Counted from the first letter of the stretch, positions 1 to 64,000 are shown. The stretch is 64,000 nucleotides of DNA from Planctomycetota bacterium (GCA_038212275.1 JBBQUR010000005.1:96001-160000), one strand, 5' to 3'. Numbers and translations: made by a program. The notes: generated from the letters alone by a model not told the origin.

Positions 1-641
1 GCGTGCGGTGCTGTCGGCGCGAAGACCTGCGGCCAGAGTGTCGCACCGAGCAGGCCGGTAGCCCCGGCGCCCAGCACAATGAGCGGGAAGGGCACGTCGA
101 AGAAGAAGATGAGCGCGAAGGCCAGCACCGCGAGACCGGCCATGACGCGGTTCTTCAGGGCGCGCCGGCCGATGCGGAGCACGGCCTCGATCACGATCGC
201 GAGCACCGCGGCCTTCAGCCCGAAGAACAGCCCGCTCACGACGGTGATCGCGCCCCAGCCGGCGTAGAGGATGGAGAGCAGCAGCATGGCGAGCATGCCG
301 GGCAGGACGAAAAGCGTGCCCGCCACCAGCCCGCCCGGCGTGCCGTGCAGCAACCACCCGATGTACACCGCAAGCTGCTGCGCCTCCGGTCCGGGCAGCA
401 GCATGCAGTAGTTGAGCGCATGCAGGAATCGCTCCTCGGAGACCCAGCGCTGCTCCTCGACGAGCACGCGGTGCATGAGCGCGATCTGCCCGGCCGGCCC
501 GCCGAAGCCTTTGAGTCCGATGGCCAGCCAGGTGCGCACGCCCTCGCGGAACGGGACGCCGTGCGATGGCGACACGCCCGGCGCCGGGGAGGACTGCGGC
601 GGCACGGCGGGCTGCGCGGGGAGGTCGTTCGTGCCGTTCAT
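1..641 (-). CDS. chrA: Chromate efflux transporter (CHR family), 5' part; runs off the window edge
   Basis: Not in the ORF track. Manual reverse-strand translation from ATG at 641 gives FGGPAGQIALMHRVLVEEQRWVSEERFLHALNYCMLLPGPEAQQLAVYIGW, the classic ChrA motif. Confidence 0.92.
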   Translation of the reverse strand, partial: MNGTNDLPAQPAVPPQSSPAPGVSPSHGVPFREGVRTWLAIGLKGFGGPAGQIALMHRVLVEEQRWVSEERFLHALNYCMLLPGPEAQQLAVYIGWLLHGTPGGLVAGTLFVLPGMLAMLLLSILYAGWGAITVVSGLFFGLKAAVLAIVIEAVLRIGRRALKNRVMAGLAVLAFALIFFFDVPFPLIVLGAGATGLLGATLWPQVFAPTAPH

Positions 642-814
642 CGCGCGATGCTCTGTATCACGCCCCGCCTCGTGCCTGAAGCGCGGCTGACGCGACAGGT
701 CTGTCCGCACGCTGCGAGCGGGAGCCCATCCGTCGCGAAGACAGCGCAGGCATGGTTCCGTTTCCGGCGAGGTCGCGCTATGTTCCTGCGGCCACCGGTT
801 CAGGAGAGACTCCC

Positions 815-1726
815 ATGCGCTCCCCGCGCGAAGCGGTCCTGCTGGCGCTTGCGCTGCTGCTGCAGGCGTGCAGCGCGACGCGTGCCTACGAGGGGCCCGT
901 CCGCCCGAAGGAGGAGCTGGCGCGCATCACGACGTCACCGGACAGCGTGAGCGACGTGGTCGACATCATCGGCCGCGGACTCACCTTCGACAGCCTCTGT
1001 CGCGTGAGACTCGTGGGCGTGGACGACGTCGAGGACTTCGACGACTTCAGCGACGGCAGCGTCGAGGTGCTGCCCGGCCACCACAGCGTGCGCGCCACAC
1101 TGACGGCGCGGATCGGATGGACGTGGACCCGACATCCCGCGTTCGTCGCGAGCTTCGATGCGCAGGCCGGGCATGAATACAAGCTGCAGGGGCGCGCGTC
1201 ATCTCTCACCGGCGAGGTCGGCTTCGATGTCCGTGACGTGGGCGACGACCTCATCGTGGCCAGCAGCGATCTGGGGCCGCAGGAGTGCGTCACGGCCAGG
1301 ATCGAGTGGGACGGCCGGCACTGGATCGAAGCCGACTGGGGCCATCTCGCGGCGGTGACCACCGCGACATACGTGCCGTCGGGCGACGTGCTCTCGCGTT
1401 GGAGTGAGCTCGTGGAGCTGCAGTATCGGCCCTCCCGGGGGCCCGTCGATGTCGAGGCGGTGATGTGGGACTGGTTGAAGGAGCAGGCGCTGGCCGGGGC
1501 CCCTGCCACGCTGACGCGGATCGAACGGGAGCCGGGATGGATCGCGACGCAGCTCAGCATCGGCGAGCCCGGCGACGGCCTCGAGCAGGGCGTGATCTGC
1601 TTCCGCGCGGGGCCGGACGGCTGCCATCTGCTGCTGCATCTGGTGCGCGGCAGGATCGACCCGACGGTCGTCGCGGACTGGATCGCGCGCTTCAAGGCCG
1701 CGGAGTTGCGCCCGACGGCGGCCTGA
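815..1726 (+). CDS. Putative two-domain lipoprotein of unknown function
   Basis: GGAG RBS before ATG 815; hydrophobic signal with lipobox LLQAC; normal globular composition. Confidence 0.7.
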   Translation: MRSPREAVLLALALLLQACSATRAYEGPVRPKEELARITTSPDSVSDVVDIIGRGLTFDSLCRVRLVGVDDVEDFDDFSDGSVEVLPGHHSVRATLTARIGWTWTRHPAFVASFDAQAGHEYKLQGRASSLTGEVGFDVRDVGDDLIVASSDLGPQECVTARIEWDGRHWIEADWGHLAAVTTATYVPSGDVLSRWSELVELQYRPSRGPVDVEAVMWDWLKEQALAGAPATLTRIEREPGWIATQLSIGEPGDGLEQGVICFRAGPDGCHLLLHLVRGRIDPTVVADWIARFKAAELRPTAA

Positions 1727-1757
1727 GCGGGCTCGCCGGTCCGCACGAGGGCCTCGC

Positions 1758-1806
1758 TTGCCCGTCACGGCGCCCTCTGCCTAGACTAAGCCTCCGCTTA
1801 GTCAAG
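1758..1806 (+). promoter_or_regulatory. Putative sigma70 promoter (TTGCCC-N18-TAGACT) overlapped by an inverted repeat GACTAAGC-CTCC-GCTTAGTC
   Basis: Perfect 8-bp arms at 1784-1791 and 1796-1803 (11 bp with one mismatch); AT-rich in a high-GC context; directly upstream of the HTH-TOBE gene. Confidence 0.6.
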
Positions 1807-1823
1807 CCAGGAGCACTGCGCGC

Positions 1824-2381
1824 GTGAACATCGGACGCATCCGTCGCCATGCCGGCCTCACGCAGGTGCGGCTCGCGCGGCTGCTCGGCGTGCACCCGAT
1901 CACGGTGAGCAAGTGGGAGCGCGGCCTGCTTGCTCCCAATGCGCATCAGTCGGCGCTGCTGCGCGCGCTGGACAGCGGCACCTCGGCGGACGGCACGCCA
2001 CCCGGCACGGCGGACGGCACAGCAGCAGGCACAGCAGCCGGCACAGCACCTGGCACGGCACGTGGCACAGCCTTCGGCACGGCACCCCGCACATCGGCCG
2101 TGCTGGACCTCGCCGAGGAACTGGCGGGCCACCTCAATCGCGCCTTCATCGAAGCCACGGAGATCGACGGCATGCAGCTCAGCGCCAGCAACCTGCTCAA
2201 GGGAAAGATCGTCCAGCTCGACGAAGGGCCGGTCAGCACGCGCGTCGTGCTGCAGGTCGCGCCGCGCGTGAGGCTCACGTCCACGATCACGACGGCGTCC
2301 GCCCGACGCTTGAAGCTCCGGGTCGGAGCCCGCGTCACCGCGATCGTCAAGGCCTCCGACGTGATCCTCGGCGTCGCATGA
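1824..2381 (+). CDS. XRE/Cro-type HTH fused to a Mop/TOBE molybdate-binding domain; putative mod regulator
   Basis: N-terminal IRRHAGLTQVRLARLLGVHPITVSKWERG (HTH_3); C-terminal MQLSASNLLKGKIV...ITTASARRLKL...AIVKASDVILG (Mop); GTG start with GGAG RBS; ATGA overlap with modA. Confidence 0.85.
   Translation: MNIGRIRRHAGLTQVRLARLLGVHPITVSKWERGLLAPNAHQSALLRALDSGTSADGTPPGTADGTAAGTAAGTAPGTARGTAFGTAPRTSAVLDLAEELAGHLNRAFIEATEIDGMQLSASNLLKGKIVQLDEGPVSTRVVLQVAPRVRLTSTITTASARRLKLRVGARVTAIVKASDVILGVA
1976..2088 (+). repeat. Degenerate 12-bp in-frame repeat encoding a GTxx linker
   Basis: GGCACRGC-type units giving GTSADGTPPGTADGTAAGTAAGTAPGTARGTAFGTAP. Confidence 0.8.
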
Positions 2382-3238
2382 GCGCACCGCGTGTCCGCTT
2401 CGGCCTGCCGATGTCGCTGCTGTCTCTGGCGTCACTCGCATGGCTGGCTGCTGCGTGCGGGCGGGTGCCCTCGACGTCGGCCGTCGATGCCGCGTCGAAG
2501 CATCCGCATCCGACGCTGACGGTCCGCTCACCGGCGACCATCCGCGTTGCCGCGGCGTCGTCGCTTCGGGACGTGCTCGAGACGGCCGCCGAGGTCTACT
2601 CGCACTCCGAGTCCGAGGGCGCGGGGATGAAGTTCTCCTTCGACGCATCCTCCACGCTGGCGCGGCAGATCCAGGAAGGCGCGCCTTTCGACGTCTTTCT
2701 CTCCGCGGACGAGGGCACGATGGATCGCGTCGCCGACCGCATCGTGCCGGGGACGCGGCGGGTGTTTCTCTCGAACCGGCTCGCGCTTGCCGGCCGCGCG
2801 GGCTGGGCGCCGGCGCCTGTGACTCCCGGGCAACTCGCCACGGATCCGGCCCTTGCAGGCGCGCGACTCGCGCTGCCGGGGGCGGCCGTGCCCGCGGGCC
2901 GCTACTGGCGCGAGTGGATGACGACGCATGGCGTGCTGGCGGCGATCGAACCGCGTTGCGTCGTGTCCGACAGCGTGCGCGCCGCGCTCGCGCTGGTGGA
3001 GGCCGGGTCCGTCGATGCGGCCTTCGTCTATGCCACCGACATCGCCTCGACGTCCGGGCGCGTGACGCTGCTCAGCGAGCTTCCCGCGACCGAGGGGCCG
3101 GCGATCGCCTACGTGGCCGCGCAACTCCGCGACGGCGACCGCGACGCCGCCTCCGAAGCCGACACCTTCGTGCGCTGGCTGGGCGGCGACGACTTCCGCA
3201 GGCTCGCGCTGGCGGCAGGGTTCTCGGCCCCGCCGTGA
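2378..3238 (+). CDS. modA: Molybdate ABC transporter substrate-binding protein
   Basis: VAAASSL, ASSTLARQIQEGAPFDVFLSAD, VPAGRY and VYATD motifs; lipobox LAAAC. Confidence 0.92.
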   Translation: MSAPRVRFGLPMSLLSLASLAWLAAACGRVPSTSAVDAASKHPHPTLTVRSPATIRVAAASSLRDVLETAAEVYSHSESEGAGMKFSFDASSTLARQIQEGAPFDVFLSADEGTMDRVADRIVPGTRRVFLSNRLALAGRAGWAPAPVTPGQLATDPALAGARLALPGAAVPAGRYWREWMTTHGVLAAIEPRCVVSDSVRAALALVEAGSVDAAFVYATDIASTSGRVTLLSELPATEGPAIAYVAAQLRDGDRDAASEADTFVRWLGGDDFRRLALAAGFSAPP

Positions 3239-3999
3239 GCGCGCCCGCGGATTCCGCCGCCGACGTGCTGGACATCGCGCTGCTCACGCTGCGCGTCGGG
3301 CTGTTGTCCACGGCGCTCATCCTGCTGCCCGGCGTCGCGCTGGGCTGGGTGCTGGCGCGTTGCGAGTTCCGCGGACGGACGCTCGTGCAGACGCTGGTCG
3401 CGCTGCCGATGGTGCTGCCGCCCGTCGCCGTCGGACTTGCGCTGCTGCTGCTGCTGTCGCGGCGCTTCGCCTTCGGGCGCGCGCTCGAGGATCTGCTCGG
3501 CGGGCCGGTGTTGCTCACGTGGTGGGCTGCGGCGCTGGCCTCGGCGGTCATGTCCTTTCCGCTGCTCGTGCGCGGTGCGGAGCAGGGCTTCGCCGCCGTC
3601 CCCCGTCGGCTGGAGCAGGTGGCGCGCACGCTGGGCGCCTCGCGCGTCACGGTGTTCCGCCGCGTGACGCTGCCGCTTGCAGCGCGAGGCATCCTCTACG
3701 GCATCGTCTTCGCCTTCGCGCGCGGCCTCGGCGAGTTCGGCGCGACGACGATCGTCGCGGGCAACATGCCCGGCCGCACGGAGACGCTGGCGCTCGGCAT
3801 GTATGCGCGCATCGAGAACTTCCGCGACGGCGACGCGCTGGTGCTGGCCGGCATCTCGGTGGTGCTCGCCTTCGGCATCACCTGGTGTGCCGAGCTCTTC
3901 CTGCGCCGCGGCGCAGGGCACTCGGGCGGCGGGACACCGCGAGCGAAATCGGGGCTGAGCGCTGCGCAGGGGCTGCCGGCGCGAGGGCCGCTGCGATGA
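3235..3999 (+). CDS. modB: Molybdate ABC transporter permease
   Basis: LPMVLPPVAVG, EAA-like loop (EQVARTLGAS), FARGLGEFGAT; GTGA overlap with modA. Confidence 0.93.
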   Translation: MSAPADSAADVLDIALLTLRVGLLSTALILLPGVALGWVLARCEFRGRTLVQTLVALPMVLPPVAVGLALLLLLSRRFAFGRALEDLLGGPVLLTWWAAALASAVMSFPLLVRGAEQGFAAVPRRLEQVARTLGASRVTVFRRVTLPLAARGILYGIVFAFARGLGEFGATTIVAGNMPGRTETLALGMYARIENFRDGDALVLAGISVVLAFGITWCAELFLRRGAGHSGGGTPRAKSGLSAAQGLPARGPLR

Positions 4000-5126
4000 T
4001 CGCCTTCGACCTGCATGCGGGGTACGGAGACTTCACGCTCGCCGCGCGGGCCGCCTGGGAAACGCCCATCGCCGCGCTCTTCGGTGCGAGCGGCTCGGGC
4101 AAGAGCACCATCCTGGAGGCGCTGGCGGGTCTGCGCCCGGAGGTCTGCGGCGAGATCACGCTGAACGGCCGGCCCCTGCAGGGCTTGCCGCCGGAGCAGC
4201 GCCGGCTCGGCTGGGTGCCGCAGGACGCGGCCCTGTTCCCGCACCTCACGGTGAGAGGCAACCTCGAGTTCGCGGCGCGTGCGCGCGAGCTACGGAGCCG
4301 CGGCGCGACGGGTCGTCGGGCGCTGGCACATGCTGCGGGGGATGGATCGGCGAGCGCGGTCACGTGTGCGCCGGACGCGACCGGTGACTCGATGGTGCGA
4401 GCCATCGACGCGCTGGAAATCGGCGCGCTGCTGAAGCGCCGCGTCGATGCGCTGTCCGGCGGCGAGCGCCAGCGTGTGGCCATCGCGCGGGCTCTCGCCA
4501 GCGCACCGGAGTTGCTGCTGCTCGACGAGCCGCTTGCGTCGGTGGATCGGCCGCTGCGCGCGCGCATCATTCCGTTTCTCGCCGAGCTGCCGGCGCGCAC
4601 CGGCGTGCCGGTGCTCCTCGTGAGCCACGACCCGCTCGAAGTGCGTGCGCTGGCCAGTCATGTGGTCGTGCTCTCGGCGGGTGAAGTCGTTGCGCAGGGC
4701 GATCCGCGCGACGTGCTCGCCGCAGCCACGGCGCTGGGCAATCTCGAGGCCTTCGCCGCCGAAAATCGCTTCGACGTGAGCGTGCTGCAGCGCGGGCCCG
4801 GGACGCTGAGTCTTTCCACGACGCGAGGCTGCCGGCTGGAGATGGCCGCGATCGAAGGATTTCCCGAGCCGACGCGCGTGGCGGTGCGCGCCGAGGACAT
4901 CCTGCTGGCCAGCGCGCCGCCCGGGCATGTCTCCGCGCAGAACGTGATGGCCGGCCGAGTCACGCTGCTGGAATCGCTCGGACGGCACGTGCTCGTGCAC
5001 GCGACCTGCGGCGACGAGCGCTTCGTCGCTCGCGTCACGGAGCGCGCCTCCTCGGCGTTGCGGCTCGAGCCGGACCGGCAGGTCTTCCTGCTCATCAAGG
5101 CGCACTCGGTGCTGGCGCTGGGGTAG
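3996..5126 (+). CDS. modC: Molybdate ABC transporter ATPase with C-terminal TOBE
   Basis: Walker A GASGSGKST, LSGGERQR, LLLDEP; C-terminal SAQN...LIKAHSV TOBE. Confidence 0.92.
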   Translation: MIAFDLHAGYGDFTLAARAAWETPIAALFGASGSGKSTILEALAGLRPEVCGEITLNGRPLQGLPPEQRRLGWVPQDAALFPHLTVRGNLEFAARARELRSRGATGRRALAHAAGDGSASAVTCAPDATGDSMVRAIDALEIGALLKRRVDALSGGERQRVAIARALASAPELLLLDEPLASVDRPLRARIIPFLAELPARTGVPVLLVSHDPLEVRALASHVVVLSAGEVVAQGDPRDVLAAATALGNLEAFAAENRFDVSVLQRGPGTLSLSTTRGCRLEMAAIEGFPEPTRVAVRAEDILLASAPPGHVSAQNVMAGRVTLLESLGRHVLVHATCGDERFVARVTERASSALRLEPDRQVFLLIKAHSVLALG

Positions 5127-5233
5127 GTCTGTCGCAGCTCGCCCCGCAAGCTGCCGTCACCCCGCTCACGGGTGCGGCCAGGCACTGCGCGCGGCGTGTC
5201 CGCACGGTCACGAGTCTGTACCTCCGGCGCCGC

Positions 5234-5290
5234 CCCGGCGCAGACGCCCGGCGCAGACGCCCGGCGCAGACGCCCGGCGCAGACGCCCGG
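5234..5290. repeat. 13-bp tandem repeat (CCCGGCGCAGACG) x4.4, intergenic
   Basis: Four perfect copies plus a partial copy, read directly. Confidence 0.9.
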
Positions 5291-5399
5291 CAGATGCAGC
5301 GTTGATGGAATGCGGTACGGAAGGGAAGATGCGACGGTGCCGTCGAAGCGCGGGGAGCCGGCAGCCGGTGGAATCCGGCAGACGAAGGAGGATGAGGCC

Positions 5400-7169
5400 A
5401 TGAGCGACTTGGCAGGTTCGTGCGCGGCGTTCGTGATCGCCTGCGCGCTCCTCGCGGCTCCGCCCGCAGCCGTTGCGCTGCCCGCCGCTGCTGTGGATCC
5501 CGCCGGTCCCATCGTTCCCGCCGGTCCGGTTGCTCCCGCCGGTCCGGTTGCTCCCGCCGGCCCTGTTGCTCCCGCCGGTCCTGTTGCTCACGCCGGTCCT
5601 GTCGCTCACGCCGGTCCCGTCGTGAACGCGGCGGTGCTCGGCGGCCTCACGCGCGACACGGCGGCGGCGGAACTGCTGAAGGCTGCCGGGGTCGATGGCA
5701 CGGCGAAAGGCAAGACGCTGTTCGAACAGGTCCTCGCCAGCGAGGTGTTCGAGCACGTGGTCGTGGGGCCGTTCGACCTGTACGGCGCGCGCCTCGATGG
5801 CCAGAAGAAGCCTGCGGACCTCAAGAAGGCGATGGGCATGGCGCAGGAAGCGCTGGCCAAGCTGGTCCCCGTGATGCAGAAGCGCTTCCCCGGCAGCGAC
5901 GGCATTCTCTCCGGCCAGCGCTTCCCGATTCTGTTGATGGACAGCGACCGCGACAAGGACGAGAACGGCTTCGACGAGGTGCTGGGGCTGCTCGACCGCT
6001 GCGAGGACGAGGGCTACTCGGGCTGGAAGCCGTGGAGCCGCGTCTGGGACCCGGCCAATCTCGTCGCCGAGTCCTTCCACACGTGGGAGGTGCTCGTCGT
6101 CAACCTCGGGAACAAGGCGATCAACGAGCAGGGGCGACGCGCCTGGTTCGCGCAGCCGTTCGGCTTCGCGGTGCTGCAGGCGCTCGGCCGTCGGGTGCTC
6201 GCGCAGGGCGCGTGGGGCACGCCGGTGCCGTGGATGGCGCAGGGCCTCGTGGACGAGCTGGACATCGAAGCCCACGGGCGCGCGTGGGTGGGCGCCGCCG
6301 ACACGGGCGCCTCTCACAGCTGGTCGACGTCGCGCAGCAGCGGCTTCACGAGCACGGGCTGGTCGGGCTTCCTTCCCGATGGGCAGCAACCGCCGCCGCC
6401 CAAGGTCACCACGACATCCAGCACGACGAGCAAGTCGACCACGACGATGGGCGTTTCCGAGACCTGGGGCGACCGCAACCAGAGCGCGACCCGCCATTGG
6501 CGCGACCTGCTCAACGACCGGAAAGCCAAGCAGCCTGCCGGCTTCCGCGCCATGGCCGAAGCGCAGAGCTTCGATCCGCGCGACCGCGCCTTGTCGCGCC
6601 TCGCGATCTACCTGCTGCTGGACGTGCTGCCCTCCAGCCAGCAGTTGCTCAAGGATCTCGACCGCAAGCCGCAGGTGCCCGGCTCGCTCATGCGCGACAG
6701 CGATCCGCTGCCGGTGATCGTCGCGCGCGCGCTGGGCGGCGTGCCGGCGGTCGATGCCTTCGAGGCGCAGCCGATGCGCGCCGTGCTGACGACGGTCGGG
6801 CGCGACGACCTCATCGCGCGCTTCGAGACCCGCGGCGCCGCGCCGCTGCTCGACCTGACCGATCATCGCAAGCAGGCCGACTGGCTCTACCACCAGCCGA
6901 GCATCGACACGGACTCGCGCCGGCTGCTCGAGCTTGCCATTCAGGAGGCGGAGTTCGAGCAGCAGCGCCACGAGTGGGTGCTCGTGGGTGAGGCGCTCGA
7001 CGTCGCCGTGAACGCGGCCCTCGCCGCCAGCAAGAGCCTGCCCGAGTCGGAGAAGGACCGCGCGAAGGTGGCCGAAGCGATGACCGCCGCGCTCGACACC
7101 TTCCGCGCAGCCGCCGCCGCCGCCGCAGCCGCGGGAGCTGAAGCCGCGGGAGCTGAAGGCGGTCGATGA
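5400..7169 (+). CDS. Secreted hypothetical protein with N-terminal PAGPVA repeats
   Basis: GGAGG upstream of ATG 5400; signal-like N-terminus; strongly GC3-biased codons; Lys/Asp/Glu-rich globular body. Confidence 0.75.
   Translation: MSDLAGSCAAFVIACALLAAPPAAVALPAAAVDPAGPIVPAGPVAPAGPVAPAGPVAPAGPVAHAGPVAHAGPVVNAAVLGGLTRDTAAAELLKAAGVDGTAKGKTLFEQVLASEVFEHVVVGPFDLYGARLDGQKKPADLKKAMGMAQEALAKLVPVMQKRFPGSDGILSGQRFPILLMDSDRDKDENGFDEVLGLLDRCEDEGYSGWKPWSRVWDPANLVAESFHTWEVLVVNLGNKAINEQGRRAWFAQPFGFAVLQALGRRVLAQGAWGTPVPWMAQGLVDELDIEAHGRAWVGAADTGASHSWSTSRSSGFTSTGWSGFLPDGQQPPPPKVTTTSSTTSKSTTTMGVSETWGDRNQSATRHWRDLLNDRKAKQPAGFRAMAEAQSFDPRDRALSRLAIYLLLDVLPSSQQLLKDLDRKPQVPGSLMRDSDPLPVIVARALGGVPAVDAFEAQPMRAVLTTVGRDDLIARFETRGAAPLLDLTDHRKQADWLYHQPSIDTDSRRLLELAIQEAEFEQQRHEWVLVGEALDVAVNAALAASKSLPESEKDRAKVAEAMTAALDTFRAAAAAAAAAGAEAAGAEGGR
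5499..5622 (+). repeat. 18-bp in-frame repeat encoding (P/H)AGPVA, about 7 copies
   Basis: CCCGCCGGTCCGGTTGCT-like units. Confidence 0.85.
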
Positions 7170-8225
7170 AGCGTCTGGTCGGCATCGGATTGCTGGCGTC
7201 CGTCGCCGCGGTCCTCGTGGGGCTTTCCGATCCGGCCCACCTGGCTGGTGTCGCGCAGGTGGCCCGGGACGGGAGCGCGCTCTACACGGCGCTGCTCGGC
7301 TCCGTGTGGCCGGCCGATGCGCCATCCGACGCACGCCTGCTCATCGTGCCCAGCGCGCTGGTGAGCCAGTTGCCCTTCGAGGCGCTGGTGGTGTCGGCGC
7401 CCGCCGCACCTTAAGACTTCCACGAGCTCGTCTTCGTGCTCGACCGGCACGAGGTCGCCTACGCGCCGTCCGGGCCGGTGCTGGCGCTCATGGATGGAGT
7501 GGCGCCGCGCGAGACGGCCGGCCGGGCGCTCGTGATGGGCGACCCCGTGTATCCGCCCGCCACGACGGCGGTGCCGCGCGGTTCGCGCGACCCGCGCAGC
7601 CTGGGTTTCGTGCGCCTTCCCGGCACGCGCGACGAGGCGCTGGGCATCGCGCAACGCCTGCTGGAGGCCTGGTCACGCGCGACCCCGGACTCCGGCGCGG
7701 GGGCCGTGCTCGCCGGCGCGCGCGCCTCCAACGACGTGGCGCTCGACACGCCCGCGCTGCGCCTGTGCCTCGGCGAAGAAGCGACGACGGCTTCGTCACG
7801 CTGGCCGACGTGCTCGCATTGACGCTGGACGCCGACCTCGCCGTGCTCTCGGCCTGCGTGACGGGCCTCGGTCGCGAGCGTCGCGGCGAGGGCACGCAGT
7901 CGCTGGCGCGCGCCTTCCTGTATGCCGGAGCACGCTCGGAGGTCGCCAGCCTCTGGCAGGTGGACGATCGCGAGACCGAACGCACGATGCAGGACTTCTA
8001 CGAGGGTCTCGCCGTGCGCGGCATGACGGCATCGGAGGCGCTGCGCGAAGCTCGCCTCGCGATCCGGCGCGCGGCTGCCGCGCCCGATTCCTTTCGTGGC
8101 GTCGGACGCGGCAAGTTGCTGACCCACATGGACGGACCGGTGCCGGCGACGACCGGGCGACCCGAGCTGGCGGCCATCCCTTCTTCTGGGCCGCCTTCAC
8201 CGACATCGGGCCGCCCGACTTCACG
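7166..8225 (+). pseudogene. CHAT-domain (caspase-HetF) protease pseudogene
   Basis: CHAT motifs spread over three frames: LLIVPSALVSQLPFEALV, in-frame TAA 7412-7414, then YAPS...LVMGDPVY...LPGTRDEA; frameshift near 7785 to DGFVTL..DLAVLSACVTGLG..GEG..LARAFLYAGARSEVASLWQVDD; HPFFWAAF in a third frame at 8175. Confidence 0.88.
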
Positions 8226-8391
8226 CCGCTCTGCGCGCGCCGCTGCGCGCGCCGCTGCTCGGGGCGCTGCTCGGCGCGCGGTGAAGTGCAGGTCAGGGCG
8301 CGCTGCCGCGCATACCCTGCTGCCGCGCTCGGGCCGTTTCGACCGGAGGGGGAGGCTGCGGTAGCCTGCGGCCACACCGCTTGGAGGGCAC

Positions 8392-8841
8392 ATGACGTCA
8401 CTCTTCGAGAGCCGCGGACTTTCCGAAGCGCTGCGGCGCATCGAGCGCCTGCGCGCCGACTCGCCGCGCGCCTGGGGGACGATGAGTCCGGCGCAGATGT
8501 GCGCGCACTGCTCGATCGCGTCCGAGCTCGCTCTCGGCGATCGCCGCGGGAGGCAGGCGCTGCTCGGGAAGCTGCTGTCGCCGTTCGTCAAGTCGTCGAT
8601 GCTCGGCAGCAAGCCGTTTCCGAGGAACAGCCCCACGTCGCCGCTGCTCGTCGTCACCGACGCGCGCGACTTCGAGGTCGAGCGACGAAGGCTCGTGGTG
8701 CTCGTCACGCGCTTCGGCAAGGGCGGCCCGTCGAAGACCACGCGCGATCCGCACCTCTTCTTCGGTCGGCTGAGCGGCGAGCAATGGGGGGCGCTCATGT
8801 CCAAGCACCTCGGCCATCACCTCGCGCAGTTCGGCGTGTGA
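8392..8841 (+). CDS. DUF1569 / DinB-like protein
   Basis: WGTMSPAQMCAHC, HLFFGRLSGEQWG, KHLGHHLAQFGV; GGAGG RBS. Confidence 0.85.
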   Translation: MTSLFESRGLSEALRRIERLRADSPRAWGTMSPAQMCAHCSIASELALGDRRGRQALLGKLLSPFVKSSMLGSKPFPRNSPTSPLLVVTDARDFEVERRRLVVLVTRFGKGGPSKTTRDPHLFFGRLSGEQWGALMSKHLGHHLAQFGV

Positions 8842-8884
8842 GTCAGCCGGCCACCGGCGCCTGCACCGCACGCGCCATGGCGGC

Positions 8885-11800
8885 TCAGGGATCGCCCGCG
8901 AAGCGCCACGCCGGCATGTTGTCGCGAGCAGGCATCGCATCGTGCGTCGGCATCGCGTCGCGCGGCGGGATCGCGTCGTGCGTCGGTATCGCGTCACGCG
9001 TCGGCATCGCATCGCGAGCCGCCGGCGACGTGTCGCTGGACTCCAGCGCCGCGCGGATGAGCTTCACGGGCATGGAGTTCTGCGCGAGGACCGCGTCGTG
9101 GAACTCGCGCTCCGTCCAGCGCGCACCGGTCGCGGGGTTCGTGCGGCCGGGTCGCGCTGCCGCAGCGTCGCCAGCGTCGCCCAGGTCACCGCGCTCCGCC
9201 GTGCTGCCGACCAGCTCGTCGTGCAGCGCGCGGAGCTGCAGGCCTCCGATCATGTAGGCGCACTGGTAGAGCGGGCCGTAGTTGCCGCCGATGTAGCGGC
9301 GCACCTCGCTCGTCGCGCCGGCCTTCTCGTGGCCCACGCGGTCCACGAGGAAGTCGATCATCTCCTGCGGCTGCATCTCGCCGAGATGGAACTTCAGCGA
9401 AACGATGATGCGCGCGGCTCGGTGCATGCGCCAGAAGAGCATGCCGATGCGGTCTTCGGGGCTCTGCGGCCAGCCCAGTTCCCAGAAGCGCATTTCCCAG
9501 TACAGCGCCCAGCCTTCGACGAGGAAGGGCGTGGAGAACATGCCGCGCTGCGTGTTGCTGCGCGCCGCAACGAAACCCTGCAGGTGGTGGCCCGGAATGA
9601 GTTCGTGCGGCACGACGATCCGCGAGAAGTGCACGTTGTTGCCGCGCATCGTCATGAGCTTCGTCTCGGTGTCCATGTCGCGCGTCGGGTAGGCGACGAG
9701 CACATCCTGCCCGCCGTATGCGGCGTAGGGCAGCGTGCGTTGGGTGTCCGCGTCGATCATGCGCACGCGCCAGGTCTCGCGGCACAGGTCGGGGATGGTG
9801 ATGAGGTCATTGCCGTCGAGGAAGGCGATGGCTTCCTTTGCCTGCTCCGTGACGAGCCTGTCCTGCTCGCCGGGCGGGACGTGATCGGCCTTCACGACGG
9901 CGAGCGCGGCCTTCCAGTCCTCGCCGAAACCCATCTCGGCGGAGGCGAGCTTCAGCTGGGTCTCGCACCACGCGAACTCGCGCTCGCCGATCGCGAGCAG
10001 TTCCTCGGGCGAGTAGTCGATCATCTCGGCGGCGAGGTCGTCCACGAGCGCGTCGCGCCCGATCGGGTCGCCGACGAGCGGATCCTCGTCTTTGCCGTGC
10101 AGGCCGGCGATGTCCTCGCGCAGCAGCCTGGCGTAGTCGTTCAGCGCGGCGATCGTCGCGTCGTACGGCTTGCGCGTCCACCACGAGAACCCCGGCGAGA
10201 ACTCGTCGTAGTGCGCGAACCAGGTGTCGAGTGCGCGCCGCAGCCCGTTCAGCTCGCGCGCCGCCCGCTGCGCGATCACGGGAGTGGTGGTGAGCGGGGC
10301 GTCGGCGGCGGGCTTCGACTCCAACTGGACATCGTCCGCAGGAGGCTGCGGCATGGCCGGCGGCGGAGTCGGCGTCGCATTGCCGGCGGTCGCGGAAGGC
10401 AGCAAGGTTCGTGCGACGAATGGCCGTCCCAGGGCTGCCGCCATGGCCTCGGCAAGCTGCTGGTATCGCCACGGTGCCTCGAGCGCGAAGGCGGTCGCGG
10501 CCGTCGTGCCGACGCGGCCAAGCATCCGGCCATCGGCGTCGTCTCGCGGATCCCATGAGCCGCGCGCTCCGTCGTCCATTCGCTGCAATCGCGTGGCGGT
10601 GTCGACGAGCGAATGCCACCAATCGGTCTGCCCGACATCGCCCGCCTGCCGGAGCGCGTGCGCGCCGAAGAACCACGTGACCGGGTCGTTCAGGTCCCGC
10701 GGATTGCCGTCGCCGGGCCTCGAGGCGAGCAGCGCAGCCAGCGCCTGATCGTTGAGGCCACGGCTTCCGAGGCGGAACTCTCCGGGGTCGCTGAGCTGGC
10801 GGGCCAGCAACGCGGCCGCGACGCGCAGCACCTCGGGTGAGTCGCTCGGAGGCGACGCGCCATCGCCCGGTGCGGCTCCCGGTCGCTCTGCACGACCCGC
10901 CGCCGGCGTGACGGCAATCATCGCGTCGAGCGAAGACAGCGCCTCCTCGATGGCCGTATCGTCGGGCGCATCGGGCATCCTCATGTCGCGCGCCACGGCC
11001 GCGGTCATCAGCGCGAGGCATGTGAGGGAGGCGTCGCCGATCAGGTCGGCGCCGCCGGCCTCAGTCATCGCATCGTGCCAGCCCGCGCCCGGTGTCCGCA
11101 GCGTGGAGAGATGCCGCAGCGCTCGTTCCGTCGGGGCCTTGAAGAGGCGATTCCTCGTCATCAAGAAGGTCTCGCTGAGCGCCATGGTCGCGACGATGTG
11201 ATCCAAGGTGGGCACGGGCTGCTGCGGCCCCGCAAAGCTCCCATCGGCCGACTGCCGCGCGATGAGGTAGCGCAACCCTCGCGCAACACTTGCGTGATGC
11301 AGACCTATCTTGTCCGTGTTGTCGTCGCCGAGCATGGCCAGCAGTGCGAGCGCCGTGATGCCCACGTCGTGCTGCGGGTCGGCCATGCCTCCGCACGGCG
11401 GTCCGCCATGCGCGACGCACTGGGCGTCGAGTGTGAGGCCAGACCACGAGCCATCGGCCGCCTGATGCCGGGCGAGCCAAGTGAGCGCTGAGGTGATGGC
11501 CTGTCCGTGAGGAGCGGCGCGTGCCTTGTCGCAAGCGTGTCCGCGTCCCCAGAACAGCTTGTCGCGCAGCCGTGGCGGCGTTTCCGTGCGCGTCGGCTCC
11601 GGCATCGTGACGTCGTGCACGGATGAAGTCGGAGCGGCCTGCGTCGCTGAGGGTACGGCCACCGGATACGGCGGCTCCGCATCAGGCGCGTTGAGGTGCC
11701 AGCCGAGGAGCGAGTCGTAGCGGAAGAACACCTCGCAGGTCAGCGCGTCGAGCGCGGTCGTGCACGCGCGGCCGGCTTCGGAGCACCACGCATCGGCCTC

Positions 11801-13399
11801 GGGATCCCAGGAGCCGGCCAGCTCGCCATCGTGCTGCTGATGTGCCAGCACGTTCTCCTGCATCGATGTCTCCCACGCCCGCCACGCGGCGCCTGCATCG
11901 GCGTCGCGAAGTTCGTTCGCGAACCAGAGTGCGGTCGAGCCGAAGAACCAGTCGTGAGCGGCGCAGCGTCCGGAACCTGCAGTGGCCGCGGCCGGCGGCT
12001 GCTCGGCGATGAACGTGACTTGCTTGTGGATGAGGCTCAAGATGCTCGGCCTGCCAAGAGTGGTGTGGTCGAGCAGTCGGGCCAGCAGGCTGATGGAGGT
12101 CATGAGTCGTGCGCTGTCGCCCGGCGAGGCCGGCGCGGCCTGATCCTGCGGGTGAAGCTCGAAAGTCCGGTCGCTCGTGATGCCGCTCGCCTCATCGGTG
12201 AGTTCATCGAGGCGTGCCAGCGCGTCCTTCAAGGCCGTGTCATCGACGGCGAGCGTGGAGTCATGCGCCAGGCCGAGAGCGAGCACGGCCCAGCCCGTGA
12301 TCCAGAGATCCTCGTCCTGAAGCGGTGCTGCCGGATGCGCTTCGGCTGCGGCGCGCCAGAGTGTCCCGGGCCCGCGCATCGCCACGAGGTGGCGCAGCGC
12401 GCGCTCGGCGGGCAGACGCAACACCTTGTCGTGCGTGAGCGCCCAGCCATCGACGAGCGCAAGCGTCGCCACGGCATTCCCGTAGTGCGATGCACGTGCC
12501 GGGCCTTCGGCAAAACTGCCATCGGCCTGCTGCGCCCCGATGAGGGCGCGCAATCCTCGCAGCACGTTCGACGTCGCCGGAGCGCGTTGCCCCGGCACGC
12601 TGCCAGTGCCCATGAGTGCGAGCAGCGGCAACGCAGTTGCTGTCACGTCGAACGAGGTGCCTGTCGCGCTCTCGCCCGCCGGCCACGTGCCGTCCTCATG
12701 CTGGTTCGACTGGAACCACCAGACCAGATCCGAATGAACGTGCCACGGTGTGTCGGCATGGTTCTGGCTGGGTTTCGGAAGCGGTGGCAGTGGTTCCCAG
12801 GCCATGGCAGGCGCGGCTGTCGGAGCCTCTGCCGCCTTGGCGCCCTTGCCCTTCTCCACGCGCTCCTTGATGGCCTTGACCTGCTTGGCCAGCGCGTCGA
12901 GTTGCGTGGCGGCTGCTTCCGGGTCGACGGGGGCGAGGTGCCAGCGCGCTTCTTCCAGCGCGGCGATCTCGTCGGCGAAGGGAAGCAGCGGCGACGTCTC
13001 GGTGAGCTTGACGCGCGTCGCGGCGCGGTGGTTGTCGGCGGAGCGGATCTCGTTGCGCAGCAGCAGCCAGTCGATGCGGCCGTCGGCGTCGAGCGCGTCC
13101 ACGTCGAGCGCCTCGAGGCGCGCGAGCCACGCGGCGTCGAGCGCATCCTCGCGGGCCAGCCGCGCCGGCGAGCGATCGATGGTGTAGAAGTCGCGCACAG
13201 ACGCGCTGTCCGACGCGAACTCCGCGATGAGCGCACGCATGTCGGGCGCGGCCGCTCCCGCCGCGCCGGCACGAGCGACGGCGGCGGCCGGCGCGGGTCG
13301 AGCGGGCGGCGGAGCGTCGGCCGCGCCGCCGGCGAGGCACGCGCCCGCCCCGAGCAATCCGGCCAGTGCGAGGACGGGCAACAGCGAGCGCATCGGCAT
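8885..13399 (-). CDS. DUF885-family putative metallopeptidase with two inserted prenyltransferase/squalene-cyclase-like barrels; exported, possibly a lipoprotein
   Basis: DUF885 motifs IDWLLLRN, WFAHYDEFSPGFSWW, GDPIGR, HELIPGHHLQ, VEGWALYWE, YQCAYMIG. The central ~840 aa carries QxxDGSW/F repeats and two GSWDP...GRxxTTA...RY ends. Confidence 0.85.
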   Translation of the reverse strand: MPMRSLLPVLALAGLLGAGACLAGGAADAPPPARPAPAAAVARAGAAGAAAPDMRALIAEFASDSASVRDFYTIDRSPARLAREDALDAAWLARLEALDVDALDADGRIDWLLLRNEIRSADNHRAATRVKLTETSPLLPFADEIAALEEARWHLAPVDPEAAATQLDALAKQVKAIKERVEKGKGAKAAEAPTAAPAMAWEPLPPLPKPSQNHADTPWHVHSDLVWWFQSNQHEDGTWPAGESATGTSFDVTATALPLLALMGTGSVPGQRAPATSNVLRGLRALIGAQQADGSFAEGPARASHYGNAVATLALVDGWALTHDKVLRLPAERALRHLVAMRGPGTLWRAAAEAHPAAPLQDEDLWITGWAVLALGLAHDSTLAVDDTALKDALARLDELTDEASGITSDRTFELHPQDQAAPASPGDSARLMTSISLLARLLDHTTLGRPSILSLIHKQVTFIAEQPPAAATAGSGRCAAHDWFFGSTALWFANELRDADAGAAWRAWETSMQENVLAHQQHDGELAGSWDPEADAWCSEAGRACTTALDALTCEVFFRYDSLLGWHLNAPDAEPPYPVAVPSATQAAPTSSVHDVTMPEPTRTETPPRLRDKLFWGRGHACDKARAAPHGQAITSALTWLARHQAADGSWSGLTLDAQCVAHGGPPCGGMADPQHDVGITALALLAMLGDDNTDKIGLHHASVARGLRYLIARQSADGSFAGPQQPVPTLDHIVATMALSETFLMTRNRLFKAPTERALRHLSTLRTPGAGWHDAMTEAGGADLIGDASLTCLALMTAAVARDMRMPDAPDDTAIEEALSSLDAMIAVTPAAGRAERPGAAPGDGASPPSDSPEVLRVAAALLARQLSDPGEFRLGSRGLNDQALAALLASRPGDGNPRDLNDPVTWFFGAHALRQAGDVGQTDWWHSLVDTATRLQRMDDGARGSWDPRDDADGRMLGRVGTTAATAFALEAPWRYQQLAEAMAAALGRPFVARTLLPSATAGNATPTPPPAMPQPPADDVQLESKPAADAPLTTTPVIAQRAARELNGLRRALDTWFAHYDEFSPGFSWWTRKPYDATIAALNDYARLLREDIAGLHGKDEDPLVGDPIGRDALVDDLAAEMIDYSPEELLAIGEREFAWCETQLKLASAEMGFGEDWKAALAVVKADHVPPGEQDRLVTEQAKEAIAFLDGNDLITIPDLCRETWRVRMIDADTQRTLPYAAYGGQDVLVAYPTRDMDTETKLMTMRGNNVHFSRIVVPHELIPGHHLQGFVAARSNTQRGMFSTPFLVEGWALYWEMRFWELGWPQSPEDRIGMLFWRMHRAARIIVSLKFHLGEMQPQEMIDFLVDRVGHEKAGATSEVRRYIGGNYGPLYQCAYMIGGLQLRALHDELVGSTAERGDLGDAGDAAAARPGRTNPATGARWTEREFHDAVLAQNSMPVKLIRAALESSDTSPAARDAMPTRDAIPTHDAIPPRDAMPTHDAMPARDNMPAWRFAGDP

Positions 13400-13421
13400 C
13401 TCTCCGGGTGACTTGCCGCGG

Positions 13422-14798
13422 TCAGCGCGCCGGCGACGATCTTCCCAGCGCGGTGTCCACCGTGTGCTTGATCGTGCGCTGCGGGATGCCGGGGACGCCG
13501 CCGCGATGGCCGACGCCGTCCTTCATCACGTCGAGCATGGCGCCGGCGTCCAGCAGCTCGGGCTTGGAGATCACGTCACCACGGCAGAGCAGCAGGTCCG
13601 CGCGCTGGCCCGGCAGCAGCGTGCCGGCGTCGGTCTGGCCGATCTCTTCGGCGGCGAGGCCGGTGCCCGCGTGCCACGCGGCGAGCGCGGAGAGGCCGTC
13701 GTTCATGAGGTGCACCAGCTCCATGTAGTTGCGGCCGTGCATGCCGGGCAGCACGGGGTCCGTGCCGGCGAGGATCTTCAGGCCGGCGCTCGCGGCGTGC
13801 TGCACGGCGCGCGAGTGCGTCTCGTTCGCCCGGTGCACCTTTTCCATCACGAAGGGAGAGAGGCCGGCGGCTTTCGGCAGCTCCGCCATGACCCACGATG
13901 TCGGAGTGACCGTGCACCCGCGCTTGTGCGCTTTCTCCGCGAGCTTCTCGTCCATGAAGGAGATGTGCTGGATGTCGGAGACGCCGTGCTTGATGGCCAG
14001 CGCGATGCCGCTGGCGCTGTGCGCGTGCGCCGCGACGCGCAGGCCGCGCGCTCCCGCTTCGTCGCAGATGGCGGCGATTTCCTTGCCGGTGAAGTCGCGA
14101 TGCTCGAGGGCGTCACCGGGTGAGGCGATGCCCGGGCTGGCGCAGATCTTGATGAGGTCCGCGCCGCAGGCCGCGATCTCGCGCACGCGCTTGCGGGCCT
14201 CCCACGGCCCGTCGACGATGCTGCTCGGGCGGCCCGGCGCTTCGGGCCACAGGCGCGAGAGCTCGCCGTGGCAGCGATCGGGGCCGCGGAAGTCCGCGTG
14301 GCCGCCGGTGGTGGAGAGCATGCAGATCGCGATCTTGAGCCGCGGGCCGAGCATGATGCCTTCGTCGACGAGGCGCTTCATGAGCTGCGTGGCGCCGCCG
14401 ATGTCGCGCATCGTCGTGACGCCGCCGTCCACGAGCGTGGCGTGCAGGATCTTCTCCACGTAGACCAGCGCGCCGCCGCCGAGCATCGTGTCCATCGCAG
14501 CCTTGGCGAGGCCGAGCACCGTGATGTGCCCGTGGCAGTCGATGAGCCCCGGGGTCACCGTGAGGCCTGTGCAGTCCACGAGCCTGTCACCGCCGGCGAG
14601 CTCGGTCGCGCCGGCGATGTCGGTCGCGCCGGCTGTCGCGCCGCGCCGCGCGAGGCCCTTCGCAAGCAGCCTGGCGTCATGTGGCTTGATGGCATGAATG
14701 CGCGCGCCGTCGAGATGCAGATCCACGTGGGCGTGCATGGCGCTCTTCGTCGCGGAGGTGCCGTCGTAGAGGCGTTCGATGTTCGCAAGGATCAGCAT
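13422..14798 (-). CDS. Metal-dependent amidohydrolase (prolidase-like subgroup)
   Basis: PGLIDCHGH, GVTTMRDIGG, GADLIKI, VAAHAH, IQH, AGTD, PGQRADLL. Confidence 0.9.
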   Translation of the reverse strand: MLILANIERLYDGTSATKSAMHAHVDLHLDGARIHAIKPHDARLLAKGLARRGATAGATDIAGATELAGGDRLVDCTGLTVTPGLIDCHGHITVLGLAKAAMDTMLGGGALVYVEKILHATLVDGGVTTMRDIGGATQLMKRLVDEGIMLGPRLKIAICMLSTTGGHADFRGPDRCHGELSRLWPEAPGRPSSIVDGPWEARKRVREIAACGADLIKICASPGIASPGDALEHRDFTGKEIAAICDEAGARGLRVAAHAHSASGIALAIKHGVSDIQHISFMDEKLAEKAHKRGCTVTPTSWVMAELPKAAGLSPFVMEKVHRANETHSRAVQHAASAGLKILAGTDPVLPGMHGRNYMELVHLMNDGLSALAAWHAGTGLAAEEIGQTDAGTLLPGQRADLLLCRGDVISKPELLDAGAMLDVMKDGVGHRGGVPGIPQRTIKHTVDTALGRSSPAR

Positions 14799-14806
14799 CG
14801 GGACTC

Positions 14807-15136
14807 TCAGCCGGGGAACTTCGGATGCGGGGCCATGAAGACGAGCAGCGTGGCGGGTGCCTGCGAGTCGTTGTGCGCGGCGTGGTCCACGCCGGCGGGC
14901 GCGATCGCGACCTCGCCGGGCCCCAGCGTGCGGCTTTCGGCGCCGATCTCGATGCGGCAGCGGCCGGTGAGCACGCTGTAGACCTTGTCGCTGCCGGCAT
15001 GGGCATGGCTGGCCTGGGACTGGCCCGGGAGCAGCCCGTACACGTCGCAGAACATGCGTGGCGACTCGAAGAGGTTGACCTTGGACAGCTTGTCCGGCCG
15101 GAAGGTCGCGGCCTGGGCGGTGTCGTGAAACGTCAT
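14807..15136 (-). CDS. Cupin domain protein
   Basis: HAHAGSDKVYSVLTG...APAGVDHAAHN cupin motifs; GGAG RBS. Confidence 0.88.
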   Translation of the reverse strand: MTFHDTAQAATFRPDKLSKVNLFESPRMFCDVYGLLPGQSQASHAHAGSDKVYSVLTGRCRIEIGAESRTLGPGEVAIAPAGVDHAAHNDSQAPATLLVFMAPHPKFPG

Positions 15137-15313
15137 GGCGGACTCCGGCGCGGCGCGCTCCCCGCGCTCCCCGCGCGCTCCGGGCGCTCCGGGCGCGCGA
15201 TCTGCGGCTCGCGCCGAGGATAGCCGAGAGCCACGCCGGGCGCGAAGTCAGCCCGGACGCTGCGCAGGGACTCGGGGGCGGGCACCGGTGTTGTCGAGTG
15301 GCCGACCGGCGCG

Positions 15314-15352
15314 CTCGTGTGATGTTGAGGCAGTGCCTCTACATCACACGAG
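15314..15352. promoter_or_regulatory. 39-bp near-perfect palindrome in the divergent intergenic region
   Basis: CTCGTGTGATGT-T-GAGGCA-G-TGCCTC-T-ACATCACACGAG, with a single T/T mismatch. Function is inferred only. Confidence 0.55.
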
Positions 15353-15419
15353 TCGGCCAGCCGGCTCCGCAGGCGAGAGTCCGCGTCGTGGTGCCGCCGT
15401 CCCGCGCCGAGGCTTCCGT

Positions 15420-15480
15420 GCCGTGGCCTCGTGCCGTGGCCTCGCGCCGTGGCCTCGCGCCGTGGCCTCGTGCCGTGGCC
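15420..15480. repeat. 13-bp tandem repeat (GCCGTGGCCTCGY) x4.7 directly upstream of the cyaY -10 box
   Basis: Read directly from the sequence. Confidence 0.88.
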
Positions 15481-15506
15481 GCCGTGCTGTGGCTATCATG
15501 CGCGGC

Positions 15507-15824
15507 ATGGGCAGCGCCGACATGAGCCGTGAGATCGAGAAGACCCTGGATGCCGTTCAGCGGAGCGTGGACGGCCTCGGCCTCGACGACCTCGAGATCG
15601 ACAGCGGCCCGGGCCGGCTGGACATCACCTGCCTCGACGGCAAGCGCGTCATCCTGAGCCGACAATCGGCCACGAACCAGATCTGGCTGGCCGAGCCCGG
15701 CGGCGGCTGGCACTTCGATGCGCGCGACGGCCGCTGGATCTGCGACAAGCGCGGCGTGGAACTGCTGGCGACGCTGGAGTCGCTCCTCACCGCGCACTGC
15801 GGGCAGCCGATCAGCCTCCGCTGA
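15507..15824 (+). CDS. cyaY: Frataxin/CyaY family iron-binding protein
   Basis: VILSRQSATNQIWLAEPGGGWHF...W motif; acidic N-terminal helix. Start chosen because TATCAT lies 7 nt upstream. Confidence 0.85.
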   Translation: MGSADMSREIEKTLDAVQRSVDGLGLDDLEIDSGPGRLDITCLDGKRVILSRQSATNQIWLAEPGGGWHFDARDGRWICDKRGVELLATLESLLTAHCGQPISLR

Positions 15825-15861
15825 GCCCCGCGGGTTCGCGCCTCGGGCGGCCTCTGCGGGC

Positions 15862-16506
15862 TCAGCGCATCGGCAGCTCGGCGCAGACTTTGGCGATCAT
15901 CTCCTTGGCGTTCGCCACCTGCGACTCCGACATCGCGCGGCCCGCGACGCCGCCCACGACGGCGCCCGCGATGGCGCCGACGCTGGCGTTGTCGCCCATG
16001 TTGTGGCCGAGCACGGCGCCGGCCGCGGTGCCGAGGATCGCGCCGGTGATCATGGAGGTGTTGCTGTTCACGTTGCCTTCGCCGTTGCCGATCCAGATGA
16101 GCTCGCCGGTCTCGACGTCGAACATCTTGGCCGTGAGCGCAAGGTCATCGCCGACGGTCTGCACGTTGACCACGGTCAGCGCCTGCACGTTGAGGATGTG
16201 CCCGAGCTTCTCGCGGTCTTCCTGGCTGGTGAAGTTCTGGTTCTGGAAGTCCAGCTCGTCGATGGCCTTCTGGATGTTGCCGCGCTCGATCACGTTCCAG
16301 CCCTTCTTGAAGAACTCGTACTGGAAGGTGTCCACGAGCGCCTGCCGGATCTCGGGCTTGAAGGTCGGGTTGTTGCCGTCGACCACGGCCATGCGCTGCA
16401 CGCGGCTGATGTCGTAGGTCTTGCTGAACGTGCTCTCGGCGGTGGTGGAGGAGCAGCCGGTCAGCGCGAGGGCTGCGGCCAGCACGACGAGGAGGGCGGA
16501 CTTCAT
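15862..16506 (-). CDS. Lipoprotein with a CsgG/TolB-N-like domain and glycine zipper
   Basis: Lipobox LTGC; VIERGNIQKAIDEL...LGHILNVQAL...AKMFDVETGELIW; GAILGTAAGAVLG zipper. Confidence 0.8.
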   Translation of the reverse strand: MKSALLVVLAAALALTGCSSTTAESTFSKTYDISRVQRMAVVDGNNPTFKPEIRQALVDTFQYEFFKKGWNVIERGNIQKAIDELDFQNQNFTSQEDREKLGHILNVQALTVVNVQTVGDDLALTAKMFDVETGELIWIGNGEGNVNSNTSMITGAILGTAAGAVLGHNMGDNASVGAIAGAVVGGVAGRAMSESQVANAKEMIAKVCAELPMR

Positions 16507-16759
16507 GGCGGGTGACTCCGGCTTGGCTTGGCGCGATCGCTGCGGACGCGTGGTGAGCGACGTGCACAGATGGTGCGTGAATCACGCCGAGGGAGCAAGC
16601 TGCTGCCCTCGCCCGACGGAGCGTTCCGGCCAGCCGACATGACCGTGCCATGGCTGCTCCGGGCCGGCTCTGGCACCATGTCCGCGACTCTGGCGCGGCC
16701 GCCGCGGGCACCATCCGACAGTCGGAGTCTCCACCTTTCCGCTCTCTCCGGAGGTGTGC

Positions 16760-18721
16760 ATGCGCTCACCCGTCGCTGCGTCGATCCTCAGCCGTTCGCT
16801 GCTTGCCCTCTCGCTGTCGTGGGCGTCGCTCGCCTGCACGAATCCGGCGGCCGCCAAGCTGGCCAAGCCCGTAAGTGCGCCGCCCGCAGCCCCGGCGCAG
16901 GCCGCCGCGCCCGCCAAGTCCGCCGCGCCTGCTGCGCCTGCTGCGGCCGCCGCGACGGATGCGACGGATGCGACGGCGGCCAGCGGGCCGCGCGTCGTCG
17001 AGCTGACCATTGGCGACAACAACTCCGAAGATCCTGCGGCGGTCAATCCGCTTGGGCCGGCGCAGCGCAACTTCCGCGGCAAGCTTCTGCTGCTGCGGCA
17101 GATCGCGGCCGATCCGACCGTGGCCGCCGTGCGCCTCGAGCTGAAGGGCTCGCCGGACTATGCGCATTCGCTCGACCTGCTCGACGAGCTGCGCGCCGTG
17201 AAGGCCTCCGGCAAGAAGATCCTCTGCTACGCCGAGACGCTGAGCCAGCGCGACCTCGTCTTCGCGACGCTCGCCGACACGCTCATGGTGCCGCCCGCCG
17301 GCTCCATCGCGCTGGAAGGCATGGCCGCCGAGGTCATGTACATGAAGGACGTGCTCGACAAGCTGCACCTCCGTGTGGAGGTGCTGCACGTCGGCAACTA
17401 CAAGAGCGCCTACGAAGACCTCGCGCGCAACACGATGAGCGACGAGCAGCGCGAGGTGATCGGCGTGCTGCTCGACGAGTTCTGGAACCAGGTGCTCGAC
17501 AGCATCGCGGAGAACCGCAGCATGCCGCGCGCGCGGCTCGAGCCGCTGCTCGAGGCGGTCATCGTGGAGCCCGACCAGGCGCTGGCCGCCGGGCTGATCG
17601 ACGCGATCGGCTACGAGACGGATTTCGACGCGCTGGTGGAGAGCAAGCTCGGCGGCAAGGCCGTCCTGGTCGAGCACTACGGCGACGAGCAGGGCGAGGA
17701 TCTCGAGAAGATGCTCTCCAGCCCCTTCGCGGCCTTCTCGCTGCTGCCCGCGCTGCTCAACCCGCCGAAGGTCGAGGCGCCCAAGGTGCCGCACATCGCC
17801 ATCGTCTACGCCACAGGCCCGATCAGCAGCGGCAAGAGCACGGCCGACTTCCAGGGCCGCGTCTCCGGCATGGGCAGCGACACGATCGTCGAGGCGCTGG
17901 AGACGGCCGAGGCCGACGACAACTGCAAGGCCGTGGTGCTGCGCGTGAACAGCCCCGGCGGCAGCGCGCTGGCCAGCGACCAGATCTGGGGCGCGATCCA
18001 GCGCGTCAAGGCGAAGAAGCCGGTCGTCGCCTCGATGGGCTACGTCGCGGCGTCCGGCGGCTACTGGATCTCCATGGGCTGCACCGCCATCGTTGCGCAG
18101 CCGAGCACGATCACCGGCTCGATGGGCGTGGTGTCCATGCTCCCGGACCCGTCGCTGCTGCTGAAGGAGGTCGGCGTCAACGTCGAGGTCGTGGCGCGCG
18201 GTCCGCACGGCGACCAGCTCTCGCTCCTGCGCAACGGCCCGACGCCGCTGCTCAAGGACGTCATCATGCGCTCGATGCAGCACGTGTACGCCGACTTCAT
18301 CCGCAAGGCGTCCGAGGGACGGCACCTGCCGCCCGCACGCATCGAGGAACTGGCGCAGGGCCGCGTGTGGACGGGTCGCCAGGCGGAGGAGCTGGGCCTG
18401 GTGGATTCGCTCGGAGGCCTGCAGGAGTCCATCGCCCTGGCGTGCACGCTCGGAGGAGGCCTGAGCCCGGCGAACACGCCGGTCGCGGAGTATCCGCAGG
18501 CGCCCAACTTCCTGGACCAGATCAAGGAGTCCTTCGAGTCGATGGCCACGGTCCGCGGCGGCGCGGCGGCCGGCCTGCGTGCGAGTGTCGCGGAGGCCCT
18601 CGCGGCGGTGCCGGCGCTCGGCTCGCTGGTGGCGGTGACCGACGCGCTGCTCGATGCGAGCCAGCCGTTCTCGCCCGACCGCGTCCAGTGCCTGCTCCCG
18701 TTCACGGTCACGATCCGCTGA
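16760..18721 (+). CDS. sppA: Signal peptide peptidase SppA (long form, S49)
   Basis: GNYKSA (catalytic Lys), LRVNSPGGS, AASGGYWIS (catalytic Ser), TITGSMGV, AQGRVWTG; GGAGG RBS. Confidence 0.93.
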   Translation: MRSPVAASILSRSLLALSLSWASLACTNPAAAKLAKPVSAPPAAPAQAAAPAKSAAPAAPAAAAATDATDATAASGPRVVELTIGDNNSEDPAAVNPLGPAQRNFRGKLLLLRQIAADPTVAAVRLELKGSPDYAHSLDLLDELRAVKASGKKILCYAETLSQRDLVFATLADTLMVPPAGSIALEGMAAEVMYMKDVLDKLHLRVEVLHVGNYKSAYEDLARNTMSDEQREVIGVLLDEFWNQVLDSIAENRSMPRARLEPLLEAVIVEPDQALAAGLIDAIGYETDFDALVESKLGGKAVLVEHYGDEQGEDLEKMLSSPFAAFSLLPALLNPPKVEAPKVPHIAIVYATGPISSGKSTADFQGRVSGMGSDTIVEALETAEADDNCKAVVLRVNSPGGSALASDQIWGAIQRVKAKKPVVASMGYVAASGGYWISMGCTAIVAQPSTITGSMGVVSMLPDPSLLLKEVGVNVEVVARGPHGDQLSLLRNGPTPLLKDVIMRSMQHVYADFIRKASEGRHLPPARIEELAQGRVWTGRQAEELGLVDSLGGLQESIALACTLGGGLSPANTPVAEYPQAPNFLDQIKESFESMATVRGGAAAGLRASVAEALAAVPALGSLVAVTDALLDASQPFSPDRVQCLLPFTVTIR

Positions 18722-18738
18722 GCGGGCGCCGGTTTCGC

Positions 18739-18837
18739 CGCTGACCGCACGCTGACCGCACGCTGACCGGGCGCTGACCGGGCGCTGACGGAGCGCTGAC
18801 GGAGCGCTGGCCGGGCGCTGGCCGGGCGCTGAACGTC
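18739..18837. repeat. 11-bp tandem array CGCTG(N6), with four variants arranged in pairs (AABBCCDD+E)
   Basis: cgctgaccgca x2, cgctgaccggg x2, cgctgacggag x2, cgctggccggg x2, then cgctgaacgtc. Confidence 0.9.
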
Positions 18838-18895
18838 GGTCGCTCCTGCCGGCTCGGCGCTTCGCCCCGGCGGCGGCGGGTGCTTCAATCGGTGC

Positions 18896-19675
18896 GTGGA
18901 GCCGTCCGAGTACCAGCGCATCTTCGAGCACGAAGACAGCCACTTCTGGTATCGAGGCCTGCATGCGCTCGTGCTCGGAACGCTGCGGCACGAGGGACGC
19001 TTGACCGGCGCCGGAGCCGGAGCCGGAGCCGGAGCACCGGGGAACACCGCCGCGCGACTGCAGATCCTGGATGCCGGCTGCGGCACCGGCGGCCTCACGG
19101 CGCGGCTGGGAACGCTCGGCCGCGTGACCGGCATGGACTTCAGTCCTGCGGCCCTGTCGTTTGCCGAGCGGCGGGGCCTGCCGCGGCTGCTGCGCGGAAG
19201 CGTGTCGGCGCTGCCGTTCCTCGAGGCGAGCTTCGACGCCGTTGTCAGCTGCGACGTGCTGTACCACCGCGCGGTGCCTGATGATGCCGTCGCGCTGGCG
19301 GAACTGGCGCGCGTCTGCCGGCCCGGCGGGGTGGTGCTGCTCAACCTGCCGGCGCACGCCTGGATGGCCGGCAGCCACGATCGCCAGGTGCACACGGCGC
19401 GCCGCTACACGCGAGCCGATTTGCGGAGGCTCGCCGGGCGCGCCGGCCTGCAGGTGCGGCGCCTCGCCTGGTTCAACTGCGCGCTGTTTCCGGCGGCGGC
19501 GGTCGTGCGGCTGGCGTCCCGGGGCGGGCACGGGAAGCAATCCGACGTGCGCCCCTTGCCGGCGTTGCTCAACGAAGCGCTGTCGGCGTGGATGCGCTGC
19601 GAGGCGCGTCTCGCCGGCCGGGGCCTGCTGCCGTGGGGCTTGTCGGTCTTCGCCGTGCTTCGCAAGCCGGCGTGA
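18896..19675 (+). CDS. Class I SAM-dependent methyltransferase
   Basis: EDSHFWYRG, ILDAGCGTG, DVLYH, HD...HTARRY. Confidence 0.9.
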   Translation: MEPSEYQRIFEHEDSHFWYRGLHALVLGTLRHEGRLTGAGAGAGAGAPGNTAARLQILDAGCGTGGLTARLGTLGRVTGMDFSPAALSFAERRGLPRLLRGSVSALPFLEASFDAVVSCDVLYHRAVPDDAVALAELARVCRPGGVVLLNLPAHAWMAGSHDRQVHTARRYTRADLRRLAGRAGLQVRRLAWFNCALFPAAAVVRLASRGGHGKQSDVRPLPALLNEALSAWMRCEARLAGRGLLPWGLSVFAVLRKPA

Positions 19676-19756
19676 CGGGACACGACGACCGCCTTTGAAG
19701 CGATGCCATCGCGCCGCTAGACTCGACTTCGCCCCCCTCTGGAACAGTGTCGAAAC

Positions 19757-20533
19757 ATGCCGGACCTGCGCCATGCACCGGGAATTTCGGCATTCTTCCC
19801 GGCCTACGGAGACTGGGGCACCATCGCCAGCCTCGTGGTGCTGGTGTCCTCGGTGCTCGCGGAGCTGACCGACGACTGGGAAGTCATCGTGGTCAACGAC
19901 TGCAGTCCCGATCACGTGGGACTCATCCTGTCGGAGTTGCAGCAGCGCTACCCGCGACTGCGCGTCGTGACGCACGAGAAGAACCGCGGCTACGGCGGCG
20001 CGCTGCGCAGCGGCTTTCAGGCGGCGACCAAGGAGTGGGTCTTCTACACCGACGGCGACGCGCAGTACGACGTGCGCGAGCTGAAAGCCCTCTGGGCCGC
20101 CCGCCAGGGCGCGGACATGGTGAACGGCTACAAGATCGAGCGGCACGACCCGCTGCACCGGATCGTCATCGGCCGTCTCTACCATCGCTTCGTGAAGCTG
20201 TGCTTCGGGCTGAAGATCCGCGACGTGGACTGCGACTTCCGCCTGCTGCGCCGCGCGATCTTCGACAAGGTGGAGCTCACGCGCGACAGCGGCCTCATCT
20301 GCGTGGAGCTGGTGACCAAGGTCGAGAAGAACGGCTTCACTGTCGTGCCGGTGCCCGTGCACCATTACCATCGCATCCATGGCCGATCGCAGTTCTTCAA
20401 CGTCCCGCGTCTCTACCAGGTGGCGCGCGGCATGGGCGTGCTGTGGTGGGATCTCATCGTGAAGAAGCGCGTGACGCGTGCCGACGATCACAGCGGGACG
20501 GCAGCCGGGAAGCCGGGAGCCTCCGCACCGTGA
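19757..20533 (+). CDS. GT2 glycosyltransferase (Dpm1/polyprenyl-phosphate type)
   Basis: VVNDCSPD, HEKNRGYGGAL, YTDGDAQY, DVDCDFRL. Confidence 0.9.
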   Translation: MPDLRHAPGISAFFPAYGDWGTIASLVVLVSSVLAELTDDWEVIVVNDCSPDHVGLILSELQQRYPRLRVVTHEKNRGYGGALRSGFQAATKEWVFYTDGDAQYDVRELKALWAARQGADMVNGYKIERHDPLHRIVIGRLYHRFVKLCFGLKIRDVDCDFRLLRRAIFDKVELTRDSGLICVELVTKVEKNGFTVVPVPVHHYHRIHGRSQFFNVPRLYQVARGMGVLWWDLIVKKRVTRADDHSGTAAGKPGASAP

Positions 20534-21663
20534 CAGCGCCCGCATCTCCCGCGCCGCCCGAGCCGCCCGCGCTTGCCGCCGTGTTCGGCGGCCGCACGGT
20601 GCTGGTCACCGGCGGGCTCGGCTTCATCGGGAGCAACCTCGCGCGGCGCCTCGTCGCCCTCGGCGCGCGCGTCACGCTCATGGACAGCATGATTCCCGCC
20701 TACGGCGGCAACCTGTTCAACGTGCACGACATCGCGGACCGCGTCCGCATCAACATCGCCGACGTGCGCGACCGTTCGTCCATGGACCATCTCATCCAGG
20801 GCCAGGACTTCCTGTTCAACCTCGCGGGACAGGTGAGCCACATCGATTCGATGCTCGATCCCTTCACGGACCTCGACATCAATTGCCGCAGCCAGCTCTC
20901 CATCCTCGAGTCGTGCCGGCTCAACAACCGCGACGTGAAGATCGTCTTCGCCGCCTCGCGCCAGGAATACGGCCGTCCCGAGTACCTGCCGGTGGACGAA
21001 CATCATCCCGTGCAGCCGGTGGACGTGAACGGCATCAACAAGGTGGCGGGCGAGTGGTATCACCTCGTCTACAACAACGTGCACGGCATCGCGGCCACGT
21101 CGCTCCGGCTCACCAACACCTACGGGCCGGGCCAGCTGCTGCGACACAATCGCCAGGGCTTCATCGGCTGGTTCATCCGCACCGTGGTGGAGGGCGGCGA
21201 GATCCAGCTCTACGGCGACGGCAGCCAGCTCCGCGACCTCAATCACGTGGACGACGTGGTGGAGGCCTTCCTGCTCGCGGCCGCAGCGCTCGAGCGCCGC
21301 GAGTCGGGCGCGACGACGGGCGCGACGACGGGCGCGACGACGGGCGCTGACGCGCCCGGCGGCTCGGCGGGCTCTGCGGCTGCGGGCGGTGCGTCGCCGG
21401 CGGGGCACTTCTTCAACCTCGCGGCCGAACCGCCGGTCAGTCTGTTCGAGTTGTCGGAACTGCTCATCGAGCTGGCCGGCAAGGGCAGCCTGCGCCGCGT
21501 GCCGTGGCCGCCGGCCAAGAAGGCCATCGACATCGGCAACTACTACGGCAGCCACGCGCGCATCACTGCCGAGCTGGGCTGGGTGCCGCGCGTGTCGTTG
21601 CGCGACGGCCTGCAGCGCACCATCCGTTACTACGAACAGCACCTGCGGCACTACATCGGATGA
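20530..21663 (+). CDS. NAD-dependent epimerase/dehydratase (extended SDR)
   Basis: TGGLGFIGS, FNLAG, LRLTNTYGP, GDGSQLRD; GTGA overlap with the GT2 gene. Confidence 0.9.
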   Translation: MTAPASPAPPEPPALAAVFGGRTVLVTGGLGFIGSNLARRLVALGARVTLMDSMIPAYGGNLFNVHDIADRVRINIADVRDRSSMDHLIQGQDFLFNLAGQVSHIDSMLDPFTDLDINCRSQLSILESCRLNNRDVKIVFAASRQEYGRPEYLPVDEHHPVQPVDVNGINKVAGEWYHLVYNNVHGIAATSLRLTNTYGPGQLLRHNRQGFIGWFIRTVVEGGEIQLYGDGSQLRDLNHVDDVVEAFLLAAAALERRESGATTGATTGATTGADAPGGSAGSAAAGGASPAGHFFNLAAEPPVSLFELSELLIELAGKGSLRRVPWPPAKKAIDIGNYYGSHARITAELGWVPRVSLRDGLQRTIRYYEQHLRHYIG

Positions 21664-22835
21664 GCCGGCCCTTCCACGATCTGCTGGCCGGATACCGAGC
21701 GCAGGAACAGGAGCTGCTCGCCGCCGTGAAGCGCGTGCTCGAGAGCGGGCACTACATTCTCGGCCAGGAGGGCGTGGCCTTCGAGGCGGAGTTCGCGCGC
21801 TACCTCGGCGTCGAGCACGTCATCGGCGTGGCCAATGCCACCGAGGCGCTGCAGCTCGCGCTGCTGGCGCTGGACGTGAAGCCCGGCGACGAGGTCGTCA
21901 TCCCGGCACTCACCGCCGCGCCCACCGCGATGGCCGTGCTGGCCGTCGGCGCGGTGCCGGTGCTCGCGGACATCGACCCGGCCACGTTCACGATGGACCC
22001 CGCCTCGCTGGCCGCGTGCCTCTCCGGCCGCACGCGCGTGGTCGTTCCGGTGCACCTCTACGGCCAGTGCGCCGACATGGATGCGCTCGTCGGCGTCCTG
22101 GAAGAGTCGGCGGCCGCCGGCGTCGCGTACCGGGCGCCCGCGGAGCGCTCGCCGGTCGGCTGGCGGTCGAGCGCGACGCCCGCTGTCGCGCGTGTGCCCA
22201 TTCTCGAGGATGCCGCGCAGGCCCACGGATCGATGGACCGCGGCCGCATGGCCGGCAGCATGGGTGCGGTGGGGGCGTTCAGCTTCTACCCGACCAAGAA
22301 TCTCGGCACTTTCGGCGACGGCGGCGCGCTCTCCACGCGCGATGCGGCACTGGCCGCGCGGCTGCGGCGCCTGCGCAGCTACGGCCAGGTGGAGGCCTAC
22401 GACTTCGCGGAGCCGGGCCTCAACGCGCGACTCGATGAGCTGCATGCGGCCATTCTGCGCGTGCGGCTCGGCGTGCTCGATCGCGGCAACGAGCTGCGTC
22501 GCCGGCACGCGCAGCGCTACCACGACGAGGTGCGCAGCACGAGCCTCATGCTGCCCGTCGAGCGCACGTCGGGCCACCACGTGTGGCACCAGTTCGTGGT
22601 GCGCTGCGAGCAGCGTGACGCGCTGCGCAACCACCTCGCCTCGCGCGGCATCGAGACGCTCATCCACTACTCCCGCGCCCTGCACCGCATGACCGCCCTG
22701 TCCGGCCGCGCGCGCTGGCCCGCCGTCCCGGAACACGCCGAGCGCGCCGCGGCGCAGATCCTCTCGCTGCCGATCTACCCGGAACTTCCCGCCGCGCACC
22801 AGGCCGAGGTCATCAAGGCGCTCAACGAGTTCTGA
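21660..22835 (+). CDS. DegT/DnrJ/EryC1/StrS sugar aminotransferase
   Basis: PVHLYGQ, EDAAQAHG, SFYPTKNLG (PLP Lys), NARLDELHAA, LSLPIYP. Confidence 0.93.
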   Translation: MSRPFHDLLAGYRAQEQELLAAVKRVLESGHYILGQEGVAFEAEFARYLGVEHVIGVANATEALQLALLALDVKPGDEVVIPALTAAPTAMAVLAVGAVPVLADIDPATFTMDPASLAACLSGRTRVVVPVHLYGQCADMDALVGVLEESAAAGVAYRAPAERSPVGWRSSATPAVARVPILEDAAQAHGSMDRGRMAGSMGAVGAFSFYPTKNLGTFGDGGALSTRDAALAARLRRLRSYGQVEAYDFAEPGLNARLDELHAAILRVRLGVLDRGNELRRRHAQRYHDEVRSTSLMLPVERTSGHHVWHQFVVRCEQRDALRNHLASRGIETLIHYSRALHRMTALSGRARWPAVPEHAERAAAQILSLPIYPELPAAHQAEVIKALNEF

Positions 22836-22850
22836 GACCGCGCCGCGCGC

Positions 22851-24119
22851 TCACTCGTGGCGCAGCGCCTGGATCGGCTCCATCTGCGCGGCTTTGCGGG
22901 CCGGGTAGAGGCCGAAGACGATGCCGGTGAGGCATGAGACGCCCAGCGAGAGGCCGACGGCGCCGGGCGTGATGACCGCGTCCCATTCCGTGAGCCGGCG
23001 CAGCAGCGCGACGCCGGCCGCGCCGAGCGCGATGCCGATGAGCCCGCCGATGCTCGAGAGCGTCACCGTCTCCACGAGGAATTGCGCGGTGATGTCAGCA
23101 CCCGTGGCGCCCAGCGCGCGGCGGATGCCGATCTCCCGCGTCCGCTCCGTGATGCTGGCGAGCATGATGTTCAGGATACCGATGCCGCCCACGAGGAGCG
23201 AGACGCCGGCCACGATGGGAAGCACGATGTCGAAGACGCGCTGGGTCTTGCGCCGCGACTCGAGCAGCTCCAGCGGCACCGTCACCTCGTAGTCCTTCCG
23301 TGCATGGAGGTTGTCGAGGATGGCCTGGACGCCGCGCGCCGCGTCCAGCACGTGCTGCTCGTCGTCCACCACGCAGAGCAGCTGGTGCAGCTCCACGCGG
23401 CTGCTCTCGTAGCTGCCGCTGCTCTGCGTGGACGACTCGACGCCCACGCGGCTCAGCACGGTCTCGAACGGGACGTAGACCTCCAGCGCGCGATCGTCGA
23501 TGCCGAGCGCCAGCTTGTTGGGGCTCTGGAACTCGCCGTCCTGGAGCACGCCGACGACGCGGTAGTACTCCTTTCCGAGCTTGAGGTCGAGCTTCAGCGG
23601 GTCGCCCACGTAGCGGGCGTCGCGCAGCAGCTGGCTGCGCACGACGCACACGCGCTGGCGCGTCGCGCCGTCCTGCTCGGTGAGCGCGCGCCCGAGCCAC
23701 GGCTTGAGGTTCAGCCGCGTGAAATACTCGGGTTGCACGCCGCGCACCTTGGCCTGGAGTCGGCGGCTCTTGAACCAGATCCACTCCTCCACGTCGTGCA
23801 CCTGAAGCACCTCGGTGATCATCGGCAGGGTGGCCGTGATCTGCCGCGCGTCGTGGAAGGTGAGGCCGTACTCGAGCGTGTAAGTCGTGTTGTCCTGCTG
23901 CACGTTCTGCTCGGCGGGCGGCTTGCGCGCATTGATGATGATGTTGCGGATGCCCAGTTCGCTGATCTGGTCGAGGATCGCACGGCGCGCGCCCTCGCCG
24001 GTGGAGATCATCGACATCACCGACGCGACACCGAAGATGATGCCGAGCGCGGTGAGGAAGCTGCGCAGCTTGTGACGCCCCAGGTTGCGCAGCGCCTCGC
24101 GGATCAGTTCGAGCAGCAT
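22851..24119 (-). CDS. MacB-type ABC transporter permease
   Basis: LRSFLTALGIIFGVASV; SLLVGGIGILNIMLASITERTREIGIRRALGA. Confidence 0.93.
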   Translation of the reverse strand: MLLELIREALRNLGRHKLRSFLTALGIIFGVASVMSMISTGEGARRAILDQISELGIRNIIINARKPPAEQNVQQDNTTYTLEYGLTFHDARQITATLPMITEVLQVHDVEEWIWFKSRRLQAKVRGVQPEYFTRLNLKPWLGRALTEQDGATRQRVCVVRSQLLRDARYVGDPLKLDLKLGKEYYRVVGVLQDGEFQSPNKLALGIDDRALEVYVPFETVLSRVGVESSTQSSGSYESSRVELHQLLCVVDDEQHVLDAARGVQAILDNLHARKDYEVTVPLELLESRRKTQRVFDIVLPIVAGVSLLVGGIGILNIMLASITERTREIGIRRALGATGADITAQFLVETVTLSSIGGLIGIALGAAGVALLRRLTEWDAVITPGAVGLSLGVSCLTGIVFGLYPARKAAQMEPIQALRHE

Positions 24120-24874
24120 CAGCGCGCCGCCCGGCCCGTGTCGGACTCGATGCGGCCGTCGCGCATGGCCACGCGCCGCGGCGCTTGCGCGGCGATGCCG
24201 GGGTCGTGCGTGATGAGCAGCAGCGTGCTGCCGGCGCGGTGCAGCACGTGGAAGAGCTCGAGGATCTCGCGCGAGGTCGTGCTGTCCAGGTTGCCCGTGG
24301 GCTCGTCGGCCAGGATCAGCGCGGGCTTGCCGGTGAGCGCGCGCGCGATCGCGCAGCGCTGCTTCTCGCCGCCCGAGAGCTGGTTCGGAACGTGGTGCAG
24401 GCGATGGGCGAGGCCCACCTCCTTCAGCCGGGCGAGCGCGGTCTCGCGGCGTTCATCGCGCGGCCGCCGAGCGTAGAACAGCGGCAGCTCCACGTTTTCC
24501 AGCACCGAGAGGTGCGACACGAGCTGGAAGGACTGGAAGACGAAGCCGATGCGCGTGTTGCGGATCGACGAACGGTCCGCGTCGCCGAGTTGCGCGACAT
24601 CGCGGCCCTCGATGAGGTAGTTGCCTCGCGTGGGCGAGTCCAGGCAGCCCAGGATGTTCATGAGGGTGGACTTGCCCGAGCCCGACGGCCCGATGACGGC
24701 CACGTATTCGCCCGGCTGCACCGAGAGGTCGATGCCATGCAGCACGCGCAGCGCGCCGTCGCCGGTGCCGAAGATCTTCTCCACGCCGCGAAGCTCCAGA
24801 ATGGGCTGCGCGCGCAGCGGCTCCACGTCGGGTGGCGTCGCGTGCGGCGTAGCGGCGATGCGCGGACCGGCCAT
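24119..24874 (-). CDS. ABC transporter ATP-binding protein (MacB/LolD type)
   Basis: GPSGSGKST, IGFVFQSF, LSGGEKQR, ADEPTGNLD. Confidence 0.93.
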   Translation of the reverse strand: MAGPRIAATPHATPPDVEPLRAQPILELRGVEKIFGTGDGALRVLHGIDLSVQPGEYVAVIGPSGSGKSTLMNILGCLDSPTRGNYLIEGRDVAQLGDADRSSIRNTRIGFVFQSFQLVSHLSVLENVELPLFYARRPRDERRETALARLKEVGLAHRLHHVPNQLSGGEKQRCAIARALTGKPALILADEPTGNLDSTTSREILELFHVLHRAGSTLLLITHDPGIAAQAPRRVAMRDGRIESDTGRAAR

Positions 24875-24875
24875 G

Positions 24876-26468
24876 TCAGCCCGGCGCTCCGGTGGCGCCC
24901 GCGTCGGCGCCCGCATCGGTGCCCGCATCGGCGGGGGTGAGCGATTCGGGCGCCTCGGCCGGCGCCGGCGCTTCGGTGCCGTCGGCCGCATCAGGCTTCG
25001 TCGCAGCGCCGCCTGCGGGCAGCCTGGGATTGTAGAGCAGCACCTGCTGCCCTGGTTCCAGCCCGTCGGAGATGGCGATGAGCGTGTCGTTGCTCTGGCC
25101 GACCTTGACCGCGATGCGCTGTGGCTGCCCGTCGGGAGCCAGCACCCAGCAGTAGTGACTGCCGTCCTCCTCGAACACGCACTGCAGCGGGACGGCCAGC
25201 ACCTGCGGCAGGTGGTCGATGAAGATCTCCACCTTGGCCGAGATGCCGGGCTTGAGTTGCAGCTCCTCGCCGGTCTTGAGCGTGACCTTCACGTCGAACT
25301 TCTTGACCTCGGAATCCCGGCCGCGTTCGGATTCGTTGCTGGCAATCTGCGCCACCTGCGTGACATCGCCGTCGATCACGAGCCCCGGGTAGGTGTCCAT
25401 CGTGATCTTTGCGGTCTGCCCTTCCTTCAGCTTGTTGATGTCCGCCTCGTGCACCTGCAGCTTGACCTGCATGACGCGCAGGTCGGGCAGCGTGAACAAC
25501 ACCATCTCGCCCCAGACCTCGCCACCGAGCCGGATGTTGTTGCGGTACCACGACTGGTTCGGGTCGCCGTAGAGCACGATGCCGGGGTGCGGCGCCTTCA
25601 CGGTCATCTTGTCCAGCTCCTCGAGCTGCTTGGTGAGGCGCTTGTTCCGCATCGTGAGGCTCTTGTCGGCCAGCTCGACGGCCACCTCCTTCTGGCGCAG
25701 GTTGGTGGCGGCGCGCTTGTCGGCGTTGTCCTTGTCGCGCAGGCAGTCCTTCACGGCGACGTCCTTCTGCGCGCTGGTCATCGGCAGCGTGTATTTCTCG
25801 AACATCGTCAGGTCGAGCTTCGCGCCCTCCAGCTGCACCTCCGTGCGCTCGTAGTCGATCCCGTCCTGTTCGAGCTGCGACTTGTTGATGTAGGCCTTGT
25901 CGTAGAGCATCTGGCTGTCCGCGAACTTCTTCTTCGCGCGGCTGAACGCGGTCTCCGCTTCCTTGATGGCGACCTCCAGCTTGCGCCGGTCGCTCGGCGC
26001 GTCGCCGTCCCTGTAGCGCTCCAGCTCCTGCCGGGCGCGGTCCAGCGCGATGGCGGCCTTCTCCATCGTCGCGGTGTTCTCGCTCAGCTGGATTTCCAGC
26101 TCGCTCTTCGCGGTGTTGAGGTTGGCCTCGCCCTGCACGATGTCGGACCGGAGCTCCTCGATGTCCGTCTCGAGATCCTTCGTGTCCAGTCGGGCCAGCA
26201 CCTCGCCCTGCTGCACCTGCTTGCCTTCCTCGATGATGAACGTGATCTTGGCGCTGCTGTCGGTGCCGGCCGAGATCTTCTTGCTCTCCTTGGCGACGAG
26301 CGTGCCGTTCTCGATGAGGGTCACGTTCATGTCGGCGCGCTGCACGGTGTGCAGCATCCCCGGCGCGACGCTGGTCGCGCCGGCATCGGGCGCCGACCAG
26401 TGTCTCACGCCGACGACGGTGCCGATTCCGGCGATGGCCAGGCCGGCAAGGATCACGGGCAGTCTCAT
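24876..26468 (-). CDS. Periplasmic adaptor (MacA/HlyD family) with a long coiled coil
   Basis: N-terminal TM; EEGKQVQQGEVLARLD; VKAPHPGIV; VHEADI; LKPGISA; GLEPGQQV. Confidence 0.88.
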   Translation of the reverse strand: MRLPVILAGLAIAGIGTVVGVRHWSAPDAGATSVAPGMLHTVQRADMNVTLIENGTLVAKESKKISAGTDSSAKITFIIEEGKQVQQGEVLARLDTKDLETDIEELRSDIVQGEANLNTAKSELEIQLSENTATMEKAAIALDRARQELERYRDGDAPSDRRKLEVAIKEAETAFSRAKKKFADSQMLYDKAYINKSQLEQDGIDYERTEVQLEGAKLDLTMFEKYTLPMTSAQKDVAVKDCLRDKDNADKRAATNLRQKEVAVELADKSLTMRNKRLTKQLEELDKMTVKAPHPGIVLYGDPNQSWYRNNIRLGGEVWGEMVLFTLPDLRVMQVKLQVHEADINKLKEGQTAKITMDTYPGLVIDGDVTQVAQIASNESERGRDSEVKKFDVKVTLKTGEELQLKPGISAKVEIFIDHLPQVLAVPLQCVFEEDGSHYCWVLAPDGQPQRIAVKVGQSNDTLIAISDGLEPGQQVLLYNPRLPAGGAATKPDAADGTEAPAPAEAPESLTPADAGTDAGADAGATGAPG

Positions 26469-28108
26469 GGTGTCCACATCCCCTTCGTGTCGATGAAAAG
26501 CAGCCCCATGTCCTTCAGCAGCGTGAGTCGCGAGATGAAGTGGTTTGCCGTGAGGTCGATGAGCGCATTCTGCGCGTCCACGAGCGACTGCCGCGCGTCG
26601 AGCAGGTCGCGGTTGTCCACGTCGCCGGACTCGTAGCGGATCTCCGTGACCGCGACGGCGCGCTGCTCCTGCTCCACCTGCTGCTTCTGAAGCTCGATCT
26701 GCTGCGCGACGCGTTCCAGCTGGCGCAACTGGTCCTTGATGTCGCGCTCGGTGTTGTCCAGCAGCAGCGAGTAGTCGCGCCGCGCATGCTCCAGGGCGAG
26801 CTGCGTGCTGCGGTAGTTGTTGCGCTCGAACTGTCGGTTGAGCGGCAGGCTCAGCGACAGGCCGAGACTTGCGGAGGCGTTTTCCGGGTAGGCGTTCACG
26901 AAGTCGGTGTCGCTGCCGGACACGCCGTAGGCGGCGAGAAGGCCGAGGTCCGCCTGCAGGCCGTCTCGAGCGATGCGCACGTAGCGCTCGTTGTCCTGCA
27001 GGCGCTCGGCGGCGTTGATCAGGTCGAGCCGGTTCTTCAGGGACACTGCCACCGCGGACGCCGGGTCCAGGCTCACGGGCTCGAAGGAGGGGGTCTCGTC
27101 GGCGATGACGACGTGCGTGGTCGAGGGCAGCCCGAGACGCAGCTTGAAGCCGTCCACGGCCGCCTCGTAGTCGGCTCGCGCCGAGAGCAACTCCGTCTCG
27201 GCCGTGATCACGCGTCGTCGCGCCAGGAACACGTCCTCGTCCTTGTTGCGGTCCACGAGCCGCAGCGCCTCGGCCTTGGTCAGGTCGAACTGCACGTCGC
27301 GCCAGTTCTGCTCGAGGTTGACCAGCCGCTGCTTGCGGCTCACGAGGTCGAAGAACTCGCGCGCGATGTTGATGCTGTATTCCTCGCGGAACAGCTCGAA
27401 GTCGCGCACCGCGTAGACGATGCTGCGCTCGCCTTGCGTGAGCGCCTCGTGGCTCACCTCGTAGCCCGCTCCGCGCAGCAGCGGCTGCGTGAGGGCCAGG
27501 TCCAGGGTGCTGTCGAAGCGCGGGTCGCTGCCGTTGTCGGCGCCGCCGCCCGTGTGCAGCGCCGCGACGGCGCCGCCGATCGTGAAGTTGCCGCCCGTGG
27601 GCAGGATCTGCGAGACGCCGAGGTCCCAGGCCAGGCGGTTGTTGGCGCCACTGTTCTTCAGGTCCGACCAGAGATAGGCGACGGTGGAGTTGAGCTGCGG
27701 CCCGAAGTCGTAGCGCGTGAGCGTGAGCCCCAGCCCCTCCAGGTACAGGGACTCCTTCCTGTTGATGAAGTCACGGCCGGTGGTGACCGCGAGCTCCAGC
27801 GACGTCGCGAGGTCGAGCTGCAGCGGCGCGACGCCGGCCGAGGCGCCGCTGGCCTCGGTGGGGTCGTCCGGCTCGTCGACGGGGGCTGCGGCGCTTTGCT
27901 CGGGCGTCTCGTCGTCCGGCCTGGCGGCCTCCGGGTACAGCACGCGCGCCCGGCGATCCGACAGCGCCGACGTGTCCGTCTCCGCGAGCAGCGTGTCCAC
28001 CTGGAAGTCCGCCTGCGCGGAATAGTCCTCGGGCGAGAGGCAGGCCGACTGGCCCACGGCAAGCCACGCGAGGCCCGCAAGGGCCAGGATGGATCGTGCT
28101 GTGCTCAT
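26465..28108 (-). CDS. TolC-family outer membrane efflux lipoprotein
   Basis: Lipobox QSAC; LTQPLLRGAG; RYESGDVDNRDLLDARQSL; first gene of the tripartite exporter. Confidence 0.88.
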   Translation of the reverse strand: MSTARSILALAGLAWLAVGQSACLSPEDYSAQADFQVDTLLAETDTSALSDRRARVLYPEAARPDDETPEQSAAAPVDEPDDPTEASGASAGVAPLQLDLATSLELAVTTGRDFINRKESLYLEGLGLTLTRYDFGPQLNSTVAYLWSDLKNSGANNRLAWDLGVSQILPTGGNFTIGGAVAALHTGGGADNGSDPRFDSTLDLALTQPLLRGAGYEVSHEALTQGERSIVYAVRDFELFREEYSINIAREFFDLVSRKQRLVNLEQNWRDVQFDLTKAEALRLVDRNKDEDVFLARRRVITAETELLSARADYEAAVDGFKLRLGLPSTTHVVIADETPSFEPVSLDPASAVAVSLKNRLDLINAAERLQDNERYVRIARDGLQADLGLLAAYGVSGSDTDFVNAYPENASASLGLSLSLPLNRQFERNNYRSTQLALEHARRDYSLLLDNTERDIKDQLRQLERVAQQIELQKQQVEQEQRAVAVTEIRYESGDVDNRDLLDARQSLVDAQNALIDLTANHFISRLTLLKDMGLLFIDTKGMWTP

Positions 28109-28297
28109 GCCCGAGGATTCCTGCCCCGCCTGCGCTGTGGCGCGCCGTACGTTCCGATGCTCACTCAGTACGCACGCGGAGGTCGTCTGGCAACACGCTT
28201 GAGACGGCCAATGTATCGCATGGATTTCCGCCGAGCGGGCCGGAGCCGTGGCGTGCGCATGACCTGGCCGTCCGGATCGGCAAGCGCAGCAAGCGCA

Positions 28298-28346
28298 TGA
28301 AAACAGCGCGGGCCCGTGCCGATCGCGAGATCAGCACGGGCCCGCG
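28298..28346 (-). terminator. Rho-independent terminator of the DUF3332 gene
   Basis: Stem CGCGGGCCCGTGC/GCACGGGCCCGCG with inner GATC-GCGA-GATC, followed on the minus strand by CTGTTTT. Confidence 0.75.
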
Positions 28347-28386
28347 GAAGCCGTCCGCGCCACGGGCGCGGAGCAGCAGCGGACGA

Positions 28387-28734
28387 TCAGTGCGCCTGGC
28401 CCGGAGCCTGGATCATGGTCACCGAATACGGGAGACCGACGACGGCCGCGACCTGATCCATCTCACCCTGCGCCGGCACCGTGCTCGCGGTGATCGGGTT
28501 GGTGCCGCCCCAGAACTCGATCGAGTTGAAGATCAGCGTGTCGCCGATCACGCAGAGCGGGTACATGAACCAGCCGGTCACCAGGTAGACCGCCTCGTTG
28601 CCCCACTTGTTGCCCATGGAGCCGTTCCAGTGATGGAACTTCTGGGTCGCGTTGAACGGACCGTAGCAGCCGGTGGACAGGGTGGCGAGGCACAGTGCAG
28701 CGACAAGGGCACTCCGCTTGAGGAACTTCAGCAT
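28387..28734 (-). CDS. DUF3332-family lipoprotein
   Basis: STGCYGPFNAT...WN...NKWGNEAVYL...DTLIFNSIEFWGGTNP; GGAG RBS. Confidence 0.85.
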   Translation of the reverse strand: MLKFLKRSALVAALCLATLSTGCYGPFNATQKFHHWNGSMGNKWGNEAVYLVTGWFMYPLCVIGDTLIFNSIEFWGGTNPITASTVPAQGEMDQVAAVVGLPYSVTMIQAPGQAH

Positions 28735-28894
28735 GAGAACGTCTCCGTGAATGGTCGGGTGGATACTCGCGAGCACCTTGTGCTCCGGTAACTCACCGGG
28801 CACCGCTCGAACGGGCGCACTCTAACCAATCAAGCGCCGAGTCAATGCGGGAACCTTGTCCATCCGGGGCGTTCTCGCGCCCGCGGCGGCCCCG

Positions 28895-31800
28895 TCACGA
28901 GGCGTTCGGCTGCGGCTTGCGGGCCGGTTTGGCGGCCTGCCGCGACTCGGACCGGGGGGGCGTGCTCTGCCCCGCGCCGGCGGGTGTCGGCAGTTTCAGG
29001 ACGTGCGCTCCGGCCCGGGTGGCCAGTGCGTCGGCCAAGGCTGCGTGGCAGGTCAGCACGATGACCTGCCGGCGCGCGCCGAGCTCCTTGAGCAGCGCGA
29101 CGCCGTGCTGGCTGCGGGTCGCGTCCCAGTTGACGAGCACGTCATCCAGGACCAGCGGCAGCGGCTGCTCGCCGTCCATCTGGTCCGCGAGGGCCAGGCG
29201 CAGCGCGAACTGCAGCTGCTCGCGCAGGCCGCGCGACAAGGGGTGGCCGGCTTCCATCGCCTGGCCCTGGTCGGCGCGCTTCACGAAGAGGCGCGGCGCG
29301 CCGGCCTGCGACGTGCGCTCGACCTCGAGGCGTTCCCAGCGCTCGCCCGTGAGCGTCGCCAGGTGGGTGGAGGCCGCCCGCAGGACCGGTGGCTGGAAGT
29401 GCTCCCGGTAACGGAGGTCCGCCTCGCGCACCACGGCCGCCAGCAGCGCCAGCCGGTCGTGCCGCCGGGCCAGCGTCCGCTGCTGCTCGGCGAGTGCCGC
29501 GATGGCGCCGTCCACGTCGCACAGGCTGCGCTGGGCGCTGAGCTGCGCGCGCTCGACCTGCAGCGCGGCCTGCTCCTCGGTCAGGGTCGCGAGCCCGGCC
29601 GACGTCTGCTCGATGTTGCGCACCAGGGCGACGCGCTGCTCGGTGGAGAGATCCAGGGTCTCGCCGGCGGCCAGCGCCGCGCGGGCTTCGTCGCCGCGCT
29701 CCTTCCAGTCGGGGAACTGCTCGTGCAGGGCGCGCTCCATCGCGTCGGCATCCTTGAGCCAGGTGCGCGCCTGCTCCAGCCAGCGCAGTCCGGCCTCGGG
29801 GCTCCGGCCCTCGAAGTCGAGCTGCGACAGGCGCTGCTCGAACAGGCCGAGCTCCTTCTCGCCCAGAGCGCGCCGCTCGCTGGCCGTGCGGAAATCCTCG
29901 CGCAGTCCGGGCAGGGCCTTGGCGGACTCCTCGGCGCGCCGGCGATTGGACAGCGCCGTCTGCAGGCGGTCGAGCCAGAGCGTGGCGGAGTCCATCGCGT
30001 TGCCGGGAAGCGTCATGTCGAGACTCTCGGCCAGGCGGCCGCCGCGGGCTTCACGCTCGCGGGCGCGGCGCGCGACGGCCTCGCGCTCGCCGAGCAGGCG
30101 CGTCATCTCGCGCAGCACGCCGCGCAGTTCCTCGAGGTCGTTGAAGAGGTCCTGGCCAGGCTGCTCGAGGCGCGACGGCGCGATGGGGAGCACCTGGAGA
30201 TGCTGCGTGACCGCGGCGTGCGCCTTGTCGCGCTCGGCCACCTTCACGGACACGCGCTTGATGCAGTCCTCGACGCGCTGGCGTGCCGCCACGAGCCGGC
30301 GTTCCAGCTCCGGTCGCGCCGCGACGTGCGCGAGGGCCTGCTGCGCAGGACCGAGCTGGCTCTCCACCGTCTCGAATTCGTGCAGGCCGAGCTGCGTGCG
30401 CAGCTTGGTGCATTCGTCGCCCTGCGCCTTGGCGCGGGCCTCGTCGGGCAGCAGCGCCACGGCCTGCGGCTTGCGCCGCAGCACGACGACGCCGGCCGCG
30501 ACCAGCGCTGCAGCCACCGGTCCGAGCATGGCCCACGACGTGCTCCCGCCCGTGAGCAGCGACGTCAGCAGCGCGCCGCCGGCTGCGAAGAGCCCGAGCG
30601 GCGCGAGCAGCCTGCGGCCGGACCCCTTGGGCTTTTCCTTCTTCACCGTCGGCGCCTTGCTCGCCTCGATGTCCTTCTTCAGCGCGTTCAGCACGTCCTC
30701 GCGACCCTGCAGTTCGCGCAGCAGCGCTTCGCGGGCGCGCAGCTTCTTCTCGGCGTCGCTGTTCGGGATCGCCTCGAAATCCAGCTCGCACACGTGCACG
30801 GCTTCCTTGCCCTGACGCACTTCGTCCTGGGCGAGGTCGGGCAGGCGCCGGGCGTCCTCCCACAGCTTGACGCGCGAGGCCAGCTCGGCCATGCCCAGGC
30901 GCGAGAGCGTCTCGCGCTGGCTGGCGTCGAGGCGCTCCGAGAAGGTCTGCGCCGCGCGCTCCGCGAAGAGCGCCTCCTGCGCATCGCGTGCGCGATCGAG
31001 GTCGTTGATGTGCACGAGGTCCTGGTTGTGCACGGCCGACTCGCCGACGAGCGAGCGGATTTCCTGCTCCAGGCCGAGGATCGACGTGTCCTGCAGCGAC
31101 AGCGTCGAGCGGCGGTCGTGGCCGGCGATCTCGGCGTCGAGGCGCGCCTCCGCGGCGCGCTGCTCCTTGACCGTGGTGCGCAGCGTCGCAAGGTGAGTCG
31201 CGCTGTTCTCGGGCAGGTCGTCCACCGCAAGGCGCTCGGCGGACTGCTTGCGCAGGGCCTCGATCTCCTGCAGGCCGCGCAGCACGGGCAGCAGGCGCTC
31301 GGCGCGCTGCAGCCGCGAGCGCATCTCCTGCAGCTGTTCCTGCGTGCCGGCGATGTGCCACGCCTTGCCCGCGAGCAGTTCGCGCAGCAGGAGCTGGCGG
31401 CGCTGACGCGCTGCGGCGCCGACGCGCTCGCGCTGCAGCCGGCGCATGCCGACACCGAGACGGCGGTGACGCGTGTTGCCGCGCGGCGCGCTGCGCCAGA
31501 GTTCCGCGGCGCGTGCCTCGAGACCGGCCGTCGCCTCGCGCGCCGTGTTCAGCGCCGGCAGGTGGCAGCCGCCGAGCAGCCGCTCCTCGACGGCCTGCCA
31601 GGCGGATTCATCCAGTCCGGCGAGGCCCGCGAGTCGCAGCGCATGAAAGCTGTCGAAGTGCGCGCGCGTGACGGGACCGACGCAGTCCAGCGGCCTGTTG
31701 CCGATGCTGCGATCGGTGCTGCCCGCCGCTTCGACGCTGTTCGCGTCGTGCGACACGCCCTCGCCGGGCGCCGCCTCGTCGCTGCCGGACACGATGCCCG

Positions 31801-32101
31801 TCACCGAGAGCGTGCCCTCGGGCATGTGGCGCAGGCGGCGCGTGACGGCCACCGAGCTGCCGTCCGCGAGCCTGAAGCCGGCGCGGCCCGACAGCGGTTC
31901 ACCGCTCCACGGCGCATACGGATGCGCGGCGCGATCGGCCGGCGCGAAGCCGTAGAGCATCGTGGCGAGGAACTCGAGGAAGGTCGACTTGCCGGACTCG
32001 TTGTCGCCAAGCAGCACGAGCACCGGGTGGCTCGCGAGCCGCTCGCCCTTGAAATTCTGCAGGGCGCCGAAGGTCTCGATCTCGAATCGGTCCAGTCTCA
32101 T
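28895..32101 (-). CDS. YhaN-like SMC/Rad50-type ATPase
   Basis: Walker A GDNESGKST; long coiled coil with a hydrophobic hairpin; LSRGLREQLQFALRLA; LVLDDVLVNWD; QVIVLTCH. Confidence 0.88.
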   Translation of the reverse strand: MRLDRFEIETFGALQNFKGERLASHPVLVLLGDNESGKSTFLEFLATMLYGFAPADRAAHPYAPWSGEPLSGRAGFRLADGSSVAVTRRLRHMPEGTLSVTGIVSGSDEAAPGEGVSHDANSVEAAGSTDRSIGNRPLDCVGPVTRAHFDSFHALRLAGLAGLDESAWQAVEERLLGGCHLPALNTAREATAGLEARAAELWRSAPRGNTRHRRLGVGMRRLQRERVGAAARQRRQLLLRELLAGKAWHIAGTQEQLQEMRSRLQRAERLLPVLRGLQEIEALRKQSAERLAVDDLPENSATHLATLRTTVKEQRAAEARLDAEIAGHDRRSTLSLQDTSILGLEQEIRSLVGESAVHNQDLVHINDLDRARDAQEALFAERAAQTFSERLDASQRETLSRLGMAELASRVKLWEDARRLPDLAQDEVRQGKEAVHVCELDFEAIPNSDAEKKLRAREALLRELQGREDVLNALKKDIEASKAPTVKKEKPKGSGRRLLAPLGLFAAGGALLTSLLTGGSTSWAMLGPVAAALVAAGVVVLRRKPQAVALLPDEARAKAQGDECTKLRTQLGLHEFETVESQLGPAQQALAHVAARPELERRLVAARQRVEDCIKRVSVKVAERDKAHAAVTQHLQVLPIAPSRLEQPGQDLFNDLEELRGVLREMTRLLGEREAVARRAREREARGGRLAESLDMTLPGNAMDSATLWLDRLQTALSNRRRAEESAKALPGLREDFRTASERRALGEKELGLFEQRLSQLDFEGRSPEAGLRWLEQARTWLKDADAMERALHEQFPDWKERGDEARAALAAGETLDLSTEQRVALVRNIEQTSAGLATLTEEQAALQVERAQLSAQRSLCDVDGAIAALAEQQRTLARRHDRLALLAAVVREADLRYREHFQPPVLRAASTHLATLTGERWERLEVERTSQAGAPRLFVKRADQGQAMEAGHPLSRGLREQLQFALRLALADQMDGEQPLPLVLDDVLVNWDATRSQHGVALLKELGARRQVIVLTCHAALADALATRAGAHVLKLPTPAGAGQSTPPRSESRQAAKPARKPQPNAS

Positions 32102-33450
32102 GCCAGTGTCTCCTTCAGCAGGACTTCGCCTGCAGCGCCGTCGATCCCGATGAGCAGCGAGCGCAGGTAGGCGCGCCTGGTCTCCGCGTCCGTGCCGTGG
32201 CAGCCGGCGAGCGTGGCGGGCGCCAGGCTTTCCAGCAGCTCGTCGTCCTCCGCGAGGGCGTCGAGCACGGCGAGCGAGAGCCCGAGCACGTGCGGCTGGC
32301 CGCGATGGCCGTCCAGTTCGACGGGGCGACGCACGCCGGCCTCGATGAGCTCCACGGCGAGCACGCCGTCCGGTTCCAGTTCCGCGGCGAGTTGCTCGGC
32401 CATCTCCTCCAGCACCTCGTCGCGCTGCAGCTGCGCCGCGGCGGGGCAGGCGCCCGACACGTCGACGCGCAGCATCCAGCGCATCGCCGCGACATGCTCC
32501 GGGGTGTCGGCGGCCGCGGTGCGGTGGAAGCTCTCGCGGAGCATGGCGCGCAGCACGGAGAGATCCGCGATCGTCGCGAGGCTGTCGTCCAGCGGCAGCG
32601 TTTCCCAGCGCACGCCGGCGAGTTCGTGGAACTCGGCGCTGACGGCGCCGTGCTGCGGCACCGTGACGAGCAGGGCGCCGTGTGCTCCGCTCTCTTCGGG
32701 CCGATGCCCGATGAGCGTGCCGGGATAGCAGGCCAGCGGGCCAGCGGCCGACCGCTTGTCCGGCGCGAGATCCGGATCGACGAAGGCCTGGCGCGTGTGC
32801 ACGTGGCCGAGCGCCCAGTAGCGATATCCCTTGCCGGCCAGATCGGCCAGCGTGCAGGGCGCCACCGCCGGGTGCCGCTGCATGCGATCGGCCTCCGCGA
32901 CGCGCGCGTGCAGCAGTCCGACCGTCGGCACGCTGCCGCCTGCGGCCGGGAACAGCGCCGCGAGGTTCTCCGCGTCGTGGTCATCGGCGTGTCCGCAACC
33001 GATGACGCGGCCGACGGTCGAGCCGTCGGCCGCCGTGATCGTGACCTCCTGCGGCTCATGCCCGGACACCAGCGTGAAGTGCGACGTCGGCCAGCTCATG
33101 CGCGCGGCACGGCTCTCCGTCGAGCCCGTGTCGTGGTTGCCGCAGGCGACGACGACGTGGATGCCCGCGGCGGAGAGCCGCGTGACCTGCTCGAGGATGA
33201 AGTCCTCGGTGGCGAAGCTGAGGCGTTCGTCGCTGAAGAGGTCGCCGGCGACGAGCAGCGCATGGACGCGCTCCGCGAGGCACAGGTCGACCATGCGCGC
33301 GAAGGCGGCGCGACCCGCGTCGTGCAGCCGCGCGCGCACGTCGTCGTTCGTGACATGGAACGGCGAGTCCAGGTGAACGTCGGCGCAGTGCACGAAGCGG
33401 AAGGCTGTGCCGGGCGCGCCCTGGGGGGGAGGGTTCGACGCGGTGCTCAT
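32098..33450 (-). CDS. YhaO/SbcD/Mre11-like metallophosphoesterase (DNA repair exonuclease)
   Basis: HCADVHLD, AGDLF, GNHD, GLLH, YWALGHVH, YPG; overlaps the ATPase start. Confidence 0.9.
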   Translation of the reverse strand: MSTASNPPPQGAPGTAFRFVHCADVHLDSPFHVTNDDVRARLHDAGRAAFARMVDLCLAERVHALLVAGDLFSDERLSFATEDFILEQVTRLSAAGIHVVVACGNHDTGSTESRAARMSWPTSHFTLVSGHEPQEVTITAADGSTVGRVIGCGHADDHDAENLAALFPAAGGSVPTVGLLHARVAEADRMQRHPAVAPCTLADLAGKGYRYWALGHVHTRQAFVDPDLAPDKRSAAGPLACYPGTLIGHRPEESGAHGALLVTVPQHGAVSAEFHELAGVRWETLPLDDSLATIADLSVLRAMLRESFHRTAAADTPEHVAAMRWMLRVDVSGACPAAAQLQRDEVLEEMAEQLAAELEPDGVLAVELIEAGVRRPVELDGHRGQPHVLGLSLAVLDALAEDDELLESLAPATLAGCHGTDAETRRAYLRSLLIGIDGAAGEVLLKETLA

Positions 33451-33641
33451 GGCGCGGTCTCGTCGCGGGGTGTCGGGCGGAAGGTGTGAGGCCCGCGGGA
33501 ACGGCGCCGCAACCCCGGCGCGCGACACGCCTTGGTCCGGCTCGCCCGTGGGCAACCGGCCTATCGGCAGATTTCGTCGTGAAGTTGTGCCGGTTGTCGA
33601 GAGCCTTGCCGGCCATCGCGGGGAGGGCTAGAGTCCGACCC

Positions 33642-34094
33642 ATGCTCGGGCCCGCCACACGCCGCTTCGCAAGCCGATTCGCGACGTGGGCCTTCGTGGC
33701 GTGCAGCCTCTTCGGCGCGCTGTCTCCCGCGCAGGGTCTCGTGCTCTGCGTCGAGGCCGAAGGCAGCGTCAGCATCGAGAGCGCCTTCGGCGAGAGCTGC
33801 TGCACCGAGCGTCCCGAACTGCCGCAGCCCGGCGAGGCCGGCGACGAGGCCCGGGCGCAACCGGACTCTTCCCGCTGCCTGTGCATCGACGTGCCGCTCG
33901 CGAGCGTCAGCGATCAGCGCCGGGCCCCGCATGGCTCGGTGCTCGTGTTTTCGATGGACGCACTGGCCGACGCTGCGGGAAGCGCCGTCGTCCGGCTCGA
34001 CGATCCGGCCGACCGGTGTCGCCGGGTGCGCCATGACGTGAGGCGCGCGGCCGCTTCGCTCGTCGTCGAGCGCAGCGTCGTGCTCGTCGTCTAG
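33642..34094 (+). CDS. Small Cys-rich exported protein preceding czcCBA
   Basis: Signal, then LVLCVEAEGSVSIE...CC...CLCIDVP...SVVLVV; TAGAGT 7 nt before the ATG. Confidence 0.7.
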   Translation: MLGPATRRFASRFATWAFVACSLFGALSPAQGLVLCVEAEGSVSIESAFGESCCTERPELPQPGEAGDEARAQPDSSRCLCIDVPLASVSDQRRAPHGSVLVFSMDALADAAGSAVVRLDDPADRCRRVRHDVRRAAASLVVERSVVLVV

Positions 34095-34161
34095 AGCCGC
34101 GTCGTCGGCGCGACCGCGGCTCGCACGCCGCCGTCGGCCGCCTCGTCGCGCCCCGACGCAG

Positions 34162-35622
34162 ATGTCCGGGCGTCGTCCCATCCGCGCCGATCCGCGCGGA
34201 TTCCCTGCTGAACTCGTGACGGCGTGGAGACTTCCCTTGATCGTGATCCGGCCCCGAAGGCGAGCCGCTGCTGCCGGCCTCGTCGGCGCCTGCCTGCTGC
34301 AGGCGTGTGCGACCTACACGCCGGCTCCGCTCGTTCCCGACGACGAGCTGGCCGGCCTGCGCAGCGTGCAACTGCAGACGGTGCGCATCGAACGCGAAGC
34401 GCCGGGCACGGACGCGTCGGCCCGCGGGACCGGCTTCGACCTGGCCGACGGCCTCGACGAGGCGGAGCTGGTGGCCGTCGCGCTCACGCTGAACCCCGAG
34501 CTGCGCGCGCGGCGCCTGCAGCTGGGCGAGGCTTCGGCGCTGCTCGTCTCCGCCGGACTCTGGCCCGATCCGGAGCTGGCCGTTTCGGTGCTGCCCGGCA
34601 TCAACGGCGCCGATTCCGTCGGCGTCGGAGCAAGCCTGTTGCTCGAGCTGCTGGCGCCCGACGAACGGCCTGCCGGCGTCGCGCTCGCGCAAGCGCAGGT
34701 CGACATCGCGCGCGCCGACATCATGGCGGCGGAACAGCGTCTCGTCGCCGACGTGCGCCGCGCGCGCCTCGCGGTGCTTGGCTCGGAGCAGCTGGTGCGG
34801 CTGCTGCAGCTGGAGGCCGGGCTTGCCGCCGAGGCGCTCGCGCTGCTGACGAAGCAGCACGAACTGGGTGAGGCCAACGAGCTGACCCTCGCGCTGGTTG
34901 CGCTGGAAGAGGCCAGCTCGGCGCGCCGGCTCCGCGACGGCCAGGCCGCGGCCGAGGCCGCCGCTCGCGCTCTCCTCGAACGAGCCGGGCTGCCGCCGGG
35001 TGCCGAGCTTCCGCTGTCGGAGCGCGGCGAGCCGCTGACGATCACGCTGCGCATCGACCCGGACGACGACGCGCTCGATCGGCGCGTGCTCGCCGGAAAC
35101 CCCGAACTCCGTACGCGCGCCGCGGAGTACGAGGCCGCGGAGCAGGAGCTGCGGCTCGCGATCGCGCGCCAGCTTCCGCACCTCGGCGTCGGGCCGGCCT
35201 ACGAGCGCGATGTCGAGGGCAGCGAGGGCTTCGGCCTCGGCGCGACGTTCACGCTGCCGCTCTGGAATCGCCATCAGGCCGGGATAGAAGGCCGGACGGC
35301 GGCGCGCGACCGGTCGCGCGCCGAGTACGTCGCCGTGCTGCACGCCGCGCGCGCGCGGGCCTTCGCGGCGCGCGCCGAGCTGCGTCGCGCCCGCGCCGAG
35401 GTCGAGCTTCAGGAACAGCAGGTGGGGCCGCTCGCCGCGCGCACCGAGGCACTCTTCGAGGGTGCGCTGCGCGCCGGCGAGCTGACCGGTCTGGAGTGGC
35501 TCACCGCGCGCGGCCACGCGGTGGAGGCGCGCCGCGGGCTGACCGATGCGCTGCTGCGCTACGCCGACGCCGCCGTCGAACTGGATGCCGTGACAGGTGA
35601 AGGAGGATTCGACCATGAGTGA
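34162..35622 (+). CDS. czcC: CzcC-like TolC-family outer membrane factor (start uncertain)
   Basis: Lipobox LQAC; ALTLNPELRA; LPLWNRHQAGI; upstream of the adaptor and RND genes. Confidence 0.8.
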   Translation: MSGRRPIRADPRGFPAELVTAWRLPLIVIRPRRRAAAAGLVGACLLQACATYTPAPLVPDDELAGLRSVQLQTVRIEREAPGTDASARGTGFDLADGLDEAELVAVALTLNPELRARRLQLGEASALLVSAGLWPDPELAVSVLPGINGADSVGVGASLLLELLAPDERPAGVALAQAQVDIARADIMAAEQRLVADVRRARLAVLGSEQLVRLLQLEAGLAAEALALLTKQHELGEANELTLALVALEEASSARRLRDGQAAAEAAARALLERAGLPPGAELPLSERGEPLTITLRIDPDDDALDRRVLAGNPELRTRAAEYEAAEQELRLAIARQLPHLGVGPAYERDVEGSEGFGLGATFTLPLWNRHQAGIEGRTAARDRSRAEYVAVLHAARARAFAARAELRRARAEVELQEQQVGPLAARTEALFEGALRAGELTGLEWLTARGHAVEARRGLTDALLRYADAAVELDAVTGEGGFDHE

Positions 35623-37315
35623 CCGGATGACAGAGCAGCCCGACCCCGCGGCGCACCCCGACCCCGCGGCGCGCCCCGACCCCGCGGCGCGCCCGGACAC
35701 CCCGCTGCGTCCGGAGCCGCGCACGTCGCCGCTGCCGACCGTGCTGGTCTTCCTGTGCCTCGGCGCGCTCGGCGTGTGGGGCCATCACACCGGTTGGAAG
35801 GCGCCGCGCTTCTCCGAGCTCTTCGGCCGCAGCGCCGCGCCGGCCGAGGACTGGTGCACGGAACACAACGTGCCCGAGTCCGCCTGCATCGCCTGCAATC
35901 CCGCGCTCGTCGGGCAGAGCGCCGCCGACTGGTGCAGCGAGCACGGCGTGCCGGAGTCGCGCTGCACCGCCTGCAACCCCGAGCTCCTGAAGACAGGCGT
36001 CGCGGGCGACTGGTGCGAGGAGCACGGGCTCCCCGAGTCCGGCTGCACGATCTGCAATCCAGGCATCGCGCACCCGGGCGCGTTGCCGACGGACGACACG
36101 GCTGCCGTCGTGTCCGCGGGATCGCACGCCGGAGAGCTGCCGGAGGATCATCCGGCAGGAGAGCCTGCCGAAGCGGCCGCGGGCGCCGCGGATCCGCTGC
36201 GCGATGCGCGCACGTGCCAGAAGCACGCGCTCAAGGTGCAGTTCGCATCGGCCGCGTCGGTCGCCAGGGCCGGCGTGCGACTGGGCCAGGCCGTGTTGCG
36301 TCCGATGTCGGACTCGGTCATCGCCAACGCCGAGGTGGACTACGACCGCACGCGTTTCGCGCGGCTGGCGTCGCGCGTGACAGGCACCGCGTGGCGCATC
36401 GGCACGGAGCCGGGCGCGTCCGTGAAGTCCGGCGAGGTGCTGGCGCTCATCGAGTCCTCCGAGGTCGGTCGCGCGCGCGTCGAATTCCTGCAGGCGTCTT
36501 CGGCGGCCGACGCGGCCGGCGCGCTGTCGGCCCGCATGCGCGCTTCGAGCGAGGCGGGCTTCCGCACCGAGGCCGAGCGCCTGGCTGCGGAAGCCGGTGC
36601 GCGCGAGGCGGACCTGCGCCTGCTGCAGGCGCGGCAGGCGCTCGCGACGCTGGGCCTCGACGAGCCGCAGGCCGGCGCGACGGGGGCGGTTTCGCCCGGC
36701 CTCGCACCCGTCGTCGCACCTGGCCTCGCGCCCGTCGTCGCGCCCTTTGACGGGGTCGTGCTGTCCTGCGATGTCGTGGTCGGCGAGCGCGTCGATCCCG
36801 AGCGCACGCTCTTCGAGATCGCGGACACGCGGCGCATGCGCGTCCTGATGGACGTGCCGCAGGCCGAGGCGCATCGCATGGCGCTCGGCCAGGAGGTCAT
36901 CTTCCGGCCCGATGACGCGCGCGACGAAGTCGTCACCGGCACCGTCACGTGGATCTCGACCGCGGTGGACGAGCAGGCGCGCACGGTGAAGGTGCGCGCC
37001 GACATTCCCAACGACGACGGCGGCCTGCGGGCCCACGCCTTCGGCCGCGCGCAGGTCGTCGTGCGCAGCGACAGCCGGGCGGTCGCCGTGCCGACGGCCG
37101 CGATCCAGTGGGAGGGCTGCTGCTACGTGGTCTTCGTGCGCGTGACCGACGAAATCTTCCAGACGCGCAAGGTGCGGCTGGGCGCGCGCGACGCGGCCTT
37201 CACCGAGGTCGTCGCGGGGCTGCTCCCCGGCGAGGTCGTCGCGACGGAGGGCAGTCACGTGCTCAAGTCCGAGATCCTGAAGAGCAGCCTCGGCGCCGGC
37301 TGCGTGGACGATTGA
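35615..37315 (+). CDS. czcB: CzcB-like periplasmic adaptor with three WCxEHxxPESxCxxCNP repeats
   Basis: AGGAGG RBS; TM anchor; three Cys/His repeats; APFDGVV; GLLPGEVVATEGSHVLK. Confidence 0.85.
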   Translation: MSDRMTEQPDPAAHPDPAARPDPAARPDTPLRPEPRTSPLPTVLVFLCLGALGVWGHHTGWKAPRFSELFGRSAAPAEDWCTEHNVPESACIACNPALVGQSAADWCSEHGVPESRCTACNPELLKTGVAGDWCEEHGLPESGCTICNPGIAHPGALPTDDTAAVVSAGSHAGELPEDHPAGEPAEAAAGAADPLRDARTCQKHALKVQFASAASVARAGVRLGQAVLRPMSDSVIANAEVDYDRTRFARLASRVTGTAWRIGTEPGASVKSGEVLALIESSEVGRARVEFLQASSAADAAGALSARMRASSEAGFRTEAERLAAEAGAREADLRLLQARQALATLGLDEPQAGATGAVSPGLAPVVAPGLAPVVAPFDGVVLSCDVVVGERVDPERTLFEIADTRRMRVLMDVPQAEAHRMALGQEVIFRPDDARDEVVTGTVTWISTAVDEQARTVKVRADIPNDDGGLRAHAFGRAQVVVRSDSRAVAVPTAAIQWEGCCYVVFVRVTDEIFQTRKVRLGARDAAFTEVVAGLLPGEVVATEGSHVLKSEILKSSLGAGCVDD

Positions 37316-37325
37316 GCGGACGCCC

Positions 37326-40405
<3,080 letters not shown>

Positions 40406-40409
<4 letters not shown>

Positions 40410-41353
40410 GCGCTCGCCTGCCCGTCTCCGTCCGCCATGTCGTCGACGTCGAGCTGTTGCGCGGGCCGGCCGCCGGGCCCGAAGCCGTGCCCGACCTGCT
40501 CATCGAGGTGCCGCACGGCGCCGATCGTCGCCAGCATTACGACGCCTTGCGCGAGCGCCTGCTCGGCGACCTGCCCGACGATCTGCACCTGTACTTCAAC
40601 CTGAACACCGACATCGGTGCGTGGGACTACGGTCGCGCGACGGCCTGCGCCGTGCTCGCCGCGCAGCCCGGGCGCTCGATCCTCCTGCTGCGCTGCCTGA
40701 TCCCGCGCACCTTCGTCGACTGCAACCGGCGCGTGGACTACGAGGGCGGCCGCCGCGAGGAGGGCGCGCTCACGGCGGGGATCCCGAGCTACGTCCGCGA
40801 CGGCCGCGATCGCGCGCTGCTGCTCGAGCTGCACGACACCTACTGCGGTATCGCGCGTGCTGCCTTCGCGGCGGTGTGCGGCGCCGGCGGGTCCGCGCTC
40901 GTTCCGCACAGCTACGGCCCGCGCACGCTCGGCATCGACGCCATCGACGACGACATCGTGGCCAGGTTGCGTCGGGCCTGCGCGCCCGACGTCCACGACA
41001 CCTGGCCGCTGCGCGCCGAGGTCGACCTGCTGACCCGCGACGCGCAGGGCGCGCTGTTCGCACCCGAGGGGATGGAGGCGCGCCTGCTCGCCGACTTCGC
41101 TGCCGCCGGATTCGGCGTGAAGGCCAACGAGACCTTCAACCTGCATGCGAGCACCCTCGCGCACGAGTGGTCGACGACTTATCCGGGCCAGGTGCTCTGC
41201 CTCGAGGTCCGGCGCGATGCCCTGGTGGAGCGCTGGACGCCCTTCGACGAGATGCGCGTCGTGGAATCCCGCTGCGAGCGCGTGGCCCGGGTGCTCGCGC
41301 CGGCGTTGCGCTCCGACGGCCAGGTCGCGGCACGTCGGGGCCTTCCGCGCTGA
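40406..41353 (+). CDS. N-formylglutamate amidohydrolase-like Zn hydrolase
   Basis: IEVPHG, NTDIGA, RTFVDCNR, PHSY, CLEVRRD; ATGA overlap with czcA. Confidence 0.72.
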
Positions 41354-41418
41354 ACCGTTCGCGCCCGCCGCGCAGGCGGGCGACGGAGCCGGCATGCACG
41401 CGTATGCTGTCGCGCGCC

Positions 41419-43974
41419 ATGAGCTCGAGGCCAACACCGACGGGCCGTGGGGGAGCACGCGACCTGACCGGTCGGTGGCGCTGCGCGCGGCGCAGCCTCA
41501 GTTGCCTGGCCGCGGTGACGGCGGGGGCGATGCTTGCCGGGCTCTGCGGGTGCGACCGCGCGCCCCCGGAGTCCACGGTGGCGGCCGCGCCGCCGCACTT
41601 TCCCGTCCGCGGCCTGGGCGAGGTCGGGCCGGCGCCGGCGGCCCCCGCGGTGATCGACGAGAACTTCGACACGCTGGACGGCTGGTGGGCGCTGGCCGAC
41701 CACGCCGATGGAAGACTGACGCTGCTGCCCGCGGGCGCCTCGCCGGACGTGGTGCTGCATGAGCATCGCGTGACGCTGCCCGAAAACACCGCGCTGCTCA
41801 CCTTCGTCCCGCTGCGCGAATGGACGCCGTACTCGCTGCGCGTGCGCATGAACGGACCGCAGGCCGCGCCGGGCCAGCCGTGTCCGCAACTCATGCTGCT
41901 GGCGGTGCACACCAGGGGCGCCATGCAACTGGCCCGAGGCGAGACGCCCGCTCCGGACGAAGTCGCCGCGCTGGCGAGCCTGCTGGCGCAGAGTGCGGCT
42001 GCGTCGCCCGCCTGGTGGTTGCCGGAGACGGAGTCCGAGCTGCCCGAAGCGCGACTCGACCGGGGCCTCGGCGATGTGACGGGGCCGGGGACGGAGGCGG
42101 CGACGGAGACAGAGACGGAGACGGAGACGATGGTGCTCGTGGCGATCGACGCGTGGGGCGGCGAGCTGCAGGTCGAACACGTCTCCCTGCAGGCAACGCT
42201 TCCGCTGCGGCACGGCTACGACCCGAGTTCGGAAATTCCCGCCAGCTCGGACGAGCTCGCCATCGAGGGCATCAAGCTGTCGGGCGAATGGCGGCCGTCG
42301 GCCCTGGTGCCAGCGGGAAAGAAGCTGCTACTGCCGGTCAACGTGCCCGAGGGCGCGGTGGATGTCCTCACGGGCGTCTGTCCGGAGCCGGGCGCGGGGG
42401 TGGGGGACTCGTGCTCGTGGAGCGTGACGCTGCGGCCGGGCGGGCAACTGCTCGCCGAGGCGACCGAGCACGTCGTCCCGGATCGTGCGCCGTGTTTCGT
42501 CGACCACATCCTGCCGTGGCCTGCGGACGTCCAGGGGCCGGTGACGATCGAGTTCGCCGTGGAGGGCGCGCGCGGCATGATCTTCGGGCAGCCCAGGGTG
42601 CGGGGCCCCGAGAGCCCCGATGCGCCGTCGCTGCTCTTCGTGTCCATCGACACGCTGCGCGCCGACCATCTCGGCTTCCTCGGCTACGGCCGGCCGACGA
42701 CCCCGTATCTGGACGAGCTCGCTCGCCACGCCGCGGTGTTCACGGACGTGACGGCCGCCGCCTCGTACACGCTGCCGGCGCACGCGACGATGTTCACCGG
42801 ACTCTTTCCGCCGCGGCACATGGCGCTGGACACCGGCGACCGCCTCGATGCGGACCGCACGCCGACGCTGGCGCGATACCTCGCGGACGCAGGCTTTCAC
42901 GCCGCCGGCTTCACGGGGGGCGGCCTCGTCTCCGTGGACTACGGTTTCGCCGCCGGCTTCGACCGCTACACGACGGTCGATCCGGTGGCCATTCCGCCCT
43001 TCATCACCACAGGCGCGGACGGCAGCGTGCCGGATTCCGCGCAGATCCGGCAGGCGCGCGAGAACAACTCGCTGGATGACGTGGGCGCGTGGATCGCCCT
43101 CCAGGGCCGGCGCCGCTGGTTCGCTTTCGTGCACACCTTCGCCACGCACGAGTACGACCCGCCCGACGAAGACCGCGTCCTGTTCGAGCGCGTGCTGGAC
43201 GTCTCGCCCGACTTCAACGTGCAGGCGCGCCTGAAGCCGCAATCCGTGGCGACCGATCCGCCCACGCGCGCCGAGCTCGACCGGCTCATCGACCTCTACG
43301 ATGCCACCATCCATCACGTGGACCGGCGCTTCGGCCGGTTGCTCGAGTCGCTGCGTCGCGATCACCTGCTCGATCACACGATCGTGGTGGTGACCAGTGA
43401 CCACGGCGAGGAATTCCTGGAGCACGGCCGCCTGCGTCACTACGGGTCGCTCTACCAGGAGCTGGTGCACGTGCCGCTGCTGATCAGCCTGCCCGGCGAC
43501 GGGCCGGGCCTGCGGCTGGACGTGCCGGTGAGCCAGGCGGACCTGCTGCCTACCTTGCTGGAGCTGCTGGGCGTGCCGGTGCCCGCGGGCCTGGACGGGC
43601 GCTCGCTGGCCCCGCTGCTTGCCGGCGCGCCCGAGCCCGGCGCACCGACGCCGCTCTTCGGCAACCTCGACCTGCACACGCACGGCCGCTCGGCACTCCG
43701 GCAGGGCGACTGGAAGATCATCCACGCCGACACGAGTGCCTACCGGGTCGAACCGGCCCGTGCGCCGTGGGAGTTCTACAACCTCCGCAGCGACCCGCAG
43801 GAGCAGCGCGACCTGTCGGGCGAGGAACTTCCGGAGCTGGGTCGCATGCAGGGGCTCATCGGGGAGATCGAGGCCTCGCTCGCCGCGCGTCGCGGCGTCC
43901 GCCGGGCGGCGACGCCGGATGAGGAGGTCCGCCGCCGCCTCATCGAACTGGGCTACATCGAGGCGGCTCGCTGA
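41419..43974 (+). CDS. Sulfatase/alkaline-phosphatase-superfamily protein with an N-terminal beta-rich extension (start uncertain)
   Basis: SIDTLRADHLG, YTLPAHATMFTG, TSDHGEEF, HVPLLI, YNLRSDPQE, LIELGY; lipobox-like LCGC. Confidence 0.87.
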   Translation: MSSRPTPTGRGGARDLTGRWRCARRSLSCLAAVTAGAMLAGLCGCDRAPPESTVAAAPPHFPVRGLGEVGPAPAAPAVIDENFDTLDGWWALADHADGRLTLLPAGASPDVVLHEHRVTLPENTALLTFVPLREWTPYSLRVRMNGPQAAPGQPCPQLMLLAVHTRGAMQLARGETPAPDEVAALASLLAQSAAASPAWWLPETESELPEARLDRGLGDVTGPGTEAATETETETETMVLVAIDAWGGELQVEHVSLQATLPLRHGYDPSSEIPASSDELAIEGIKLSGEWRPSALVPAGKKLLLPVNVPEGAVDVLTGVCPEPGAGVGDSCSWSVTLRPGGQLLAEATEHVVPDRAPCFVDHILPWPADVQGPVTIEFAVEGARGMIFGQPRVRGPESPDAPSLLFVSIDTLRADHLGFLGYGRPTTPYLDELARHAAVFTDVTAAASYTLPAHATMFTGLFPPRHMALDTGDRLDADRTPTLARYLADAGFHAAGFTGGGLVSVDYGFAAGFDRYTTVDPVAIPPFITTGADGSVPDSAQIRQARENNSLDDVGAWIALQGRRRWFAFVHTFATHEYDPPDEDRVLFERVLDVSPDFNVQARLKPQSVATDPPTRAELDRLIDLYDATIHHVDRRFGRLLESLRRDHLLDHTIVVVTSDHGEEFLEHGRLRHYGSLYQELVHVPLLISLPGDGPGLRLDVPVSQADLLPTLLELLGVPVPAGLDGRSLAPLLAGAPEPGAPTPLFGNLDLHTHGRSALRQGDWKIIHADTSAYRVEPARAPWEFYNLRSDPQEQRDLSGEELPELGRMQGLIGEIEASLAARRGVRRAATPDEEVRRRLIELGYIEAAR

Positions 43975-44019
43975 CGCGGCGGTCCCGGGCAGCGCCACGC
44001 GAGAGACACCGCGGCATTT

Positions 44020-44748
44020 TCAGTCGCCGCGCAGCGCCTCGATGTCGTCGGTGACCAGCGCGTCCACGCCCCAGTCGCGCAGCGTCCGGGCCCGGGCCGG
44101 GTCGTTGACGGTGTAGGCCAGCAGCGGCACGCCGGCTTCGTGCGCCGCGCGCACGAAGGGCTCGCTGAGCCGGCTCTCCTCGGCGTGCAGCGAGACGCAT
44201 TCCAGAGCGCCGAGGCGCTGTCGCCAGTCGTGCGGGACGGCCTCGACGAGGAGCCCGCGCAGCAGGTCCGGTGCTGCGGCCCGCGCGGCAGCCAGCGACT
44301 CCACCGAGAAGCTGGAGACCACCGGCGGCGGGAGGTGCGCCGGCCAGATGCGCGAGGCGGCCAGGGCCACGGCGCGGCCTGTCTCCTCTTCGCGACCGGG
44401 GCACGGCTTGATCTCGATGTTCGCGCCGAGCTTCAACTTGCCGAGCAGCGTGACTGCCGCCATGAAGCTGGGCACCTTCTCGCCCGCAAACTTCTTCCCG
44501 AACCAGCTGCCGGCGTCCAGCTTCGCGAGGTCCTTCCAGCGCATGGCGGCCACCGGGCCGCTGCCATTGGTGGTGCGGTCCAGCAGCTCGTCGTGCATGA
44601 GCAGCAGCTCGCCGTCCGCCGAGAGCTTGACGTCGAACTCCACCCACGGTGCACCAAGCTCCGCCGCGCGGCGCAACGCCACCAGCGTGTTCTCGGGCGC
44701 CACCTTGCGCGCGCCACGATGTGCCAGCAGGGCGGGCAGCACGCTCAA
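44020..44748 (-). CDS. ugpQ: Glycerophosphodiester phosphodiesterase
   Basis: AHRGARKVAPENT, EFDVKLSADG, HDELLDRTTNG, NIEIK, YTVND; TTG start overlapping the upstream stop. Confidence 0.9.
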   Translation of the reverse strand: MSVLPALLAHRGARKVAPENTLVALRRAAELGAPWVEFDVKLSADGELLLMHDELLDRTTNGSGPVAAMRWKDLAKLDAGSWFGKKFAGEKVPSFMAAVTLLGKLKLGANIEIKPCPGREEETGRAVALAASRIWPAHLPPPVVSSFSVESLAAARAAAPDLLRGLLVEAVPHDWRQRLGALECVSLHAEESRLSEPFVRAAHEAGVPLLAYTVNDPARARTLRDWGVDALVTDDIEALRGD

Positions 44749-45932
44749 GCGCCGCCTCCGGCGACGGGGCCGGGTTTCGTCGCGGCGGTGGCGGCGGTGG
44801 CGGTGGTGGCGGTGGCCGCGTCGAGGCCGCTGCGCGCGGCAAGGGCCGCCGCATCGGGAGCCGCCTTGCGGCCGCCGCGTTCGAAGTGCCCGCTGACCTG
44901 CAGCGTCGCCGACGTGTCGAGCGCGCGTGCGACCAGCTCGCGCGCGCCGGCGCGCAGCGACTCGCTGGCCTGCACGGCGCGCACGTTGCGCTCCATGTCC
45001 TCGGCGGTCCAGCCGCGGCTGTGCGCGATGAACGGGAACTGCGGGAACGAGAAACCCAGCTCGCCGAAGAAGGTGAGCATCTGCCCGGCGACGGCCTGGA
45101 TGTTGTCCTGCCCGCCCGTGATGACGAAGGCGGCGACCTTGCGCTGGATGAGCACCTTGTTGGCGATGGTCATCTGGTTCTGGATGCAGTTCATGCGCTC
45201 GACCATCTTGGTGTAGAGCGCGGAGGGCCCGCCCCAGCGGATGGGCGTCGCGACGAGCACCACGTCCGCCCAGTGCACGAGCGCCTCGTAGACCGGCGTG
45301 AGCTGGTCGTCGGCGAAGCGCTCCGTGATCGCGCACGGCCAGGTGCAGGCGCGCGCCGCCTTGCTGTAATTGCCTTCGCATTCGCGGAAGGGGAGCTCGC
45401 GCAGGCGCAGCAGCTTCGTGTCGGCGTTGAGCTCTGCCGCGGCGTGCTCCAGCGCGTGCTCCAGCAGGTGGTCGCTGGTCGAAAAGCGCGGGTTGTCCGC
45501 GGCCATCGCCGTGGTGGAAAGGCCCAGCACGCGCGGCTTGTCGTGCGGCTCGTGCACGACGGGGCGCGCCAGCGGGTGGGGCGGGTGCGGGGCCAGGGCG
45601 CGCGGCGTGGCCGGCGTCAGGTTGACCCAGACGTCGTTGCCGCGCACCTCGGCGGCGTAGCTCGGCACGGCTTCGGTGTCGTAGGGCGCCGGGCCGCGTC
45701 CGGTCTTCACGCTGTATTCCCAGGCGTGCCACGGGCACATCACGAACTCGCCATGCACGGCGCCACCGGACAACGGACCGCCCTTGTGATTGCAGGCATC
45801 GCCGATGGCCCACGGCCGGCCTTCCAGCCAGAAGAGCGCGAGGCGCGTGCGTTCCACGGTGAGGCCGAGCGAGCCCTTGGCTTCCAGCTCGGCGCGCGAG
45901 CAGGCTTCCGTCCAGCGCTCCGTTCCCGTCAC
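44745..45932 (-). CDS. Rieske [2Fe-2S] domain fused to a flavodoxin-fold FMN reductase/iron-sulfur flavoprotein domain
   Basis: CNHKGG...CPWH Rieske ligands; RFSTS, CEGNYSK...CTWPC, ATPIRWG, ERMNC. Confidence 0.87.
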   Translation of the reverse strand: MTGTERWTEACSRAELEAKGSLGLTVERTRLALFWLEGRPWAIGDACNHKGGPLSGGAVHGEFVMCPWHAWEYSVKTGRGPAPYDTEAVPSYAAEVRGNDVWVNLTPATPRALAPHPPHPLARPVVHEPHDKPRVLGLSTTAMAADNPRFSTSDHLLEHALEHAAAELNADTKLLRLRELPFRECEGNYSKAARACTWPCAITERFADDQLTPVYEALVHWADVVLVATPIRWGGPSALYTKMVERMNCIQNQMTIANKVLIQRKVAAFVITGGQDNIQAVAGQMLTFFGELGFSFPQFPFIAHSRGWTAEDMERNVRAVQASESLRAGARELVARALDTSATLQVSGHFERGGRKAAPDAAALAARSGLDAATATTATAATAATKPGPVAGGGA

Positions 45933-46057
45933 CGGCGACTCCCGTGAGACTCGTCCCCGCGTGCCCTCGCCGCTGCGGCCGTTGCCGCAGGCGTCACGCG
46001 TGGCCGCGTGCGGCGAGCATAGCAGGCCGTCCGCGCCGGACTGATACCTTTGCCGCG

Positions 46058-47482
46058 ATGGGATCCGCGAGTGCAAGCGACAGTCCGGCAGCCGCGGCGG
46101 TGGCCCACTCGGCGTGGGACGAGGTCGCGGCGCTGGCGCGCCTGGCCGGGCCGGTGGTGGCCGTGCAGGTCGGCCTCTTCCTCATGGGCTTCGTGGACAG
46201 CGTGATGGTCGGGCACGTCGCGCACGACGCGGCCACGCAGCTCGCGGGCGTGGCGCTCGGCAGTCTGTTCACCTGGGGCATTCTCGCGCTGGGCATGGGC
46301 ACGCTCATGGCGCTGGACCCGCTGGTGAGCCAGGCCGCCGGCGCGCGCGACGGACAGGCCATCGGCCGCGCGGTGCAGCGCGGCGCCGTGCTCGGAGCGC
46401 TGCTCACGCTGCCGGCCATCGTGCTGCTGGCTGTCGCGGGGCCGCTGCTGTCCATGCTGGGGCAGCCGCCGGCGGTCGTCGAGATCGCGGCCGCCTACGC
46501 GCACTGGGCCATTCCCGGCGTGCCGGCCTTCTTCGGTTTCGTCGTGCTGCGCCAGACCCTGCAGGCGCTGCACCGGCTGCGGCCGATCGTGATCGTCATC
46601 GTGATCGCCAATGCCATCAACGTGCTGCTCGACTGGGGCTTCGTGCACGGGCGCTTCGGCCTGCCGGCGCTGGGGGCGGTGGGCTGCTCGCTGGCCACCT
46701 CGCTGTGCCGCTGGATGATGTGCCTGCTGCTGCTGTGGATGGCGTGGTCGCTCGTGGGCATGCACCTGCGGCCGTTCCGGCGCGAGGCGATGGACCGCGC
46801 GGCGCTGGCCGGCATGCTGCGCCTCGGGCTGCCCATCGGCCTCATGATCATCGCGGAGGTCGCGGCCTTCGGCACGATCACGCTCTTCATGGGACACCTC
46901 GGCCCGACGCAGATGGCGGGACATCACGTCGCGCTGAACCTCGCCGCGCTGGCCTTCATGGTGCCGCTCGGGATCTCGGCCGCCGCCGCCGTGCGCGTCG
47001 GTCACGCCATCGGCCGCGGCGATGCCTCGGGCACGCGCCGCTCCGCGACCGTCGCGCTGAGCGCCGGCGCCGGCGTGATGTGCGTGTCCGCGCTGCTCTT
47101 CGTGCTCATCCCGGAGCGCCTCGCCGCGGTCTACACGGCCGACGCGGGCGTGCTGGCCATGGCCGCGACGCTGCTGCCCATCGCGGCGATGTTCCAGGTG
47201 GCCGACGGCGTGCAGATCGTGGCCAACGGCGTGCTGCGCGGCTCCGGTGACACGCGCACGCCGATGGTGGTCTACATGCTGGGCTACTGGCTTTTCGGCC
47301 TGCCGCTCGCGCTGTGGCTGGCCTTCGGCTGGGGCCTCGGACCCGCGGGACTGTGGTGGGGCCTCGTCGCGGCGCTGTCGCTCGTGGCCATCGTGCTCAT
47401 CGTGCGCGTGCGCAAGCGGCTCGCGCAGCCGGTGGCGCGGCTGAGCGTGGAGAGCCAGCGCCCGCACGCCGCGGAGAGCTGA
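46058..47482 (+). CDS. MATE family efflux transporter (NorM-like)
   Basis: GFVDSVMVG, FMVPLGISAAAAVRVG, FQVADGVQ...GVLRGSGDTRTP. Confidence 0.93.
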   Translation: MGSASASDSPAAAAVAHSAWDEVAALARLAGPVVAVQVGLFLMGFVDSVMVGHVAHDAATQLAGVALGSLFTWGILALGMGTLMALDPLVSQAAGARDGQAIGRAVQRGAVLGALLTLPAIVLLAVAGPLLSMLGQPPAVVEIAAAYAHWAIPGVPAFFGFVVLRQTLQALHRLRPIVIVIVIANAINVLLDWGFVHGRFGLPALGAVGCSLATSLCRWMMCLLLLWMAWSLVGMHLRPFRREAMDRAALAGMLRLGLPIGLMIIAEVAAFGTITLFMGHLGPTQMAGHHVALNLAALAFMVPLGISAAAAVRVGHAIGRGDASGTRRSATVALSAGAGVMCVSALLFVLIPERLAAVYTADAGVLAMAATLLPIAAMFQVADGVQIVANGVLRGSGDTRTPMVVYMLGYWLFGLPLALWLAFGWGLGPAGLWWGLVAALSLVAIVLIVRVRKRLAQPVARLSVESQRPHAAES

Positions 47483-47550
47483 CGCCACCCGATCATCGTG
47501 CCGCTGCGACGGCGTGCGGTGCTGACCGGAGAGCGCATACCATTCCCGCC

Positions 47551-49554
47551 ATGCACGACGCGCCTTGTTCGACTCCGTCCGCAGCGCGCCGAGCCGTGGC
47601 GCGCCGATGCGTGGCGCGCCGATGCGTGGCGCGCAGGCCGGGCCCGCTTTCCTCCGCGCGGTCCGGTCCGCTGCGCGCACTGCGGGACATCATGCTCGTC
47701 GCCGCGTGGTGCGCGTTCGTGGCGACAGCATGCACGCCGTCGCCTCCGCCGCCGATGACACCACTGTCGCCGCCGCCTTCGTCGCCGCCGCTGCGCATTC
47801 ATGACGTGCAGGGAGCGGCTCATCGCTCGCCGCTGGCCGGGCAGCGAGTTCAGGACGTGCGCGGCATCGTCACCGCGGTGCACAAGTCCGCCTTCACGAT
47901 GCAGGAGCCGGACGCCGGCGCGGATGACCGCCCGGAGACCTCCGAGGGAGTGCTCGTCTACCTCGGCGCCGCGCCGTCGGTGAAGGTGGGCGATGCGGTG
48001 TCGGTGTCGGGCACGGTGATCGAGTACCGGCCCGACGACCGCGCCGACCAACTCTGCGTCACGGAGCTGGCCGAGTCGCCGCAGGTCACGCTGCTCGCGC
48101 ACGGCCAGCCGCTGCCGGCGCCGGTGATTCTCGGTCGCGCCGGCCGCGTGCCGCCCGCCGCCGTCTTCTGCGACGACGCGCCCGACGGCGACGTCGACCT
48201 CGGCGGCCCCTTCGATCCGGACTCGGACGGCCTGGACTTCTTCGAAAGCCTCGAGGGCATGCGCGTCGCCGTGCAGGATGCGGTGGCGATCGGGCCGACG
48301 AGCGCGCGCCACGAGCTCTGGGTGCTGGGCGACGGCGGCGCGCTGGCCAGCGGCCGCAACGCGCGCGGCGGCCTGACCTCCGGCGTCGACGACGGCAATC
48401 CCGAGCGCCTGCTGCTCGACTCGAGCCTCAAGCGCCTGCCCGATGTCGCTGTCGGCGCGCGCTTCCCGGGCCCGCTCGTCGGCGTGCTCGGTCATGCCTT
48501 CGGCAACTTCCGCATCGCGGTGCAGGAGCTGCCCGCTGCAGAGGGCGGCGTGTCACCCGACGGCAACGAGCCGCCCGCGCGCGACGGCGAACTGCTCGTC
48601 GCGTCGTTCAACCTGCTCAATCTGTCGGCGCGTACGGAGCCCGCGCGCGTCGCCGCCCTCGCAAGGCAGATCGTCAACGGTCTCGGTGCGCCCGACGTGC
48701 TGGGCCTGCAGGAGATTCAGGACGACAGCGGCCCCGCGAACGACGGCACGACCTCTGCGGCAACCACCGTGGCGCGGCTCGTTGCGGCCATCGTGGCGGC
48801 GGGCGGTCCGTCCTATCGCGGCGTGGACATCGCGCCGCTCGACGGGCTGGACGGCGGACAACCCGGCGCGAACATCCGCCCCGTGCTGCTGTACCGCACC
48901 GATCGCGGCCTGCAGTTCGTGCAGCGCGGCGCGGCCGGCGCCCGTGACGCGACGACTGTCGAACGCGATGCCGCCGGTGTCGTGCGGCTCTCGCGCAGTC
49001 CCGGTCTCGTCGCACCGCTCGATCCGGCCTTCGCGCACAGCCGCAAGCCGCTCGTGGCCGAGTTTGCGTGGGCCGGCCGCCCGCTCTTCCTCGTGGTGAA
49101 TCACTGGAACAGCAAGAGCGGCGACCAGTCGCTTGCCGGCCGGCACCAGCCGCCGGTGCGCGGCAGCGACGCACAACGCGTGAGCCAGGCGCGCGCCGTG
49201 CGCAGCTTCGTCGACGCGCTGCTCGCCGCGGATGCCGACGCCGATCTCGTCGTGCTCGGCGACCTGAACGACGTCCCCGGATCCGCGCCGCTGGCCGTGC
49301 TCACGGCCGGAACGGCCGGCCGCGCAGGCCTCACGGATCTCGCCGACGGCCTGCCCGCGGCAGAGCGCTACACCTATGTGCACGAAGGCAACAGCCAGCA
49401 ACTCGATCACATCCTGCTCAGCCCGCATCTTCTGCGTGCGCGCCCGACGGACCTGCCGGCTTTCCGCTGCGTGCACCTGAATGCGGAGTTCCACGCGCCG
49501 CCCAGCGATCACGACCCCTGCGTCGCGCGGCTGCACCCCGCCGCGACGCGCTGA
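47551..49554 (+). CDS. Extracellular endonuclease/exonuclease/phosphatase (ExeM/NucH-like) with OB fold
   Basis: IHDVQG..HRSPL, ESLEGMRV, SFNLLN, LQEIQD, SRKPL, NHWNSK, GDLND, LDHIL, SDHDP. Confidence 0.9.
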   Translation: MHDAPCSTPSAARRAVARRCVARRCVARRPGPLSSARSGPLRALRDIMLVAAWCAFVATACTPSPPPPMTPLSPPPSSPPLRIHDVQGAAHRSPLAGQRVQDVRGIVTAVHKSAFTMQEPDAGADDRPETSEGVLVYLGAAPSVKVGDAVSVSGTVIEYRPDDRADQLCVTELAESPQVTLLAHGQPLPAPVILGRAGRVPPAAVFCDDAPDGDVDLGGPFDPDSDGLDFFESLEGMRVAVQDAVAIGPTSARHELWVLGDGGALASGRNARGGLTSGVDDGNPERLLLDSSLKRLPDVAVGARFPGPLVGVLGHAFGNFRIAVQELPAAEGGVSPDGNEPPARDGELLVASFNLLNLSARTEPARVAALARQIVNGLGAPDVLGLQEIQDDSGPANDGTTSAATTVARLVAAIVAAGGPSYRGVDIAPLDGLDGGQPGANIRPVLLYRTDRGLQFVQRGAAGARDATTVERDAAGVVRLSRSPGLVAPLDPAFAHSRKPLVAEFAWAGRPLFLVVNHWNSKSGDQSLAGRHQPPVRGSDAQRVSQARAVRSFVDALLAADADADLVVLGDLNDVPGSAPLAVLTAGTAGRAGLTDLADGLPAAERYTYVHEGNSQQLDHILLSPHLLRARPTDLPAFRCVHLNAEFHAPPSDHDPCVARLHPAATR

Positions 49555-49645
49555 CGCACCGCCGGCGCGCTCGGTGCAACCGGCACGAATGCCTCGACAG
49601 ATGCGACTGGCGCGCGCGGGCGCGTGGCAGTACACCTTGCGCCGC

Positions 49646-50872
49646 ATGCCCGGAGCTGCCCGACACCAATCCGCTTCGCCCGGACGCGCGCACGGCGCTC
49701 GACGGGCGCATCGTGTCTTCGCGTGGTTGCCGTGTCTCGCTGCGGCCGCGACGTTCGCGCCAGGCGCGGAGGTTGCGCTGCGCGTGCCCGCCGTGCAGGT
49801 CGCTGGACAGGTTGTCGCCCCGATCGTCGCGCCAGTCGTCGCGCCAGTCGTCGCGCCAGTTGTCGCGCCGCGAGACGCGGCAGCGGCGCAAGCTTCGGGG
49901 GCCGCGCCGGTGGAACTTCCCGCCGCTGCGCTGGAGGCCGTCGCGATCGTGTCGAGCCGCCACTTGCGTCGCAAGGGGCACATGCTGGCGGTGCCCGTGG
50001 AGCGCTATCTCGCCGGACGCGGTCCCGAAGAGCTCTACGTCGAAGACGCGACCAGCGATCCGGTCGTGCTGGGCGGCGAGGATGACAACGCGTGGATCCT
50101 CTTCCTGTTCACGTCGCCGCGGGGCATGCGGGTGGCGGTCGCCCTGCGCGACACCGTGGTGACGCTGGCGCCCGACGGGACGATCAGCAGCGCGTTCCCG
50201 CCGCGGACGTCCGAGTCGCTCATCGATCTCGTGCTGTCGCTGCGGACGTGCCGGCATGGCAACGGCGCGGCGCCCGCGCACGCGCTCGTGCAGTCCTTGC
50301 TTGCGGAGCGCGACGCGGACCTGCGCCTGGTCGGCCTGCAGCTCGCGGGTTCGAGCCTGAGGCATGAGCCGCAACCGTGGGCCGACGCGGCGGAGACGGG
50401 TGGCGCGCACGCGCTGGCGGCACTGGTCGACGAACAGCCGCTGGTGCGAAGCGCGGCGCGGGCGCTGCTGCCGGCCGTGCCGCCTGCCGTGGCGCTGCGT
50501 CGGCTGGAGGTCCTGCTCGCGACGGTGCAGCGACCCGAGGTGTGCGCCGAACTGCTCGCTGCGGCGGTCGCGCTGCTCGACACCGCCATCGGGCCGGCTG
50601 AGCCTGCCGAGGGCACACTCACCACCGTCGCCGCCGTGCGCGCCCGACTGGCGCAGCGCGTCGCCTCGGAGCTGGAGCGCGACGCGTCGACGGTGAGCGC
50701 GGCGCTTTCGGGCCCGGATGCCGCGCGGCGGGAGCTCGGCGCGCGCTGGGTGGCCGCCCTCGTCGCGGACGGCGAGGACCTGCCGACGCTCGCTCCGGAG
50801 GACGCCGGCGCACGGCTGGAGTCCTGGCTCGCGGCGCAGCGCTCGCTACCAGCGGGTCTGTCGCAGCGGTGA
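49646..50872 (+). CDS. Hypothetical exported protein with an alpha-helical (HEAT-like) C-terminal half
   Basis: Fills the intergenic gap in the GC3-biased frame; signal-like segment; VVAP repeats. Confidence 0.55.
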   Translation: MPGAARHQSASPGRAHGARRAHRVFAWLPCLAAAATFAPGAEVALRVPAVQVAGQVVAPIVAPVVAPVVAPVVAPRDAAAAQASGAAPVELPAAALEAVAIVSSRHLRRKGHMLAVPVERYLAGRGPEELYVEDATSDPVVLGGEDDNAWILFLFTSPRGMRVAVALRDTVVTLAPDGTISSAFPPRTSESLIDLVLSLRTCRHGNGAAPAHALVQSLLAERDADLRLVGLQLAGSSLRHEPQPWADAAETGGAHALAALVDEQPLVRSAARALLPAVPPAVALRRLEVLLATVQRPEVCAELLAAAVALLDTAIGPAEPAEGTLTTVAAVRARLAQRVASELERDASTVSAALSGPDAARRELGARWVAALVADGEDLPTLAPEDAGARLESWLAAQRSLPAGLSQR

Positions 50873-50937
50873 CGAGGCGCGTGCGCGCCAGCGCCCCGTG
50901 GCGCACGCGCCGTCGCGCCGCGTAACCTGTCGCTCCG

Positions 50938-52419
50938 ATGCAGCGCCTCCGGCTCAGGACCTTCGTGGACGTGCGCCCCGGCGAGGTTGGCGCACTGCTG
51001 CTCTCCTTCGCGTACTTCTTCTTCCTGTTGTGCGGCTACTACATCCTGCGGCCGCTGCGCGACGCGTGGGGCATCGAGGGCGGCACCGACAAGCTGCAGT
51101 GGTTGTTCATCGCCACCTTCCTCACGATGCTCGTGGTGAATCCGCTCTACAGCGCGGTCGTCACGCGCGGCAGCCGTCGGCGCATCGTGCCCCATGTCTA
51201 CCGCTTCTTTGCGCTGAACCTCGTCGGCTTCTACGTGCTGCTGCAACTCGACGTGGACCGCATCCACGTGGGCTACGCCTATTTCGTCTGGGTCTCCGTC
51301 TTCAACGTCTTCGTCGTGGCCATCTTCTGGAGCTTCATGGCCGACCTGTTCAGCAATGAACAGGGGCGGCGGATGTTCAGCTTCATCGCGATGGGCGGCA
51401 CGCTGGGCGCGCTGACCGGCCCGCTCATCACGAAGTTCCTGGCGCTGGAACTGGGCACGGCCAATCTGCTGCTGCTCTCGGCCGTGCTGCTCGAGGTCTG
51501 CACGCAGTGCGTCGGCTGGTTGTTGCGCCACTGCGACGCGCAGCCCGCCATGCAGGCCGGCGATGCGGCCACGAGCGCAGGCGACGCGGCCAGGAGCGGC
51601 GGCGACGCGGCTGCCGGGGCCGGCGCTCAGCGTGCTGCGAATCGCGCCACGAATCGCGCCACGAATCGCGCCGGCGGTGCAGACGATCGCGTCGGCGGGA
51701 GCATTCTCGGCGGCATCCGGCTCGTGTTCGAGGACCCGTACATGCTGGGTGTCGCGGCGCAGATCCTCTGCCTGACGACGACGGCGACGTTTCTGTACCT
51801 GCTGCAGGCGCGCCTCGTCGCGGAGACCGTGGAGGGTACGGCGGCGCGCACGGCGGCCTTCGCGAACATCGACCTCGTCGTGAACTCGCTCGAGATCGGG
51901 CTGCAGCTGTGCGTCACCGCGCCGCTCATCCGGCGCGCCGGACTGGCCAACGCGCTGCGCGTGCTGCCGTTCGTCACGGGGGTCGGCTCCCTGGTGCTCG
52001 CCGCGCAGCCCACGGTGCTCGTGCTCACCGTCTTCCAGGGCATCCGGCGCGCCGTGCAGTACGCGGTCTACCGGCCGGCGCGCGAGCTGCTCTTCACCGT
52101 CGTCGGCCGCGAGCGCAAGTACGCCACCAAGGGCTTCATCGACACCGCCGTGTATCGCGGCGGCGACATGGTCTCCGCGCAGGCTTTCGCCGGCCTCGAG
52201 TTCCTCGGACTCAAGACGGCAGGGCTCGCGCTGGCCGGCCTGCCCATCGTCGGCGGCTGGTGGATGCTCTCCGGCTTTCTCGCCCGACGCCAGCAGGAAC
52301 TCGCGCTGGCACAGTCGGCTGCGGTGAATCCACCGCTCGCGTGCGCACCGGACGCCGCCTCAGCTCTCGACACATCTCTCCATCCTCCGACGCCTCCGGC
52401 GAAAGGTCCCGCTGCATGA
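50938..52419 (+). CDS. MFS transporter, ATP/ADP translocase (NTT/TLC)-like
   Basis: YYILRPLRD, FWSFMADLF...GRRMFSFI..GG, RPARELLFTVV.RERKY..K.FIDTAVYRGGD. Confidence 0.87.
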   Translation: MQRLRLRTFVDVRPGEVGALLLSFAYFFFLLCGYYILRPLRDAWGIEGGTDKLQWLFIATFLTMLVVNPLYSAVVTRGSRRRIVPHVYRFFALNLVGFYVLLQLDVDRIHVGYAYFVWVSVFNVFVVAIFWSFMADLFSNEQGRRMFSFIAMGGTLGALTGPLITKFLALELGTANLLLLSAVLLEVCTQCVGWLLRHCDAQPAMQAGDAATSAGDAARSGGDAAAGAGAQRAANRATNRATNRAGGADDRVGGSILGGIRLVFEDPYMLGVAAQILCLTTTATFLYLLQARLVAETVEGTAARTAAFANIDLVVNSLEIGLQLCVTAPLIRRAGLANALRVLPFVTGVGSLVLAAQPTVLVLTVFQGIRRAVQYAVYRPARELLFTVVGRERKYATKGFIDTAVYRGGDMVSAQAFAGLEFLGLKTAGLALAGLPIVGGWWMLSGFLARRQQELALAQSAAVNPPLACAPDAASALDTSLHPPTPPAKGPAA

Positions 52420-53645
52420 ACACCAGCCTCTTCCGCGATCTGTCCACCCTTGCACACGGCCTGCCGTTCGCCGGCGCCGCCCTGCTCGCCTCGCTGCTGC
52501 TCGCGACGACGACCTCGGCGCAGGACGGCCATGCGGCGCATGCCGTGGCCGCCGCCCGCGCCACGCCGGACGACGCGATGCCGAAGCCGCAGCGCATCCT
52601 CATCCTGGGCGGCACCGGCTTCCTCGGGCCGCAGATCGTGGACGCGGCGACCGCGCGCGGCCATCACGTCACGCTCTTCAATCGCGGCAAGACGCGGCCG
52701 GAGCTGTTCAAGGACCGGCCGGAGATCGAGATCCTGCACGGCGACCGCGACCCGAAGAAGGACGAGGGCCTGGCGTCCCTGGAGGACGCCGTCGTCGCCG
52801 GCACGCATTGGGATGCGGTGGTGGACACCTCCGGCTACGTGCCGCGCATCGTGGGCGCGAGCGCCAACGTGCTGGCGCCGGCCATCGACCAGTACGTCTT
52901 CATCTCCACGATCTCCGTCTTTGCCGACGACGTCGCGCAGCACAGCGCCGAGGACGGCAAGCTCGCGACGATGCCCGACGAGACCAGCGAGGACGTGCGC
53001 CAGTTCTACGGCGCGCTGAAGGTGCTGTGCGAGAAGGCCGCGGAGGCCGCCGCGCCCGGCAAGGTCACGACCATCCGCCCCGGCCTCATCGTCGGCCCCG
53101 GCGATCCGACGGATCGCTTCACCTACTGGCCCGTGCGCATCGCTCGCGGCGGCGAGGTGCTGTGCCCCGGCGACGGCGCCGATCCGATCCAGTTCATCGA
53201 CGTGCGCGACCTGGCGGAGTTCACGGTGCACTGCATCGAGCAGCGCAGCTTCGGCACCTTCAACGCGACCGGCCCCGAGCGCGAGCTGCCGATGAAGGAA
53301 CTCGTGGATGCCTGCGCGGCACAGCCCCAGGCGCCTGGCGCGACGCCGGCCACGCTCACCTGGGTGCCGACGGACTTCCTGGTAGCGCAGCAGGTCTCGC
53401 CGTGGAGCGACATGCCGGTCTGGGTGCCGCGCGGCCCCGACAACGGCTTCTCGAACATCGACTGCTCCAAGGCCATCGCGGCGGGGTTGAGCTTCCGGCC
53501 CGTGACGCCGACGGTGCATGACACGCTCGCCTGGTGGGCGACGCTGCCCGAGGAGCGCCGTGCGAAGCTGAAGGACGGCATCTCGCCCGAGCGCGAAGCC
53601 GAGGTGCTCGCCGCATGGAAGGCCAGCGAGGCCGCGCCGCGCTGA
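52416..53645 (+). CDS. Atypical SDR (NAD-dependent epimerase/isoflavone-reductase-like) with a signal peptide
   Basis: ILGGTGFLG, FNRGK, YGALK, RPGLIVGPGDPTDRFTYW, IDVRDLA. Confidence 0.88.
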   Translation: MNTSLFRDLSTLAHGLPFAGAALLASLLLATTTSAQDGHAAHAVAAARATPDDAMPKPQRILILGGTGFLGPQIVDAATARGHHVTLFNRGKTRPELFKDRPEIEILHGDRDPKKDEGLASLEDAVVAGTHWDAVVDTSGYVPRIVGASANVLAPAIDQYVFISTISVFADDVAQHSAEDGKLATMPDETSEDVRQFYGALKVLCEKAAEAAAPGKVTTIRPGLIVGPGDPTDRFTYWPVRIARGGEVLCPGDGADPIQFIDVRDLAEFTVHCIEQRSFGTFNATGPERELPMKELVDACAAQPQAPGATPATLTWVPTDFLVAQQVSPWSDMPVWVPRGPDNGFSNIDCSKAIAAGLSFRPVTPTVHDTLAWWATLPEERRAKLKDGISPEREAEVLAAWKASEAAPR

Positions 53646-53681
53646 GTGAATGCCCGCGCCGAGGGCGGTATACCCAGCCGC

Positions 53682-55361
53682 GTGGATCGCCCGGTCACGC
53701 ACGATGTCTCTCCCGCCCGGCAGCAGCGCCTGCGTGCGCTGTTTGCCGCGCGCGGGCACGCGCTGACGACGAACCCGAAGAACGAGTACATCGCCTTCGA
53801 GGTGCGCACGCAGGACAAGTCCATCTTCACGCTCTACACGAGCGGCAAGTTCGTGTGCACCGCGCGCAGCGGCGACCCCGAGGGCGCGGTGCTGCTGGCG
53901 GACATCACGGAGCTGCTCGGCGGGGCGGCCGCGCCGCGCGCCGGCACGTCGGGCACGACCGGCACGTCGGGCACGGCCGGCACGTCGCGCACGGCCGGCA
54001 CGTCGCACACGGCCGGCACGTCGCGCACGGCCGGCACGTCGCGCACGGCCGGCACGGCAGCGGCCGCCGGAGGCGGGAAGAGCGAGCGGGGCGAGAAGGC
54101 GGTCGGCGCCTCGCAGGAGTCGGGTTCCGGCGGGCGTACGTCCAACGGTCTGTCGCTGGGCAGCAAGCGCGGCCTGCACTGGCTCGGCGGCGTGGACGAG
54201 ACCGGCACCGGCGAGTTGCTCGGCACCGCAGTGCTCTCCGGCGCGCTCCTGCCCGTGCCGCTGGCCGACGCGGTGGCTGCGGTCGCGGGGCATGTGGAGA
54301 CGAAGGCGTCGCGCGCCGCGTCCGGCTGGGCTGCTCTGGGCGAGCAACTCGCAGGGCTCGGCGAGAAGGGGCTGCACCTCTCGTCGCTGCCCGTCCCCAA
54401 TCGGCTCTTCGATGCGTGGTCCAAGAACGGGCTGCTCGACCTGGCCTACGTGCGCCTCGTCGGCGACATGCTGGCGAGCGCCGGGCTGGCGCGTGCCGGG
54501 TCGCTGGCCGATCTCGAGCTCGTCATCGACGACTACGGCACCGGCCCTCTGCTCGCCGACGCAGTCGAGGCCTGGCGCGGCCGCGGCATGACCGTGCTCG
54601 TGCAGACGCGCGCGGACGACCGGCACCTCGCGGTGCGCGTCGCGTCGGTGGTGGCGCGGGCGCACCGCAGTCGCGAGAAGACGGGCCTCGACCGCAGCGT
54701 GATCGACGGACCGCTGGGCACCGGCAACGCGGGCCACGGCATCACGCTGCGCTGGCTGCGTCGCCGCGCGGCCGCACGCGATCATGTGCAGGGCATCTGG
54801 CCTCCGTTCGTGAAGGCCTCGTTCAAGACGGTGCGCTTCGCGGACGGCCTGCCCGAGGTGACCAAGCGCCGCGTCCCGCTGCTGCGCGAGCTGCTCGACG
54901 ATGACGGCGCGCGAGACTTCCTGCGCGGCCGGCTCGACGTGAGCACGGCCGTGCTGCGTGGTGCGGGCGGTGCGCCGCTGCGCGCCTTCGCCGTCACCGC
55001 GCGCGGCGAGTTGCGCGAGCCCTCGCCGCCATGTGTGGCGTGGGAGCTGCTGCCGGTGCTCTGCGGCGGAGTCGTGCTGCACGACAGCGTCTGCGATGCG
55101 GACACGCTGGAGGCGCTGCTGGAACCCGAGGTCGGTCTGCTCACCGGCTGGCGCGTGCTGGTCGGTCCGCGCGATGCGGCCGACACGCGCGACGCCGGCA
55201 CCGCCACGCTGGCCACGCTTGCCGCCAGCCATGCTGCGGGCCAGCTCATGGTCGTGCCCACGGCGGTGGCAGACCCGCTGGATCGCGTGCGCCGCCATGC
55301 GGCCGTGCTGCTCTCGCGCGAGAGCTGCCCGGACGTGCTGTCGCTGCAGCTCGTGAGCTGA
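53682..55361 (+). CDS. Type 2 RNase H (HII/HIII)-fold nuclease with a TBP-like N-terminal domain and an extra C-terminal domain
   Basis: FTLYTSGKFV (TBP-like); GVDETGTGE, VIDDYG, RADD..LAVRVASVVAR, GTGN. GTG start chosen from TATACC-N7. Confidence 0.78.
   Translation: MDRPVTHDVSPARQQRLRALFAARGHALTTNPKNEYIAFEVRTQDKSIFTLYTSGKFVCTARSGDPEGAVLLADITELLGGAAAPRAGTSGTTGTSGTAGTSRTAGTSHTAGTSRTAGTSRTAGTAAAAGGGKSERGEKAVGASQESGSGGRTSNGLSLGSKRGLHWLGGVDETGTGELLGTAVLSGALLPVPLADAVAAVAGHVETKASRAASGWAALGEQLAGLGEKGLHLSSLPVPNRLFDAWSKNGLLDLAYVRLVGDMLASAGLARAGSLADLELVIDDYGTGPLLADAVEAWRGRGMTVLVQTRADDRHLAVRVASVVARAHRSREKTGLDRSVIDGPLGTGNAGHGITLRWLRRRAAARDHVQGIWPPFVKASFKTVRFADGLPEVTKRRVPLLRELLDDDGARDFLRGRLDVSTAVLRGAGGAPLRAFAVTARGELREPSPPCVAWELLPVLCGGVVLHDSVCDADTLEALLEPEVGLLTGWRVLVGPRDAADTRDAGTATLATLAASHAAGQLMVVPTAVADPLDRVRRHAAVLLSRESCPDVLSLQLVS
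53942..54058 (+). repeat. 18-bp in-frame repeat encoding GTSRTA, about 6 copies
   Basis: GGCACGTCGCGCACGGCC-like units. Confidence 0.88.
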
Positions 55362-55419
55362 GCGCATCCATCGAGTTGTCGCATGGTGCGCCCCGGGCTG
55401 GACACGTCGACCCCGAGGA

Positions 55420-58410
55420 CTACTCGCGGTTCTGCTGTTGCCAGCGCACGGCGCGCGCCGCGATGCCGGCTCCGGGTTGCGCCGCGTCCCAGGCGGTGTA
55501 GAGCGCGAGGATGCCTTCCCGCGCGGCTACGTGGGCGGCCGGCGGTGCATCGGGCAGCAGCTCGAGCGCTTCGCAGGCCTGTCGCAGCAGGGCCTCGGCT
55601 TCCTCGTAGCGCCCGAGCGCCGTGAGGCAGCGCCCCTCGACTTGGCGGGCGAAGGCCAGCTCCCATGCGCTGCGGGGCACGAGCTTCTCGCGCACGGACA
55701 CCAGCTCCGCGAGCAGCGGCTCGGCCGTCGCTGCATCGCCGCGGGTCAGCAACGCCATGCCGTAGTCGTTGAGTGAATAGGCCAGCTCCACATGCACCTT
55801 GCCGTAACGATCGCGGCGCGACACCAGTGCCTTGCGGAAGAGCACGTCGGCCTCGTCGTGCCTGCCCTGGCGGTCGAGCACCTTGGCCAGGCCGTTCTGC
55901 GCGGCGGGCACGAAGGGCTGGTCCTGCAGGCCGTTGCGCTCGACGAGGTCCAGCGCTTCGGCGAGCGCAGGAGCGGCGGCCGCGTCGTCGCCGGCGTCCT
56001 GCAGTTGTCCGGCCCAGTTGTAGAGGCTCTGTGCCCGGTCGGGATCGTCCTCGCGCAGGATCCTCCGGTTGCTGGCCGCGATCGCACCCAGTTGCTCGGC
56101 AGCTTCCTGCGGGCGTCGCTGCCGCGCAAACACCTGCGCCGCCTTGAAGCGCGACGTCAAGGTCACCGGGCTGTCCTCGCCCAGCACGCGCCGGCTGCTC
56201 TCCAGGGTCGCGAAGATCAGCGGATCGGCCTCGTCGAAGCGCCCTTGCGACCACAGGCGGCCGGCGAGGTTGTTGAGCGTGTTCAGCGTCTCGAGGCTGT
56301 CGTCGCCGAAGATGCGGCGGCGCCGCTCCAGGCAGTCGCGCAGCATGGCCTCGCTTTCCTCGTGGCGGCCCAGCGCCTGCAGGCAGAGCGACAGGTTGTT
56401 GAGGATCGAGCAGGTCTGCTGGTTGTCGACGCCGAAGATGCGCTCAGAGCGGTCCAGGGCGTCGCGCAGAGCGGCTTCGGCGTCCTCGTGCTGCCCGAGC
56501 TTGTCGAGCGTGCTGCCCAGCGCGCCGAGCGCGACGATGGTGTCCGGGTGATCGTCGCCCAGCCGCGTGCTGCGCTCGTCCAGCAGCTGCTCGAGCAGCT
56601 CGCGCGACTCCGCGGACAGATTCATGAAGCCGAGCGTCTGGGCCAGCATGAAGCGCGTGTTGTTCACGTCGGGATGATCGGAGTCGGGCAGCCTGGACAG
56701 TCCGGCGAGCGACGCGCGCAGCGTGATTTCCGCTTCTCGGTAGCGCCCGAGGCGCATCAGCGTGTCGCCGAGCTCGGACTGCGAGTGCAGCGTGTCGACG
56801 TCGTCTGCGCCGAAGGCCGCCGTCAGCTGCTGCAGCGTCGTGCGCTGCATGGCCTCGGCGCCGGCCAGGTCGCCGCGCAGCTTGCGCAGGCGTCCGAGAT
56901 CGCCGGCCGTCATGAGCGTGCGCCGGTCGTCCGGGCCGAAGTGCTCCAGCTCCACGGCGTAAGCGCGCTGCAGCTCAGAGTCCGCCTCGACGAACTGGTT
57001 GAGCCGGCCGTAGACGTTGCCCAGCGTGTTGCGCAGGCGTGCCTCGACGTCCGGCTGTCCGGCCAGCTCCACCGGCAACCGCGCGCTCGCCTCGCCGAGG
57101 ATGCGCTGCAGGAGCGTCGTGTCGGCGCCGCGCGCCACGCTGGGATCGATGCCCTTGAACATCGTGAGCAGGAAGGCCGCGGTGGCCTCGGCGTGCTGCT
57201 GCTGCGTCTCGGCTGCCACGCGCGCGTCGTGCTCGCGGACGTTGGCCTCGCGCTCGCGCTCGGTCGCCTGGCGCGCGCGCTCCGTCGCTGCACGCTCGCT
57301 CACGTTGGCGCTGCGTTCGCGCAGGTAGAGCTGCGTGGTGACGGCCACGGCGATCATCAGCGTCAGCAACACGGCGGCCAGTGCGCCCACCAGGATCCGG
57401 TTGCGCCGCGCGAAGCGGGAGAGCTGGTACCAGGCGCTGGCGGGGCGCGCGGCGATCGGCTCGTCGGCCAGGTGGCGCCGGATGTCGTCGGCCATGGCGG
57501 CCGCCGAGGCGTAGCGCCGTGTCTTGTCCTTCTCGAGTGCCTTCTGGACGATCGTCTCGATGTCGCCGCGCAGCGCGCGGTCGTGCGAGCTCAGCCTGCT
57601 CGGCTCGTCCTCCTGGATGACGCGCACGGCCTCCGGCAGGCCCGCGCGATCCAGGATGTGCGGCAGCCGCCCGGTCAGCAATTCGTAGAGCACGACGCCC
57701 AGCGAATACACGTCGGAGCGCGCGTCGACCTCGTCCTGCCTGCCGCCCGCCTGCTCCGGGCTCATGTAGGCCAGCGTGCCGAGCATCGCGCCCATGTCGG
57801 TGCGCATCGTGGTCGAGCGGCCGTCGTCGTCGACCAGCCGCGCCACGCCGAAGTCCAGCACCTTGGGCTGGCCCTCGGGCGTCATCAGGATGTTGCCCGG
57901 CTTGAGGTCGCGATGGATCACGCCCTTGCCGTGCGCGTGCTCCACGGCGTCGGCGATGAGGATCGCGAGTTCCAGTCGCGCGCGGATGTCGAGCGAGTGC
58001 TCCTGTGCGTACTGGTCGATGCGCCCGCCCTCGACGAACTCCAGCGCGAAGTACGGCAGCACGCCCTGCTCGGTGGCGTAGGTGCCGGCCTGGAAGATCT
58101 GCGCGATGCCGGGATGCCGCAGCCGCGCCAGCAGCTCGCCCTCCTGCTCGAAGCGGCGCAGCGTGCGCGGCGACAGCGCGCCGGCATGGATCACCTTGAG
58201 CGCGACCCGGCGCGTCGGGTGCTCCTGCTGCGCCAGGAAGACGACGCCCATGCCGCCTTCGCCGATCTTTCGCAGAATCCGGAACGGCCCGATCTCGCGC
58301 GGCAGGTCGATCGGGCGCGCCTCCGACGGCGCCTCCGGGTCCGTGGAGTCGGCCGAGTCGGCCGAGTCGGCCGAGTCGGGAGAAGCGGGAGAGGCGGGCT
58401 GCTCGGTCAT
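55420..58410 (-). CDS. Ser/Thr protein kinase with a TM segment and many kinesin-light-chain-type TPRs
   Basis: GEGGMGVV, VALK, HRDLKPGN, LDFG, GTLAYMSPEQ; repeated GxDHPxTL...NLA units. Confidence 0.94.
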   Translation of the reverse strand: MTEQPASPASPDSADSADSADSTDPEAPSEARPIDLPREIGPFRILRKIGEGGMGVVFLAQQEHPTRRVALKVIHAGALSPRTLRRFEQEGELLARLRHPGIAQIFQAGTYATEQGVLPYFALEFVEGGRIDQYAQEHSLDIRARLELAILIADAVEHAHGKGVIHRDLKPGNILMTPEGQPKVLDFGVARLVDDDGRSTTMRTDMGAMLGTLAYMSPEQAGGRQDEVDARSDVYSLGVVLYELLTGRLPHILDRAGLPEAVRVIQEDEPSRLSSHDRALRGDIETIVQKALEKDKTRRYASAAAMADDIRRHLADEPIAARPASAWYQLSRFARRNRILVGALAAVLLTLMIAVAVTTQLYLRERSANVSERAATERARQATEREREANVREHDARVAAETQQQHAEATAAFLLTMFKGIDPSVARGADTTLLQRILGEASARLPVELAGQPDVEARLRNTLGNVYGRLNQFVEADSELQRAYAVELEHFGPDDRRTLMTAGDLGRLRKLRGDLAGAEAMQRTTLQQLTAAFGADDVDTLHSQSELGDTLMRLGRYREAEITLRASLAGLSRLPDSDHPDVNNTRFMLAQTLGFMNLSAESRELLEQLLDERSTRLGDDHPDTIVALGALGSTLDKLGQHEDAEAALRDALDRSERIFGVDNQQTCSILNNLSLCLQALGRHEESEAMLRDCLERRRRIFGDDSLETLNTLNNLAGRLWSQGRFDEADPLIFATLESSRRVLGEDSPVTLTSRFKAAQVFARQRRPQEAAEQLGAIAASNRRILREDDPDRAQSLYNWAGQLQDAGDDAAAAPALAEALDLVERNGLQDQPFVPAAQNGLAKVLDRQGRHDEADVLFRKALVSRRDRYGKVHVELAYSLNDYGMALLTRGDAATAEPLLAELVSVREKLVPRSAWELAFARQVEGRCLTALGRYEEAEALLRQACEALELLPDAPPAAHVAAREGILALYTAWDAAQPGAGIAARAVRWQQQNRE

Positions 58411-58526
58411 GCGGGCGGAAGTGTCGCATGAGGCGGCGCCCCGTACGACGTGGCGCAGGCGGCACCCGGGTCGTGGCACTTGTGGAACTCCGAATCCGCT
58501 AGTGAGGGGAAAGGAGGCCTCCGCCC

Positions 58527-60005
58527 ATGTTCGACACGCACCCTGTCCCGCTTCCGCACACGCGGCGGAGTTTCCTGCTCGGATCGGCGGCTGCGGCCGC
58601 GGGACTCGCGCTCACGTCGCGGAGCGTGGTGGCCGCGCTCGTGCCGGCGCTGCCGGGCCGCCCGGAGGAATTGCCCGACGAGCGGGCCGAGCGCGAGGCC
58701 TTCCTCGCCGCCGTCATCGCGGGCGACCTGGTCGCCGTGCGCGCGCGCCTCGAGACGAGGCCGCGCCTCGTCGATGCCGCCGATGCGGCCGGGTGCTCCG
58801 CGCTCGTGCTGGCGTACTGCCATGGCCAGCAGCCCGTCGCGGACGCCCTGCGCGAACGCGGGGCGCGCGTCGAACTCATCGAGGCCTGCATGATTCCCGA
58901 TTGGGATCGCGTGAAGGAGCTGGCGGGCGGTGATGGGGCGGGCGTCGACGCATGGCACCCCGTCGGCGGCACCGCGATGTACGCCGCGGCGCGTGCCGGC
59001 CGCGCCGACACCTATCACCTGCAGGATCTGGGCGCCGACCCCGATGGCAACCCGCGCGGGCGCTCCGGCGTCACGCCTGCCTGGGGCGCCCTCGAGTGCA
59101 GGGACCCCATCGACGCGTGGCGCTGCACGGTCGCACTGCTGAGCAACGGCGCGCACGTGAATGCGCCGCAGCGCCACGGCGAGACGCTGCTGCACGCCGC
59201 GGCGCGGCGCGGCGACGTGAACATCCTGCGCTACCTGCTGCGGCGCGGCGCGGACACGGAGGCGCGGACGCTGCATGGAGTCACCGCGCTTGGCGAAGCG
59301 GAGCGCCTCGGTCACGAGGCGGCCGCCGCGATGCTGCGGAATGCGTCGAGCGTCGAGCGCGACGACTTCACGCTGCGCTACGCCTTCGACGCGAGCGGTG
59401 CGCCGGTCATCTGGCCGGACCTCTCCGATCTCTCGCCCGCCGAGATGAGCGCGGTGACGGGGCCCTCGCACTTCAATCTCGAGGCCGTGAAGACCGCCGT
59501 CGGCAGCGACACGCGGCGCTCCTTCTCGGTGTCCACGCAGGACGAACTCGCCGTCGAGGCCTGCGGTCACACGGGTTACCGCGAGGCCATCGCCTATCAC
59601 CTCGACCACGGCGTCCCGATGTCGCTCGCGACGGCACTCTCCTTCGGCGACCTGAAGCGGGCGCGCGCGCTGCTCGAACGCCATCCCGGTTCGATCCACG
59701 AGCGCGGCCCGCACGACTTCGCGATCATGTGGTACCCGGCCATCGGCGGCGACTCTGTCGAGGCCGCGCAACTGCTGCTCGAGCATGGTGCCGACGTGAA
59801 CCAGGACAGCCAGGGCACGATCGCGCTGCACTGGGCGGCGATGCGCGGCCGGCTCGAACTGGCCGCGTTTCTCCTCGACGAGGGGGCGCGCATCGATGCC
59901 GTCAGCTACAGTTTCGATCGGGCCGGCAGGACGCCGCTGCAACTCGCCCTGGAGCGCGAGCAGGACAAGCTCGTCACGCTGCTTCGCGAGCGCGGCGCCA
60001 CCTGA
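58527..60005 (+). CDS. Tat-exported ankyrin repeat protein
   Basis: TRRSFLLG twin-arginine signal; GETLLHAAARRG, ALHWAAMRG, GRTPLQLA; AGGAGG RBS. Confidence 0.9.
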   Translation: MFDTHPVPLPHTRRSFLLGSAAAAAGLALTSRSVVAALVPALPGRPEELPDERAEREAFLAAVIAGDLVAVRARLETRPRLVDAADAAGCSALVLAYCHGQQPVADALRERGARVELIEACMIPDWDRVKELAGGDGAGVDAWHPVGGTAMYAAARAGRADTYHLQDLGADPDGNPRGRSGVTPAWGALECRDPIDAWRCTVALLSNGAHVNAPQRHGETLLHAAARRGDVNILRYLLRRGADTEARTLHGVTALGEAERLGHEAAAAMLRNASSVERDDFTLRYAFDASGAPVIWPDLSDLSPAEMSAVTGPSHFNLEAVKTAVGSDTRRSFSVSTQDELAVEACGHTGYREAIAYHLDHGVPMSLATALSFGDLKRARALLERHPGSIHERGPHDFAIMWYPAIGGDSVEAAQLLLEHGADVNQDSQGTIALHWAAMRGRLELAAFLLDEGARIDAVSYSFDRAGRTPLQLALEREQDKLVTLLRERGAT

Positions 60006-60065
60006 CCGTGCCATGAAGGCTCAGCAGGCCGTGAGGCTGTCATCGCGCACCACTCGATCGAACCC

Positions 60066-60537
60066 GTGTACGAACGCCTGCGCGTGCTTGCCGCCCGGCA
60101 GCTCGGGCGGGAGCGCATCGATCACACGCTGCAGCCCACGGCGCTGGTGCACGAGGCGTGGTTGCGCCTCGCGGACTGGCGCAGCAGCGACGAGCTGGCG
60201 GCGCTTCCGCCGGAGGAGTTCGCGATGCTGGCGAGCTCGATCATGCGTCGCGTGCTGACCGATCACGCACGCTCGCGAGGAGCCGCCAAACGCACCGCGG
60301 ACAGCGCGCCTCCCGCTTCCGGCACGACCTCCGGCGCGCGCATCATCGTCGAAGTGGATGATGCGCTGCGCGACCTGGCCGAGCAGGACGCGGAGCTCGC
60401 GCGCCTCGTCGAGCTGCGCTTCTTCGGCGGCTGCACGCTGCGCGAAATCGCCACGCTGACGGGAGCCTCGCTGCGCACGGTGAATCGTCGCTGGCAGCTC
60501 GCGCGCGCCTGGCTGCTCGACGCGATGGGCCAGGACC

Positions 60538-60548
<11 letters not shown>
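60066..60548 (+). CDS. ECF sigma factor of the kinase-associated type (ECF43-like)
   Basis: HTLQPTALVHEAWLRL, MRRVLTDHAR, LVELRFFGG, RTVNRRWQLARAWL; overlaps the downstream kinase. Confidence 0.88.
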
Positions 60549-62301
<1,753 letters not shown>

Positions 62302-62514
62302 TTCCGGAGTCTCCCCGGGCGGGACAGCTGAAGCGCAGGATGGCCGTGGATGTGCTGCGCTGCGCGGGCGGCAGAGCCTCCGCATGTCACAAGCGCCTCG
62401 ACTCGCCGATTCCTTGTCTTGCAGCGCATGATCCCATGGAAGCCATGCGGCGTCGTGCTCGCAGCTGTGGGGCAACCAGTCGGCGCACGCGCCCCGACCG
62501 CAGTCCGGAGATCC

Positions 62515-63759
62515 ATGGGCAGCCCCCGCATCGTGCTGTTCGCCGCCGACGAGGTCGGGCACTTCCAGCGGATGCTGCCGTTGATGGCGGGGCTCAGGCG
62601 TCGCGGTGCGCGCGTGGAGGTCTTCACCTACCCGCGCTTCCGCACGGCGGTCGAGAGCACCGGCGCAGCCTTCACGGACCTCTCCGACCTTTGTTCGGAG
62701 GAGGCTGCCGACGCCACGTCGCAGCCGGCGGCCTGCCGCTCCGTCGCCTTCGCAGGCTGCTACGCGGACGTCGTCGCCGAGCGCCTCGCGTGCGACCGCC
62801 CGGCGCTCATCCTGCACGACACCTTTGCGGTCATCGGGTATGTCGTGGGGCGGGTGCTCGGCGTGCCCTGCGTCAACATCTGCGCCGGGCACAACGTGGA
62901 TCCCGAGACGTTCCAGGCCGCTCTGGCCGTGGACCCGCGCGTGTTCGTCTCGCAGGACTGCCATGCGGCCGTCGAGCGACTGCGCAGCCGCTTCGGCATC
63001 ACGAACGCCTCACCCTTCCTCTACGTGGCGACGCTCAGCCCGTGGCTCAACATCTGCTGCGAGCCGCCCGAATACCTGGCGCCTCACGAACGGCAGGTCT
63101 TTGCGCCGCTCGCGTTCTTCGGCTCGCTGGCGGACACGACATTGCCGTCACGGCGAGAGCCGGGCACGGAAGCGCACTTCGGTGCCGAGCCCGAGACGCT
63201 CAAGGTCTACGTCTCGTTCGGCACGGTCGCGTGGCGCTACTACAGGCCGCAGGTCGTGGCGGCGCTGAGTGTGATTGCGGCGGAGCTGTCCGGGAGGCCG
63301 GGCACGACGTCCATCGTGTCGCTCGGAGGCCACGCACTCTCCGTGCGCGACCTCGCGGCGCTGGAGCTGCCCGGCGTGCGGGTCGTGCGGTACGCCAACC
63401 AGCGCGAGGTGCTTGCGGAGGCCGACGTCTTCATCACGCACCACGGCCTGAACTCCACGCACGAGGCGGTCTACCACCGCGTGCCGATGATCTCGTACCC
63501 CTTGTTCTGGGATCAGCCGGCTCTTGCCGCCCGGTGCCAGGAGTTCGGCATCGCCGTGCCGCTGGTCGCGACGCCGCGCGGACCCGTGACGCGCTCCGAC
63601 GTGGCGCGTGCGCTCGATGCGGTCGTCGATGCGGACTTCCTGCAACCTGCCCTGAAGCTGGCTCGCGAACGCGAACTCGCCGTCATGCGCGCTCGCGACG
63701 GTGTCCTCGATCAGCTCATGGATCTCGCCGGCGGCCGGTCGCTCACGCTGGGGCGGTGA
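62515..63759 (+). CDS. GT1/MGT-family glycosyltransferase
   Basis: GHFQRML, VYVSFGT, NQREVL..ADVFITHHGLNSTHEAV...PLFWDQ; GGAG RBS. Confidence 0.9.
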   Translation: MGSPRIVLFAADEVGHFQRMLPLMAGLRRRGARVEVFTYPRFRTAVESTGAAFTDLSDLCSEEAADATSQPAACRSVAFAGCYADVVAERLACDRPALILHDTFAVIGYVVGRVLGVPCVNICAGHNVDPETFQAALAVDPRVFVSQDCHAAVERLRSRFGITNASPFLYVATLSPWLNICCEPPEYLAPHERQVFAPLAFFGSLADTTLPSRREPGTEAHFGAEPETLKVYVSFGTVAWRYYRPQVVAALSVIAAELSGRPGTTSIVSLGGHALSVRDLAALELPGVRVVRYANQREVLAEADVFITHHGLNSTHEAVYHRVPMISYPLFWDQPALAARCQEFGIAVPLVATPRGPVTRSDVARALDAVVDADFLQPALKLARERELAVMRARDGVLDQLMDLAGGRSLTLGR

Positions 63760-63890
63760 AGCGGGCGCGCCGCCCTTGCCGGTTCATTCGTCTTGCATGT
63801 TTTGAGGGTATGCAGCAAGGTATCCGCCACGGACACGCCGGCCGGGCTGCCTTGGCTCGCGGCGAGTGACGACCTGCGGGAGACGGGCAC

Positions 63891-64000
63891 ATGGGAAACC
63901 ACGGAAATCAGCTCACGCGGGGAGTCCAGGCGCTTGCCGTGCTGACCCTCCTGACCGCAGCCGGGCAGGCCTCGGCGCAGTCGCTGGCCGACCTGCAGCC
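63891..64000 (+). CDS. Start of a secreted protein (partial)
   Basis: GGAG RBS; MGNHGNQLTRGVQALAVLTLLTAAGQASA-Q signal peptide; open to the window end. Confidence 0.6.
   Translation, partial: MGNHGNQLTRGVQALAVLTLLTAAGQASAQSLADLQ

Follow-up and report, generated by a model that had tools for sequence, protein, structure and literature searches.

Two (alpha/alpha)6 barrels nested in a single loop of a putative DUF885 peptidase

The window analyzed here is a stretch of 64,000 nucleotides from a high-GC genome of the Planctomycetota, probably Phycisphaerales, with positions counted from its first letter. An uninterrupted ORF of 1504 amino acids occupies positions 8885-13399 of the minus strand, on which all of the features described below also lie. 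Its product is referred to as the window protein (P0001; P0002 is the same protein), and P0003, P0004, and P0036 are homologs from other contigs. A hydrophobic, signal-like N-terminal segment (13337-13399), read from the sequence, ends in the possible lipobox ...LLGAGA-C21. Cys21 is invariant in the four nested homologs, and a comparable cysteine is found in L100, a sister of P0036, and in the ortholog from G006, a family relative. On these features the window protein is probably exported, as proposed in the preliminary description of the locus, and probably carries a lipid anchor.

The helical N-terminal half of the DUF885 domain (aa 55-190; 12830-13237) is followed by a P/A-rich linker 1 (aa 191-219; 12743-12829), barrel unit 1 (aa ~220-564; 11708-12742), linker 2 between the barrels (aa 565-622; 11534-11707), barrel unit 2 (aa ~623-994; 10418-11533), a P/A/T-rich linker 3 (aa 995-1039; 10283-10417), and the C-terminal half of DUF885 with its putative metal site (aa 1040-1455; 9035-10282). 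Near the 3′ end of the gene, directly before the conserved C-terminal AWRFAGDP, an 18-nt tandem repeat (8921-9016; TRF period 18, 4.8 copies) encodes about six RDAMPT-like hexapeptides, none of which occur in P0003, P0004, or P0036.

Two co-directional genes lie upstream. An amidohydrolase gene (13422-14798; Pfam Amidohydro_1) is 22 nt from the DUF885 start, and a cupin gene (14807-15136; Pfam Cupin_2, E 2.9e-14) is 8 nt from the amidohydrolase gene. The amidohydrolase matched the NCBIfam Xaa-Pro dipeptidase model NF051886 with E 1.1e-54 and 186 bits, below the 500-bit cut-off, and is a relative of an Xaa-Pro dipeptidase. The amidohydrolase-DUF885 gene order is also present in G006 and in the related locus L094. 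A signal peptide is not evident in the amidohydrolase, so that any coupling to the DUF885 protein would have to cross a membrane.

As judged by reading and by Pfam, the first DUF885 stretch extends to about aa 186 and the second begins near aa 1039, leaving ~853 residues in between. The sequence ending in ...KERVEKGK stops at aa 185 (~12845) and that beginning with TPVIAQRAARE starts at aa 1039 (~10285), within ~15 nt of the break points in the preliminary description, which had placed two whole barrels inside one DUF885 loop. Pfam analysis of the protein and a model of the insert bear this arrangement out. Over the whole protein, DUF885 scored 170.5 bits (cut-off, 32.4; E 1.5e-49), the match being divided between aa 75-184, corresponding to profile positions 18-126 (E 2.4e-4, 21.3 bits with the first 190 residues alone), and aa 1079-1451, corresponding to profile positions 182-531 (E 1.2e-47).

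Three DUF885 structures of uncharacterized function have been solved (3u24, 3o0y, and 3iuk). The HELIPGHH motif of the window protein (aa 1265-1272; 9584-9607) aligned to HEAIPGHY of 3u24 and HEANPGHH of 3o0y and is invariant in alignments A1 and A7, while the EGWALY motif (aa 1295-1300; 9500-9517) aligned to EGWA of 3u24 and 3o0y, with E1295, G1296, and W1297 invariant; both motifs are intact, as had been reported. The metal motif is HExxPGH rather than HExxH, a point against the peptidase reading, and its metal-ligand geometry is putative. As the window protein is too long to be folded whole, the reassembled core was modeled on the one-barrel homolog P0003; the DUF885 C-terminal half of the window protein is 82-83% identical to P0003 and P0004. 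The full-length P0003 model has a pLDDT of 80.9 and was built on alignment A2, in which 9 of 57 rows are partly misplaced; alignments A3 and A4, which matched the barrel with the N-half of DUF885 proteins that have no insert, were left out. Its N-terminal part (61-200) has a pLDDT above 85 and is alignable to the solved DUF885 chains. The model matched 3u24 with Z 32.7 over 497 aligned residues (model range 63..1070), 3o0y_A with Z 31.3 and rmsd 3.2, and 3iuk_A with Z 30.3. As modeled for P0003, the two split halves re-form one normal DUF885 fold (ranges 60..1075 across both halves). In the window protein, no part of the DUF885 core is missing, and the putative metal and catalytic motifs are retained.

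A full-text literature search returned no paper characterizing DUF885 and no activity reported for any DUF885 protein. In an excerpt of PMC12572635, DUF885 (PF05960) is placed in clan Peptidase_MA. Excerpts of two further sources mention related subjects, PMC10281475 with a DUF885 protein among vitronectin-binding pull-down candidates and PMC12324291, a hopanoid-transport preprint, and these excerpts add nothing on function. Among the 120 long DUF885 relatives listed, which were selected with a length filter of 827-2632 aa and are biased towards fused forms, 98 carry Peptidase_S9 and others carry M14 or M24. In multidomain DUF885 relatives the partners are joined end to end in 11 of 12 proteins checked. 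Clan membership, motifs, and fusion partners together point to DUF885 as a putative peptidase.

The genome is a 40-contig assembly that is 91% complete, and the GC3 steps sharply at both insert junctions, which counts in favor of a chimera, the barrels having been joined to DUF885 by mis-assembly of a metagenome bin. Such a chimera is exceedingly improbable. An independent assembler produced a contig of 10,082 nt (depth ~29) that covers 8600-13700 and differs at one base, although it is possibly from the same sample and thus represents an independent assembly and not independent data. A second sample of the same study contains identical pieces over the junction of unit 2 with the C-terminal part (10184-10446) and over the inter-unit linker (11363-11638), the junction of the N-terminal part with unit 1 lying outside these pieces. 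P0003, P0004, and P0036 also carry a barrel at the same site on other contigs. Short read joints whose sides measure 20-32 letters, such as 10375 to 13072, were disregarded, as they most likely stem from other organisms and the length they skip is out of frame; joints with sides under 30 at a likeness under 95 are unreliable. The architecture is a rare but real domain insertion.

The two barrel units had been described as homologous, and they are 32% identical over 360 aa in BLASTP (E 6e-30), far beyond chance. A model of the window insert (pLDDT 79) shows two domains of 12 helices each, predicted to adopt the (alpha/alpha)6 toroid fold of the terpene-cyclase/TED superfamily. The linkers, ~30-60 aa long and P/A-rich, model as disordered, with pLDDT below 50 in both the P0003 and insert models (insert-model residues 1-29 for linker 1, 375-432 for linker 2, and the model end for linker 3), and are likely flexible. 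P0003 and P0004 each have a single barrel, of which unit 2 is the ortholog (52-54% identity to the P0003 barrel), while unit 1 is the more degenerate copy. At the 74 positions that are at least 80% conserved in the barrel family, unit 2 keeps 59 and unit 1 keeps 50, compared with 59-73 in stand-alone members, and residues that define the fold are retained in both. Unit 2 has Cys661 and Cys669 in the family Cys-loop, which precedes the DVG.T helix and holds a cysteine pair in 123 of 191 family barrels by a loose pattern; these columns are gapped in unit 1.

The fold raises the question of whether the barrels are themselves enzymes, with terpene-cyclase, prenyl-transfer, or other (alpha/alpha)6 activity, for instance glycan-active chemistry of the GH76 or epimerase type, in which case the protein would be the bifunctional or lipidating enzyme that the preliminary description offered as one of two alternatives. 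The closest structures to the P0003 barrel are indeed class II terpene cyclases (8pak_B with Z 25.0, rmsd 3.0 over 280 aa; 2sqc_A with Z 25.0), followed by GH76, AprG, and cellobiose 2-epimerases (Z 21-23). The barrel family profile matched squalene-hopene cyclase 2sqc with E 5.8e-17 and TEP1 with E 3e-4, and unit 2 scored just above the Pfam cut-off for SQHop_cyclase_C (30.1 against 26.1 bits). The two-barrel tandem also recalls squalene-hopene cyclase, and Foldseek aligned the insert to its chains over 865-877 columns, yet with an rmsd of 27. However, no D.DD or D.D[DE] string occurs anywhere in the 1504 residues of P0001, in line with the earlier observation that a canonical DXDD motif is missing, and the family DV..TA motif aligned to the 392-569 stretch of squalene-hopene cyclase and not to the acid motif; across the family, D.DD is found in 17 of 191 barrels, at about the chance rate. 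The NCBIfam cyclase models remained far below their cut-offs (TIGR01787, 38.3 against 322.7 bits; TIGR01507, 25 against 431; TIGR03463, 20.5 against 851), and Prenyltrans (PF00432, cut-off 26.5) gave 12.4 bits (E 0.1) for unit 1 and no match for unit 2. A thioester motif (C[GASL]E[QN]) is absent from P0001 and from all 191 family barrels, and unit 2 reached 16.6 bits for Pfam TED (PF07678), below the cut-off of 22. Moreover, the 58-aa linker, disordered in the model, separates the barrels with no single cavity, and probable export would place them away from isoprenoid diphosphates. Both barrels are apparently non-catalytic, terpene or prenyl chemistry is unlikely, and a bifunctional enzyme of any of these kinds is very improbable.

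The distribution of the barrel family argues in the same direction, as its members are typically found outside the membrane, on kinases, M56, VWA, ExbD, and A2M proteins. The family comprises 6127 representative clusters at E<=1e-3, mostly planctomycetal, and 2964 representative clusters with whole-domain homology at E<=1e-10; hundreds of members are alignable to the 420-residue query over positions 38-387. The motifs HQ..DG.W, DVG.T.LALLA, GSWDP, and GGR..TA are common to the family and the window units, and the Atlas look-alikes of the barrel are planctomycetal clusters with identical Pfam labels. Among 53 proteins scanned out of 150 listed, the partners were Pkinase (3), M56 (1), VIT plus VWA (2), FHA (1), ExbD (2), MORN_2 (6), FG-GAP (2), PEGA (1), A2M (1), and DUF885 (1). 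In P0175, a barrel-matching stretch (1197-1546) lies between MG2 and A2M domains at the expected place of the thioester domain (TED). A scan of genome contigs with P0001 alone gave four pattern matches and no relative; contig C3 of the window genome has its own pair of membrane-anchored stand-alone barrel genes, the genomic context of which offers no functional hint. A full-text literature search under 'squalene oxidase repeat' returned nothing on the barrel family. The barrel is a promiscuous extracytoplasmic module of a very large, unnamed, and uncharacterized family.

Some of these partners suggest that binding of a small molecule or of an envelope component by the barrels might control access to the DUF885 active site, allosterically or sterically, in the manner of a ligand-gated lid. 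In Ser/Thr kinases and BlaR1-type M56 proteins, barrels of the family are found at the extracytoplasmic 'sensor' position, and tandem barrels recur, with two or three barrels in 20 of the proteins examined, including P0009, a kinase followed by two barrels. Long linkers that model as disordered would nevertheless suit tethering better than a fixed lid, and insert-less orthologs evidently work without a gate, making this sensing role unlikely.

The site of insertion, as placed on the models, is a hairpin loop between two long helices in the N-terminal helical part of DUF885. In 85 of 87 related loci the loop measures -2 to 61 aa, and it is short or disordered in relatives; a loop of 263 aa at L067 was discarded as a probable artefact, the protein type P0183 having an extra N-part-like region. 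Across all searches, a barrel in this loop of DUF885 was found only in the window protein, P0003, P0004, and P0036, and two barrels only in the window protein, P0003 and P0004 having a single one. A full-text literature search yielded no description of DUF885 with nested barrels, so that the earlier impression of a rare architecture without a description has stood. In the closely related locus L094 (75-78% identical; 77.6% in the C-terminal part), this loop holds a different insert, ~120 aa long. This insert has no Pfam match and no likeness to P0074; in a pairwise comparison it is weakly similar to the part of P0066 that resembles ExbD (E 0.021), which makes 'ExbD-like' a lead only. L100 has only a low-complexity linker at the loop, and in G006 the DUF885 gene is split between the ends of two contigs, with the break in a P/A/E/K-rich linker. 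The DUF885 host genes with a nested barrel do not form one clade (AU p 6e-72), while all five DUF885-embedded barrels and the stand-alone copies of the genome fall in one 18-row clade (support 100/98). Within it, unit 1 sits on a long branch with a placement unresolved by the tree, and tandem duplication and separate capture are both compatible with it. The loop is a hot spot that has been used repeatedly for insertions.

This history could also be that of tolerated passengers, barrels inserted into a permissive, disordered loop by illegitimate recombination that have little or no function and slowly degenerate. Besides the variable length of the loop and the unrelated inserts of close relatives, both nested lineages have close insert-less sisters. 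Among P0001, P0003, and P0004 the barrels are 44-54% identical, compared with 82-87% for the core, and the barrels evolve faster; branch lengths are 1.0-2.0 for embedded barrels and 0.2-0.5 for stand-alone paralogs. The GC3 of the insert is 0.81 (unit 1, 0.806; unit 2, 0.813), lower than in the DUF885 parts flanking it (0.92-0.93; C-terminal half, 0.929) and in the resident stand-alone paralogs (0.92-0.93). Unit 1 has lost its Cys-loop and retains fewer of the conserved positions than the stand-alone members do. Divergence, GC3, and the losses of unit 1 are all to be expected of a tolerated passenger, and they weigh against a functional role. On the other hand, ~850 codons are still open and both units model as complete, confident barrels. 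The unit-2 barrel has been kept, with GSWDP and GR..TA retained, in P0001, P0003, and P0004 despite their divergence, and capture of the same module family at the same loop in hosts that are not one clade is more easily explained if the combination is useful. Passengers are the strongest of the rival explanations, although an unlikely one.

The explanation that we favor, at a probability of roughly 0.55, is that the gene is real and encodes a lipoprotein-like DUF885 putative peptidase in which the barrels serve as tethered binding or targeting modules. Two units of the planctomycetal extracytoplasmic (alpha/alpha)6 module occupy the hairpin loop; they hang from the complete DUF885 core on P/A-rich linkers and would hold a ligand, a substrate, or an envelope site near the DUF885 active site, much as carbohydrate-binding modules do on glycoside hydrolases. 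The core would act on peptides, probably proline-containing, and the cytoplasmic Xaa-Pro-dipeptidase-like amidohydrolase encoded just upstream could finish the degradation. A peptide theme for this DUF885 clade is suggested by the Peptidase_S9, M14, and M24 fusions and by the syntenic Xaa-Pro-dipeptidase-like gene. By analogy, a binding role for the barrels is the most likely working model, and the second alternative of the preliminary description, a peptidase with tandem binding barrels, is in accord with the evidence, with the peptidase activity itself being putative.

A more far-reaching reading takes the window protein as a 'Rosetta stone'. The stand-alone membrane-anchored barrels of these Planctomycetota would be non-covalent TED-like receptors that hand envelope or environmental (proline-rich) polypeptides to a DUF885 lipoprotein, the loop would be their docking point, and the window protein would be the covalent two-receptor version. 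It is prompted by the presence of the same barrel family in the same loop of hosts that are not one clade and by an unrelated third domain in a close relative, and it is a long shot; if true, the protein would belong to a substrate-capture system that, like the peptidase family it serves, is undescribed. Both partners belong to large families without known function, DUF885 with three solved structures and the barrel family with thousands of clusters, and their natural fusion connects them in a testable way. Any ligand that the barrels prove to bind is a strong candidate for the DUF885 substrate, whereas if the barrels are passengers the protein is a mere curiosity of domain shuffling. The locus cleanly exemplifies a loop at which whole domains have landed repeatedly, the GC3 step being a still visible compositional scar, and is useful for studying the origin of nested domain architectures.

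Compared with known systems, the window protein resembles the DUF885 proteins of 3u24, 3o0y, and 3iuk in its full profile, in the common HExxPGH(H/Y) and EGWA motifs, and in the fold of the P0003 model (Z 30-33), and these PDB entries are also titled putative lipoproteins; it differs in that the domain is interrupted by ~853 aa where nearly all related loci have a short loop. The embedded barrels share whole-domain homology, motifs, and the joint clade with the planctomycetal stand-alone barrels. However, they have no membrane anchor of their own, evolve faster with lower GC3, and in unit 1 lack the Cys-loop and 24 of the 74 conserved positions. Class II terpene cyclases (2sqc, 8pak, and drimenyl diphosphate synthase) have in common with the window protein QW-like repeats, the toroid (Z 24-25), and tandem barrels, whereas the window protein is without DxDD, scores below the NCBIfam cut-offs, and is probably exported; compared with squalene-hopene cyclase, its barrels are separated by a linker that is disordered in the model and share no common cavity. 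The TED of alpha-2-macroglobulin, complement C3, and TEP1 has the same toroid fold (with matches to C3, C4, TEP1, and CD109) and is likewise embedded within a larger protease-related extracytoplasmic protein, but the CGEQ-type thioester has no counterpart in P0001 or in the 191 family barrels. Carbohydrate-binding and other accessory modules are non-catalytic, are attached by flexible linkers, and raise the local substrate concentration. The analogy with them concerns mechanism only, and in the window protein the modules are set into a loop of the catalytic domain and not appended to one end.

The open reading frame at 8885..13399 (-) encodes a protein of 1504 aa in which a DUF885 domain is divided, as the preliminary description had claimed, around two homologous units. 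A whole-protein Pfam scan matched DUF885 in two stretches (E 1.5e-49; 170.5 bits, cut-off 32.4); the C-part (aa 1079-1451) corresponds to profile positions 182-531, and the N-part (aa 75-184), matched at E 2.4e-4 when the first 190 aa were scanned alone, to positions 18-126. The DUF885 sequence is broken off at ...KERVEKGK (aa 185) and taken up again at TPVIAQRAARE (aa 1039), and the gap of ~853 aa houses unit 1 (aa ~220-564) and unit 2 (aa ~623-994), which share 32% identity over 360 aa (BLASTP, E 6e-30). The HELIPGHH (aa 1265-1272) and EGWALY (aa 1295-1300) motifs are intact, as first described, and align with HEAIPGHY of 3u24 and HEANPGHH of 3o0y, and with EGWA of both these solved DUF885 chains. 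The N-terminus comprises a basic residue, a hydrophobic run and ...GAGAC ending at Cys21, a cysteine invariant across the window protein and its three homologues with one barrel in the same loop (P0003, P0004 and P0036), and the protein is probably a lipoprotein. An 18-nt tandem repeat of 4.8 copies at 8921-9016 (-) (aa ~1461-1497) encodes RDAMPT-like hexapeptides that directly precede the conserved C-terminal AWRFAGDP and are absent in these three homologues.

A 10,082-nt contig from run X1, built with a different assembler at a depth of about 29, spans 8600-13700 unbroken with one base difference, and its product (P0002, 1502 aa) differs from the window protein by one residue; X1 may be the source sample, making this an independent assembly and not independent data. 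In X2, a second sample of the same study, difference-free pieces cross the unit 2/DUF885 C-part junction (10184-10446) and the inter-unit linker (11363-11638). Both junctions proposed for checking lie within the X1 contig, and the unit 2/C-part junction is also crossed in X2, whose coverage leaves out the N-part/unit 1 junction. Additionally, one barrel is present at exactly this site on other contigs, in P0003 (1091 aa), P0004 (1056 aa) and P0036 (978 aa). Against these observations, an assembly chimera as the source of the barrel-DUF885 joining is hardly credible.

Structure models were examined for P0003 at its whole length, representing the DUF885 core by a homologue and not by the window protein itself, and for the window insert (aa 191-1020). 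The P0003 model, built on an alignment with 9 of 57 rows partly misplaced, has a mean pLDDT of 80.9, with confident parts at residues 61-200, 253-627 and 662-1085 and connecting segments (201-252 and 628-661) below 50. Single solved DUF885 chains span both of its halves in VIA-align, namely 3u24 (Z 32.7, 497 residues aligned, model range 63..1070), 3o0y_A (Z 31.3, rmsd 3.2) and 3iuk_A (Z 30.3). In the model of this homologue the split halves thus assemble into an ordinary DUF885 domain, which the preliminary description had asked to test, and the barrel forms an excursion between two long helices (172-200 and 672-699 by DSSP). The window insert model (mean pLDDT 79) contains two 12-helix domains, in agreement with the claim of whole-barrel inserts, and is disordered in the 58 aa that separate these domains as well as ahead of the first and past the second. 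Both window barrels are accordingly tethered by linkers modelled as disordered.

In structure, the barrel comes closest to class II terpene cyclases (8pak_B, Z 25.0, rmsd 3.0, 280 aa; the squalene-hopene cyclase 2sqc_A, Z 25.0), followed at Z 21-23 by other (alpha/alpha)6 barrels, including cellobiose 2-epimerases, AprG and GH76; thioester domains of C3, C4, TEP1 and CD109 were also among the Foldseek matches. The barrel-family profile matched squalene-hopene cyclase (2sqc) at E 5.8e-17 and TEP1 at 3e-4, which supports an assignment to the terpene-cyclase/TED superfamily. Pfam family matches of both units are weak: SQHop_cyclase_C scored 30.1 bits against unit 2 in the whole-protein scan (cut-off 26.1; E 2.1e-5 scanned alone), the A2M thioester domain model 16.6 bits, under its cut-off of 22, and Prenyltrans reached E 0.1 at best against unit 1. 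Although the fold is common to class II terpene cyclases and related to the A2M/complement thioester domains, no D.DD, thioester-like or HExxH string occurs in the 1504 aa of the window protein, and the 'DV..TA' motif first noticed aligns inside cyclase residues 392-569, not on an acid motif. A second catalytic activity residing in the barrels, raised earlier as a bifunctional enzyme, is very improbable.

In order to place the barrel family, an exhaustive HMMER search was performed with unit 2. At E<=1e-3 it matched 6127 representative clusters, of which 2964 also passed a threshold of 1e-10 and 32 a threshold of 1e-30; the alignments mostly span close to the full unit. Look-alikes in feature space were planctomycetal clusters annotated as hypothetical or as 'prenyltransferase/squalene oxidase repeat'. 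A Pfam scan of 53 of the 150 listed proteins identified fusions to Ser/Thr kinases (3), BlaR1-type M56 (1; another, P0019, lies outside that count), VIT+VWA (2), FHA (1), ExbD (2), MORN_2 (6), FG-GAP (2), PEGA (1) and Kelch, an A2M/MG2 protein (1), and DUF885 in P0036. In P0009, a hydrophobic stretch and then two barrels come after the kinase, and many stand-alone members start with a signal or membrane anchor. The thioester string was found in 0 of 191 extracted family barrels and D.DD in 17, about chance level. On the basis of these partners, anchors and missing motifs, the family looks like a non-catalytic module outside the membrane; no relevant study of any member was found in the literature. 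The window genome has its own adjacent pair of membrane-anchored stand-alone barrel genes (529 and 521 aa; G000:C3:180524-183306; L006 4513-6102 and 6189-7754 (-)), both with a conserved N-terminal motif, …LEDxLRxLLRxSPYLVxSLxxHA…, ahead of the hydrophobic anchor, and similar pairs are found in many genomes of the order. We favor, at a probability of about 0.55, two non-catalytic barrels that are tethered to a DUF885 core and would serve as binding or targeting modules. Barrels acting as a sensor or gate are quite unlikely.

The two-barrel architecture is real and, as first supposed, rare. Only P0003 and P0036 carry DUF885 among the best 150 barrel clusters, and in the best 80 of at least 599 related loci from one-genome-per-species collections the matches extend ~1.6-1.8 kb, leaving no room for a barrel, except in L067, which is explained by an extra N-terminal region. 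Same-family orthologues (60-69% identical in the C-part) have reading frames 427-845 aa long in which the N and C matches adjoin, and the loop measures -2 to 61 aa in 85 of 87 loci. In the host-gene tree, the window protein, P0003 and P0004 form a clade (100/99) whose sister (80/85) is a set of insert-less metagenome sequences (L094-L099, 75-78% identical), while P0036 is sister (99/98) to L100, which is 85% identical, lacks the insert and has a low-complexity linker of ~45 aa as its loop. Forcing the four hosts into one clade was rejected (AU p 6e-72), indicating at least two insertions or several losses. The barrel tree unites the five embedded barrels and the stand-alone copies of the window genome in a single 18-row clade (100/98); unit 2 groups with the P0003 and P0004 barrels (100/100), and neither unit 1, on a branch of 1.96, nor the P0036 barrel, on one of 1.02, has a resolved position. 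Identity of the P0036 barrel is 49-51% with the stand-alone C3a copy versus 38% with unit 2, consistent with its separate capture. A different insert, of ~120 aa, occupies the same loop in L094, whose C-part is 77.6% identical (L094:3121-3492 (+)); it is not low-complexity and had no Pfam match. With barrels in hosts outside one clade and this different insert, the loop is, on sequence comparison, a repeated landing site for domains. In a pairwise comparison, the L094 insert also weakly resembled the ExbD-like portion of P0066, one of the barrel proteins (E 0.021). In the family relative G006, the DUF885 gene is broken across contig ends (C117 end/C217 start; L093, L088), inside a P/A/E/K-rich repeat of the same loop.

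The proposed GC3 comparison found the insert lower than its flanks, at 0.806 in unit 1 and 0.813 in unit 2 against 0.919 in the N-part and 0.929 in the C-part, with 0.92-0.95 in five other window genes and 0.92-0.93 in the stand-alone C3 barrels. The steps coincide with the insert junctions, where GC3 drops from 0.90-0.95 (both DUF885 halves) to 0.75-0.85 (throughout the insert), and may stem from either foreign origin or relaxed constraint. In a set of 30 stand-alone members, 74 positions reach a conservation of 80% or more. These members themselves retain 59-73 of the positions, unit 2 retains 59, and unit 1, which lacks the two-Cys loop of the family, retains 50. Composition and conservation fit either changed function or relaxed constraint; that the barrels are tolerated passengers is unlikely.

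According to PMC12572635, Pfam puts DUF885 in the Peptidase_MA clan, and no assay of any DUF885 protein was found in the literature. Peptidase_S9, mostly with DPPIV_N, is present in 98 of 120 listed long relatives of the C-terminal half, a search confined to proteins of 827-2632 aa and therefore favoring fused forms; other partners are M14, M24, a prolyl-oligopeptidase propeller and NHL. Directly upstream of the window gene, 22 nt apart on the same strand, lies an amidohydrolase gene whose best curated match is the Xaa-Pro dipeptidase model (E 1.1e-54, 186 bits, under the 500-bit cut-off), and the order amidohydrolase-DUF885 recurs in G006 and L094. Together, the peptidase fusions and this recurring neighbor suggest a role of the clade in the breakdown of peptides, possibly proline-containing ones. 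A glycine-zipper lipoprotein gene also lies near the pair in the window (15862-16506 (-)) and in L094 (112-879 (+)), so that the neighborhood is conserved beyond the pair. Elsewhere in the window, a 665-aa ORF at 5172-7169 (+) had no match in Pfam or NCBIfam; its GC3 of 0.86 is coding-like, and PAGPV(A/V) repeats lie close to the N-terminus.

Other DUF885 arrangements were also encountered. Amycolatopsis proteins P0010-P0015 and P0017 (1107-2209 aa) contain 2-4 tandem copies of the C-terminal region. P0183, P0207 and six similar proteins (839-920 aa), like L067, carry an extra N-terminal region aligning with the N-part besides a complete DUF885, which may be a partial duplication. P0196 (965 aa, a cluster of 37 member sequences) has a weak GH88-like (alpha/alpha)6 barrel match (E 4.8e-7) followed by an uninterrupted DUF885 from the same clade, another barrel pairing but end to end.

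The locus is of value mainly for the link it provides between DUF885 and the planctomycetal barrel family, both large and uncharacterised, and as a documented hot spot for domain insertion. The window protein combines known kinds and is not a new kind of system. Whereas DUF885 is uninterrupted, with the partner attached at one end, in 11 of 12 long relatives checked, the partner domains of the window protein lie inside the DUF885 loop.
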